Shown here piece after piece: positions 1-64,000 of a stretch of 64,000 nt of DNA. How positions within the stretch are numbered: position 1 is the first letter of the stretch; each line of letters starts with the position of its first letter. The DNA is taken from the NCBI GenBank assembly GCA_965219385.1, contig CBDCNM010000002.1:1234936-1298935 (forward strand). Reading direction: 5' to 3'. The notes under the pieces were generated by a model. That model was not told where the DNA came from. It saw only the letters and a list, made by a program, of their open reading frames with translations, and did no database searches. Origin of the DNA: Candidatus Latescibacterota bacterium (lineage in GTDB: Bacteria > Latescibacterota > UBA2968 > UBA8231). A program made the position numbers and the translations under genes.

Positions 1-751
1 CTATTTCATTGTCTCCGTCCTTGATCCGGGCAAGCCGGCGGATATCCAGGCGGACAGAAGAATAAAAGGGAAGGGCGCGCCCCCCGGTCGTGGTTTCCGG
101 ATTGCCGAACATCACCCCGATCTTCATGCGCAGCTGGTTGAGGAAGATCAGACAGGTGTGCGAGCGGTTGATGGACCCGGCGAGCTTGCGCAGGGCCTGC
201 GACATCAAACGCGCGTGCAATCCCATGTGAGAGTCTCCCATGTCGCCTTCCAGCTCGGCCTGGGGCACCAGGGCGGCCACCGAGTCCACCACGATGATAT
301 CAAAGGCGCCGCTGCGCACCAGGGTGTCGACGATCTCCAGGGCCTGTTCCCCGCTATCCGGTTGTGCAATGATCAGGTTGTCGATGTCCACGCCCAGATG
401 CCGGGCGAATTTTGCATCCAGGGCGTGTTCGGCATCGATAAAGGCGGCCGTCCCGTCGGCCTTCTGCGCCTCGCGGATGGCGTGCAGGGATACCATGGTC
501 TTACCTGCGCCTTCCGGCCCGTAGATTTCTACGATCCGGCCTCTGGGAAATCCGCCGATGCCCAGAGCCGCATCCAGCGCCAGCGAACCGGAGGATATGG
601 TCTCCGCCTCCCCCCCCCCCCCCCCCTGGTCGCCCAGACGCATGATGGCTCCCTTGCCGTACTGCTTTTCAATCTGGGCCATAGCCGCTTCGACCGCCTT
701 GTCCTGGCCCTGCTCCTTTTTTCTACTGCGTCCGTTGCTCGATTTAGCCAT
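1..751 (-). CDS. recA: Recombinase RecA, copy 1 (runs off the left edge)
   Basis: Manual translation from ATG at 751: MAKSSNG...[14 protein letters not shown]...[15 protein letters not shown]...[11 protein letters not shown]...[20 protein letters not shown]. The frame stays open across a G17 run. It is absent from the ORF track because no stop lies in the window. Confidence 0.97.
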
Positions 752-773
752 AACCTGCCTCTTTCATGAAGGT

Positions 774-1250
774 TCAGATAAACCTCAACTCGACCCCGAC
801 CTGCAACAGCAGATTCCCGTATATGCCGGCGACCACATCGTCCACCACAATGCCCCACCCCCCCGGCAACCTTTCGAGCCGACGGGCGGGCGGTGGTTTG
901 ACAATGTCGAGAACCCTGAAGAGGAAAAAACCGACGATGGCCATTCCCAGGCTGTGGGGCAGAAATGCCACGGTGAGCAAATACCCCACGGCCTCGTCGA
1001 TGACCACCTGTCCCGGATCCTTGCCCCACTCCCGCTCCATCCCATGGGCCACGTACACACCCATAAAAAAAATGGTCGTGAGAACAATAAGCCATTCCAC
1101 GACCCCCAGAAACGAACAGAAAAAAAAGTAAATAACCGCGACCAGGGCGCTGCCGACCGTGGCCGGAGCAATCGGGGCGTACCCAGAAAAAAAAAGGGTG
1201 GCGATTAGCTTTTTTAGCGCGTGAGCCGCCGTCCTGTCTTTACTCGCCAA
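774..1250 (-). CDS. pgpA: Phosphatidylglycerophosphatase A
   Basis: KDPGQVVIDE and FRVLDIVKPPP...GGWGIVVDDVVAG motifs; lies between pgsA and recA. Confidence 0.95.
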   Translation of the reverse strand: MASKDRTAAHALKKLIATLFFSGYAPIAPATVGSALVAVIYFFFCSFLGVVEWLIVLTTIFFMGVYVAHGMEREWGKDPGQVVIDEAVGYLLTVAFLPHSLGMAIVGFFLFRVLDIVKPPPARRLERLPGGWGIVVDDVVAGIYGNLLLQVGVELRFI

Positions 1251-1262
1251 TTGCAGGTCTAC

Positions 1263-1865
1263 TCAGGACTTGTTGTAGAAAGAACTGGAGCGAAAAAGAT
1301 AGTGAATCCCGGACAGCACCGTGAGTAAGAGCACTCCCGCCATCAGACCATTGCTCAAAACCTGCACCCTTGTCCCGTCCAGGGGAAGCACGCTATCCCA
1401 GTTGAAGCGCCCGAGGAATTCCTGCAGGCCAATGATAAAAAGAATGATCACTACCGCAAACAACTGAGCCGCCGTCTTCCACTTGGCCAGCTTTGAGGTG
1501 GCCAGTTGGCGGCCGTGGTAGATGCTGTAGAGCCGCAGGGCGGTGATCACCACATCCCGGACGATAATGGGAACCACCAGCCAGACGTGCACCATGCGCC
1601 CCCACACAAAGGCGATCAATGCCGAAGTTACCAGTATTTTGTCGGCCAGCGGATCGAGAAAGCGGCCCAAAGCCGTCACCTTGTTCCCCGCGCGGGCCAG
1701 CCTGCCGTCGTAGAAATCCGTCACTGCGGCCACGGCAAAAACCACGAATGCCAGACTCTTTAAGTACCAGATTTCGGTAAAAAGCAGAATCATGAAAAGC
1801 GGAGTCAGGAAGATCCGCAGAATCGTCAGAAAATTCGGCCAGTTGATGAACTCATATCTGTTCAT
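1263..1865 (-). CDS. pgsA: CDP-diacylglycerol--glycerol-3-phosphate 3-phosphatidyltransferase
   Basis: NWPNFLTILRI start and CDP-alcohol phosphotransferase motif TDFYDGRLAR...GRFLDPLADK. Confidence 0.95.
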   Translation of the reverse strand: MNRYEFINWPNFLTILRIFLTPLFMILLFTEIWYLKSLAFVVFAVAAVTDFYDGRLARAGNKVTALGRFLDPLADKILVTSALIAFVWGRMVHVWLVVPIIVRDVVITALRLYSIYHGRQLATSKLAKWKTAAQLFAVVIILFIIGLQEFLGRFNWDSVLPLDGTRVQVLSNGLMAGVLLLTVLSGIHYLFRSSSFYNKS

Positions 1866-1889
1866 AATCTTCCCGGTCGCCTGTGGTTG

Positions 1890-2486
1890 CTACACGGAAT
1901 ATCTACCCGCCAGGGCGTGTGCCAGGGTCACCTTATCGGCCAGATCCAGGTCGGCGCCTACAGGCAAGCCCCGCGCCGGCCGCGTAACCTTGGTCAACGG
2001 TGCCAGCTGGGCCCCGAGATACTCAGCGGTCATATCTCCTTCGACGCTGGCATTGAGGGCCAGGATTACTTCGCTTACATGGCCCTCTTTTACCCGTCCG
2101 ATCAGTTCGTCGATGCGGAGGTCCTCCGGCCTGATGCCATTGAGGGGAGACAGAGCGCCACCCAGTACGTGGTAGACCCCGCTTATCAGCTGATTCATCT
2201 CCAGAACCAGGACATCACCAACCTCTTCCACCACGCATACTAGCTGCCTGTCGCGGCGTGGATTGCGGCATATTTCGCACTGGTCCATCCCCCGTTCGGT
2301 GAAATTGTAACACACCGAACAGTAGTGGATACTGTCCTTGGCCACGATGACGGCCTGGGCCAGTGCAGCGGCCTCTTCCCGGGGCTGCTTGATCAGATAA
2401 AAAGCCAGGCGTTGAGCCGTTTTAAAACCAATGCCGGGAAGTTTCGCAAAAGCGGCAATCAGATCTTCGAGAGGTGCAGGGCCCAT
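1890..2486 (-). CDS. recR: Recombination mediator RecR
   Basis: LPGIGFKTAQRLA HhH motif, C4 zinc finger, Toprim YHVLGG. Confidence 0.97.
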   Translation of the reverse strand: MGPAPLEDLIAAFAKLPGIGFKTAQRLAFYLIKQPREEAAALAQAVIVAKDSIHYCSVCYNFTERGMDQCEICRNPRRDRQLVCVVEEVGDVLVLEMNQLISGVYHVLGGALSPLNGIRPEDLRIDELIGRVKEGHVSEVILALNASVEGDMTAEYLGAQLAPLTKVTRPARGLPVGADLDLADKVTLAHALAGRYSV

Positions 2487-2492
2487 GGGCTT

Positions 2493-4232
2493 TTAGACCA
2501 GCTCTCCATCAAAGGTTTCCAGAACCGACTTCACGGTGGGATCCGCCTGTGGCGGCGCCTCTTCTTGCTGTTTTTGCGGATCGGTTTCTTCCTCTACTAC
2601 ACATTCGAAGCGGAGGTGTTGACCCCACTTCTGAGCACTGATCTTTTCTATGGTCTCCCGGTTCTTGGCTACCTGACTCATGGGAAAACGATCGGCTGCA
2701 ACGAACCCCAATTTCAAAACCCTGCCTTCCAGAGCAACCAGGCTGACCCCCTTCAAAAAGATGCCCAGAGTCGGCTGGGACTGGCGCACGTCCTCTACCA
2801 GACCATCCCAATCCTCTTTGATGCGCTCGATGGTTAATTCTCCTCGGGAGACGGCTGTCGGCCCTGCACCTGGGACCTGTTCATCGGGTGGGGGTGGCAT
2901 TTTTTTTGTTTCGCCGACACTGGGTGGCTTTTCGGACGCACCATCCGACCCGGTTTGTGGGGACGGCATCCTATCCTGTGCCGGCGATGCGGGTTGCTGT
3001 TGAGGTCTGCTTCCGCTACCGGCGGACGGCGCAGGGGGCTGCGGCGGTTTACTTTTACTACTGGCAGGTGGCGCAATTGCAGTATGTCCACGCAGCTCCT
3101 GTTCCAGGGTCTGCAAGCGACGCAATAACTGTCCCACATCCACGGCTTGTCCCATCCGCGCCAGGCGCACCAGGACCATTTCCAGGCGGAAACGAGGCTG
3201 TACCGAATGCTTCAGCGCGGGTTCCAGGTCCATAACGGCCTGCAGCATACGCAAAATATCTTCCTCGGCGAACCCGGTGGCGGCGTCATGGTAGCGCTGA
3301 TGATCGGCCGTTGCTAGGTCCAGCTTTGCCGCCGAACCCTGGACCTTGGCACAGAGTAGACAGCGCAGGTGCTCCAGGAAACCGTGGGCGAACTCATTGA
3401 CAGCCACCCCGCTGTCCAGCGTCTCAGCGACGATATCCAGTACCGGTGAGGACGAGGAAGCGCCAAGTGCCGCACTCAGATCGAAATACACATTCTGGTC
3501 CACCAGCCCCAGAACCTGGCGCACGGTCTGGACCGAGATCTCTTCTTGGTCTAAGGAGACCACCTGATCCAGCATGCTTTCGGCATCTCGTAGCGCCCCG
3601 TCGGCCCGGTTGGCCAGCAGAAACAGCGCCTCTGCTTCGGCCTTGATGCCCTCGGCTCCGGCAATCTGTTCGAGATGCGCGGCGATCTGGACGGCGGGGA
3701 TGCGGCGAAAATTAAAACGCTGGCAGCGCGAGAGAATGGTCTCCGGGATCTCCTGCACCTCGGTGGTTGCAAAGATAAAGACCACGTGGGAAGGGGGCTC
3801 CTCCAGGGTCTTCAGCAGGGCATTGAAGGCCGCGGTCGACAGCATGTGCACTTCGTCGATTATGTAGATCTTGTAGGTGCCCTCCGTAGATACATAGCGC
3901 ACCACTTCCCGCAATTCGCGCACATCGTCGACACTATTGTTGGAGGCCCCATCAATCTCCAGCACGTTCATGCTGGTACCGTCTCCGATGCTGCGACAGG
4001 AACTACACTCACTGCAGGGATCCGTCTCCGACCGATTGGAACAGTTCAGGGCTTTGGCCAGGATCCGTGCCGTGGTGGTCTTGCCGCACCCGCGCGGCCC
4101 GCAGAACAGGTAGGACTGGGCGATGCGCCCGGATTTAAGAGCATTCCGCAGCGTCTTGGTGATGTGCTCCTGCCCCACCACCTCGGCAAATTTGTGAGGG
4201 CGCCACTTCCGCGCTGTAACCTGATAGGCCAT
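2493..4232 (-). CDS. dnaX: DNA polymerase III subunit gamma/tau
   Basis: MAYQVTARKWRP start, GPRGCGKTT Walker A, zinc motif, IIDEVHML, SRC; Pro-rich linker followed by a C-terminal domain. Confidence 0.97.
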   Translation of the reverse strand: MAYQVTARKWRPHKFAEVVGQEHITKTLRNALKSGRIAQSYLFCGPRGCGKTTTARILAKALNCSNRSETDPCSECSSCRSIGDGTSMNVLEIDGASNNSVDDVRELREVVRYVSTEGTYKIYIIDEVHMLSTAAFNALLKTLEEPPSHVVFIFATTEVQEIPETILSRCQRFNFRRIPAVQIAAHLEQIAGAEGIKAEAEALFLLANRADGALRDAESMLDQVVSLDQEEISVQTVRQVLGLVDQNVYFDLSAALGASSSSPVLDIVAETLDSGVAVNEFAHGFLEHLRCLLCAKVQGSAAKLDLATADHQRYHDAATGFAEEDILRMLQAVMDLEPALKHSVQPRFRLEMVLVRLARMGQAVDVGQLLRRLQTLEQELRGHTAIAPPASSKSKPPQPPAPSAGSGSRPQQQPASPAQDRMPSPQTGSDGASEKPPSVGETKKMPPPPDEQVPGAGPTAVSRGELTIERIKEDWDGLVEDVRQSQPTLGIFLKGVSLVALEGRVLKLGFVAADRFPMSQVAKNRETIEKISAQKWGQHLRFECVVEEETDPQKQQEEAPPQADPTVKSVLETFDGELV

Positions 4233-4281
4233 TGCAGTAACCAGAATCAGTGGGGAAAAAGGAGACTTGGTTTTCAGACCA

Positions 4282-4554
4282 AGGTCGTGCACCCATCTTC
4301 GATCGGGACCTTCGATTCACCTGACGCCAGTTGGCTCCAGTCAGATCGCTCTGCGGCACACGAAAGGACATTCCTACCGCTGCTACCTCCCGGTCCTGAC
4401 GGGGTTCGGAAGCCATCCGTTGCGCAGAATCCGACCTTCAACACTACTTCTCGTCCGCTTCATCGAAAGTACGAGGACCTCTGGACGGGAATTCGACCCC
4501 GCTATAGCGGATTGCGGGTACAGGGCACCGCTATCTCCCCATCTAGCACGACCT
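4282..4554 (-). ncRNA. ffs: Large (Alu-domain) signal recognition particle RNA
   Basis: 5' GGTCGTGCTAGATGGGGAGATAGCGGTGCCCTGTACCCGCAATCCGCTATAGCGGGG resembles the Bacillus scRNA Alu domain. Helix 8 reads GTCAGGACCGGGAGGTAGCAGC, and the 5' and 3' ends pair (GGTCGTGC/GCACGACC). It sits in the usual position upstream of dnaX. Confidence 0.93.
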
Positions 4555-4576
4555 TGTAAGTTCGAAAAAAATAGTA

Positions 4577-4652
4577 TGGTGGAGCAGATGGGAATCGAAC
4601 CCACGACCTCCAGATTGCGAACCTAGCGCTCTCCCAACTGAGCTACTGCCCC
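4577..4652 (-). tRNA. tRNA-Ala(CGC)
   Basis: Cloverleaf, anticodon loop TTCGCAA, encoded CCA. Confidence 0.96.
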
Positions 4653-4670
4653 ACGCGAGTAACAAAAAAA

Positions 4671-4761
4671 TGGCGGAGAGAGAGGGATTCGAACCCTCGG
4701 TAGGGGATTGCCCTACACACGATTTCCAGTCGTGCACCTTCGGCCACTCGGTCATCTCTCC
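4671..4761 (-). tRNA. tRNA-Ser(GGA)
   Basis: Long variable arm, anticodon loop CTGGAAA, encoded CCA. Confidence 0.96.
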
Positions 4762-4781
4762 ACCGCAAAAATCCCGGGATA

Positions 4782-4872
<91 letters not shown>

Positions 4873-4879
4873 TGTTCCA

Positions 4880-5371
4880 TTATTCCGCCGATCTCAACCG
4901 CGCAAAGAACCCTTTCAACAAATCAGCGCATTCCTTCTCCACAACTCCGGTCACTACGTCACAAAAGTGGTTCAGACGCTTATCCTGGACCACGTTTCGC
5001 AGGGACCCGCAAGCCCCGCTCTTTGGATCGAAGGCCCCAAATACCAACCGCGGAATTCGCGCCAGCACCACGGCGCCGGCACACATGGCACAAGGTTCCA
5101 GAGTCACATAGAGCGTCGTATCGAGTAAGCGCCGCGATTTTGTCTTTGCCACCGCCCCACTGATGGCCAGCATCTCCGCATGGGCCGTAGGGTCCTGTTG
5201 CCGCTCTATGGCATTGGTGCCCCTGCCGATGATGAGACCGTCTTGGACGATAAGGGCTCCAACGGGCACTTCCTCCTGTTTGCATGCCTCCCGGGCTTCT
5301 GCCAGGGCCTGGCGCATCCAGTAGGCATCGGCTTTGGAACCCACCGTGGTGGGAAGGCTGGATTCATCCAT
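4880..5371 (-). CDS. tadA: tRNA adenosine(34) deaminase
   Basis: EVPVGA, HAE and TLEPCAMC deaminase motifs. Confidence 0.95.
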   Translation of the reverse strand: MDESSLPTTVGSKADAYWMRQALAEAREACKQEEVPVGALIVQDGLIIGRGTNAIERQQDPTAHAEMLAISGAVAKTKSRRLLDTTLYVTLEPCAMCAGAVVLARIPRLVFGAFDPKSGACGSLRNVVQDKRLNHFCDVVTGVVEKECADLLKGFFARLRSAE

Positions 5372-5474
5372 AAAACAGTCTTAAGCCTGCCGCGCAAGAA
5401 GCTCCCCTGAAAGGTTTAAATATAACGGCTGAAACAAACTAGATCAAGGCTTACCTACCGCCTCATGTGACCGC

Positions 5475-5900
5475 CTAAAATTGCCTTTCGTAGTGCTCCC
5501 TGGCCAACAGGGATGGGGATTTTCTCGACCAGTAGCTCTTCTGTTCGGGGTCCAGCTTGCGCTCCATGGGGTCGCGCCCGAAAAGCCGCATGACAACACC
5601 GATCACGGTAAACAGGGTATAAAAAATCAGAGCCAGTAAAACATGGGTATTGACAAACCCGAGGATCCGGGCCAGCAGCATCCAGACCAGGTAAAACGGT
5701 TTTGCAAGCAATGGGAATAGCAGCCTGGTCACCAGGAAAAATCCGGCCGATCCGCCCAGGACGCGGGTCGCGGTCTGGTGGTCTTTATACCAGCAAAACA
5801 AGGTAAATAGACCCAGGCCCACCGCCATGACCAGGCCGAATTTGCGCAAATCTTCCCGGCTCGGAGCCGGAATTCGCCAGAAACCACCCTTTTCAGTCAA
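5475..5900 (-). CDS. SxtJ-family membrane protein
   Basis: Probable TTG start overlapping the upstream stop. LRKFG...WMLLARILGFVNT...GRDPM...SYW pattern typical of SxtJ-like proteins that follow carbamoyltransferases. Confidence 0.75.
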   Translation of the reverse strand: MTEKGGFWRIPAPSREDLRKFGLVMAVGLGLFTLFCWYKDHQTATRVLGGSAGFFLVTRLLFPLLAKPFYLVWMLLARILGFVNTHVLLALIFYTLFTVIGVVMRLFGRDPMERKLDPEQKSYWSRKSPSLLAREHYERQF

Positions 5901-7716
5901 GCTCGAACTCCTCCTGCCAGTCCTTATCCTCCCGCCACTGCGGCTGCGCCGTCTTGTCCAGCAAAAAGTTACCCAGCACCAGGCAGTCCATTTCGGTGCG
6001 CATAAAACACCGGTAGGCCTCCTCCGGGGTGTTGACGATGGGTTCGCCGCGCACATTGAAAGAGGTATTCACCACGACCGGGCACCCGGTGAGGCTATGG
6101 AAGGCCTGAATCACATCGTAGTAGCGTGGATTATCCTCCCGTCGAACCGTCTGCACCCGGGCGGAGTAATCCACATGGGTCACCGCCGGAATATCCGAGC
6201 GCGGGATACTCAGTTTTTCAATGCCAAAGAGAGCCTCTTCCTCCTGAGTCATGGAAATCTGGCGCTCTTCCACCACCGGCGCCACCAGGAGCATGTAGGG
6301 AGAATCGGTATCCAGCTCAAAGTACTCGTGCACGTGCTCGCGCAGGACGCTGGGGGCAAACGGTCGGAAACTCTCCCTGTGCTTGATCTTCAGATTCATT
6401 ACAGACTGGGTTTTCGGCGAACGGGGATCGCCCAGGATGCTGCGGGCGCCTAGGGCGCGCGGGCCAAACTCCATGCGGCCGTTCAGCCAGCCAATAACCT
6501 TCTCCTCATTGAGCAGACCAGCCACCCTCAAGGCCAGTTCGCCGTCCTCCAGTTCCTCTGCCGGCAACCCCTGTTCCCGCAGAAAGTGCCGGATTTCCTC
6601 CTGGCTGTAGGAGGGCCCCAGCAGGGCCGCGCGCATACTGTCCCGGACGCCGTCGGCCCGGCGCTCATTGCCGCAGTAGCGATGCCAAAGCGACAGGGCC
6701 ACCCCTAGGGCGCCGCCCGCGTCTCCGGCCGCCGGCTGGATCCATAGCTGCTCGAAAGGACCTTCCCTCAGGATGCGGCCATTCCCCACGCAATTGAGGG
6801 CCACCCCCCCGGCCAAACACAGGTTCCTCATTGCGGTTTCCTGGTGTGCAGTCCGGGCCATGCGCAGCATCACTTCTTCGGTGACGACCTGGCAGGAACG
6901 CGCTAGGTCCATCTCGCGCTGGGTCAGAGGGGTTTCCGGCTGGCGCACCGGACCGTCGAACAACTCCGCCATTTTGTCGCTAGTCATAGTCAGACCAGCC
7001 ATGTAGTTGAAGTAGGACATATTGAGCTTGAACGAACCATCCTCTTTCAGATCGATCAGGTGCTCGAACATGAGATCCACGTACTTGGGCTGGCCATAGG
7101 GCGCCAGGCCCATCAGCTTGTACTCACCCGAGTTCGGTTTGAAGCCGGTGAAGTAGGTGATCGCGGTATAGAACAACCCGAGCGAATGGGGAAACCTTAT
7201 TTCTGCCAGGGTGTGGATCTCGGCTCCACACCCGTACCCGTAACTGGTAGTAGTCCACTCTCCCACCCCGTCCAGGGTTATGATCGCCGCCGCCTCGAAA
7301 GGGGAGGGGTAAAATGCACTGGCCGCATGCGATTCGTGATGGTCGCCGAACAGGACCGGTACCTCGCATCCTAGCTCCTGGTGGATGTTCTGCGGGATCC
7401 ACAGTTTCCTCTTCAACCAGACCGCCATGGTCTTCCAGAACAGCCGGATCCCCCTGGGGGCAGTACCCAGGTGGGTCTCCAGGAGACGCTCGAACGTGAG
7501 CAAGGGCTTGTCGTAAAACCCGATATAGTCCAGATCCCGAGGGCGGATGCCGGCTTCGCGCAGGCAATACCTGATGGCATTGCCGGGAAAATCGGGGTCG
7601 TGTTTGACGCGGGTGAAACGCTCTTCCTGGGCGGCGGCGACAATCTCTCCATTGCGCACCAGGCAGGCCGCGCTGTCGTGATAGAATGCGGAAATTCCCA
7701 GAATATGGGTAGCCAT
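5893..7716 (-). CDS. O-carbamoyltransferase (NodU/CmcH/TobZ family)
   Basis: ILGISAFYHDSAA, HHESHAASAF, EYKLMGLAPYG, EFGPRALGARS, RESFRPFAP, NTSFN. Confidence 0.95.
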   Translation of the reverse strand: MATHILGISAFYHDSAACLVRNGEIVAAAQEERFTRVKHDPDFPGNAIRYCLREAGIRPRDLDYIGFYDKPLLTFERLLETHLGTAPRGIRLFWKTMAVWLKRKLWIPQNIHQELGCEVPVLFGDHHESHAASAFYPSPFEAAAIITLDGVGEWTTTSYGYGCGAEIHTLAEIRFPHSLGLFYTAITYFTGFKPNSGEYKLMGLAPYGQPKYVDLMFEHLIDLKEDGSFKLNMSYFNYMAGLTMTSDKMAELFDGPVRQPETPLTQREMDLARSCQVVTEEVMLRMARTAHQETAMRNLCLAGGVALNCVGNGRILREGPFEQLWIQPAAGDAGGALGVALSLWHRYCGNERRADGVRDSMRAALLGPSYSQEEIRHFLREQGLPAEELEDGELALRVAGLLNEEKVIGWLNGRMEFGPRALGARSILGDPRSPKTQSVMNLKIKHRESFRPFAPSVLREHVHEYFELDTDSPYMLLVAPVVEERQISMTQEEEALFGIEKLSIPRSDIPAVTHVDYSARVQTVRREDNPRYYDVIQAFHSLTGCPVVVNTSFNVRGEPIVNTPEEAYRCFMRTEMDCLVLGNFLLDKTAQPQWREDKDWQEEFELD

Positions 7717-7837
7717 CCGTGTTTACCGGTCTTCTTCCAGGCTTGACAGACCCCTTGCTGTACGCGATAATTTCTGGTCCAACTTAACCTACCAACTTTT
7801 TGAAAAAATAGCAAGATAGCAACATATCGGGAACCCT

Positions 7838-9115
7838 GTGGAACAACTCTCCTGGCCGAGCCCAGAGCAAGTTAGAACCATCCAGCGCGAATTTGCCACG
7901 CCGGCGTTTGTGTACGACCAGAAAACCTTGGAGGCCCAGGCCCGAAAAGCCCTGGACTTTCCCAATGCCTATGGCCTGCAGGTACGCTATGCCTTGAAAG
8001 CCTGTCCCAGTGCAGCGGTCATACGGATTTTCAACCGGATGGGACTGCACATCGATGCCAGCAGCGGCTTCGAGGCCCAGCGCGCCCTGGGCGCCGGGGT
8101 CCCGGCCCATCACATCCAGATCACGGCTCAGGAACTGCCCTCGGACCTGGTGGATCTGGTGGAAAAGGGCGTGCTCTTCAATGCCTGCTCACTGCACCAG
8201 CTGAGGCAATTCGGCCAGCACTTCAGGGGGTGCGAAGTATCCGTTCGCCTCAACCCGGGCCTGGGATCGGGCCACAGTCAGCGCACCAACGTCGGTGGTC
8301 CTTCCGCCAGTTTCGGCATCTGGCACGAGTACCTGGATCAGGCGCGCGAGATTCAGCGACAATTCGATCTGCGGATTACCCGGCTGCACAGCCACATCGG
8401 CTCGGGCAGCGATCCCGAGGTGTGGCAGCGCTGCGCCCGCATGACCCTGGGCCTGGCCGCCGCACTTTCCGAGGTGCACACCGTGAACCTGGGCGGGGGT
8501 TACAAGGTGGGAGGCATGGCCGGCGAAGCCTCGACCGACCTCCAGATCGCCGGTCGGCCCATCGTGGCGGAATTCGAGTGGTTTTACCAGGAGCAGGGCC
8601 GCAAACTCAAGCTGGAAATCGAACCGGGAACCTTCCTGGCCGCCGAGGCCGGGGCCCTCATCTGCACGGTTGTGGATATCGTAGACACCGGCCCAGAGGG
8701 TTATGCCTTCATCAAGGTCAATGCGGGGATGACCGAAATCCTGCGCCCCAGTATGTACGGGGCCCAGCATCCCATTGTCGTAGTGCCGTTGAGTCCCAGG
8801 GAACGCGGCTGTCGGAAATACCTGGTGGCGGGGCACTGCTGCGAAAGCGGGGACATCCTGACCCCGGAGCCGGACAACCCCGAAGGCCTCGAACCCCGCC
8901 TGCTGACCGAGGCCCAAACAGGGGATGCGGTCTGCATCGGCGGCTGCGGAGCTTACTGCGCTGGCATGGCGGCCAAGAACTACAATTCCTTCCCCGAAGC
9001 CCCGGAAGTTCTCCTGGCCTCGGACGGCACCCTCCACCTGATCCGTCGGCGCCAGACCCTGGAACAGGTGCTGACCAACGAAATACTGCCCGACTTTCTC
9101 AGGGCGGACCTTTAG
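7838..9115 (+). CDS. lysA: Diaminopimelate decarboxylase
   Basis: YALKA (PLP lysine), HIGSG, EPG, CESGD motifs. Confidence 0.9.
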   Translation: MEQLSWPSPEQVRTIQREFATPAFVYDQKTLEAQARKALDFPNAYGLQVRYALKACPSAAVIRIFNRMGLHIDASSGFEAQRALGAGVPAHHIQITAQELPSDLVDLVEKGVLFNACSLHQLRQFGQHFRGCEVSVRLNPGLGSGHSQRTNVGGPSASFGIWHEYLDQAREIQRQFDLRITRLHSHIGSGSDPEVWQRCARMTLGLAAALSEVHTVNLGGGYKVGGMAGEASTDLQIAGRPIVAEFEWFYQEQGRKLKLEIEPGTFLAAEAGALICTVVDIVDTGPEGYAFIKVNAGMTEILRPSMYGAQHPIVVVPLSPRERGCRKYLVAGHCCESGDILTPEPDNPEGLEPRLLTEAQTGDAVCIGGCGAYCAGMAAKNYNSFPEAPEVLLASDGTLHLIRRRQTLEQVLTNEILPDFLRADL

Positions 9116-9196
9116 GGCCGCTAACGAAATGCCGAGCTGGCATCGCCCGGCTGCAAAAGCGGCGGCGTAGGGTCCCTCGCTCCACCCCCTGCTCCA

Positions 9197-10117
9197 TCAC
9201 ACAAAACTCAGCCACCCATGCACATCTTCAGCCGCGCCGGTAGTGATGGAGAAAAAGGCCTCCTGTAATTTGCGGGTAATCGGCCCGCGTTCTCCCGGGC
9301 CAATAGGGATCTGGTCTACCGCCCGGATAGGAGTGATCTCGGCCGCCGTGCCCGTGAAGAAAACCTCGTCGGCGATGTAAATACTCTCGCGCGGGATGGC
9401 CCGCTGTTCCACCCGCAGACCTAGGTCCCGAGCCAGGGTAATCGCGGAGTGCCGCGTGATACCCGGCAGAATGGAAAAACTGGAGGAAGGGGTATAGATG
9501 GTTTCATTCTTCAGGATGAAAAGATTCTCACCGCTGCCCTCGCTCACCAGCCCATCCGTATCCAGCACAATGCCCTCGTCGTACCCGTTGAGCTTGGCTT
9601 CCATCTTCACCAGCTGCGAATTCAGGTAATTGCCGCCGGCCTTGGCCAGAGACGGCATGGTATTGGGCGCCATCCGATTCCACGACGAAGTACACACTGA
9701 GACCCCTTTTTCGACCGCCTCGGGCCCGAGATACTGTCCCCACTCCCACACTGCAATTACCGTATCAACCGGGCAGTCCAGTGGATTTACTCCGAGAGAG
9801 CCATAACCACGAAACACCACAGGCCGGATATAGCACCCCTGCAATTGGTTGACCCGGATGGTTTCGAGCACCGCCTCGCAGAGGGCCTCCTGGGTATAGG
9901 GAATCTCCATGCGGTAGATCTTGGCCGAATCAAACAGGCGATTTACGTGATCTTGCAGGCGGAAGACAGCAGGACCCCTGGCGGTATTATAACAGCGAAT
10001 CCCTTCAAACACACTGGAACCATAGTGGACGACGTGCGACAGCACGTGCACCTTGGCGTCCTCCCATTTGATCAATTCTCCATTAAACCAGATCTTTTCG
10101 GATTGCGCCATAGCCAT
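9197..10117 (-). CDS. ilvE: Branched-chain amino acid aminotransferase
   Basis: [36 protein letters not shown]; start at 10117 or 10111. Confidence 0.96.
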
Positions 10118-10136
10118 GTTGGGGATTCTCCTGATA

Positions 10137-12089
10137 TTAGATTGTTCGGGTGTAGGAAACACTAAAACTATCGAAAGTACCGCTCTTCTGCCGCGAGCGA
10201 CTCCCGTTCATGCTGAGCGATGTTGCACTACTGGGATTGTAGCTTATCGACATGCCCAGGTTCTGATGCTGGTTGCGCCGTCTCTCAAGGCGCAATTCCC
10301 GCAAGTCTTCGTAGCGGTGTTCCCACTGACGGTCCAGGCGATGGGAATAACTGATGCTGGTAGTTACAATGCTACTGGGAGAATAAGACATGCCAAAGGA
10401 GAAACTATGGTCGCCGTTGTCCTCCTCCACCAGCTGGGCACCGCTTTCGACGATCAGCTTGCCGAAATCATCGGCACTGTAGCCATACCTGCCGTTGAAC
10501 CTCAGGTGCTCGAAGACCTTGCGGTTGACAGAATGCGACATGTTCCAGCCCCGGCGAATATTGCTCTTGCGCCTGATTTCACTGCGGTTGACCTGGCGGT
10601 CGAAGTCAAAAATCGTTCGTTTGGCGGATATGCCGAAGTTGTGCGAGATACTGGCCCCGAACCGCTCGTACCGGGTTTTGAAGTCCAGGCCTATATCCCG
10701 ATTCCTGGAATTGTTACTGGAACGAGCCGCATGCAGGCTCACTTTGTGTGAAAAACGTGTGCTGAGCCCGATGGTCAGATTGAGCCCACTGGACAGAGTA
10801 CCACTGTAGCGCAAACTCGAACTCCCGGAAAAGGTATCTCGGTCCTGTTGTCGAGCACCGGGATTGTCATCTCCAATAGACCGCACCTGTCCGGACAATT
10901 TGAGCGAGTGTTTTTCCGCCAGTTCCCAGTCGAGCGATCCTCTCAGGGCCAGGTCCCGGTCCTCGCGATCCGCGCTGGAGTCGCGAGAAGCCCGGCCATC
11001 GCCCAGTTTCACCGGAAGACGGCCCTCGTCCCTTGCAATATAATCGAAAGAGGTACTTCCCACCAACCAGTCCACCAACCTACCCGACACCGAGGTCTTG
11101 ATCTTCCAATTAGTGCTCTCCCGGTCCTTGCCGAAATAAGTGTTCTGCAGATCCTCGGCGGCATTGGCCGTATTGGTGTTCAGCTTCTCCGAGTAGCTGC
11201 TACTGGTTTTCACGTCAAAACGGCCGGCCTTGAAGTTCACGCTCGAAGTGAGGCTGGTATTGCGGCTCTGGGAGATCTCGGCCCCTACGGTCGTATCTCG
11301 AAAGGCATCTCCATCTATTTCCCGTTCTGTGATCACCGGGCGGGTTACCCCCCGCTGGCTGCGGGATTCAGAGACCCTGAGAGTGGTGCGCACATCGAGG
11401 GGCAGGGTGTAATTCCAGCTCAGGCTCAGGGATTCGTTGCGTTTTTTATTGTTTTTTAAGGTATTGTCGCTTTTCCTCAAGCTGAGCGACGTATTCAGCT
11501 TTTTGCTGCCTATATCGAAAGCGGGCGAAGCGCTGAGCGATGCGCTGTACCGGATCCCTTTTTCCTGGATGGTGCTGTCGAGATTGGCCCGGCTGGCCCG
11601 CTGGGCGGTAATGACTCCTGGAACCAGACCTACACTCATAGACCGAAAAACACCTTCCTGGAATGGCTTATAGGAAAAACTGAAGCTGTAGCTTTGCTGG
11701 CGAATTTTCTGTTTCTGCAAAGCGGCATTGCTGGTCGACATTCTGCCTCTGATTCCAATTGAGGCTCTGGGACCCAGAATAGGGTAGTTGATCGAGCTTC
11801 TGAGCGAGGCATTGTCCTTCCATATGTTGCGGTCCCCGCGCTGATCCAGAGTATACCCCATACTGGCCGAGAGGGACAGGCGCAGCTTGGAAGTCGTGTC
11901 CCCGGCTGCTGAAAACTGTACGGGCACGGCATAGCTCCAGCCGGGAAAGGTCGGCTGCCAACTCATGCGCGTACTTGTCTTTGAAAACCGCAAGGTGTAT
12001 TTTTCCGCACCCACTGGCAGAAGATGAAACCACACCAGTCCCGCGCTGATCAACCCGATCCACAACCGCGACACCGGCATAAATCTCAT
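10137..12089 (-). CDS. Hypothetical exported protein, probable outer-membrane beta-barrel
   Basis: N-terminal signal-peptide-like segment, S/T/R/aromatic-rich alternating strands, ends FSVSYTRTI. Confidence 0.65.
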
Positions 12090-12101
12090 TCCTTATGTTT
12101 A

Positions 12102-12204
12102 AGAAGCCATCTCAAAACCCCCGGCGGCCGGCGGCCGGCTGCAACGCCGGCCCCCGCCGTTGCAGCCGGGCTTTGGGCTCACCAGGAATTTTAAGACGGC
12201 TTCT
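12102..12204. mobile_element. MITE-like element with IS5-type terminal inverted repeats
   Basis: Ends AGAAGCCATCTCAAAA / TTTTAAGACGGCTTCT match the ends of the IS at 56443-57347 (AGAAGCCGTCTGAAAA); internal GC hairpin. Confidence 0.75.
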
Positions 12205-13057
12205 TGTTGTTGCCAGGTGGTCCCGGCCCGGCTGCGGCAAAAGCATCGCTGAGAAGACCGAACTCTTCCAGGGTCAGGGTTTCGGGCCGGCGCTGCAGAT
12301 CCAAGGCTGCGTGCGCGGCGATCTTTTCCAATTCTTCGCGACCTCCCCGGGGCACCAGACCCAGCAGTGAATTGCGCAGCATTTTGCGTCTTTGCGCAAA
12401 AGCCGTACGCACCAAGCGGGTGAAAAATCCTTCATCCTGCACAGGGTAGCGACAGCTACTCCTGAAATTCAGCTCCACCACCGTGGATTCCACCTTGGGT
12501 ACCGGCCGAAAAGCCCGACGGCTGACCTCGAGACGCACTTTCACTTCCGCATGCATGGCCAATAGAACCGATAACAAGCTGTAGTCTTTTGTACCAGGAG
12601 GAGCTACCAGACGCCATGCCACCTCGGACTGGAGCATCAAAAAGGCCTTGCCGACACAGTCCACCTGCTCCAGGAGCCGAAAGAGTAAGGGCGCAGTAAT
12701 ATTGTAGGGTAAATTTCCGACTATCAGTAGTTTTTCTTTTCCTTCTTCCCGCGCCACTCCGCGCAAATCCAGCCGCAGAATATCGTCTTCAATCAGACGA
12801 AACTTAGGGCCGACAAAACGCTGGCACAAAAACGCCGCCAGATCGCGATCAATCTCCACGACCACCAGATGCTCCAGGCGGGCGACCAGCGGTTTGGTAA
12901 GAGCGCCCCGCCCCGGCCCGATTTCCAGCACCCGATCGGTCTCCTGCGGCTGCACCAGGTCGACAATTTGCCGGATGGCGGAAGGATCTACCAGGAAGTG
13001 CTGGCCAAAGCGTTTGCGGGGCCGGGGCAGTTTATGCGCTGGCTGTTTTTTTGTCAA
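12191..13057 (-). CDS. rsmA: 16S rRNA m6,2A dimethyltransferase KsgA
   Basis: KRFGQHFL, VLEIGPGRGALT, GNLPYNI, FRPVPKVES. Confidence 0.97.
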   Translation of the reverse strand: MTKKQPAHKLPRPRKRFGQHFLVDPSAIRQIVDLVQPQETDRVLEIGPGRGALTKPLVARLEHLVVVEIDRDLAAFLCQRFVGPKFRLIEDDILRLDLRGVAREEGKEKLLIVGNLPYNITAPLLFRLLEQVDCVGKAFLMLQSEVAWRLVAPPGTKDYSLLSVLLAMHAEVKVRLEVSRRAFRPVPKVESTVVELNFRSSCRYPVQDEGFFTRLVRTAFAQRRKMLRNSLLGLVPRGGREELEKIAAHAALDLQRRPETLTLEEFGLLSDAFAAAGPGPPGNNKKPS

Positions 13058-14153
13058 TATCCAACTTCTCCGAACCCCCGGGGTGACGCAGGCACTGCCA
13101 CAAATCGGCCAGCACCAGATTGGAACTCACGTTGCGCCACAGGTGCTCAAAAGCTCGATCCAGCGCAATGGCGGCATCCTCGATCTGGTCCACCTGAAAC
13201 AAGGGCTGTACCTGGGCCAGGAAATCCAGCCGATCCGCGCAGACGACTCTTGTCTCACCTCCACAAGCCATCAGCCATAGATCGCGCAAATACAGACTGC
13301 ATCCTCGCAGGAAGTCCTCCAGGCGGTCGCGCTCCGCACTGCCTCCCACTTCGTCCAGTAAAGACCAGTAGGACTCGTCCTCTCTCCCGAGTCCTGCCAG
13401 CAGAAATCTTTCCACCCGCTCACGCGTCTCATCGAATTCTCCTTCTGCAATCCGCACGGCCCGCTGCACACTCCCCGCCCCCAGGCGCACGGCCAATTCG
13501 AGCCGCTCTGGGCCGACCTCCAGTTCCCGTAGGTGCGCCCTCAGTTCTTCCTGGCTCAGACTTTGCAGTGGGACCTGCTGACAACGAGAGAGAATGGTGG
13601 GAAGGAGGCGTTCCGGCGCTGCCGAAACCAGGATGAAAATCGCATTCACAGGCGGCTCTTCCAGGATCTTGAGCAGTGAATTAGCTCCGGCCGGATGTAT
13701 ACACTCAGCCGCGAAAATCAAGCCGATCCTACGAGGTGCTTCAGTAGGTGCATAGGCCATCTCCTTTTGCAGCATGCGAATGAAATCGCGGGCGATATTG
13801 ATATTGCTTGGGGAGGGCGAGAAGCCCTGCCGCAAATAATCCAGCACCGCTGTTCGCATGGCTTCCGGCAGACCCGCTTTGTCCCGTTTTTCCCGCCGTC
13901 CGGGCAAAGGCAATAACGCGTGCACATCGGGATGCAGCAATTGCTCGATCTTGCGACAGGCTATACAGCGGTCGCAGGCCTGACCGGCTGCCTCCTGACA
14001 GTTAATGGCTTTGGCCAACTCAAGGGCTAGACGCCTCTTCCCCGTGCCCGGGGGGCCGCTGATCAGTATGGTATGCGGCAGGCGCCGAGCCTGCAACCAG
14101 GCTTGCACCAGTGTCTTGGCACGCTCCTGACCAATGATACTAGCAAAAGACAC
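13032..14153 (-). CDS. holB: DNA polymerase III delta-prime subunit
   Basis: IIGQ, CDRCIAC zinc motif, HPD, ANSLLKILEEPP, TILSRC. Confidence 0.92.
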   Translation of the reverse strand: MSFASIIGQERAKTLVQAWLQARRLPHTILISGPPGTGKRRLALELAKAINCQEAAGQACDRCIACRKIEQLLHPDVHALLPLPGRREKRDKAGLPEAMRTAVLDYLRQGFSPSPSNINIARDFIRMLQKEMAYAPTEAPRRIGLIFAAECIHPAGANSLLKILEEPPVNAIFILVSAAPERLLPTILSRCQQVPLQSLSQEELRAHLRELEVGPERLELAVRLGAGSVQRAVRIAEGEFDETRERVERFLLAGLGREDESYWSLLDEVGGSAERDRLEDFLRGCSLYLRDLWLMACGGETRVVCADRLDFLAQVQPLFQVDQIEDAAIALDRAFEHLWRNVSSNLVLADLWQCLRHPGGSEKLDIDKKTASA

Positions 14154-14158
14154 AGAGA

Positions 14159-15271
14159 TTATCTCTTTACCAGGCTCTCCAGGTTATCCTCGGCGAAAAA
14201 GTGGGCCTTGTCTACTTCTACGGCCAGCTTCACCTCCTGATCCACAACCGGCATGTGCAACGGGTCCACCCGGGCCACAAAAGAAGACTTCCCAGTGGTG
14301 AGGTACAGAAAAACCTCGTTTCCCATGGGCTCGACGACCTCGACCGTGGCCACGATCTCAGCAGTCTCGACACTCCTGCCGACGGTCTCTGGATCATGAA
14401 TGTCTTCAGGCCGGATGCCGAAGGTAATTTCACGGCCGATGTGATCCCTCAACTGTTCTTTGTAAAAGGCCGGTAGTTGAATCTGGATACGGCCCTCGTC
14501 GAAGGCCAGTTTTCCATTGCCATCGGACACCAATCGTCCGCTTATGAAGTTCATCGACGGGCTACCGATAAACCCCGCGACGAACTGGTTGATCGGGTTG
14601 TTGTAGAGATTCAGCGGTGTCTCGATTTGTTGAATAAGGCCATCTTTCATAACTACGATGCGATCTCCCATGGTCATGGCCTCCACCTGGTCATGGGTCA
14701 CGTAGATCATGGTCGCCTCCAGGCGCGAATGTAGTTTGCTGATCTCTGCGCGCATCTGCACGCGCAATTTGGCATCCAGATTGGACAAAGGTTCGTCGAA
14801 TAAGAAGACCTTGGGCTTGCGAACAATAGCGCGGCCCACGGCTACGCGCTGCCGTTGGCCGCCGGACAGGGCCTTGGGCTTGCGCTCCAAAAGCTCCTGA
14901 ATTCCCAGAATATCGGCTGCTTCCCGCACGCGGGTTTCGATTTTATCTTTGGCGTATTTCCGCAATTTCAACCCAAAGGCCATATTCTGATATACCGTCA
15001 TGTGCGGATAGAGGGCATAATTTTGGAAGACCATGGCGATATCGCGATCCTTGGGAGGAATATCGTTGACCAGTTCCCCATCAATGTAGATCTCGCCGCT
15101 GGTTACCTCTTCCAGGCCTGCGATCATGCGCAGGGTGGTCGATTTCCCGCATCCAGAAGGTCCCACCAGGACCACGAATTCCCTATCCTTGATCTCTATA
15201 TTGGCATCGTCCACCGCCACGACATTTTTGTCAAAAATTTTGCGTAGATTCTTGAGAACTACCTCGGCCAT
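14159..15271 (-). CDS. Carbohydrate ABC transporter ATPase (MsmX/MalK/UgpC family), no permease nearby
   Basis: [26 protein letters not shown]-terminal TOBE region. Confidence 0.95.
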
Positions 15272-15771
15272 GGCATTTCCCCCGAAACAAGGTGAGAGGT
15301 CTCGATATTCTTATGCATCACCTGGGCGTGCTCCATCGGTCTGGTGTAGTAATAGGGGCGCACCCCCGCCGGCTGAAATCCGTGCCGCTGATACAGCTGT
15401 TGCGCTATTCGATTGGAGGCGCGCACTTCCAGGGTGCAGACACGGCCCCCTTTTTGTCTGGCCTTTTCTAGTAGCTGCTGCAGCAAAACTCCCCCCCACC
15501 CCCGCCGGCGCTGGGCTGGATCGACGGCCAGACTGGCCAGGTGGAAATCAGCATCTTCTACATAACCAATGGCGTAGCCTATGAGTTCTCGTCTCGCCCA
15601 TACACCCAGGCACAAAGCGCCTTCATCCTGCAAAACACAGCGCAATTCCACCGCAGACCAGGGGCTGGTAAAACACAGATTTTCGATCTTCAGTACCTGC
15701 TTGAGACAAACTTCCGTCAACTCTGCAAGACCATGCCCTGGGGCACTGCGCCAATCCGTCTCAAAACTCAA
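15259..15771 (-). CDS. rimI: Ribosomal protein S18-alanine N-acetyltransferase
   Basis: GNAT motifs LAVDP...RRRGWG and LEVRASN...YY; TTG start overlaps the tsaB stop. Confidence 0.88.
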
Positions 15772-16475
15772 TCGCCGACCTCCTCCTCGCCGCGCTGGCG
15801 GGACTTCCCGATCTCGACATAGGGTTTGCGGAGGTACTGGGGCTCGACCCCTTCCAGGTTCGCTGTTTCGCCGGCTCTCAACTTGACAAGCCCCAGCCAG
15901 CCAGTGGTTCCCGCCTCGGGTCGGGCACAATGAAAAGGTGCTGGCAAGGCCTGTGGACAAGCCATTATGAGGTCTTTATAGGTGCCTACCCCATCCCCCA
16001 AAAAGATGATCCTTTCTCCGCCAAGCTCTTGCAACAGGGCCTCTGGCGCCACCGCGCGAGGAGGAGACAAGGTCTGGGGATACCCCTCAGAAGTGTCGTA
16101 GAGCGCCGTGTACACTTCCTTCCTGTGGGCATCCAGCACGACACAAACCGGGTGCTGGGCAAAGGGCACGCGCGCGGCCAGCGCTTCCAAAGTCGATACC
16201 GCAACCAGCGCTTTATCACCGGCCAGGCACAGGCCCTTGGCCGCGCTCAGGCCGATCCGCAAGCCCGTGAAAGATCCAGGCCCGATAGAAACTGCTATAG
16301 CATCGACATCGTCGAGTGCGGGCTCAACGCTTGTAAAGATTTCTTCAATCTCGACGAAAAGATGCTGGGAGTGCTGCAAACCCGTATCGAAATAACGGCC
16401 TGTGATGGTCTTCTCGTCATCCACCAGGGCAACACTGCCAGCTGATGTGGCTGTTTCGAGCGCGAGAATCAGCAA
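15768..16475 (-). CDS. tsaB: t6A biosynthesis protein TsaB
   Basis: ILALETAT, GPGSFTGLRIG, DAHRKEVY, PQYLR. Confidence 0.96.
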   Translation of the reverse strand: MLILALETATSAGSVALVDDEKTITGRYFDTGLQHSQHLFVEIEEIFTSVEPALDDVDAIAVSIGPGSFTGLRIGLSAAKGLCLAGDKALVAVSTLEALAARVPFAQHPVCVVLDAHRKEVYTALYDTSEGYPQTLSPPRAVAPEALLQELGGERIIFLGDGVGTYKDLIMACPQALPAPFHCARPEAGTTGWLGLVKLRAGETANLEGVEPQYLRKPYVEIGKSRQRGEEEVGD

Positions 16476-17513
16476 TTACAACAGATCCAGTTGTTCGCCG
16501 TCGAGTGGTTCGGGTGGTTTGTAGTCCAAGTGTTCGTAGGCGCGCTCCATGGCCATGCGCCCCCTGGGCATGCGCTTTATGAAGCCCTCCTTGATCAGGT
16601 AGGGTTCATACACCTCTTCTATGGTCTCCTCCTCTTCACCTATGACCGCCGCCAGGTTGCTCAGACCGACTGGACCGCCGTCGAACTTGTCTATAATAGC
16701 CGCTAGCAACCTGATATCTATCTCATCCAGGCCAATTTCATCCACGTTGAGCATACTCAGGGCTCGACTCACTATCTTGGCATCAATGGATCCGTCTCCC
16801 TCTACCTGAGCGTAGTCCCGGACCCGCCGCAGCCAGCGTTTGGCGATGCGCGCTGTACCGCGGGAGCGTCTGGCGATTTCCAGGGCACCATCATCGCTGA
16901 TTTTGAACCCCAACAAGCGCGCATCCCGCTTGGCGATCTCGGCCAGCTCTTCAGCCGTGTAGTAGTCGAGGTGAATGGTGATGCCGAAACGGGCTCGCAT
17001 AGGCGAGGTCAACAGGCCCTGGCGCGTGGTCGCACCCACCAGGGTGAAGGGCTCCAGGGGGATGGGCACAGAGCGCGCCTGGGGGCCCTGGTCGATCATT
17101 ATGTCGATCCGAAAGTCCTCCATGGCCGAGTAGAGGTACTCCTCCACCACGCGGTTGACCCGGTGGATCTCGTCGATGAACAGTACGTCGCGCGGCCCCA
17201 GGCTGGTGAGGACGCCGGCCAGATCTCCTGGCCTCTCGAGCAAGGGCCCGGAGGTATGATAAATCTGCACCCCCAGTTCCTGGGCGATCACATAGGAAAT
17301 CGTGGTTTTACCCAGCCCGGGCGGCCCGTAGAACAGGGCATGGTCCATGGCTTCGTCGCGCTGCCTGGCCGCCTTGATGGCAATCCGCAGTTGCTGCTTG
17401 GCCTTCTCCTGCCCCAGCATCTCGTCCAGGGAGGTGGGCCGCAAGGTATTGTCGAACTCCCGATCCTCATCGTCGGACTCGGGGTCTACGAAACGATCTG
17501 CCATCCGCTCCAT
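16476..17513 (-). CDS. ruvB: Holliday junction helicase RuvB
   Basis: [23 protein letters not shown]. Confidence 0.98.
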
Positions 17514-17517
17514 CCGC

Positions 17518-18129
17518 TCAACGTTCCTTGAGGGCCTGTCTGATCAGCTGCTGTACGCTCTGGTCAGCCCCATTCTTTTGCACGGCTTTACCAACGGCCT
17601 GGCGCGCTGTAGAGGGCGCGAATCCCAGGGCAATCAGTGCCAGCACGGCTTCTTCCACTGTACTGGCGTCGCCCTCGTCCTGGCTTTCCTCAGCACCGGT
17701 GCTCTGGAAGGCGACAGCCTGGATCTTGTCTTTCAGTTCGACAACCATGCGCTCGGCCGTCTTTCTTCCTATGCCTTTGACAGCCGTTAGCTCATTGACC
17801 CGCTCGTAAAATATGGCTTCCTGCAGGGCGGCAACCGACATGCCCGAAAGGATGGTTTGAGCCGAGTTGGGACCGATCCCGGAAACCCCGATCAGCAACT
17901 CGAATACCTCGCGTTCCCGTTCGTCGGCAAAGCCGAACAACTCCTGCCGGTCTTCGCGCACATAGTGGTGGGTGAGCAGTTTGGTCGCTGCCCCCAATTC
18001 GGGCAATTGCTCATAGGTCAGCAAAGAAATAGCGGCCTCATACCCAACTCCTCCTGCCTCTCCTCCTACCTCGACTATTGCAGAGGTGGGCGCTTTATAG
18101 ACCAGTTTTCCCCGCACATAAGCGATCAT
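17518..18129 (-). CDS. ruvA: Holliday junction binding protein RuvA
   Basis: [18 protein letters not shown], two HhH motifs, ALIALGF. Confidence 0.97.
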
Positions 18130-18147
18130 CTACAATCCACCGACAGC

Positions 18148-18690
18148 TTACCGCTTTTTTACCCGGCGCAACAATGCTTCAATTTCCAGTTTGCGCTGGC
18201 GCCCCACCTGATGCGGATTAAAACCCGGCTGATGCAAATGGCACAGGGCAATCGCCAGAGCATCCGATGCATCCAGTGGACGCGGCACTTCGCTTAAACT
18301 CAACAACCGGGCAATCATGAACTGAACCTGCTCCTTGGTAGCTCGACCCCGTCCTACCACTGCTTTCTTCACCTCCGCAGGAGTGTAATGAGCAACGGGA
18401 AGACCGGCCTTTCTTGCCGCCAGCACAAGAACCCCTCGCGCCTCCCCCAATCTGGCTGCAGCATTGGCGTCCTTCCCGAAGAAGGTAGTCTCTACAGCCA
18501 CCTGTTGGGGAGCGGCGCCGTCGATAATCTCACCCAGACGATCGTACATAAAAACCAGGCGATCCTCAAAGATCATGCCGGCTGGCGGACGTATACAACC
18601 ACATTCCAGGTAATGGTATCTGCGTTGACGATGCTCAAGCAACCCATAGCCAGTACTTGTGCTGCTGGGATCGACGCCGAGAACAATCAA
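18148..18690 (-). CDS. ruvC: Holliday junction resolvase RuvC
   Basis: LGVDP, EVKKAVVGRGRATKEQV, DASDALAIA. Confidence 0.97.
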   Translation of the reverse strand: MIVLGVDPSSTSTGYGLLEHRQRRYHYLECGCIRPPAGMIFEDRLVFMYDRLGEIIDGAAPQQVAVETTFFGKDANAAARLGEARGVLVLAARKAGLPVAHYTPAEVKKAVVGRGRATKEQVQFMIARLLSLSEVPRPLDASDALAIALCHLHQPGFNPHQVGRQRKLEIEALLRRVKKR

Positions 18691-18741
18691 AGCTGAGGGG
18701 AAAGACTGGGAATGTTACAGAACAGGATCACAGACCCCGGT

Positions 18742-19488
18742 CTAGGCCAGCAAATTCTGGAGTTCTTCTTCCTGAATGTCGAAATTCGAAAAAACCTTTT
18801 GCACGTCGTCGAGATCCTCCAGAGACTCCAGCAGGCGAATGATCTGTTCGACCTCTTGGCCCTGCACTTCGAGCATGTTCTGAGGCATCCAGACCAGGGA
18901 GGCCTGGGTGTGGGCAACACCATTCTCGTCCAGTGCCTGTTTGACTTCCTCGAAACCGGCTACCGGAGTTACGACCTCGTACACATCTTCGGCGTCCTGA
19001 ATGTCCTCGGCTCCGGCATCCATGACCGCCAGCATCAGATCCTCTTCGCCTATTCCACTCTTCTCGACCTCAATCAGTCCTTTCTGCTCGAACATCCAGG
19101 CCACAGATCCCTTTTCCGCCAGATTGCCGTTGCACTTGCTGAAGACGTGACGAATCTCGGCGACCGTGCGATTCTTGTTGTCCGTCAGGGTCTCCACCAT
19201 CAACGCTACCCCACCCGGTCCATAACCTTCGTAGGTAGCTTCTTCATACACTGCGCCGGGTTCGTCGCCCGTCCCCCTTCGAATGGCTCTATCGATGGTC
19301 GTCTGCGGCATATTTGCCAATTTGGCATTCTGCACCGCGGTGCGCAGGTGGGGGTTGGTGCTCTCGTCCCCTCCGTGGCGCGCGCTCACCGTGAGTTCCC
19401 TGATCAGTTTGGTGAACAGCTTGCCGCGTTTGGCGTCGTTGGCGCCTTTTTTGCGCTTGATAGTACTCCATTTGGAGTGCCCCGACAT
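18742..19488 (-). CDS. yebC: YebC/PmpR family protein
   Basis: MSGHSKWSTIKRKK, YEGYGPGG, DNKNRT. Confidence 0.97.
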   Translation of the reverse strand: MSGHSKWSTIKRKKGANDAKRGKLFTKLIRELTVSARHGGDESTNPHLRTAVQNAKLANMPQTTIDRAIRRGTGDEPGAVYEEATYEGYGPGGVALMVETLTDNKNRTVAEIRHVFSKCNGNLAEKGSVAWMFEQKGLIEVEKSGIGEEDLMLAVMDAGAEDIQDAEDVYEVVTPVAGFEEVKQALDENGVAHTQASLVWMPQNMLEVQGQEVEQIIRLLESLEDLDDVQKVFSNFDIQEEELQNLLA

Positions 19489-19640
19489 GGGTTTATCTCC
19501 TCTCTAGGTACCCGTTGAGAAAAATCTACCATGAAACGCTGACCAAGGCAACAGAAAAAAGAGCGGCTCTCGGATGGAAGGCAGAGAGCCACTCTTTGGA
19601 GAATCGCTGGAGAATGAGTGATTGGAGTTGCCGACGAATA

Positions 19641-21716
19641 TCAGGCCGCCTCTTTCTCTCTTTTGGAATCAGCCACGATTCTTTCCATAATATCATTGGG
19701 CACCTCTTCGTAGCGCTCGAATTTCTGCGTATGCAGACCTTTGCCGTGGCTCATCGAGCGCAGACTCGTAGCATAGCGATCTATCTCAGCCAGCGGCACC
19801 TCTGCCTGGATAATCTGCAAATGGCCGTCGGTGTCCATGCCACTAATGCGGCCCCGCCGAGAGGATATATCCCCCATCACATCTCCCATATACTCTTCGG
19901 GTACCGTGACGGTCAGGCTGTAAATGGGCTCGAGCAAGACGGGCCTAGCCTTGAGAAAAGCCTCTTTGAAAGCATGGGAACCGGCCAGCTTGAAAGAAAC
20001 CTCGTCCGAATCCACTGCATGGTGTTTGCCGTCGTACACGGTAGCGGCAACATCCACGACCTTGCAGCCGGACAAAGGTCCCTCCTCCAGGGACTCCACG
20101 ATACCCTTTTTCACCGCGGGGATGAAATTGCTGGGGATATTGCCCCCCACCACGACACTGGCGAACTCGAACCCTTCCCCGCGTTCTTTGGCATTGATCC
20201 GCAGAAAGACCTCGCCGAACTGGCCGCGGCCCCCGGTTTGTTTTTTGTGGCGGTAATGGCCTTCAGCATTGCGCCTGATAGTCTCTCTATAAGGTATCCG
20301 GGGCGCTTCGGTATCGATCTCTACACCAAAGCGATCCCGCAGGCGGTGGATGATCGAATCTAGGTGAACATCACCCTGGGCCAACAACAGGGACTGTTTG
20401 ATACCTGGATCGTAGGTAAACACGAAACTGGGATCCTCTTCGTGCAGCTGAGCCAGACCGGTGGCCATGCGATCCTCACCCCCCGTTTCTTTGGGTCCGA
20501 CTCCCACGCGAATCAGTGGCTCGGGAAATTCGATCCCCGGCAACACCAGCGACTCTCCTTTGGCACAGAGCGTATTGCCGGTGTGTGTGCCCCTGAGCTT
20601 AACCAAGGCTACGATATCACCTGCCTGTACCTCGTCGCTGACCTCGGTGCGTTGGTGTCCGTTCAGCCGAAAAGTCTGGCCAATGCGCTCGGTTGCCCTC
20701 TGGGCCGGATTGGAGACCTCATCTCCCGATTTCAGACTGCCGGCGTAGAGCCGCAAAAGGGTCAATTCACCCACGTGCTGTTCGGCCAGCGTTTTAAATA
20801 CCAGGGCGGCCAGTGGGGCGTCGCTCTTCCCTTCGAGCTGCACCTCACGTCCCTCCTCGTTCTGAAAATTCAGCCCGGACGCATTTTGCGGGTTCGGGAG
20901 ATAATCGACCATGGCATCCAGCAGTTTATCTACTCCAACGTTGTTGTAGGCATCTCCAAAGTAAACGGGAAAAAGCTCCAGTTGAGCTATGGCTTTGCCC
21001 AGGCCGGCTTTGAGTTCTTCGGGTGAAAGTTCGCCTGCCCCGAAGTACTTCTCCATGAGTTCTTCATCCGTTTCGGCTACCGCTTCCACCAGCTGCTCGT
21101 GCAATTCCTGGGCTGCGTCTTGAAAGTCGGGAGGAATTTCTCCTGCTTCGGCCTTTCCATCCTTGTAAGTCCGCAATTTCATCTCGACCAGATCGACGAT
21201 CTGATGAAAGCCTTCTCCCAGATTCACGGGAAGCTGCAACTGAACGACCTGGCGCCCGAAACGCTCCCGACACATCTCCAGAACCTGTTCCAAAACAATG
21301 TCTGAACGATCCATTTTGTTGATAAACAGCAAGCGAGGCAACTTGAAATCCGCGGCAAAGTTCCAGACCCTTTCCGTGCCTATTTCAACCCCGGTTACAG
21401 CATCCAGAATAACCACAGTGGCATCGGCGATCCTCAGAGCGCCCTTGGCTTCAGCAATAAAATCTGCATAGCCTGGCGTGTCGAGGATATTGAGGCGATG
21501 GGACTTCCAATCCCCGTTCAAAAGGGAAACCCTTACCGAGTACTGGCGCTCGATCTCTTCTTTGTCGTAATCTAAGACCGTGGTCCCGTCCTCAATGCGT
21601 CCCAGGCGATTGGTTAGCCCGAGATTAAAAAGCACGGCTTCCGCCAGCAAGGTCTTACCAGCACCACTGTGTCCGCTCAGAGCAATATTTCTGATTTGTT
21701 CGGTATTGTAAGCCAC
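19641..21716 (-). CDS. Elongation factor G paralog (EF-G2-like)
   Basis: Full EF-G domain set (DTPG, NKMD, KKQTGGRGQFG, HAVDS) with divergent G1 (GHSGAGKT) and switch I (RQYSV). Confidence 0.9.
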   Translation of the reverse strand: MAYNTEQIRNIALSGHSGAGKTLLAEAVLFNLGLTNRLGRIEDGTTVLDYDKEEIERQYSVRVSLLNGDWKSHRLNILDTPGYADFIAEAKGALRIADATVVILDAVTGVEIGTERVWNFAADFKLPRLLFINKMDRSDIVLEQVLEMCRERFGRQVVQLQLPVNLGEGFHQIVDLVEMKLRTYKDGKAEAGEIPPDFQDAAQELHEQLVEAVAETDEELMEKYFGAGELSPEELKAGLGKAIAQLELFPVYFGDAYNNVGVDKLLDAMVDYLPNPQNASGLNFQNEEGREVQLEGKSDAPLAALVFKTLAEQHVGELTLLRLYAGSLKSGDEVSNPAQRATERIGQTFRLNGHQRTEVSDEVQAGDIVALVKLRGTHTGNTLCAKGESLVLPGIEFPEPLIRVGVGPKETGGEDRMATGLAQLHEEDPSFVFTYDPGIKQSLLLAQGDVHLDSIIHRLRDRFGVEIDTEAPRIPYRETIRRNAEGHYRHKKQTGGRGQFGEVFLRINAKERGEGFEFASVVVGGNIPSNFIPAVKKGIVESLEEGPLSGCKVVDVAATVYDGKHHAVDSDEVSFKLAGSHAFKEAFLKARPVLLEPIYSLTVTVPEEYMGDVMGDISSRRGRISGMDTDGHLQIIQAEVPLAEIDRYATSLRSMSHGKGLHTQKFERYEEVPNDIMERIVADSKREKEAA

Positions 21717-37716: not shown

Positions 37717-40503
37717 AGTGACCCCATTTCTCTGGACAGTTTTTGGGGTATAAAATCTAACGCTCGGCTTCATACTGGGCTTCGAATTCAGCCGGGGTCC
37801 GATAGGCTAACGCGGAGTGAATCCGCTTGAGACCTCTTCGAGAAAATAGCCGATACGTTGATCGGCTTCCTGGAAGGATTGATAGTCATTGAGATGGACC
37901 TCTTCTTCTTTGAGGGTACGAATGAGCCGCTCGGCAAAAGCATTCTCGGTGGGGCGCCCTTTGGCGGCTAAGCTGATTGGGACCTGTTGGCCCTGGAGCC
38001 GTTTCATATAACCATGGGCCAGATACTGCATACCCTGATCCGAGAGATGGATCTGCGGGGCCGGATGGTGGGCTAAGGCCTGTTCCAAGGCGGCATAAAC
38101 CAGCTCTTCGGTCAAGCTTTTTCCCAGATACCATCCGTGAATACCCCGGGTGAACATATCCATTAACACGGCCACGGTGCTAACTCGATTGTAGGTATTA
38201 GCGGTTGCAAAGAGGGCTCCTAATCTCGATAGTACAACTTGCTGAAGTAGAAAGAGTTGTATCCCACCGAGAAAGGAGCCCCAGATGGATATCGCCACCA
38301 TGATCGAAGCAGCTACCCATGAATTTAAACAAAAATTGAGCCAACAGTGCAAGGATTTGGATCTGGAACGACTGACCCCGCCCTTGGCCGAACAGATCAG
38401 CCAGGGCCTGAAACAGGCGCTGTCGTCGGCCGGCGTAGCCGGTTTTCGCACCTTTCTGCAAGGCTATGATGAAACGACCCCAACGCTGGCCATGGACGGG
38501 GGTTTGTATCGGTGGAAAAGGGCCCGTCCCAAGCGCTTTCTCACCCCCTTTGGGGAGATGGTGTTGGAAGCAATCTGTATCAACAGGACTGGGGAGGACC
38601 CACCTACGTGCCGTTGGATCGCAAATGGGGCATGGAAGGGGAGTTTGCGACCCTAGATGTACGGGAATCGGTGTTGTTTTCCTGTGCGCTGGTAAACTCC
38701 GGAAGAAACGGGGGGTTGTTGAAAAAAAGTGCGCTGTTTTAGCCCTCGGCTACGGCCATCCAGCATATCCTCGAAGAAACGGGGGGGGTGGCTCGACAGT
38801 GAGGGGGAAGATCTCAATGAAGCGATCCGGTCCGACGAGGCGATCCCGGACCAAACGCAGGCGTTGGTGGCCAGCTTGGATGGGGTCCATGTACGGCTGG
38901 ATGAGGAAGGGGTCAAACAAGGCCGACCGGTCGATTGATCCGGTCAAGCGAAGGAGGCGGAAACACCGACGTGTTTCAAACGGGCGATGGTGGGCAGCCT
39001 TTCCTCTTACGGGGCACCGCTCGAAGAGCAGACGACGCCCCCCCGGTTGGCCGCCCGCTATGTGGCCGAGATGCCCGAGGAAAAGGCTCTGAGTTTGAAA
39101 GCTCGGTTTGAAGCCGAGATCCGACAGGTCGAAGCCTCTCTGCCCCCCTCCGTCAAGAAGGTCCTGCGGTGCGATGGGGAGCGCGGTTTGTGGACCATGC
39201 GGAAGAAACGCCGCTGTTGGCCGACTACCGGATGTGGGTGGATTTCTATCATACCTGTGCACCTCTGGCCGATGCCGCCCAAGCGCTGTGGGGCGCCGGA
39301 TCCCCCCAAGCCAATCAATGGTATAATGAATACCGTCACAAACTCCTCCATGAGGACAAGGGCGTCCACCAGGTCCTCCGCTCGATCGACTATTATGGCC
39401 GAACGCGGCGTTTCTCCAAAACGCGACGCGAGGCGATTGATACGCAACGGACCTTCTTTCAGCGCAACAAGAAGCGGATGAACTATGGGGCCTTTCGTCA
39501 GCAAGGGTTGCCCATGGGCTCCGGACCGGTAGAAGCGGCTTGTAAATCTCTGGTGAAAACCCGGCTGTGTCGTTCCGGGATGCGCTGGTCATAGCCCGGA
39601 GGACAGCGTGTCTTACAGCTGCGAACGTACGTCAAATCGGAGCGCTGGGAGGCCTTTTGGAAGCAATACAAACAGCGCTGGCCAGCCCAGTAGGACCGGG
39701 CCGCATAGCTACGTAAAACCGAATGAGCACCGCACGGCCAAGTAGACCCACTCGGAGGGCAGCCGGATGTAGGTGATGTCGCCACACCAGATCTGATTGG
39801 GCTGGCTGGGCGTGCGCTGTTTGAGCCGGTTAGGATAAGGGGCCAGCCCCCGGGCCGAGTAGGTGGTGCGCACATAGCGTTTGACCTGGACCTGGAGTTC
39901 TTCCTCCTGCATGATCCGTTGGACGCGTTTATGATGGACCACTACCCCGCGTCAACGCAATTCTTCCGTCATGCGTCATTCCAGGGCAATCTGCTCGATC
40001 CGGCTGCGCAGCGGCCGGTCATCGGCCTGCTGGGAGCGAAAGTAATACGAACTGGTCGGACAGTCCAGCCAGCGACACAGCGATCGAATAGGATAGCGGC
40101 CAGCCAGCATGTCGATTACTTGCCGTTTCTGCGGGAGCGAGATTCCAGCCAGGTCGAGACTTTTTTTAACGCGGACAACTCCAGCGTCAACGCGCCGACC
40201 AGCCGCTCCAATTCGGCGATGCGTTGCTGCTCGGCCGAGGTATCGGCCGGCGTTTTAAAAACTTCGGCGGCGCCTTGGACTACTTGTTGACGCCAACGGG
40301 ATACGACTTCTCCGTTGAGAGCATGGGTCCGAGAAATGGCCGCTTGACTGCGCTCGCCTCGCAGCGCTTCGAGTGCGACCTTGGCCTTAAATTGAGGCGC
40401 ATAGGATGAACGATGCTTGCCCATAAAAGGACCTCCTTCTGGATGGCCGATCCTAAATCAAAACATTAGGATCGGGAGTGTCCAGAATTTGGGGGTCAGT
40501 ACA
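37714..40503 (-). mobile_element. IS3-family element, degenerate, interrupted by a nested IS
   Basis: TG...CA ends TGAAGTGACCCC...TGGACA and TGTACTGACCCCC...TGGACA. orfA 40116-40424 has an HTH (FKAKVALEAL); orfB fragments contain WCGDITYI and ENAFAERLIRTLKEE. Confidence 0.9.
38175..39732 (+). mobile_element. ISKra4/ISLre2-like element, transposase pseudogene
   Basis: Imperfect TIR CGGTGCT(A/C)A(C/T)TCG, 8-bp target duplication CACGGCCA, motifs DFYH and GSGPVEAACK...SGMRWS, several frameshifts. Confidence 0.85.
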
Positions 40504-40519
40504 GTAGGGGCTGACCCCT

Positions 40520-41040
40520 TTCCTTGAGATGGTGCTTGTTGGATGCATCAAAGGATACAACGCCGAATAGGGTTGATGGTAGACGATGAGCACCTCCTCC
40601 ATGGCGCAGACAACCTCGGCGTTGGCCTGGGGGGCATGCGCCATTGTTTTTTCAACCAAGGCTTAAGTTCGTTTTTTTACCAGCCAACGCACACTGCAGG
40701 CCAACATCTGCTCGACCTGCTCAAGTCGCACCACTTCGTCGGCTAATAGTTGCAGGGTCCATCGCTCACGCCCGGGGGGCGTCTTCGAACCGGCCAGCAT
40801 GCTCAGATGGGCCTCATGCCGACCATCAAACGTTTGATTGCCCGGATGGGAGCGCTTCTTTCGATGGAGGGGCCCTTCCAGGCCCTGTTCGACGAAGGCT
40901 TTGCGCACCCGCTCGACGGTGGGCTGACTCACCTCCAGGGCTTGGCTGAGGTGGGTATCGGTCCAGCCGGCTTGATCGGCTTTGAGTAGCATACGGGCGC
41001 GGGTCCGTTGTTGGGCCGAAGACGTGCCCGTAGAGATGAA
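40520..41040 (-). mobile_element. IS630-family transposase fragment
   Basis: LLKAD...TVERVRKAFVEQG...PPGRERWTLQLLA and MEEVL..YHQPY segments; truncated. Confidence 0.8.
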
Positions 41041-41387
41041 CTCTAATAAATAGGACCGCTCCGCTCAAAAGGATGTGGTAGCGTTTGGATGCATGAAAAC
41101 TTCCTTGAGATCGGAAAAAGAGCATGCAATTTCAAAGATCGTTCTTCTTGGCCCATCCATCAAATAAAAAATGGCATGATTTTTCTTGTATTCGTTTCCA
41201 TCGCGTCTCTCCTCTGTTAGAGATGGACATCCCGGTCTTTGGTGCCGGGCCTTGTCCACGTTCAACAGAGAAGAACGCTTCTGCCTATTCGCCAAGGCTC
41301 GGGGCGCTACCCCTCGCCGGGTCTAAGGGCTGTTCTATTCAGCAGAAGCCCCGACCGATCGGGACTGCTGAACGTGGACGCTTTAAT

Positions 41388-43086
41388 TAGTGGGCACTAA
41401 TCGTACAAGTGGCAAAATAAAGTTGAGAATTCATCAATACGCCCTATCTTTTCTCCGGTTCTCTATCCAAGATTAAAGGAGTCGTTAAGATGGGCAAACT
41501 TCGTCCGTTGTGTCATTGGGCCACAGGCCCGGGCCAAAGTATCGATGTATCCCAGTTTGTTCCACCGAGTCACCCACTTCGTCAGTGGGCAGATGTTCTG
41601 CCCTAGTCAAAGTTCGTTGCGGCCGTTGAGGAGCGTTTTGCGCGTCGATTTCTCCAACAACGATCTGGCGGTCAAGCGTCGCTCCCGACCCGGGTATTGT
41701 TGGCCTTAGAGTTGCTCAAGGCAGAATTGAACTGTTCAGACGAACAGCTCTGTGCCCGGTTGCGCACGGATTTTGGGGTGATGTATGCCTGTGGGATCCA
41801 ACCGGTGAAAGTGGATCGATCCCAGGCGCACTATGTGCTTCCAGAGTCCTTGTGTCAGTTTCGCAGTCAAATCGACGAGGCGTTGATGGCCCAGTTCGTG
41901 GCCATCCAGGGTGCAGAGGCCATGGAAGAAGGGTTGGTTTCTCCCCAGCCCCTGGTGGTCGATACGTTTCCCTCTGAGCAAGGATCCCAACGGGTCACAG
42001 ATGCCACGACGCTTTATAAGGCAAAAAAAAGTCCTCCAAATCATCCAACAAATAGCCCCTTTCACCGCAGGGGGCCGCCGCATCAAAGCCGAAGCAGAGG
42101 CCTTGCAAGGGGATCTCAAGGCGCAGATGCGCACCTTTGGCAGACAATGCCGGGGCAAGAGCAAAGTCTATCTCAAATGGGTTCGAGAGACTGAAAAACG
42201 GCTGCTTACTATTGGATATCAGGTTGTGCCACTTGCCCTTTGCGCCCAGATGCACCGGCAAAAAGACATCGCCATAGACCAGGTGCAGCCAGAGGGATTG
42301 ATGCACCAACTCGACCAGGCTCTCGAGGCCCATCGACACATTGAAAAGCAATCACGCCAGTGGGTCAACGGGAAAAAGGTGGATCACTGTAAAATCGTCA
42401 ACGCCTATGATCCGACGATCGCCCCGATCCAGAAAGGCAAGAGCAACGGTCCCTGCCAATGCGGGAAAAAACCGGGTATCATCGCTGAGATGGGAACCGG
42501 CTTCATCTTTGGCTATCATCTGCCTGTGGGCAATCCAGATGATGCCTCTTATGCCTTGCCTCTTGTCCAGACTGTTGAGGGGGCCATCGACTTGCTCGAC
42601 TTTGCATATCCCAGACGAAAACCGCTCATTCGGTCTTTGGCTGGCGACTTGGGATTGGATGATCCCACTCTGAGAAATCAGCTCCACTCAAGAGGGATCG
42701 CAACCCTGGGCATTCCCCGTTCAATCGAACCGATCCCGAAAGTGCCGACGCCTAAAATGATCGAGGAGGCGCTTCACATACCCGGCTTGGAAGAAAAACA
42801 AAATGCCACTCAGATCAAAATTGCTCACGCCTGTGCCTATAGTCGTCCCTTCGTTGAAAACCTGATCACAACCCTTATCTGTCGAGGGGCAACACGGATC
42901 AAATATCGTGGACATCAAGGCGCATCTATTCAAATTGGCATGGCGATGGTGGCTGCCAATGCGACCACTTTAGTGCGGATCAAACACGACTGTCTCTCCA
43001 AACGGGCGCAAACGTTCCGCCATTTGTTCCGACTTAAACCTCCCAACTCCAATAAAAACAACACACCGAATGTTTAGTAGCCACTA
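41388..43086 (+). mobile_element. IS5/IS1182-like element with inactivated transposase
   Basis: TIR TAGTGG(GC/CT)ACTAA at both ends. ORF starts at ATG 41490, has an internal TAG at 41604 and changes frame at the A8 run 42023-42030; DUF772-like N-terminus and LVVDT. Confidence 0.75.
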
Positions 43087-43221
43087 ATTATAAGAAAAAT
43101 TTGGCGGCACTGGTGCGCGTGCAGTCCACCGAAAAAGCGCCTGTAGAAAAATTGAAACTTGAATTCACTTCGACCTGCTTATCCAGGCCGCAACCACGAT
43201 CGCATCGGAGCGCATAGTACC

Positions 43222-44948
43222 ATGACGGAAAAACGACCATTGCCCTACAGATGGCCGCCGCGCATCATCTTCAACACCGACGGCTGCCTGGTCTTCAAGT
43301 ACCTCAAGCGCCGCAATCCCGACGACGTGACGGCCGTGTTCGTGCCTCTGGCAGAGACCAGCGTCGTCGACGTGGTATCCGTACTGGTCGGCATCAACGA
43401 CGACCTGTGTTGGCGCGGTAGCCCCCACGGAGAACTCTGGGGCGAGCACATGGGCACCCCGATCCAGAACCTGTTCCCCGGCGGCGATTCCACCCGGACG
43501 TCAAGTATCGCCATGAACATGGTCCCTTCCGATCTTCTCCAGATGAATCTGGCCGCCATGGTCGACGACGGCCACGACGTTTTCCAGCTCTACGTCGAAC
43601 GCGCCCGCCAGACCGGACTGGGCATCTACGCATCCTTCCGCATGAACGACGCCCACTGCAACATGGAGCACCGCATGGCCGATGCCCGGCGCTCGGCCCT
43701 CATGGTGAGCCGCCCCGACCTGCTCATTGGTTCGCCGGCCCCCTACCAGACAAGCGGGTATGCCGAGGACTTCAATTTCTCCTGGCAATGGGACTATGCC
43801 CGGCCCGAAGTGCGCCAGCGCTTCCTGGGCCTCTTCAACGAAACCCTCACCCGCTACGACGTTGACGGCCTGGAACTGGACTTTTGCCGCCAGCCCCCCT
43901 TTTTCAAACCTCACCAGGGCTTCAAGCACATCGCCGAGATGACCAACCTGATGCGCCAGGCCCGCCAGACCGTCCGTGGCCACGCAAGCCAGAAGGGCAA
44001 AGACCGCGTGCTGGTGTGCCGCGTCCCCTGCAGTTTCGATGCCGGCACGGAACTGGGCCTCGACGTGGAAACCTGGCTCGAGGAGGGCCTGGTGGACATC
44101 GCGGTGATCTCTTCGCCCGGAGGCTGGCAGCTGGAGATGGATGTGGCCCGGGCCGTGGCCGCGGCCCGGAAAAGCGACGCGCTGATCTACGTGGGCTCCG
44201 CCGGGACCTACAAGGCCTCGCCGCAGGACGGCTACGAGAGAGGCCAGCCCTCGTTGCGGCGCGCCATTGCCCTCAACGGCTACAAACAGGGCGCGGCTGG
44301 CGTCCACCTCTTCAACCACGACTACGCCAACCACCGCGCCGAGCCGGTGGCCGAGGGCGACGAGAGCGACATGCCCCTGGTCGAATCTCCCCCCCCTACA
44401 GCGGCCTGCAGGCCTCCTTCGATTCGGACCGTTTTACCAGAAAGGACTTGCAAACCCTGCGGGATCTGGGCGATCCTCAGGTCCTGGAAGGCCTGGATCG
44501 TTGCTACCACCTGAACGACAATGCCTACCCGGGAGATTTTCGCTCTCAGCTACCGCGCAAGCTCGCCCTCATCGGCCGCGGCGCCGGGCCGGCACACGCC
44601 CTGCGCCTGCTGGTCAAAGACGACATCGAAGGCGGCCGGGCCGACGGCCGCATCGCGAAAACCGAGCTGCGCTTGCGCCTCACCCAGCACCAGCAGTGCA
44701 TGGAGCGGATTCGCTGCGAGGTAAACGGCCGGCAGGTAGACCTGCTCGCGGCGTGGAAGATTCAAAACGCCCTCGGCGAGGAATGGCTGGTAGTGGACGA
44801 TCCGCCGCTGCGCCAGGGGGAAAACACGGTCCTGGTGGTGCTAGAGGGTTTTACCCTGCCTAAAGGATACGAGCAGATAGGGCCCGGACTGAGCGGGTCC
44901 TGGCCCACTGTGCACCAGTGCGAGTTGCTGGTCAAGTGTCGGGAGTAG
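43222..44948 (+). pseudogene. Glycoside hydrolase-like TIM-barrel protein (GHL10/DUF187-like), frameshifted
   Basis: IIFNTDG, SFRMND.H, DYARPEVR, YDVDGLELDF.R; frame change at C8 run 44389-44396. Confidence 0.7.
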
Positions 44949-45004
44949 TGTTTATCTTCAAACCACGAGCCCCTCCAGCCCCTTCCTGGTCACCTCAACC
45001 CCAA

Positions 45005-45095
45005 AACCCAGCGCAGCGCTTTGGGCTCAGCGGACGCGGGCGCATCCACAAAGGCTTTTTCGCCGACCTGGTAGTCTTCGACCCGGAACGGACAC
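45005..45095 (+). pseudogene. Amidohydrolase C-terminal remnant
   Basis: NPAQRFGLSGRGRIHKGFFADLVVFDP. Confidence 0.6.
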
Positions 45096-45284
45096 CTATG
45101 ACGACCCTTGCCAGTTTCCCCTCGGGATCCCCTTTGTCCTATGGACCAGAAAAAGTGCACCGGGGTCCTGGCCGGCCACGCCGTTCCGTGACGATCTACT
45201 CCTATAAATCGAATGGAGTATCCACACGTAGTACCTCGTTGGACTCCCGCTGATATCAACTTCCCCCCACGCACGGCCAGGCGT

Positions 45285-46555
45285 CTAACTGCGCCTGGCC
45301 GTGCTGTCCCGCGGACGCTGCGCGGCCAAAGACGAGAGGCTGCCCAGCCTGCTCAGCGAGGGGAATAAACCGGTCCAGGCAGCCACCACCACCAGGGTGC
45401 CTATACCCCCGCTGACCACGGAGATCACCGGGGTGAAAAGCTGGGCCACCAGACCCGACTCGAAACCGCCGAGTTCGTTCGACGAGCCAATAAAGATGGC
45501 GTTGACCGCAGAGACGCGGCCCCTCATTTCGTTGGGGGTGCTCATTTGCAAGACGACGTGGCGAATGACCATGCTGACATTGTCGAAGGCGCCCGTGAGA
45601 GCCAGCATGAAAAGGGACAGCCAGAAATTCTGCGACAAGCCGAAGACGATGGTGGCGACGCCGAAGCCAGCCACGCATCCGAAGAGCGTCTTTCCGGCTT
45701 TTTGCATGGGGGGCAAATGAGCGATGAGCAGGGCCGTGATACAGGCGCCGACGGCGGGGGCGGCGCGCAGCCAGCCGAGCGCCTCTTCGGGGCCTATGCC
45801 GACGGATTCCAGGTCGACGATTTCGCGGGCGAAGATGGGCAGCAGGTAGACGGCGCCGCCGAGCAGCACGGCGAACAGGTCGAGCGAGCTGGCGCCGAGC
45901 AGTAGCTTCTGATGCCAGACAAAACCTACGCCTTCGGCCATCTGACCCAGCATATTGCCGCGCGGGCTGCGGGGGGCCGGCGGCAGGCGCATGGTGGAGA
46001 GGAAGGCGATGAAAGCCGCAGAAGAGAGGGCGCTGAGAACATAGGCAGCCTGGATATTGAAAACGATGATAAAACCGCCGATGGCTGGACCGCCGATGGC
46101 AGTGATCTGCATGAAGCTGGTGCGCCATTTGACGGCGTTTTCGAAGGTGTTCTCCGGCACCAGTAAGGGCATGATGGCGGAGCGCGCCGGCCAGCCCAGA
46201 CGCATGAAGATCGAATCCAGAAAGAGCAGGAGATACATCCACTCGATCGGCACCTGGTACCAGCTGAAAACGGCCAGGCCCGCAGAGGCGACGGTGGCGC
46301 CGGCCAGGCTGAGCATCATGAGTTTGCGGCGGTCGAAAACGTCGGCCAGATAACCGGCGGGCAGGGTGCAGAGCAGATGGGGATGGCCTGGACGAGGCCA
46401 ACCAGGCCCAGAGCGAGGGCCTGGTTGGTGCGGTCGTACATTTCCCAACCGATGGCCAAGCCCTGGGCGGCAGTGCCCATGCTCACCAGGGAGGTGGCGA
46501 TGAGGTAGCGGCGAAAGGGAGGGACGCGCAGGGCGCTGTAGGCGTCGTGGGGCAT
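45285..46555 (-). pseudogene. MFS transporter (EntS-like), frameshifted near 46376
   Basis: MPHDAYSALR...LALGLVGLVQAIP in one frame; AGYLADVFDRRK...LDLFAVLLGG...MRGRVSAVN in another. Confidence 0.8.
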
Positions 46556-46596
46556 GGCCAAAATTGTCGACTGAAGGCCGGGGGTCTTTGTCAAGG

Positions 46597-47330
46597 TTGA
46601 TTCCGTCGCAAAAACCCGGTTGTTCGAGGGGCGGTTTCTGCTCTGAGTTTTGTGTCCGTCATGCACCCATCAACGTTGCCCTGAGCGTCTGCTCCTTCGA
46701 GAAGGGGCCGCCCGGATATATGGCGGATCCTCGCCGCTCGCATCGACGTGGAAGTCGGCGCCCGTCAAAGGAGGCGGCTCGGGCGCCCTCGCTTCGACCG
46801 CTACGGGCCGGCCGCTCACCGGGCGGACCAACTCGGTGCCGATGCGAGCGGCCTCCACGGCATGCTCGGCCGAGCCATAGGCGGTGTCGGCCACCCACTC
46901 CTGCGGCAGCTGGTCGCGCGCGGCCAGATCCTCGAGGATCGGCATCGTCGTTTGTGCATCCCTGGCGCAGGAGTGGGTCAGCTCCACAGGCGTGATCACT
47001 TGCAGGGGGTTGTCCTCGTGACAGGTTTCAACCCCCTGCGCTTCGTAGCCTTTGCCCGTGCGCGCGTTGGAGGGGGCGTCGGCATCGTGAGGCCTCTGCA
47101 ACGACGCCCTGCGGACCTCGTTGGGCGCCTTCAGCACTACCGGCACGCCGCCTTCGCCGGCATCGTCGTCGGCGCGGCGCGGACGCTTTTTCTTCTTGAC
47201 CACGTGGCACTGCTTTTCGAGCAAGCGCTGCACCAGAGCATACTCGTCCAAGGCCTCGGCGGCGGTGCCGGCAAACAACTCGCACAGACGATACAGGGCC
47301 CGAGCGCACACCGATAGGTGGCGCTGTACC
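46597..47330 (-). mobile_element. IS1182/IS5-like transposase fragment with one end
   Basis: SLQRPHDADA...GKGYEAQ..ETC...ADTAYGS; end-like sequence TTGATTCCGTCGCAAAA. Confidence 0.65.
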
Positions 47331-47334
47331 AGGA

Positions 47335-47690
47335 CGACCGCAACCGAGATGACCACCCGCCGGCCACTGCCGTCGCCAGGTTGGCCGGCACCCACAGACC
47401 AAGACCGGGAGCTGCGGCGTCGACCAGCACCTGCAGGGCTACGGTAAGGAACGAGACCGACAGGAAGAGCACGGCGCACCGGGAAGCGTCGATCTGTCTC
47501 ATGGCCGCGTTGTAAGTCGCCCAGGATGTCACCAGCAGCAGGCCGCGAATCCCCACCAGCACCAGCAACAACGGCACCGCCACCGGGGCCGGAGCCTCCG
47601 GCGCGCCAATGCTGAGGTGCAGGAACGGTCCCAGGAAGACGGCGCCGACCAGCAGCCCGAGCCCGGTGACTAAGACGAATATACGGGATT
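47335..47690 (-). pseudogene. Membrane transporter fragment (EamA/DMT-like)
   Basis: Three to four hydrophobic helices with YNAAMRQIDASRCAV; no intact start or end. Confidence 0.4.
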
Positions 47691-47894
47691 CCCGTAGTTG
47701 TATCAATGGTGGTATTCGCTTCTGTACGGCTCGTTTCCTCAGATTTTTCCTGATCTACCTCTGCTCTACCCTCCCATCCTTCCCATGTCTCAGCAGATTT
47801 TTCATGTTCGTGGAAAATTCCACATTGAAAATACCCGTATCTCACGTATTGTCAACTAGTTAGAAACAGGAAGAGAATGTTGGGACGGGGCATT

Positions 47895-48314
47895 TACCGT
47901 CGGCCCTGCCTGGGGTGGGCGTCTGCGCCCCATCGCCGCACGGACCGACCCCGCGTCCATACGGCGTTATCTACAAGGCGGCGGGCTAGCGACTCAACCT
48001 CCGCCGATTACGCCGCCCCGCCCCCCACCCCAGCAGGAGTGGGATTTCGCCGCATAAGCCCAGGCACGATACGCTATGGCTGCGGCCGCCCCTCGGCCTC
48101 CTCGAAGGCCATCTACGCCCTGCCCCTGCCCCTCTCGAACAAGCCCTGGCCGCCAGCGGGCCGGCCGAGTCGACAGCAGACGCCCTGCACAGGCCGCCCC
48201 CCAGCAGGGCCGACGTCCTAGCCAAGAGCGCCGCGACGCACAGCCAGGCCGCTCCAAAGACACCCACACCGCTTGACCTGACCCCCTAAAAAACCCTTTA
48301 TAATTCCTAAGTAC
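47895..48314 (+). mobile_element. IS91/ISCR 3' end (oriIS side), copy 1
   Basis: Close match to 51200-51366 plus 52487-52759; ends TTTATAATTCCTAAGTAC. Confidence 0.75.
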
Positions 48315-48374
48315 ATGTCCAAGGGGGCGGTTTAGTCGTTTATTCAGACGCTGGGCGACGCTTGGCCGCGGCAG

Positions 48375-48530
48375 GGGGTGTTCGTCAACGGTGTCGAGCC
48401 AGGCCGGGCGCTGACCGACGTGGTGGTGCCGCGCTTTGACGAGGCACACCTGCACGATCCGGGCAACCCGATGGGACGCTACTCAGACGCCGCGGAGGTG
48501 GCCGAGGTAATTGAGTTTTTGTGCTCGGAG
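48375..48530 (+). pseudogene. Short-chain dehydrogenase C-terminal remnant
   Basis: VFVNGVEPG...PMGRYSDAAEVAEVIEFLCS. Confidence 0.55.
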
Positions 48531-48619
48531 TGGATACGTACACTACGGGACCAGTGTGGAGTGTGAAGGGGGGGAAGGGGTGAGGGAAAGGTAACGGCAA
48601 TGGAGGAAAAGGAGGAATT

Positions 48620-49216
48620 ATGAACACTACCCATGAGATTGGAGACCTAAAACAGCGCGCCGATAAAGGCGATCCGGAAGCACAGTATAAACTTGGCTGG
48701 CGGTATTCCGCCGGTCGTGGTGTGCGGCAAGACGGCGTAGAGGCGGCAAAGTGGCTCCGCAAGGCAGCCGAGCAAGGGCATACTAAAAGTCAGAACGTCC
48801 TTGGCATGATGTATTCCATTGGTCATGGTGTGCGGCAAGACGGCGTAGAGGCGGCAAAGTGGCTCCGTAAAGCAGCCGAGCAAGGGCTTGCTCAATCCCA
48901 GCATAACCTTGGCGCGATGTATGCCATTGGCAATGGTGTGCCGCAAGACTATGTGGAGGCGGTGAAGTGGCTCCGTAAAGCAGCCGAGCAAGGGCTTGCT
49001 CAATCCCAGCACGACCTTGGCGTAATGTATGCAAATGGCCAGGGCGTGCCGCAAAACTATATGGAGGCATGCATGTGGTGGAATCTCGCCGCGGCACAGG
49101 GTAACGAAGAGGCACGTGAAAAACGCGATATAGTTACCAAAATGTTGACCGCTTCTCAAGTTGCCCATGCCCAGTGCCGGGCACACGAAAAGATGGAAGA
49201 GATTCACGATGAATGA
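48620..49216 (+). CDS. Sel1-like repeat protein
   Basis: AGGAGG RBS; four 36-aa SLR units (QxxLGxxYxxGxGVxQ[DN]xxEAxxW); no signal peptide. Confidence 0.93.
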   Translation: MNTTHEIGDLKQRADKGDPEAQYKLGWRYSAGRGVRQDGVEAAKWLRKAAEQGHTKSQNVLGMMYSIGHGVRQDGVEAAKWLRKAAEQGLAQSQHNLGAMYAIGNGVPQDYVEAVKWLRKAAEQGLAQSQHDLGVMYANGQGVPQNYMEACMWWNLAAAQGNEEAREKRDIVTKMLTASQVAHAQCRAHEKMEEIHDE

Positions 49217-49619
49217 AGAAGAAACACTTGAGGAGGCGCTCCACCAGAAGTTCCGCGAAACAAATACAATACACTGGAATTTGGAGCAAGATACTATTAT
49301 CACCACCGAAGATAAGCTCAGCCTTTGTCTGTACAAAAATATTGACCGTCTCGATGTCAAACGGAAGTGGTGGACACCATCGGCTCTCTTGGTGACACTC
49401 ATTCTTGCACTAACCACGACTGAATTCAAAGATCAATTCACTATTCCCGCAGCAACTTGGCAGGCGATTTTCTTAATCTTGACAGGAGCCTCACTAATCT
49501 GGGCTGTTGTGGCTATATGGAAAGCGGTCAGAGTCAAAGTATCTGTTGAATCAATAGTATCCGAAATCAAGCCGCAGCCTGCAGAATTCCCACAGGGAAA
49601 AAGCAATGATCGCGATTGA
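49209..49619 (+). CDS. Hypothetical two-transmembrane protein
   Basis: ATG overlaps the Sel1 gene end (ATGAATGA); two hydrophobic helices after TTEDKL...WWTP. Confidence 0.75.
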   Translation: MNEEETLEEALHQKFRETNTIHWNLEQDTIITTEDKLSLCLYKNIDRLDVKRKWWTPSALLVTLILALTTTEFKDQFTIPAATWQAIFLILTGASLIWAVVAIWKAVRVKVSVESIVSEIKPQPAEFPQGKSNDRD

Positions 49620-50886
49620 AGCCACCCCGCCGCTAGTACAGCCCCCGGCTTGGGCCGTGTTGGAACGGCAGCTTTTCCAAGTCATGGAGGACGCCGTCCA
49701 TCCATTCTTGGAAAAGTACACCCATCCCGACGGCCGCTTGATTTGGCACGACGGCCTGCACCACACCCGCGACGGGGCCGACGACTTCTACGAGAGCTTC
49801 TACAACTGGCCGCTGCTGTACCTGCTCGGCGGCGGCGACCAGTTGCTCACTCTCGGCCAGCGGCAGTGGGAGGCCACCACCGCGCTGATGGCAGAGTACG
49901 GCCACGTGTACAAGGAATACGAGAGCGGCTACGACCAGTTCCACCAGAGCGAGAGCTATATCTACTTCTACCTGCTGACCCGACCCACGCCGAGAATGTG
50001 GCGCGGGCGCGGCGCTTTGCTGGGTTCTATCTCAACGAAGACCCAGAGGCCCTCAACTACGACCCAGAGCACAAAATCATCAAGTGCGCCCACAACGGGA
50101 GCAAGGGGCCGCTCTGGCTGTTCGAAGAGGACGAGGAGCCGTCGTATGGATGGGTACAGTCCAGGGATGGCGCGCTATGGCCTGCCCTACGAGGACTTAG
50201 AGGGGATTGATGAGCCTGCCGACCTCAAGGACCCGGAGAAGGCGCGGCGCATGGGGCAGGCCATGAAGGAGCGCATGGCCCGGGGCGATTGCGCCACCAA
50301 CCTGCACGTCACCTCGCTGATCGCCAACGCCTGCTACCTGACCGGTGACGACAAATACCGCGCTTGGCTGCTCGAATACGTGGCTACGTGGATCGAAAGG
50401 GCCACGGCCAATGGGGGCCTGTTGCCCGACAACGTGGGGCTGAGCGGGCAGGTCGGAGAATACATGGAAGGGCGGTATGGGAGCATGTACGGCTGGACGT
50501 GGCCGCACGGGTTACAACATCGCCCGGCCATTTTGGCCGGAACCCATTGCTATGTGCTGACCGGTGAGGAAAAGTATCTCGAACTGCCCCGTACCCAGCT
50601 TAGAAAGGTGCTAGAGCAGAGGAAAATGACCGACTTGGGCCAAATCGAGATGAGCTTGGGCGAGCACTGGATCGGCCAGCTAACCGCTCTCGGCGACGAC
50701 AAGGTCAGCTTTGTAGTGCCCTATTGCTACGGGGCCAAGGGGTGGTCGGACTTCCAGCCGCTGGCGGCCATGTATCCGGCCGCGCTGTGGAACGTGAGCG
50801 GGGCGGCGGTCAATTGGGAGATGCTCGTAGCGCTCCGTGCCAAAGAGCGCTACGACTGGCGCACGGTCGTGTACGCCCTCCGCTAG
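49606..50886 (+). pseudogene. Hypothetical enzyme-like gene, frameshifted and 3'-truncated by IS91
   Basis: DGADDFYESFYNWP; the plausible protein continues in another frame at about 49980-50150; ends at the IS91 fragment. Confidence 0.6.
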
Positions 50887-51366
50887 CAGCAGGCCGACTA
50901 CAGCGCATTGATGCCGATCACCTTACCTTCCGGCTCAAAACCACCTGGTCGGATGGGACGACCCACCTGCTGGTGTCGCCATTAGAGTTGATTGAAAAGC
51001 TGGCCGCCCGCATCCCACCGCCCCGAGTCAAGCTAGGGCGTTATCACGGCCTCCGGGCGCCCAATGCCCGCGCTCGCAGTCAGGTCGGGCCCGGTCCGCC
51101 GTCGCCCGCAACGTCTACCGCGCCTGGAGCGTCTGGTCCACCTATCCACCCCCATCAGGCTCCCTTGGGCGGCTCTATTGGCTCGGGTCTTTGCCCTCGA
51201 CGTCACCGTCTGCCCCGCCTGCGGCGGACGTCTGCGCCTCATCGCCGCCCTGACCGACCCCGCGTCCATACGGCGTTATCTACAAGGCGTCGGGCTAGCG
51301 ACCCAACCTCCGCCGATTACGCCGCCCCGCCCTCCCCCCCAGCAGGCGTGGGATTTCGCCGCCTAA

Positions 51367-51577
51367 TATTACTTTGTCGATTAGGAGTGCTGGTTCCATA
51401 AGTCCCTATTTTTCAGCAGATTATCGAAAGGGGTGAAAGCGATCTGTTTGGGGTAATGCGCTGTTTCTTCGGACCTTACGGCACAATTCCTGATCGGTAT
51501 TGGCCGAAAGATTGCGACCAAAATAGGCAAAAATAGTGGGCCAATGAGCACGTTATCCGCCAATTAACAAAGTAGTA
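51367..51577. mobile_element. Small non-coding TIR element (MITE-like)
   Basis: TATTACTTTGTCGATT / AATTAACAAAGTAGTA imperfect inverted ends, TA-bounded. Confidence 0.55.
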
Positions 51578-51581
51578 CTTA

Positions 51582-52486
51582 GAGTCTCTAACAAAACCTT
51601 GGAATCGCGTATAGGCTTCATTATATTCTTATCCTCTTCGGTATTGCTTCTACCGTCTTGATATGGAGGTGTTTTTGATGGCCAAGCCGTTACTCGACGA
51701 TGGGTTATGGGCCTTGATTGAACCGGTTTTGCCCCCCGTAACCGTTGGCCCCCAAGGGGGGCGGCCTCGGCTGGATAACCGTAGGGTGCTGACCGGCATT
51801 CTCTTTGTGCTCAAGACGGGTATCCCTTGGGAGTATTTGCCTCAAGAGATGGGGTGCGGTTCGGGGATGACCTGTTGGCGTCGCCTGCACGCTTGGCAAC
51901 AAGCCGGGGTCTGGAAAAGAGTCCATCATATCCTGTTGAACCGACTGAGGGCCGCCGACCGGATTGATTGGTCTCGTGCGGTGGTCGATAGTGCCTCGGT
52001 GCGGGCGGTTGGGGGGGGGCGCACACCGGTCCCAATCCGACGGACCGCGGCAAACCCGGTAGCAAACACCATGTAATCACCGATGCCCAAGGGGTGCCGT
52101 TGGCGGCGGGGGTGACGGGGGCCCATCGGCATGATGTGACGCAGCTGTTGCCGTTGGTGGATCGCATACCCCCGGTGGCCGGTCGGGTCGGCCGCCCGCG
52201 TCGTCGGCCGGATCGGGTGCAAGGGGATCGGGCCTATGATTCGCAAGCCCATCGGCGCGCCTTGCGTAAGCGGGGCATCGGCTCGGTGTTGGCTCGGCGA
52301 GGGCAAGCCCACGGCAGCGGCTTGGGCGTCTATCGGTGGGTGGTGGAACGAACGTTGGCATGGTTGCACCAATTCCGTCGGCTTCGAGTCCGCTGGGAGC
52401 GACGAGGTGATCTCCATGAAGCCTTTCTCGACATCGGATGTATTCTCATCTGTTGGAAGTACCTCAAAGAGTTTTGTTAGGGCCTC
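51582..52486 (+). mobile_element. IS5-family element (IS427-like, two ORFs)
   Basis: TIR GAGTCTCTAACAAAAC / GTTTTGTTAGGGCCTC with TA flanks. ORFs 51678-52076 and to 52480 join at a G9 run (52011-52019); motifs GDRAYDS and RWVVERT. Confidence 0.9.
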
Positions 52487-52851
52487 TAAGCCCAGGCGCG
52501 ATACGCTCTCGTTGCTTGGCCGCCCCTCAGCCGATAGGGTCGGGCCTCGAAGTGCATCTACGCCCGGCCCCTGCCGCCCTCGCACAAGCCCTGGCCGCCA
52601 GCGGGCCGGCCGAGTCAGCCGCAGAAGCCGCGCACAGGCCGCCCCCCAGCAGGGCCGACGCCTTATAGCCAAGCGCGCCGCAACGCACAGCCAGGCCGCT
52701 CCAAAGACACCTACACCGCTTGACCTGACCCCCTAAAAGGCCCTTTATAGTTCCTATACATACTCGAAGAAGACGTGCTCCAGTCGATAAGACACGCGGC
52801 GTGGGGCGTCTCTGATCAGTTGGAATATCCGCGTAGAGATAGTACGCTGAG

Positions 52852-54347
52852 ATGAAAAAAGTTTTGCTGTGCTGGGTCGGCACTACAGATTTGCGTGCCT
52901 CACAAGGAGATGATGTTGGCGAGGGTCCTATCGCACAGGTAGTGGAAGAGCTCGGGTTTGACGAGGTATTTTTGATTACAAACTACCTATCCGATGACCG
53001 TGTAACTACGTACGTCGAATGGGCAAAAAAAAGGAGCTCGACGCCGTACCGACTATATGAGGAGGAGCTTTCAAGTCCGACCCACTTTGGCGAAATTTAC
53101 GAAGCTGCAGTGCGCGTTTGCACAGTGGCTTTAGGCGAACAGCGCGATCAAGTGGAATTGACTTTTCACCTTAGTCCTGGTACGCCGGCAATGGCCGCGG
53201 TGTGGGTCATCTTAGCGAAAACGCGCTTTCCCGCTGAATTGATCGAGTCTTCAAGAGAATACGGCGTTCAAACGGCATCTGTTCCCTTCGATATTTCGGC
53301 AGAATTTTTGCCCGACCTTCTGCTCAAACCCGACGAGCAGCTCCGCTCGGTCAGTGCAGAGAAACCCATAGAATCGGCAAATTTTGCAGACATACACTAC
53401 CGAAGTCCGATTATGGCAAGTTTGGTCGAAAGAGCGCAGCGTGTCGCGTTTCGGAACGTTCCCGTTTTGCTCGAAGGCGAATCCGGCACCGGGAAAGAAC
53501 TTTTTGCCCGCGCTATTCACCAACACAGCCCGAGAAGGGATGAGCCATTTATCGCGGTGAACTGCGGTGCAATTCCGCAATCTCTTGTGGAATCCGAACT
53601 GTTTGGACACGAAAAAGACGCGTTTACCGGCGCAAATGCCCCGCGCAAAGGTCATTTTGAGTCGGCCAATGGCGGTACGCTCTTTTTGGATGAAATCGGC
53701 GAGTTGCCCAAAGATATGCAGGTGAGATTGTTGCGCGTCCTCCAAGAAGGCGAGGTCGTCCGGCTCGGTACATCCAAACCCATCAACGTAGATGTACGCA
53801 TTGTGACGGCAACAAACCGGACTCTCATTGAGGAAGTAGGCGAAGGACGATTTCGAGAGGATTTGTTTTATCGGATTGCAGTGGCCTATCTCAAATTGCC
53901 TCCCTTGCGGGACCGCCCGGGGGATTTGGGTCTGCTGATTGACCATTTGATCGAACAGATCAGTCAGGAAAGCGAGGAACAGCCTGGATATCGACGTAAA
54001 AAATTTCCCCTAACGCAAAAAATATTCTCCTAAACCACGATTGGCCGGGCAATATACGTGAGTTGCAAAACACGCTTAGACGTGCAATGGTGTGGACAGA
54101 CGGCGAAATTCTCAAAAAACAAGATATTGAAGAGGCCTTCTTACCCATCTACGATAAGAGGGACGGAGATATATTGAACCGCCCATTAGGTGGGGATTTT
54201 AGCCTGCCTGATCTCATTAGCGAAGTCGCCAGACATTATCTTCAGCGTGCCGAGGAGGAATCTAAAACGAAAACAGAAGCTGCAGAACGGTTAGGATTGT
54301 CTAATCGTCAGACGTTTAACAACTGGAAAGAGAAGCACAAGGTATAG
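52852..54347 (+). CDS. sigma54-dependent activator with N-terminal CARF/RtcR-like domain, frameshifted at about 54000
   Basis: N-terminal WVGTTDL...[13 protein letters not shown]+ motifs [38 protein letters not shown] and the Fis-type HTH lie in another frame after an A6 run. Confidence 0.88.
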
Positions 54348-54378
54348 GAATTTCAAAAAAATCGACTTTTGGGTAAGG

Positions 54379-54395
54379 TTGGCACGAAATGTGCT
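54379..54395 (+). promoter_or_regulatory. sigma54 (-24/-12) promoter
   Basis: TTGGCACGAAATGTGCT with exact GG-N10-GC spacing, about 30 bp after the activator stop. Confidence 0.8.
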
Positions 54396-54453
54396 TACTT
54401 ATGGGGACAGCACGTTAAGACAACCACCAACCCGAAAATAGAAAGGACTGATT

Positions 54454-54615
54454 ATGGCTAGAAGAATCCGCAGCGACGCACGGGTAGGAACAGTCGAGAA
54501 AAAGTTGGGCATTGGGAACAGTATCACGAATCCCAGTGGGCGAAATGCCCGCTCCGATAAAAAATTTGGGAGCCTGCGCAGGAGTTGGGAAAAGTCTAGC
54601 AAGAAGCGTTCTTAG
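54454..54615 (+). CDS. Small basic protein, 53 aa (not in the ORF track)
   Basis: GAAAGGA RBS; MARRIRSDARVGTVEKKLGIGNSITNPSGRNARSDKKFGSLRRSWEKSSKKRS. Confidence 0.75.
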   Translation: MARRIRSDARVGTVEKKLGIGNSITNPSGRNARSDKKFGSLRRSWEKSSKKRS

Positions 54616-54704
54616 GACCGCTTGGGGATCGAAACTATCCCACGAACCGGAAGGACCAAAATCAAATGAAGTGTCGTAAATCCTATATGAAAGGAGGTGA
54701 TTCT

Positions 54705-54779
54705 ATGACAAAATGGCTACCGCTTGTCTTTCAGCTAGCTATTATCGTCATAGACAACTGGCCGTCGAATCGGCGATAG
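54705..54779 (+). CDS. Hydrophobic peptide, 24 aa (not in the ORF track)
   Basis: AAGGAGGTGA RBS; MTKWLPLVFQLAIIVIDNWPSNRR. Confidence 0.65.
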   Translation: MTKWLPLVFQLAIIVIDNWPSNRR

Positions 54780-54793
54780 CAGCTTGAACGAGC

Positions 54794-54827
54794 ATCAGGG
54801 GACGGGGGCCTTCTTCGTCTCCCTGAT
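54794..54827 (+). terminator. Hairpin closing the small-ORF unit
   Basis: ATCAGGG-GACGGGG-loop-CTTCGTC-T-CCCTGAT. Confidence 0.55.
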
Positions 54828-54834
54828 AAATTTC

Positions 54835-54863
54835 TTGACAACTTCACGTATTTTTTATATGCT
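54835..54863 (+). promoter_or_regulatory. sigma70 promoter for the ATPase gene
   Basis: TTGACA-17 nt-TATGCT. Confidence 0.75.
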
Positions 54864-54948
54864 AGACAGATCCCGAATAAACCGAGTCATTTCTAAACTC
54901 AAGAGTTCATAACTTATTTGTAACTCTTTTACCAATCTGTAAGAAATC

Positions 54949-56454
54949 ATGGCTAATTTAGATATTAAAAATATTGTTGAAACTTTTGGGAAGGGACTTG
55001 ACCCTGAGAAGGACCCGTCGCTTAAAAGGTTTATGGAAAGGCTTGTGGAAAGCTTTTTAGGAGAAGTATTACAGCCTGAAAATTTCAATAAGCTCAATCA
55101 ATACAATATTACATCTATCACCATTGAAAATTTCAAATGCATTGACGATGCTGTGACCATTCCCATTCGCCCCATCACCTTATTGTTTGGCAAAAACAGT
55201 GCGGGCAAATCGACGGTGTTGCAGGCACTTGACTATTACCACAAAATTTGGCAGGACCAATCTGACAAAATTGGAACCACATTATTCGGTTTGGAAATGA
55301 GTGGTGGCTATACTATCGATTTTAGAGATTTTCGTTCCTTGGTACATCGTCATGAGTTAGATCGAAAAATTCGAATCCGCGTCGAATATACCAGCGTTAT
55401 TAGTGACATATCACAAAATAAATTTTATCAATGGAGCGAAATAGTAACAGGCTGTAAAGAGAAATATCCCGATAATTTAGAGTCATTATTAATTGGGTGG
55501 AGCATGAATGGTGAAGAACTGGTGCATCTCAGTTTGAAACTAGAAGAAACATATGATGATACAGTCGATGGCTCTAATGGTGAGGAATTGATTCGACAAG
55601 AAAAAGAAGATTTCCCAGAGGATTTTCCATTTGAAATATATGTAAATGCTGCTAATACTAATCAGGCTCAGAGGACTTTTATAGATCTCTACTTATCCAT
55701 GCTTAATAATTCTTCGTCATTTGAATCGCAAGAATCTACAAACAGATCTGGCAGTGATCCTTTTGGTTTCGACTTTCTACATTTGGGCCCATTCCGTGAA
55801 GTGCTCCAAACGTCCGATACATCATGGAAAAAAGGACTCGCATATCTGGCCAGCCGAATGCTCAAACTATTTGGACACGAAATCCAAACGCCCGATACAT
55901 CATGGGAAAAAGGACTCGCAGCTTGGAAGGTACTTTCAAGAGACCCTAAACTGGTCGAAAAAACAAACCACTATATACAAAATGTTTTGAATCTTGGATA
56001 TAGTATCAATTGTCAGAAACACAACTCCACTGATCTTGGACAATGGCCTCGTCTCCATGATGAAAACAATGATATAGATGTTCGTCTCTCAGATATTGGT
56101 GTTGGCATTGCCCAAGTTATTCCCGTTATAGTCGGGGCATTAGATGACGGCCATAGCCCTAGAATCTTTGCAGTTGAACAGCCAGAACTTCATATTCATC
56201 CCGCCATTCAAGTGGCCTTGGGCGACGTGTTCATTGACAGTATAAAGAGCATAAAGAGCAGCGATTATTCTAATACTGAGGTTTTTGATAAGTTGTTTGA
56301 TAAGTCTTTTTCTATGCTGGAAAATAACAATAAAAAACTCCTCGACAGAATAAAAAACCTCGATGATTCTGCTATTGATATCGGCATGATAGAAGACAAA
56401 ATGATAGAAGACAAAGATATCCTTGATGTTGAAGTGTCCTTAGAAGCCGTCTGA
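54949..56454 (+). pseudogene. ABC-type (AAA_15/AAA_21-like) ATPase, 3'-truncated by IS5
   Basis: IENFK, Walker A GKNSAGKS, signature DIGVGIAQVIP, Walker B EQPELHIHP. No H-loop follows and the stop codon lies inside the IS end. Confidence 0.8.
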
Positions 56455-57347
56455 AAACCCTCTGATGTAGCCGCATTTGAACGGGCGTACTCATCGAGCC
56501 ATATTCAGGTTTCACCACAAACTCTGAACAGAAAGGCTTGTATGATGAGTACACCGCGTATGCAATATGCCACCGATCTAACCGATTGCTGCCCGCGCCG
56601 CGCTGGCGGCTTCACGGTCCGGGTCGGCCGCCGCGGGATCGACGCCAGCTTGTCAACGGCCTTTTGTATTTGAACAAGACGGGGTGTCCTTGGGCGTTGT
56701 TGCCTGCTTGTTTTGGGCCGTGGAAAACGGTGTATGATTACTTTCGTCGCTGGAGCCTGCAAGGGGTCTGGCCGCTGGTGTTGGATCGGCTGACTAAGAG
56801 GGAGCGCCGCCAGAGCGGCCGGGCTGCGATGCCGTCGGCTGGCGTAGTCGATAGTCAGACGATTAAGACCGCAACGCATGGTAAAACAACCGGTTATGAC
56901 GCCGGCAAAAAGATCAAAGGCCGCAAACGGCATCTGTTGGTGGACCCGTCGGGTTTGCTTCGACAGGTGGTGGTCACCGCCGCCGATGTCGAGGATCGAG
57001 AGGGTTTGAAGCAGGTGTTGACCCGCTTGAAGGCCGCCGGCGTGGCTCGGTTACGCAAGCTGTGGGTTGATGGCGGCTACCAAGGCGAGGCCATCCGAAC
57101 GTGGGTGGCCAACCAAAAAAAGACGCACAAAATAGACTTGGAAGTCGTCGCCAAACAAGGCTCCGGATTTACCGTAGTTAAACGCCGGTGGGTCGTCGAG
57201 CGCACGTTTGCGTGGTTGATGAATTTTCGCCGACATGCCCGAGATTATGAGGTCTTGACCCGCCATAGTGAAGCCTTGATCCAGATTGCCATGATCCACT
57301 TGCTACTTAAACGAATCAAATGAAAATTAGAGTTTTCAGACGGCTTC
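56443..57347 (+). mobile_element. IS5-family element (IS1031-like)
   Basis: Perfect 15-bp TIR GAAGCCGTCTGAAAA; motifs VDSQ, GYDAGKKIKGRKRH, DGGY, RWVVERTFAW. The N-terminal YATDLTD is out of frame. Confidence 0.92.
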
Positions 57348-57352
57348 TAACG

Positions 57353-58369
57353 ATGATCCATGAATATGCACTGGAACCCGAACTTGTTGTAACATGGGGT
57401 GATCTTACACTCTGTGACCACTTCATTGATCAATTTGGCTTTAATCTAGACGGCGAAGTAACTGGCCGCGTGGTAGCTCAATACCCTGAGGATTGGGCTA
57501 AAAAAGTTCGTGACACACTCACAGAAACTCCGCTTACGCCTGTACAGAAAACACGCGTAGTGGAATTGTTGAAGTATATGATGGAGAAAAGACAACCAAA
57601 AGTCGTCCGTTCTTATACTTCTATATTTTGGGATCCAAAAAAACCATGGCTTGAAAATGCTGAAGAGGAGAACATTAGTCGTCCTTTTCACGCGATTCTT
57701 GCCAGCGACAATCCAAGAGAAAACCCACGCGTGATACTCGGAAACAGTGTATTCCCCATAGATCCTAGAAATCAACGACCTCCACTTTGGCGCGTGTCTC
57801 GTGAAAAACCGGTACCTAGGACTGCGGCTTTGATCGCAACACACCTCGAGCCAATGCTGCGTTGTGCAACGCGAATCCTTTTTGTTGATCCACATTTTCG
57901 TGCACGACCCCCGAGATGGCAGGAGCCTTTAAGAAGATTTCTAAAAATCATTTGCGACGGTAGCCGTGAGGTCACACTCGAATACCACGTCTCAGCCTGC
58001 TACAGAGAAGCACCGACTTGGTACAAATTTCTCGATGAATGCAAACAGGCCCTCCCGTGTCTCATTCCTCGTGGTTTCACGCTTACTATTCGCCGTTGGA
58101 AGGATTGGGATGTTGATGAGGAACTTCATGACCGCTATATCCTCACCGATATCGGTGGCGTAGCGATTCCTAAAGGTCTCAGCGAAAAAGGCCGAGACAC
58201 AATTGATATCTTACGTTTAAGCATCGAAACTTGGCAGCAACGATTAGAAAATTACGGTTATTACTATTACGACGCTCCTGCTTTTTCCGTATCAAAGCCA
58301 AAACCTCCTGCATTTGATCCAGGTGATCCCGCAGAAACAGTAACTATCTCCGGCTGTTGTGATGCATGA
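57353..58369 (+). CDS. Hypothetical protein with possible PLD-like nuclease domain
   Basis: Starts MIHEYALEPE; contains ILFVDPHF and LHDRYILTDIGG. Confidence 0.7.
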   Translation: MIHEYALEPELVVTWGDLTLCDHFIDQFGFNLDGEVTGRVVAQYPEDWAKKVRDTLTETPLTPVQKTRVVELLKYMMEKRQPKVVRSYTSIFWDPKKPWLENAEEENISRPFHAILASDNPRENPRVILGNSVFPIDPRNQRPPLWRVSREKPVPRTAALIATHLEPMLRCATRILFVDPHFRARPPRWQEPLRRFLKIICDGSREVTLEYHVSACYREAPTWYKFLDECKQALPCLIPRGFTLTIRRWKDWDVDEELHDRYILTDIGGVAIPKGLSEKGRDTIDILRLSIETWQQRLENYGYYYYDAPAFSVSKPKPPAFDPGDPAETVTISGCCDA

Positions 58370-58381
58370 GTGTTCACCACC

Positions 58382-59150
58382 TCATCCCCGAAACGGATTC
58401 TCCTCCCCCTCAGCCCGGTGCCGATAGAGCGGCTTGACCGCCTCCGGCAGGGCTTCGTAGGCCTCTCTCGGCACAATCGCATTGTTGCGCCCCCCAAATT
58501 CCACGCTCAACCACCACGGACAATAGCGCGTGATGATCGCCACCCTCGGCTCCGGGCTGGGATTCGCCGCGGTCGAATGCCATATCCGGCTGTCCATCAC
58601 CAGCGCACTGCCAGCCGGGCTGACGACCTGGATCTCCCCGCGAATCGGCTTGAACTGATCGATCCGCTCTTCCAGCCCTTCGGGCGTCTGGTGCATCCGC
58701 GTGGTTGAGCGGGTCGCGGTGGCTGCGCGGTACCACCCACGTCCCGCCCGTTTCTGGGCCAAACGGCGACAGCATCCACAGCACCGATAGCTGCATGGTC
58801 GCGTCTGGGAAGGGCTGAGCCACCCGGCCAGCGAGGTCCCTGTCGGTCAGGTCGTGTGGCCAATCCGAGTGGAAGCCGCGCCAGTCCAAGTCCTCGCGGT
58901 TGGGTGCTTGCGTTTTAAACTCAGTCTGTGCGATCCGCACGTGCCCCCCAAAAACCACCTGCGCCACCCCCAACAAACGCTCGTCGCCCAAATAGGGCGC
59001 AAACTCCGGCAAATACGCGATCAGGCAAACGCCCGGCTCGCTGTTGGGGCTTCACCCGCAAGCGCGTCCCACAGCCCTGGGACGCCCGCGATGGGCGCGG
59101 GGTGGCCGTGGCGGCGGGGGATGAGGGTGCGTCTGCACCATCCGGGCGGG
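58382..59150 (-). pseudogene. Phytanoyl-CoA dioxygenase (PhyH) family, frameshifted
   Basis: HSDWP, GGTWVVPRSH and GSALVMDSRIWH...R split across frames. Confidence 0.8.
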
Positions 59151-59495
59151 GCGCAGACGCGGCGCCTGCTCTACCTCAAGTAGGCAGCGCATCTAGATCA
59201 GGGCCAGCGCCGGAGAGGAAGTTGAAGAAATACAACCTCGCCAGAGACTGAACCGGACGCCGGCGTTCGTCAACCGACCCTTGGCATCTATGGAAGGAGA
59301 CATTCCCATGGACTGGACAGGTATCCGACCCGGCGGGCGACCGCGGGGTTTTCAGCACAAGCATTCACTCCCTCCGGCGAGGGCGTGCGTTCAGCGCCTT
59401 GATTGAGGGCCAAAAAAGTGTCTTATTTTACCCATACTCCAGCATCGATGTTGTTCCTGACCCTAGCGGGAAGATTGGGAACAAAGGAAGAACAT

Positions 59496-59881
59496 GTATG
59501 TTTAATCTGCGTCTCAGTTTAGTCGTCTTGGCTGCCATCTGTATCACGAATCAATTATCGCTGGTTTCCCTAGCCCGTGCGGTTGTGCAGGACGATTCTG
59601 ACAGGATTTTTCAACTTGAAGAAACTGTCGTCACCGCGGAGCGGATGGAAAACTCGCTTCTTGCATCTACCGCTGCTGTGTCGGTGCGTACCAGCGCCGA
59701 GATGGAGTTCCTGCCACTAAAAAACCTCGCCGCTGCGCTGGAGATGTTGGCAACGCTGCGCGGTTTTTACGGTGGTGGCGAAGCAGAGTATCTGCTTGTT
59801 ATGATAGATGGAAGGCCAATCAATGAGCTTAAGAAAGGGTTGATGAATTGGAATGCCATTCCGCTTGCAAGTAAAGGTTGA
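59496..59881 (+). pseudogene. TonB-dependent receptor N-terminal/plug remnant
   Basis: Signal peptide, LEETVVTAER TonB-box-like segment, LRGF...LVMIDG.P; truncated. Confidence 0.7.
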
Positions 59882-60160
59882 GGGCGAGGGCATCGAGATC
59901 CAAACGCTGCGCACGGCCGGACACGCCCGGACTTATGAATCACACCGGTATGGTACGGCCTGAAGGTAGCCAAATCAACCAGAAAATGGGCTCCCCTAGC
60001 CGCAGAGCACTGGATGGGCCCGCCAGACTGGCCTGCTGAAATTAATCAGGGGAGCCGGCCCGGTCGCTGGACTACGGATGACGAGCCGGCCTCGGCCAAC
60101 CTTGCCCCCATAGACAAAAGTTACACATATTCTAGAGATCTCAGGACGGAGTCTGTAGAA

Positions 60161-61330
60161 ATGAAAGTCACTGAAGTCAAAGTTCTGTCTGCTGACCGCT
60201 TCAACTACGTCAAGGTTGAGACCGACGAAGGAATCCACGGCATCGGAGAGTTGCACCCGGCGTCAGGCACAGGCGGCATACCGTTCTTGCCGAAGGCTGG
60301 AGTCCAGTATTGCGCCGAGTATCTCACCGGCAAAGACCCACTACACATCGAAAAGCATTGGCAGCACATGTTTCGTCGCTGCCTCTTCCGGGGTGGTTCG
60401 GATGTAATGGCCGCCATCGGCGCAATCGACATCGCGCTCTGGGACATCAAGGGCAAGGCGTACGGCAAGCCCGTCTACGAACTGCTCGGTGGGCCAACCC
60501 GAGACAAGATCAGGCTCTACACACACCTTGGCGGCTCAACGCCGGACGAGCTGGCAGAGCAGGCCAAGGCGCGGGTTGCCGAGGGCTTCACCGCCGTGCG
60601 GCTCTACCCGTTCGGCGACTTCAGTCCATCCGATTTCGAAGAGGGTCTAAGCCTTGAGGACATGAGCTTCACCGGCATGCAGCGTAACGCCGTGGAGCGA
60701 GTTGGCGCAGTCCGAGACGCCGTCGGCCCGGACATCGATGTGATGATCGACGTTGTGAACCGGTTGACTCCGGCTGAGGCCATCGCCGTCGGCCGTGCGC
60801 TGGAAAAATTAAACCTCTACTTCTTCGAGGATCCGATAGAGCCGGAGAATATGGACCAGTGGGAGCACGTGGCAGCGAATGTGCCAATGCCACTGGCGAT
60901 GGGTGAGCGGCTCTACACCATCTACCAGTTCCTGGACCTGCTAAACCACAAGGGCGCGGCGTTCGTGCGGCCTGACCTTTCGCTGGCGGGCGGGATCACG
61001 AACATCAAGAAGATCGCTGCCATCGCCGAGGCGAATTACGTCGGCGTAGTGCCACACAACCCGCTTTCCGCGGTGCTGACGGCAGGGTGTGTACATCTCG
61101 ATGCGGCGACGCACAACGTCCCGGTTCAGGAGTATCCCCATGACGATGCCAGCGGCGCGAAGGCGGACCTGGTAGACGAACCTATGAAGCGAGAGGGCGG
61201 CTACCTGTTAGTGCCGGACCGCCCGGGCATCGGAATCGAACTCAACGAAGAGGCGTTCGCCAGGTACCCGCCGTTGCCGTACCACCGCCCGGCACTGACT
61301 AACCCCGACGGGAGCCTGCGGGAATATTAG
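60161..61330 (+). CDS. Mandelate racemase/muconate lactonizing family acid-sugar dehydratase (DgoD-like)
   Basis: IDIALWDIKGK, FFEDP, MGER, RPD, PHNP, PGIGIE. Confidence 0.9.
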   Translation: MKVTEVKVLSADRFNYVKVETDEGIHGIGELHPASGTGGIPFLPKAGVQYCAEYLTGKDPLHIEKHWQHMFRRCLFRGGSDVMAAIGAIDIALWDIKGKAYGKPVYELLGGPTRDKIRLYTHLGGSTPDELAEQAKARVAEGFTAVRLYPFGDFSPSDFEEGLSLEDMSFTGMQRNAVERVGAVRDAVGPDIDVMIDVVNRLTPAEAIAVGRALEKLNLYFFEDPIEPENMDQWEHVAANVPMPLAMGERLYTIYQFLDLLNHKGAAFVRPDLSLAGGITNIKKIAAIAEANYVGVVPHNPLSAVLTAGCVHLDAATHNVPVQEYPHDDASGAKADLVDEPMKREGGYLLVPDRPGIGIELNEEAFARYPPLPYHRPALTNPDGSLREY

Positions 61331-61407
61331 CGCCGATGGTATAGGCGGAGCAATTCCGTGGGCAGCCTGAGGACGGAAGCAGACGACATAAGCCCTTTTA
61401 TCATTCA

Positions 61408-61494
61408 TGGTGCCGAAGGTGGGACTCGAACCCACACGGAGTTGCCCCCACTGGATTTTGAATCCAGCGCGTCTACCAGTTCCGCCACTTCGGC
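61408..61494 (-). tRNA. tRNA-Leu(CAA)
   Basis: Cloverleaf with long variable arm, anticodon loop TTCAAAA, encoded CCA; 3' end faces the IS-rich region. Confidence 0.96.
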
Positions 61495-61541
61495 CCCTCG
61501 AGTCCCCAAAAAATACACCCCACGACCCTTTCTGTAAACCC

Positions 61542-62060
61542 TCAGACCTCTTCCTCCCGCCGCTCGGATTTGGGCAAACCCAGGATCTCCGAGTAGACCA
61601 CGGCCTGGCGCGCCTTCTCGGGATCCAGCTTCCAGCTCCTTTTCCGGCGCTGCTTCCCGGTCCGGGCCTGCTCCTCCTGCTCCCGGGCCACCCTTTCGCG
61701 CACCAGCTTGTCCACCCGCTGCCGCGGCTGCACTTCCCGGGCCTGATGCTCCAACTCCTGGACCTTCTGCTGCATCTCCAGGGCGTGTTGTTCGGCGCTC
61801 CGGGCCTCCTGCTCCACCTCCCCGGAGCGCTCCGCTTGGGCGCGGCGCGGCTTTTTGGGTTCCAGGTCGAAAGGATCCATGGGAAAGGGCCAGCCCCCCA
61901 TTTCCTCCTCTTCCTCCTCCTCGACCTCCCGTTGCTGCTGGCGGGACTGGGATTGCTGCGGCGCCGTCTTCTGCTGGGCCCGTTGTTTGCGCTTGCGGCG
62001 CTCCATCAGGGCCGAGAACAGACTGAAAAGAACGAAGAGGACTAATATTAGTTGTTCCAT
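61542..62060 (-). CDS. Hypothetical membrane-anchored protein (YqfB-like)
   Basis: N-terminal TM helix, charged coiled region, C-terminal ARQAVVYSEILGLPKS; follows floA. Confidence 0.75.
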   Translation of the reverse strand: MEQLILVLFVLFSLFSALMERRKRKQRAQQKTAPQQSQSRQQQREVEEEEEEEMGGWPFPMDPFDLEPKKPRRAQAERSGEVEQEARSAEQHALEMQQKVQELEHQAREVQPRQRVDKLVRERVAREQEEQARTGKQRRKRSWKLDPEKARQAVVYSEILGLPKSERREEEV

Positions 62061-62070
62061 TTAACCCTGC

Positions 62071-63057
62071 TTACGAGCGGTCGTTGTCGTCCGCGGAAGC
62101 GTCCGAGATCGAATCCCGCATCCCGGTATCCGCCTGGATATTGCGCATCCGGTAGTAGTCCATGATCCCCAGGTTGCCGCTGCGGAAGGCCTCGGCCATG
62201 GCCCGCGGCACCTCGGCCTCGGCCTCCTTGACCCGCGCCGTCATCTCCTCCACCAACGCCGTCATCTCCTGCTCCCGCGCCTGCGCCATGGCCCGCCGCT
62301 CCTCGGCCTTGGCCTGCGCGATCTTCAGATCCGCATCCGCCTGGTCCGTCTGCAGCTTGGCGCCGATGTTATCGCCTACGTCCACATCGGCGATGTCGAT
62401 CGACAGGATCTCGAAGGCCGTGCCTGAGTCCAGCCCCTTGTCCAGCACCGTCTTGGAAATCACGTCCGGATTCTCCAGCACCTGCTTGTGGGTGTCCGCC
62501 GAACCGATCGAGGTCACGATGCCCTCGCCCACCCGGGCGATGATGGTCTCCTCGCCGGCGCCGCCCACCAGCCGGTCGATGTTGGCCCGCACCGTCACCC
62601 GGCAGGTGGCCTTGACCTGGATTCCGTCCTTGGCCACCGCCGCGATCAGCGGGGTGTTGATCACCTTGGGGTTGACGCTGACCTTGACCGCGTCGAGCAC
62701 GTCTCGGCCGGCCAGATCAATGCTGGCGGAACGCTCGAAGGTGAGGGGGATGTTGGCCTTGTCGGCCGAGATGAGGGCCAGGATCACGGCGTCGACATTG
62801 CCGCCGGCCAGGAAGTGGGCTTCCATGCGGTCCAGGTCCACGTCCAGGCCGGCCTTGTTGGCGCTGATCTTGGGCCGCACGATGACCTTGGGCGGTACCT
62901 TGCGCAGGCGCATGCCCACCAGATCCTTGAAGATGGCCACCTTGACCCCGGCGAAGTAGGCGCTGATCCACAGCCCTATGGGTACAAAGTAGGTGAACAG
63001 GGCCAGAAAGATGATGATCGCGAAAAGGATCAGCAGGAGAAAAATAACTGAAGGCAT
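62071..63057 (-). CDS. floA: Flotillin-like protein FloA (YqfA)
   Basis: [45 protein letters not shown]. Confidence 0.96.
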
Positions 63058-63090
63058 GGTTTCACCCTTCTTTTAAAAGTGGAAGAGTCC

Positions 63091-63591
63091 TTATACTCCG
63101 TTTTCACTACAGCGCTGCACCACCACCCGATTCCCCGCCACCTCCAGGACCGCCACCTCCTCACCGGTCTGCACGAAATCCCCTTCGGTGACCACGTCCA
63201 CGATCTCCTGACCGATCTGCACGCGCCCGGCCGGTCGCAAAGGCGTCAGGACTGCACCCCGGGCTCCCACCAGCTTCTCCATACCCGGCCGCGACGAATC
63301 ATAGCCCTGATCCCGGGTGGTCTCGCTCTCCAGCATCAGCCGCTGCCAGACGCGATTGCGCACCAGCAACCACACCATCACCACCGTGCCCGCCAGTCCC
63401 AGGGCACCGACCCCCACGGCGTGGAGCGGGCCCACCTGATAGGCCACGAACACCCCGGTGCACACCGTCAAAAAACCAACGACGCCAAAAATGTTGAACC
63501 CTGGAATGACAAAAATTTCCAGGAGGATCAGCACAAAACCCAAAACCAGCAGACCGAGGGCATAGAGCAACTCCGGACTAAGAAAACTCAT
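63091..63591 (-). CDS. Short NfeD-family membrane protein
   Basis: LEIFVIPGF, TPLRPAG OB-fold; start overlaps the upstream stop. Confidence 0.85.
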   Translation of the reverse strand: MSFLSPELLYALGLLVLGFVLILLEIFVIPGFNIFGVVGFLTVCTGVFVAYQVGPLHAVGVGALGLAGTVVMVWLLVRNRVWQRLMLESETTRDQGYDSSRPGMEKLVGARGAVLTPLRPAGRVQIGQEIVDVVTEGDFVQTGEEVAVLEVAGNRVVVQRCSENGV

Positions 63592-64000
63592 ACCGGCCTC
63601 ACTACCACCCGGCTGCCCCGGGCCTCGACGATCTTGATCCGGGTATGCTCCTCGATGAACTCCCCCTCGGCGATGATGTCCAGCCGCTTGCCCTCGAACG
63701 ATCCCACCCCCACCGGCCGCAAATCGCTCACGGCCACCCCCTCCAGGCCGACCAGTTCCTGGTCTTTTTCCCGCGGCGCCGAAACATACCCCTCGGACGC
63801 CCGGGTTTCGCTCCGCAGGATCAGGCGGTTGAAAGCAGCAAACCTGGGTAGGGCGCGCAGGAAGGCCACGGATAGCACAAAGGCGCCGATCATGGACCCG
63901 GCCAACACCCCCACCTTCTCGGAGATCTCCGCCACGTTCCACAACTCGAAATCCGGACCGGGATCGCCCAGCTGACTCATCAGCAAACTCGCCCCCATCA
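63588..64000 (-). CDS. NfeD-family protein, C-terminal part (runs off the right edge)
   Basis: TM helix followed by G.AVSDLRPVG...GEFIE OB-fold. Confidence 0.85.
   Translation of the reverse strand, partial: MGASLLMSQLGDPGPDFELWNVAEISEKVGVLAGSMIGAFVLSVAFLRALPRFAAFNRLILRSETRASEGYVSAPREKDQELVGLEGVAVSDLRPVGVGSFEGKRLDIIAEGEFIEEHTRIKIVEARGSRVVVRPV

Follow-up and report, generated by a model that had tools for sequence, protein, structure and literature searches.

What does a sigma-54 activator with an RtcR-like sensor control when no RNA-repair genes lie beside it? The question is raised by a gene at positions 52852 to 54347 (plus strand) of the window, the whole 64,000-nucleotide stretch of DNA that was analysed. 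An earlier note, made from the letters of this stretch, had seen here an undescribed circuit whose output would be two products of 53 and 24 amino acids (aa), encoded just behind the activator. We compared the locus with its homologues in 132 genomes of the same class and in other lineages, asking which parts of the arrangement are kept.

The activator gene and its family

The gene encodes a CARF-AAA+-HTH sigma-54 activator that PADLOC assigned to the RtcR_PspF2 family (PDLC01995), with E-values of 6e-154 for the N part and 3e-19 for the C part. The match begins at residue 2, and the PspF2 model gave 512 bits versus 185 bits for the RtcR model. The PspF2 label reportedly stems from Makarova et al. 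2020. That the N-terminal domain is CARF/RtcR-like, as first proposed, was borne out: residues 1-131 matched both CARF4 (E 2e-14) and Csx1/Csm6 (E 6.5e-10), one relative matched Pfam RtcR (E 8e-4), and a profile of 22 N-terminal domains matched E. coli RtcR with 92.8% probability in hhalign. A PDB profile search with the CARF domain returned no match. The AAA+ core belongs to PF00158 (E 3e-70). Like RtcR of E. coli and Salmonella, the activator joins a homologous CARF domain to an AAA+ core, here with 35% identity. Unlike RtcR, it has a co-directional promoter past its own stop and no rtcB or rtcA nearby (the sole rtcB copy lies ~940 kb away, in line with what had been noted), and it scores below the cut-off of NCBIfam NF038308 (298 bits for the 393-aa piece scored, against 650). 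The 11-residue strand-4 loop of its CARF domain contains no basic residue. Since the passages on this family in Makarova et al. 2014 (PMC4012209) remark that RtcR-family domains mostly lack a basic strand-4 residue and that a different ligand is possible, this is a mild argument against cyclic oligoadenylate (cOA) as the ligand.

The activator occurs in 33 of the 132 class genomes, and its nearest database relatives are assigned to Ca. Latescibacterota. The genome of the window carries rpoN. The motifs WVGTTDL and HLSPGTPAM had been read in one frame from 52852. Both motifs are there, but the single intact frame is not: the frame stops at 54033, giving 393 aa where intact relatives have 498-508 aa, and the other 115 codons, among them those for sensor II (WPGNIREL) and the HTH, lie in a different frame that runs to a TAG at 54347. 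The split corresponds to the loss of 1 nt within the A-run at 53998-54003. A contig of run X1, which may be the source sample of the assembly, matched the frameshifted sequence without gaps (53227-55181), and so did a contig of run X3, which is from another study (53671-54132). In run X4 both alleles were found, the one with the extra A in 33 of 48 depth units. An error of long-read assembly was therefore ruled out. Programmed slippage at the A6 run was also considered and is unsupported, because the run is short, there is no in-frame X XXY YYZ heptamer, and the A-run itself is interrupted in many relatives.

Walker A/B and the arginine finger are present in the window's activator, and sensor II is found in the shifted frame only; among the loci, all of these motifs are retained wherever their patterns were read. 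The GAFTGA motif behaves differently. The window has DAFTGA at this position, and among the activators of the 33 class genomes GAFTGA is intact in 17, i.e., in only 4 of the 20 that are followed by the ATPase gene described below but in all 13 others, so that it is altered in 16/20 versus 0/13, counts in which kin are not independent. Seven different variants occur among the 16 altered motifs, which suggests repeated erosion, with the same reservation about kinship. Frameshifted or deleted activators were also found in other genomes. With its frameshift, its altered GAFTGA and an ATPase whose tail was removed by an insertion sequence, the window's copy of the circuit is, judged by its sequence, dead or dying.

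The sigma-54 promoter and a candidate enhancer

A sigma-54 -24/-12 site of the form TGGCACG-N4-GTGCT, with AAAT as its spacer, lies at 54380-54395 on the plus strand and begins 32 nt past the activator stop, where the earlier note had placed it at about 30 bp. The strict pattern has 19 occurrences in the 5.8-Mb genome. In order to see whether the position is kept, the range from -25 to +400 nt relative to the activator stop was searched in the 33 class genomes and in 17 loci of other lineages. A site was present in 38 of these 50 loci, compared with 0 of 150 in-gene control windows and 0.3% of shuffles, and it was retained in all 20 ATPase-linked loci. Where whole modules are repeated in tandem, the site is duplicated with them. 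From its position, transcription would be expected to start near 54406.

Two further observations concern such sites. In genome G000, three near-identical sigma-54 sites (AAAGTGGCACGAATTTTGCATA) occur at C1:706364, C2:3266370 and C2:1190988 (minus), and two of the three shortly precede other large enhancer-binding genes. The activators of one family (f3; L229, L230 and L232-L234) are intact and have a perfect GAFTGA with no sigma-54 site downstream; they are followed by HAD and GH3 genes.

A candidate enhancer (UAS) was found within the activator gene itself. At 54000-54026 there is an imperfect inverted repeat with 9-bp arms and a 9-bp spacer, ~355-380 bp before the sigma-54 site. Conservation at third codon positions, scanned in 23 non-redundant intact activator genes, showed a single peak (0.73, against a mean of 0.48 and sd of 0.05 over 410 windows). 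The peak falls on the codons for KKISxxARN, where the DNA reads as the inverted repeat ATTTCT-N9-AGAAAT; arginine is encoded by AGA at the repeat in 13 of the 23 genes, though AGA accounts for just 75 of 768 Arg codons. The motif is unique in the genome, and similar A/T repeats lie ~150 bp upstream of four sigma-54 sites that stand apart from the gene end. We therefore read the intragenic repeat as a candidate for the activator's enhancer. In the window it adjoins the frameshift.

Genes and signals behind the promoter

The next large gene, at 54949-56454 (plus strand), encodes an NsnB-like ABC/OLD-type ATPase (AAA_15; PADLOC NsnB, E 1e-26). Its alignment with a DUF3696-bearing relative of 593 aa extends to residue 465 of the latter, and the last ~130 residues, DUF3696 included, are lost at an IS5-family element (56443-57347, plus strand; ~27 near-full copies in the genome), whose junctions were found in contigs of other runs. 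An ABC ATPase with DUF3696 was present in 5 of 5 relatives scanned, DUF3696 being above the cut-off in 2. Beyond the element, at 57353-58369 (plus strand), lies a gene for a 338-aa NsnC-like partner, a predicted nuclease. Its C-terminal domain has a PLD/MIT_C fold with an HDR motif (Foldseek PLD family, E 1e-4, with MITD1 and Nuc also listed); its N-terminal domain, where NsnC has an inactive PIN domain, is poorly modelled (pLDDT 40-60). The partner protein of a relative matched MIT_C (E 3.6e-4), weak PADLOC NsnC matches were obtained in 2 of 13 cases, and a PDB sequence search with the partner profile gave none. Within the ATPase, a 26-residue internal duplication (DTSWxKGLA twice; window 55810-55920) is absent from relative L005. 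A second IS5-family element, with a two-ORF transposase and ~25 genome copies, lies at 51600-52490, just upstream of the activator and within a repeated element that recurs at 47896-48278. The ORF at 51064-51366 presumably represents the end of an IS91-type transposase.

A defence context had been suspected, and the class genomes agree with it: in 20 of 33 the first large gene behind the activator encodes the ATPase, in 4 it encodes HsdR, and in 1 it is a membrane-type gene before a restriction-modification (R-M) fusion. The rest comprise one contig end, one rearranged locus and six genomes in which the stretch covered has neither a sigma-54 site nor a defence gene. In the loci of other lineages, the gene that follows the site is HsdR, an RmuC-like gene (labelled by eye) or, in three loci (L018, L019 and L026), the same ATPase type. 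ATPase-partner pairs are also found in tandem arrays, in some cases with a second sigma-54 site. Second modules were observed at L014:11100-11900, L274:930-1800 and L017:7850-8150, with their own sigma-54 site, a C-type peptide (see below), a hairpin and another ATPase; they carry a 103-aa GIY-YIG-like ORF (Pfam E 1.4e-4). At L226:1908-2888 (G092) the promoter faces a nameless 327-aa protein whose first residues resemble peptide A, followed by a 1341-aa methylase-specificity-ATPase fusion.

The pair resembles part of the Menshen system (NsnA-NsnB-NsnC; PMC12065111). As in the Menshen passages considered, an AAA_15 + DUF3696 ATPase is followed by a two-domain partner, and the partner ends in a PLD/MIT_C-like domain with an HDR motif, as in PB-PLD1; the same source predicts that the DUF3696 part of NsnB binds NsnC. 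Unlike Menshen, the pair stands in tandem arrays behind a CARF activator and has no DUF262 protein NsnA: none of the 8 DUF262 matches lies in the locus, the nearest being ~12 kb off on the other strand. Because the Menshen systems were, as described in PMC12065111, gathered from NsnA seeds, pairs of this kind fall outside that census.

Between the promoter and the ATPase gene, the window has two small ORFs. ORF B (54454-54615, plus strand) encodes 53 aa with a net charge of +12 and two RxxRSD repeats, and ORF C (54705-54779, plus strand) a 24-aa peptide; their SD sites are GAAAGGA and AAAGGAGGT, respectively. ORF C is also readable as 37 aa from a leader start at 54666, an ATG 39 nt before C (leader 54666-54704, plus strand) that is invariant in 11 of 11 aligned leaders; it is in frame with C in the window, and in relatives it is out of frame or overlaps the stop of B. 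Both ORFs, noticed at the outset for their strong ribosome-binding sites, proved to be conserved and constrained beside homologues of the activator. Among 10 sequences each, pairwise pN/pS was 0.15 for B and 0.54 for C; for peptide A, which is absent from the window, it was 0.37 (7 sequences). The pairs compared are not mutually independent, and a similar ratio is obtained with one alternative frame of C. In-frame stops are absent from A, B and C, and the other forward frames have stops. In the 20 ATPase-linked loci, the slot between promoter and ATPase holds C in 12, accompanied by B in 8, by A in 5 and by a fourth peptide, D, in 2; one locus has a GIY-YIG fragment and 7 have no small ORF. 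C was matched in 16 of the 132 class genomes; one match was dropped as a chance hit inside a 454-aa frame, and all of the remaining 15 genomes carry C inside activator-ATPase islands, with two copies broken. Peptide A, found in 6/132, is strongly amphipathic (0 of 500 shuffles were as strong).

B is distributed differently. It occurs in 13 of the 132 class genomes, 9 times behind the activator, once in a decayed locus and 3 times elsewhere; two of the last three have a sigma-70-type promoter and then another hydrophobic peptide. In these two (L102 and L103, from G039 and G045), B stands under TTGACA-17-TATATT; next come a hydrophobic peptide of 40 aa, which is conserved, then a hairpin and an acidic ORF of 58 aa; the units sit behind a large HTH protein, and one copy is beside a HEPN/RES gene. 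The B family has 143 representatives at E<=0.001, some with Lys/Ala-rich tails or an amphipathic N-terminal extension. It has no family name in Pfam, PHROG or NCBIfam, and among annotated elements B was found in 1 phage record and 6 plasmids, always hypothetical or unannotated. Among 89 distant loci, found via a sub-family alignment and not the window's clade, there was no CARF activator, and none of the 37 non-redundant ones had a sigma-54 site, so that B cannot be regarded as a constant component of CARF circuits. In L187 and L189-L193, B genes occupy the short gap between terminase large subunit-like and portal-like phage genes, and in L138, L142 and L179 B follows a gene resembling anaerobic ribonucleotide reductase (labels by eye in both cases). 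Other distant copies lie near HEPN/RES or XhoI R-M genes. At L154:293-4125, in an unrelated genome, B precedes a DUF262 (GmrSD N+C) gene, behind which lies one for an NsnB-like ATPase, an order like that of Menshen; this locus apart, no NsnA was found in the scan of cluster representatives from 37 loci, which covered 49 of 62.

The fold of B was predicted confidently (AF2 pLDDT 89), and the top structural matches are mostly ubiquitin-like beta-grasp domains, the best with Z 4.4 and none with a Foldseek E below 0.3; 1 of 76 members matches Pfam ubiquitin (E 0.0013). In contrast to these domains, B has ~50 aa and no C-terminal Gly-Gly. PDB sequence searches with the B and C profiles gave no match, and the ESM Atlas returned only unnamed clusters for B and nothing above 0.77 for a C variant. 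B is more likely a small basic nucleic-acid binder. C, with its 13-residue hydrophobic core, P6, D-N-W and basic tail, is probably a membrane peptide. It resembles the Fst/Ldr type I toxins, as treated in the sections of PMC7472228 that bear on them, in being short, with a hydrophobic core, a charged tail, a strong SD and a downstream hairpin, and in that its conserved P precedes the conserved W by 13 residues, as in Ldr; the W stands between the hydrophobic stretch and the charged tail in 11 of 12 members. It differs in that it lies behind a sigma-54 promoter and that most members have PXXXQ for the PXXXG whose G is reported there to be essential. Neither fitting direct repeats nor a fitting minus-strand promoter for a convergent antitoxin was found at the C locus, Pfam, PDB and the Fst model gave no match, and the profile match to LdrA had 4.6% probability. 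C was rejected as an Fst/Ldr member. Assembled contigs of RNA run X10 include a 180-nt one that overlaps B, and three others, all short, lie in the cassette; contigs alone are no sign of transcription.

A conserved RNA hairpin (54794-54827, plus strand; -24 kcal/mol, z -3.3) follows ORF C, as it follows each peptide in the cassettes. Covariation, with two-sided changes in 8 of 14 pairs against 0 of 500 shuffles, confirmed it as a hairpin; its supposed role in closing the unit was not upheld, for a U-tract is missing and the hairpin is absent from the output of the terminator scan, so an intrinsic terminator on either strand was rejected. It may act as a stabiliser, a processing site or an attenuator. 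An Rfam search gave no match. A stem that would hide the SD before C found no support; it is 87% paired, yet shows no covariation. The sigma-70-type promoter assigned to the next gene, TTGACA-17-TATGCT, is present at 54835-54863 (plus strand). The number of such sites in the region is no higher than expected (2 found versus 2.3), and it is by conservation only that this one appears to stand above chance: TTGAC is retained in 12 of 13 aligned loci, and a strict -35/-10 in 7 of 33.

Readings of the locus

Beyond the anatomy, conservation, coding constraint and breakage documented above by sequence comparison, we propose, with a probability of about 0.6, that the locus is a portable inducible-defence cassette with accessory micro-genes. 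The CARF domain would bind a ligand that signals damage or infection, by analogy with RtcR a cyclic-phosphate RNA end. The activator would then bind the enhancer inside its own gene and open the sigma-54 promoter, and the transcript would carry B and C and read on into the ATPase-nuclease pair; read-through past the hairpin is proposed because the hairpin has no U-tract. Such induced read-through would lift the pair above its sigma-70 basal level. B, as a basic nucleic-acid-binding protein, and C, as a membrane peptide, would be accessory cargo at the operon head, a slot that elsewhere is filled by BrnT-like toxins, GIY-YIG or other small genes. Since the ATPase follows in 20/33 class loci and 7 of those 20 have no small ORF, we take the ATPase-PLD pair as the constant output and the small ORFs as a variable cassette. 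The suggestion that the 53-aa and 24-aa products form the output thus fails: the promoter elsewhere faces HsdR, RmuC-like or ATPase genes, and the B family mostly occurs with no CARF activator. On this comparison B and C are genuine accessory genes that do not define the output.

The cassette reading is supported by the PspF2 family match, the promoter in 38/50 loci, the ATPase or HsdR genes next to it, and the recurrence of the ATPase type in the three loci of other lineages. It is also supported by the restriction of C to these islands, the tandem modules with their own sigma-54 site, the enhancer-like constraint, the PLD fold with the HDR motif known from PB-PLD1 of Menshen, the presence of rpoN and the published predictions. 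Against it stand the ATPase's own sigma-70 site and the six class genomes that have neither sigma-54 site nor defence gene, and, as no NsnA is in the locus, the trigger of the ATPase is not accounted for. The altered GAFTGA of 16/20 versus 0/13 activators indicates that activation through sigma-54 may have weakened or disappeared in the very lineage that bears the micro-genes.

This last point leads to the idea that the sigma-54 wiring is vestigial or inverted, the activator now being a repressor or decaying, the pair being expressed from sigma-70, and the micro-genes being passengers retained for small benefits of their own. The seven GAFTGA variants, the broken activators in the window and other genomes, the B units under a sigma-70-type promoter with no activator and the 37 distant B loci with no sigma-54 site are all in keeping with it. 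We consider it unlikely, however, given a sigma-54 site that is kept in 20/20 ATPase-linked loci and duplicated with tandem modules, and given the retained Walker A/B, arginine finger and sensor II. About as unlikely, in our view, is that the micropeptides are the real induced effectors, with C, A and D as type-I-toxin-like membrane peptides freed from antisense and controlled by sigma-54, the hairpin ending or protecting a short transcript, and the ATPase pair expressed separately from sigma-70. The Fst/Ldr-like layout of C, the strong SD sites, the hairpin after each peptide, the amphipathic A, the purifying selection and the sharing of one slot by several peptides would fit such a role. The 7/20 loci with no peptide at all, the two broken C copies, the missing U-tract, the Q in place of the G reported as essential in the passages of PMC7472228, the low probability of the LdrA match and the absence of Pfam, PDB and Fst-model matches argue against it.

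A displaced RtcR that controls the distant rtcB, with the local promoter and ORFs incidental, is very improbable. The genome does have an rtcB and the sensor domain is related to that of RtcR, but the PspF2 model clearly outscores the RtcR model, the local promoter is conserved across phyla, and the sole genomic occurrence of the enhancer-like motif is within the activator gene. A more speculative extension, which we regard as something of a long shot, is that the locus derives from Menshen, transcriptional sensing by CARF having replaced the DNA-sensing NsnA. The interchangeable peptides (membrane-active A, C and D, basic B, and GIY-YIG) would then be first-line effectors or triggers of NsnB-NsnC, and an enhancer written into the activator gene would let the switch move whole.

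The inducible-defence cassette that we prefer is not undescribed in its principle, contrary to the earlier note: activator class and defence link are found in PADLOC and in the relevant passages of PMC4012209 and PMC11090510. The former describes an R-M-linked RtcR-like family as predicted activators of downstream R-M genes, and the latter RtcR homologues that head CoCoNuT superoperons, which have internal promoters and begin with small toxins. Our locus shares with that family the domain order, the absence of a link to rtcBA, the position at the head of same-strand defence genes and the predicted sigma-54 activation. It differs in having an NsnA-less NsnB/NsnC-like pair and micro-genes in place of Type I R-M or CoCoNuT, in its promoter, enhancer candidate and micro-genes, which are absent from those passages, and in that the window's copy is a pseudogene. 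The wiring was predicted in 2014 and 2024, and the locus is a variant of it, not a new principle. What is new here are three or four micropeptide families, a widespread and nameless basic family of about 50 aa, the candidate enhancer within the activator gene and the erosion of GAFTGA in 16/20 ATPase-linked activators. In the literature searched, whose supplements may contain one, we found no description of the micro-genes, of an NsnA-less pair behind such a switch or of the intragenic enhancer, nor an experimental test of CARF-sigma-54 control of defence genes, a prediction that is now a decade old.

For experiments the copy in the window is unsuitable. The locus family as a whole offers a compact test bed for this control, in which the promoter is mapped, the output is short, an enhancer is proposed and variants of GAFTGA occur naturally. 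It also draws attention to Menshen-like pairs that lack NsnA, and adds conserved micro-genes for which there is no family model, one family of which comprises more than 100 clusters and is found beside defence genes and in the gaps between phage genes.
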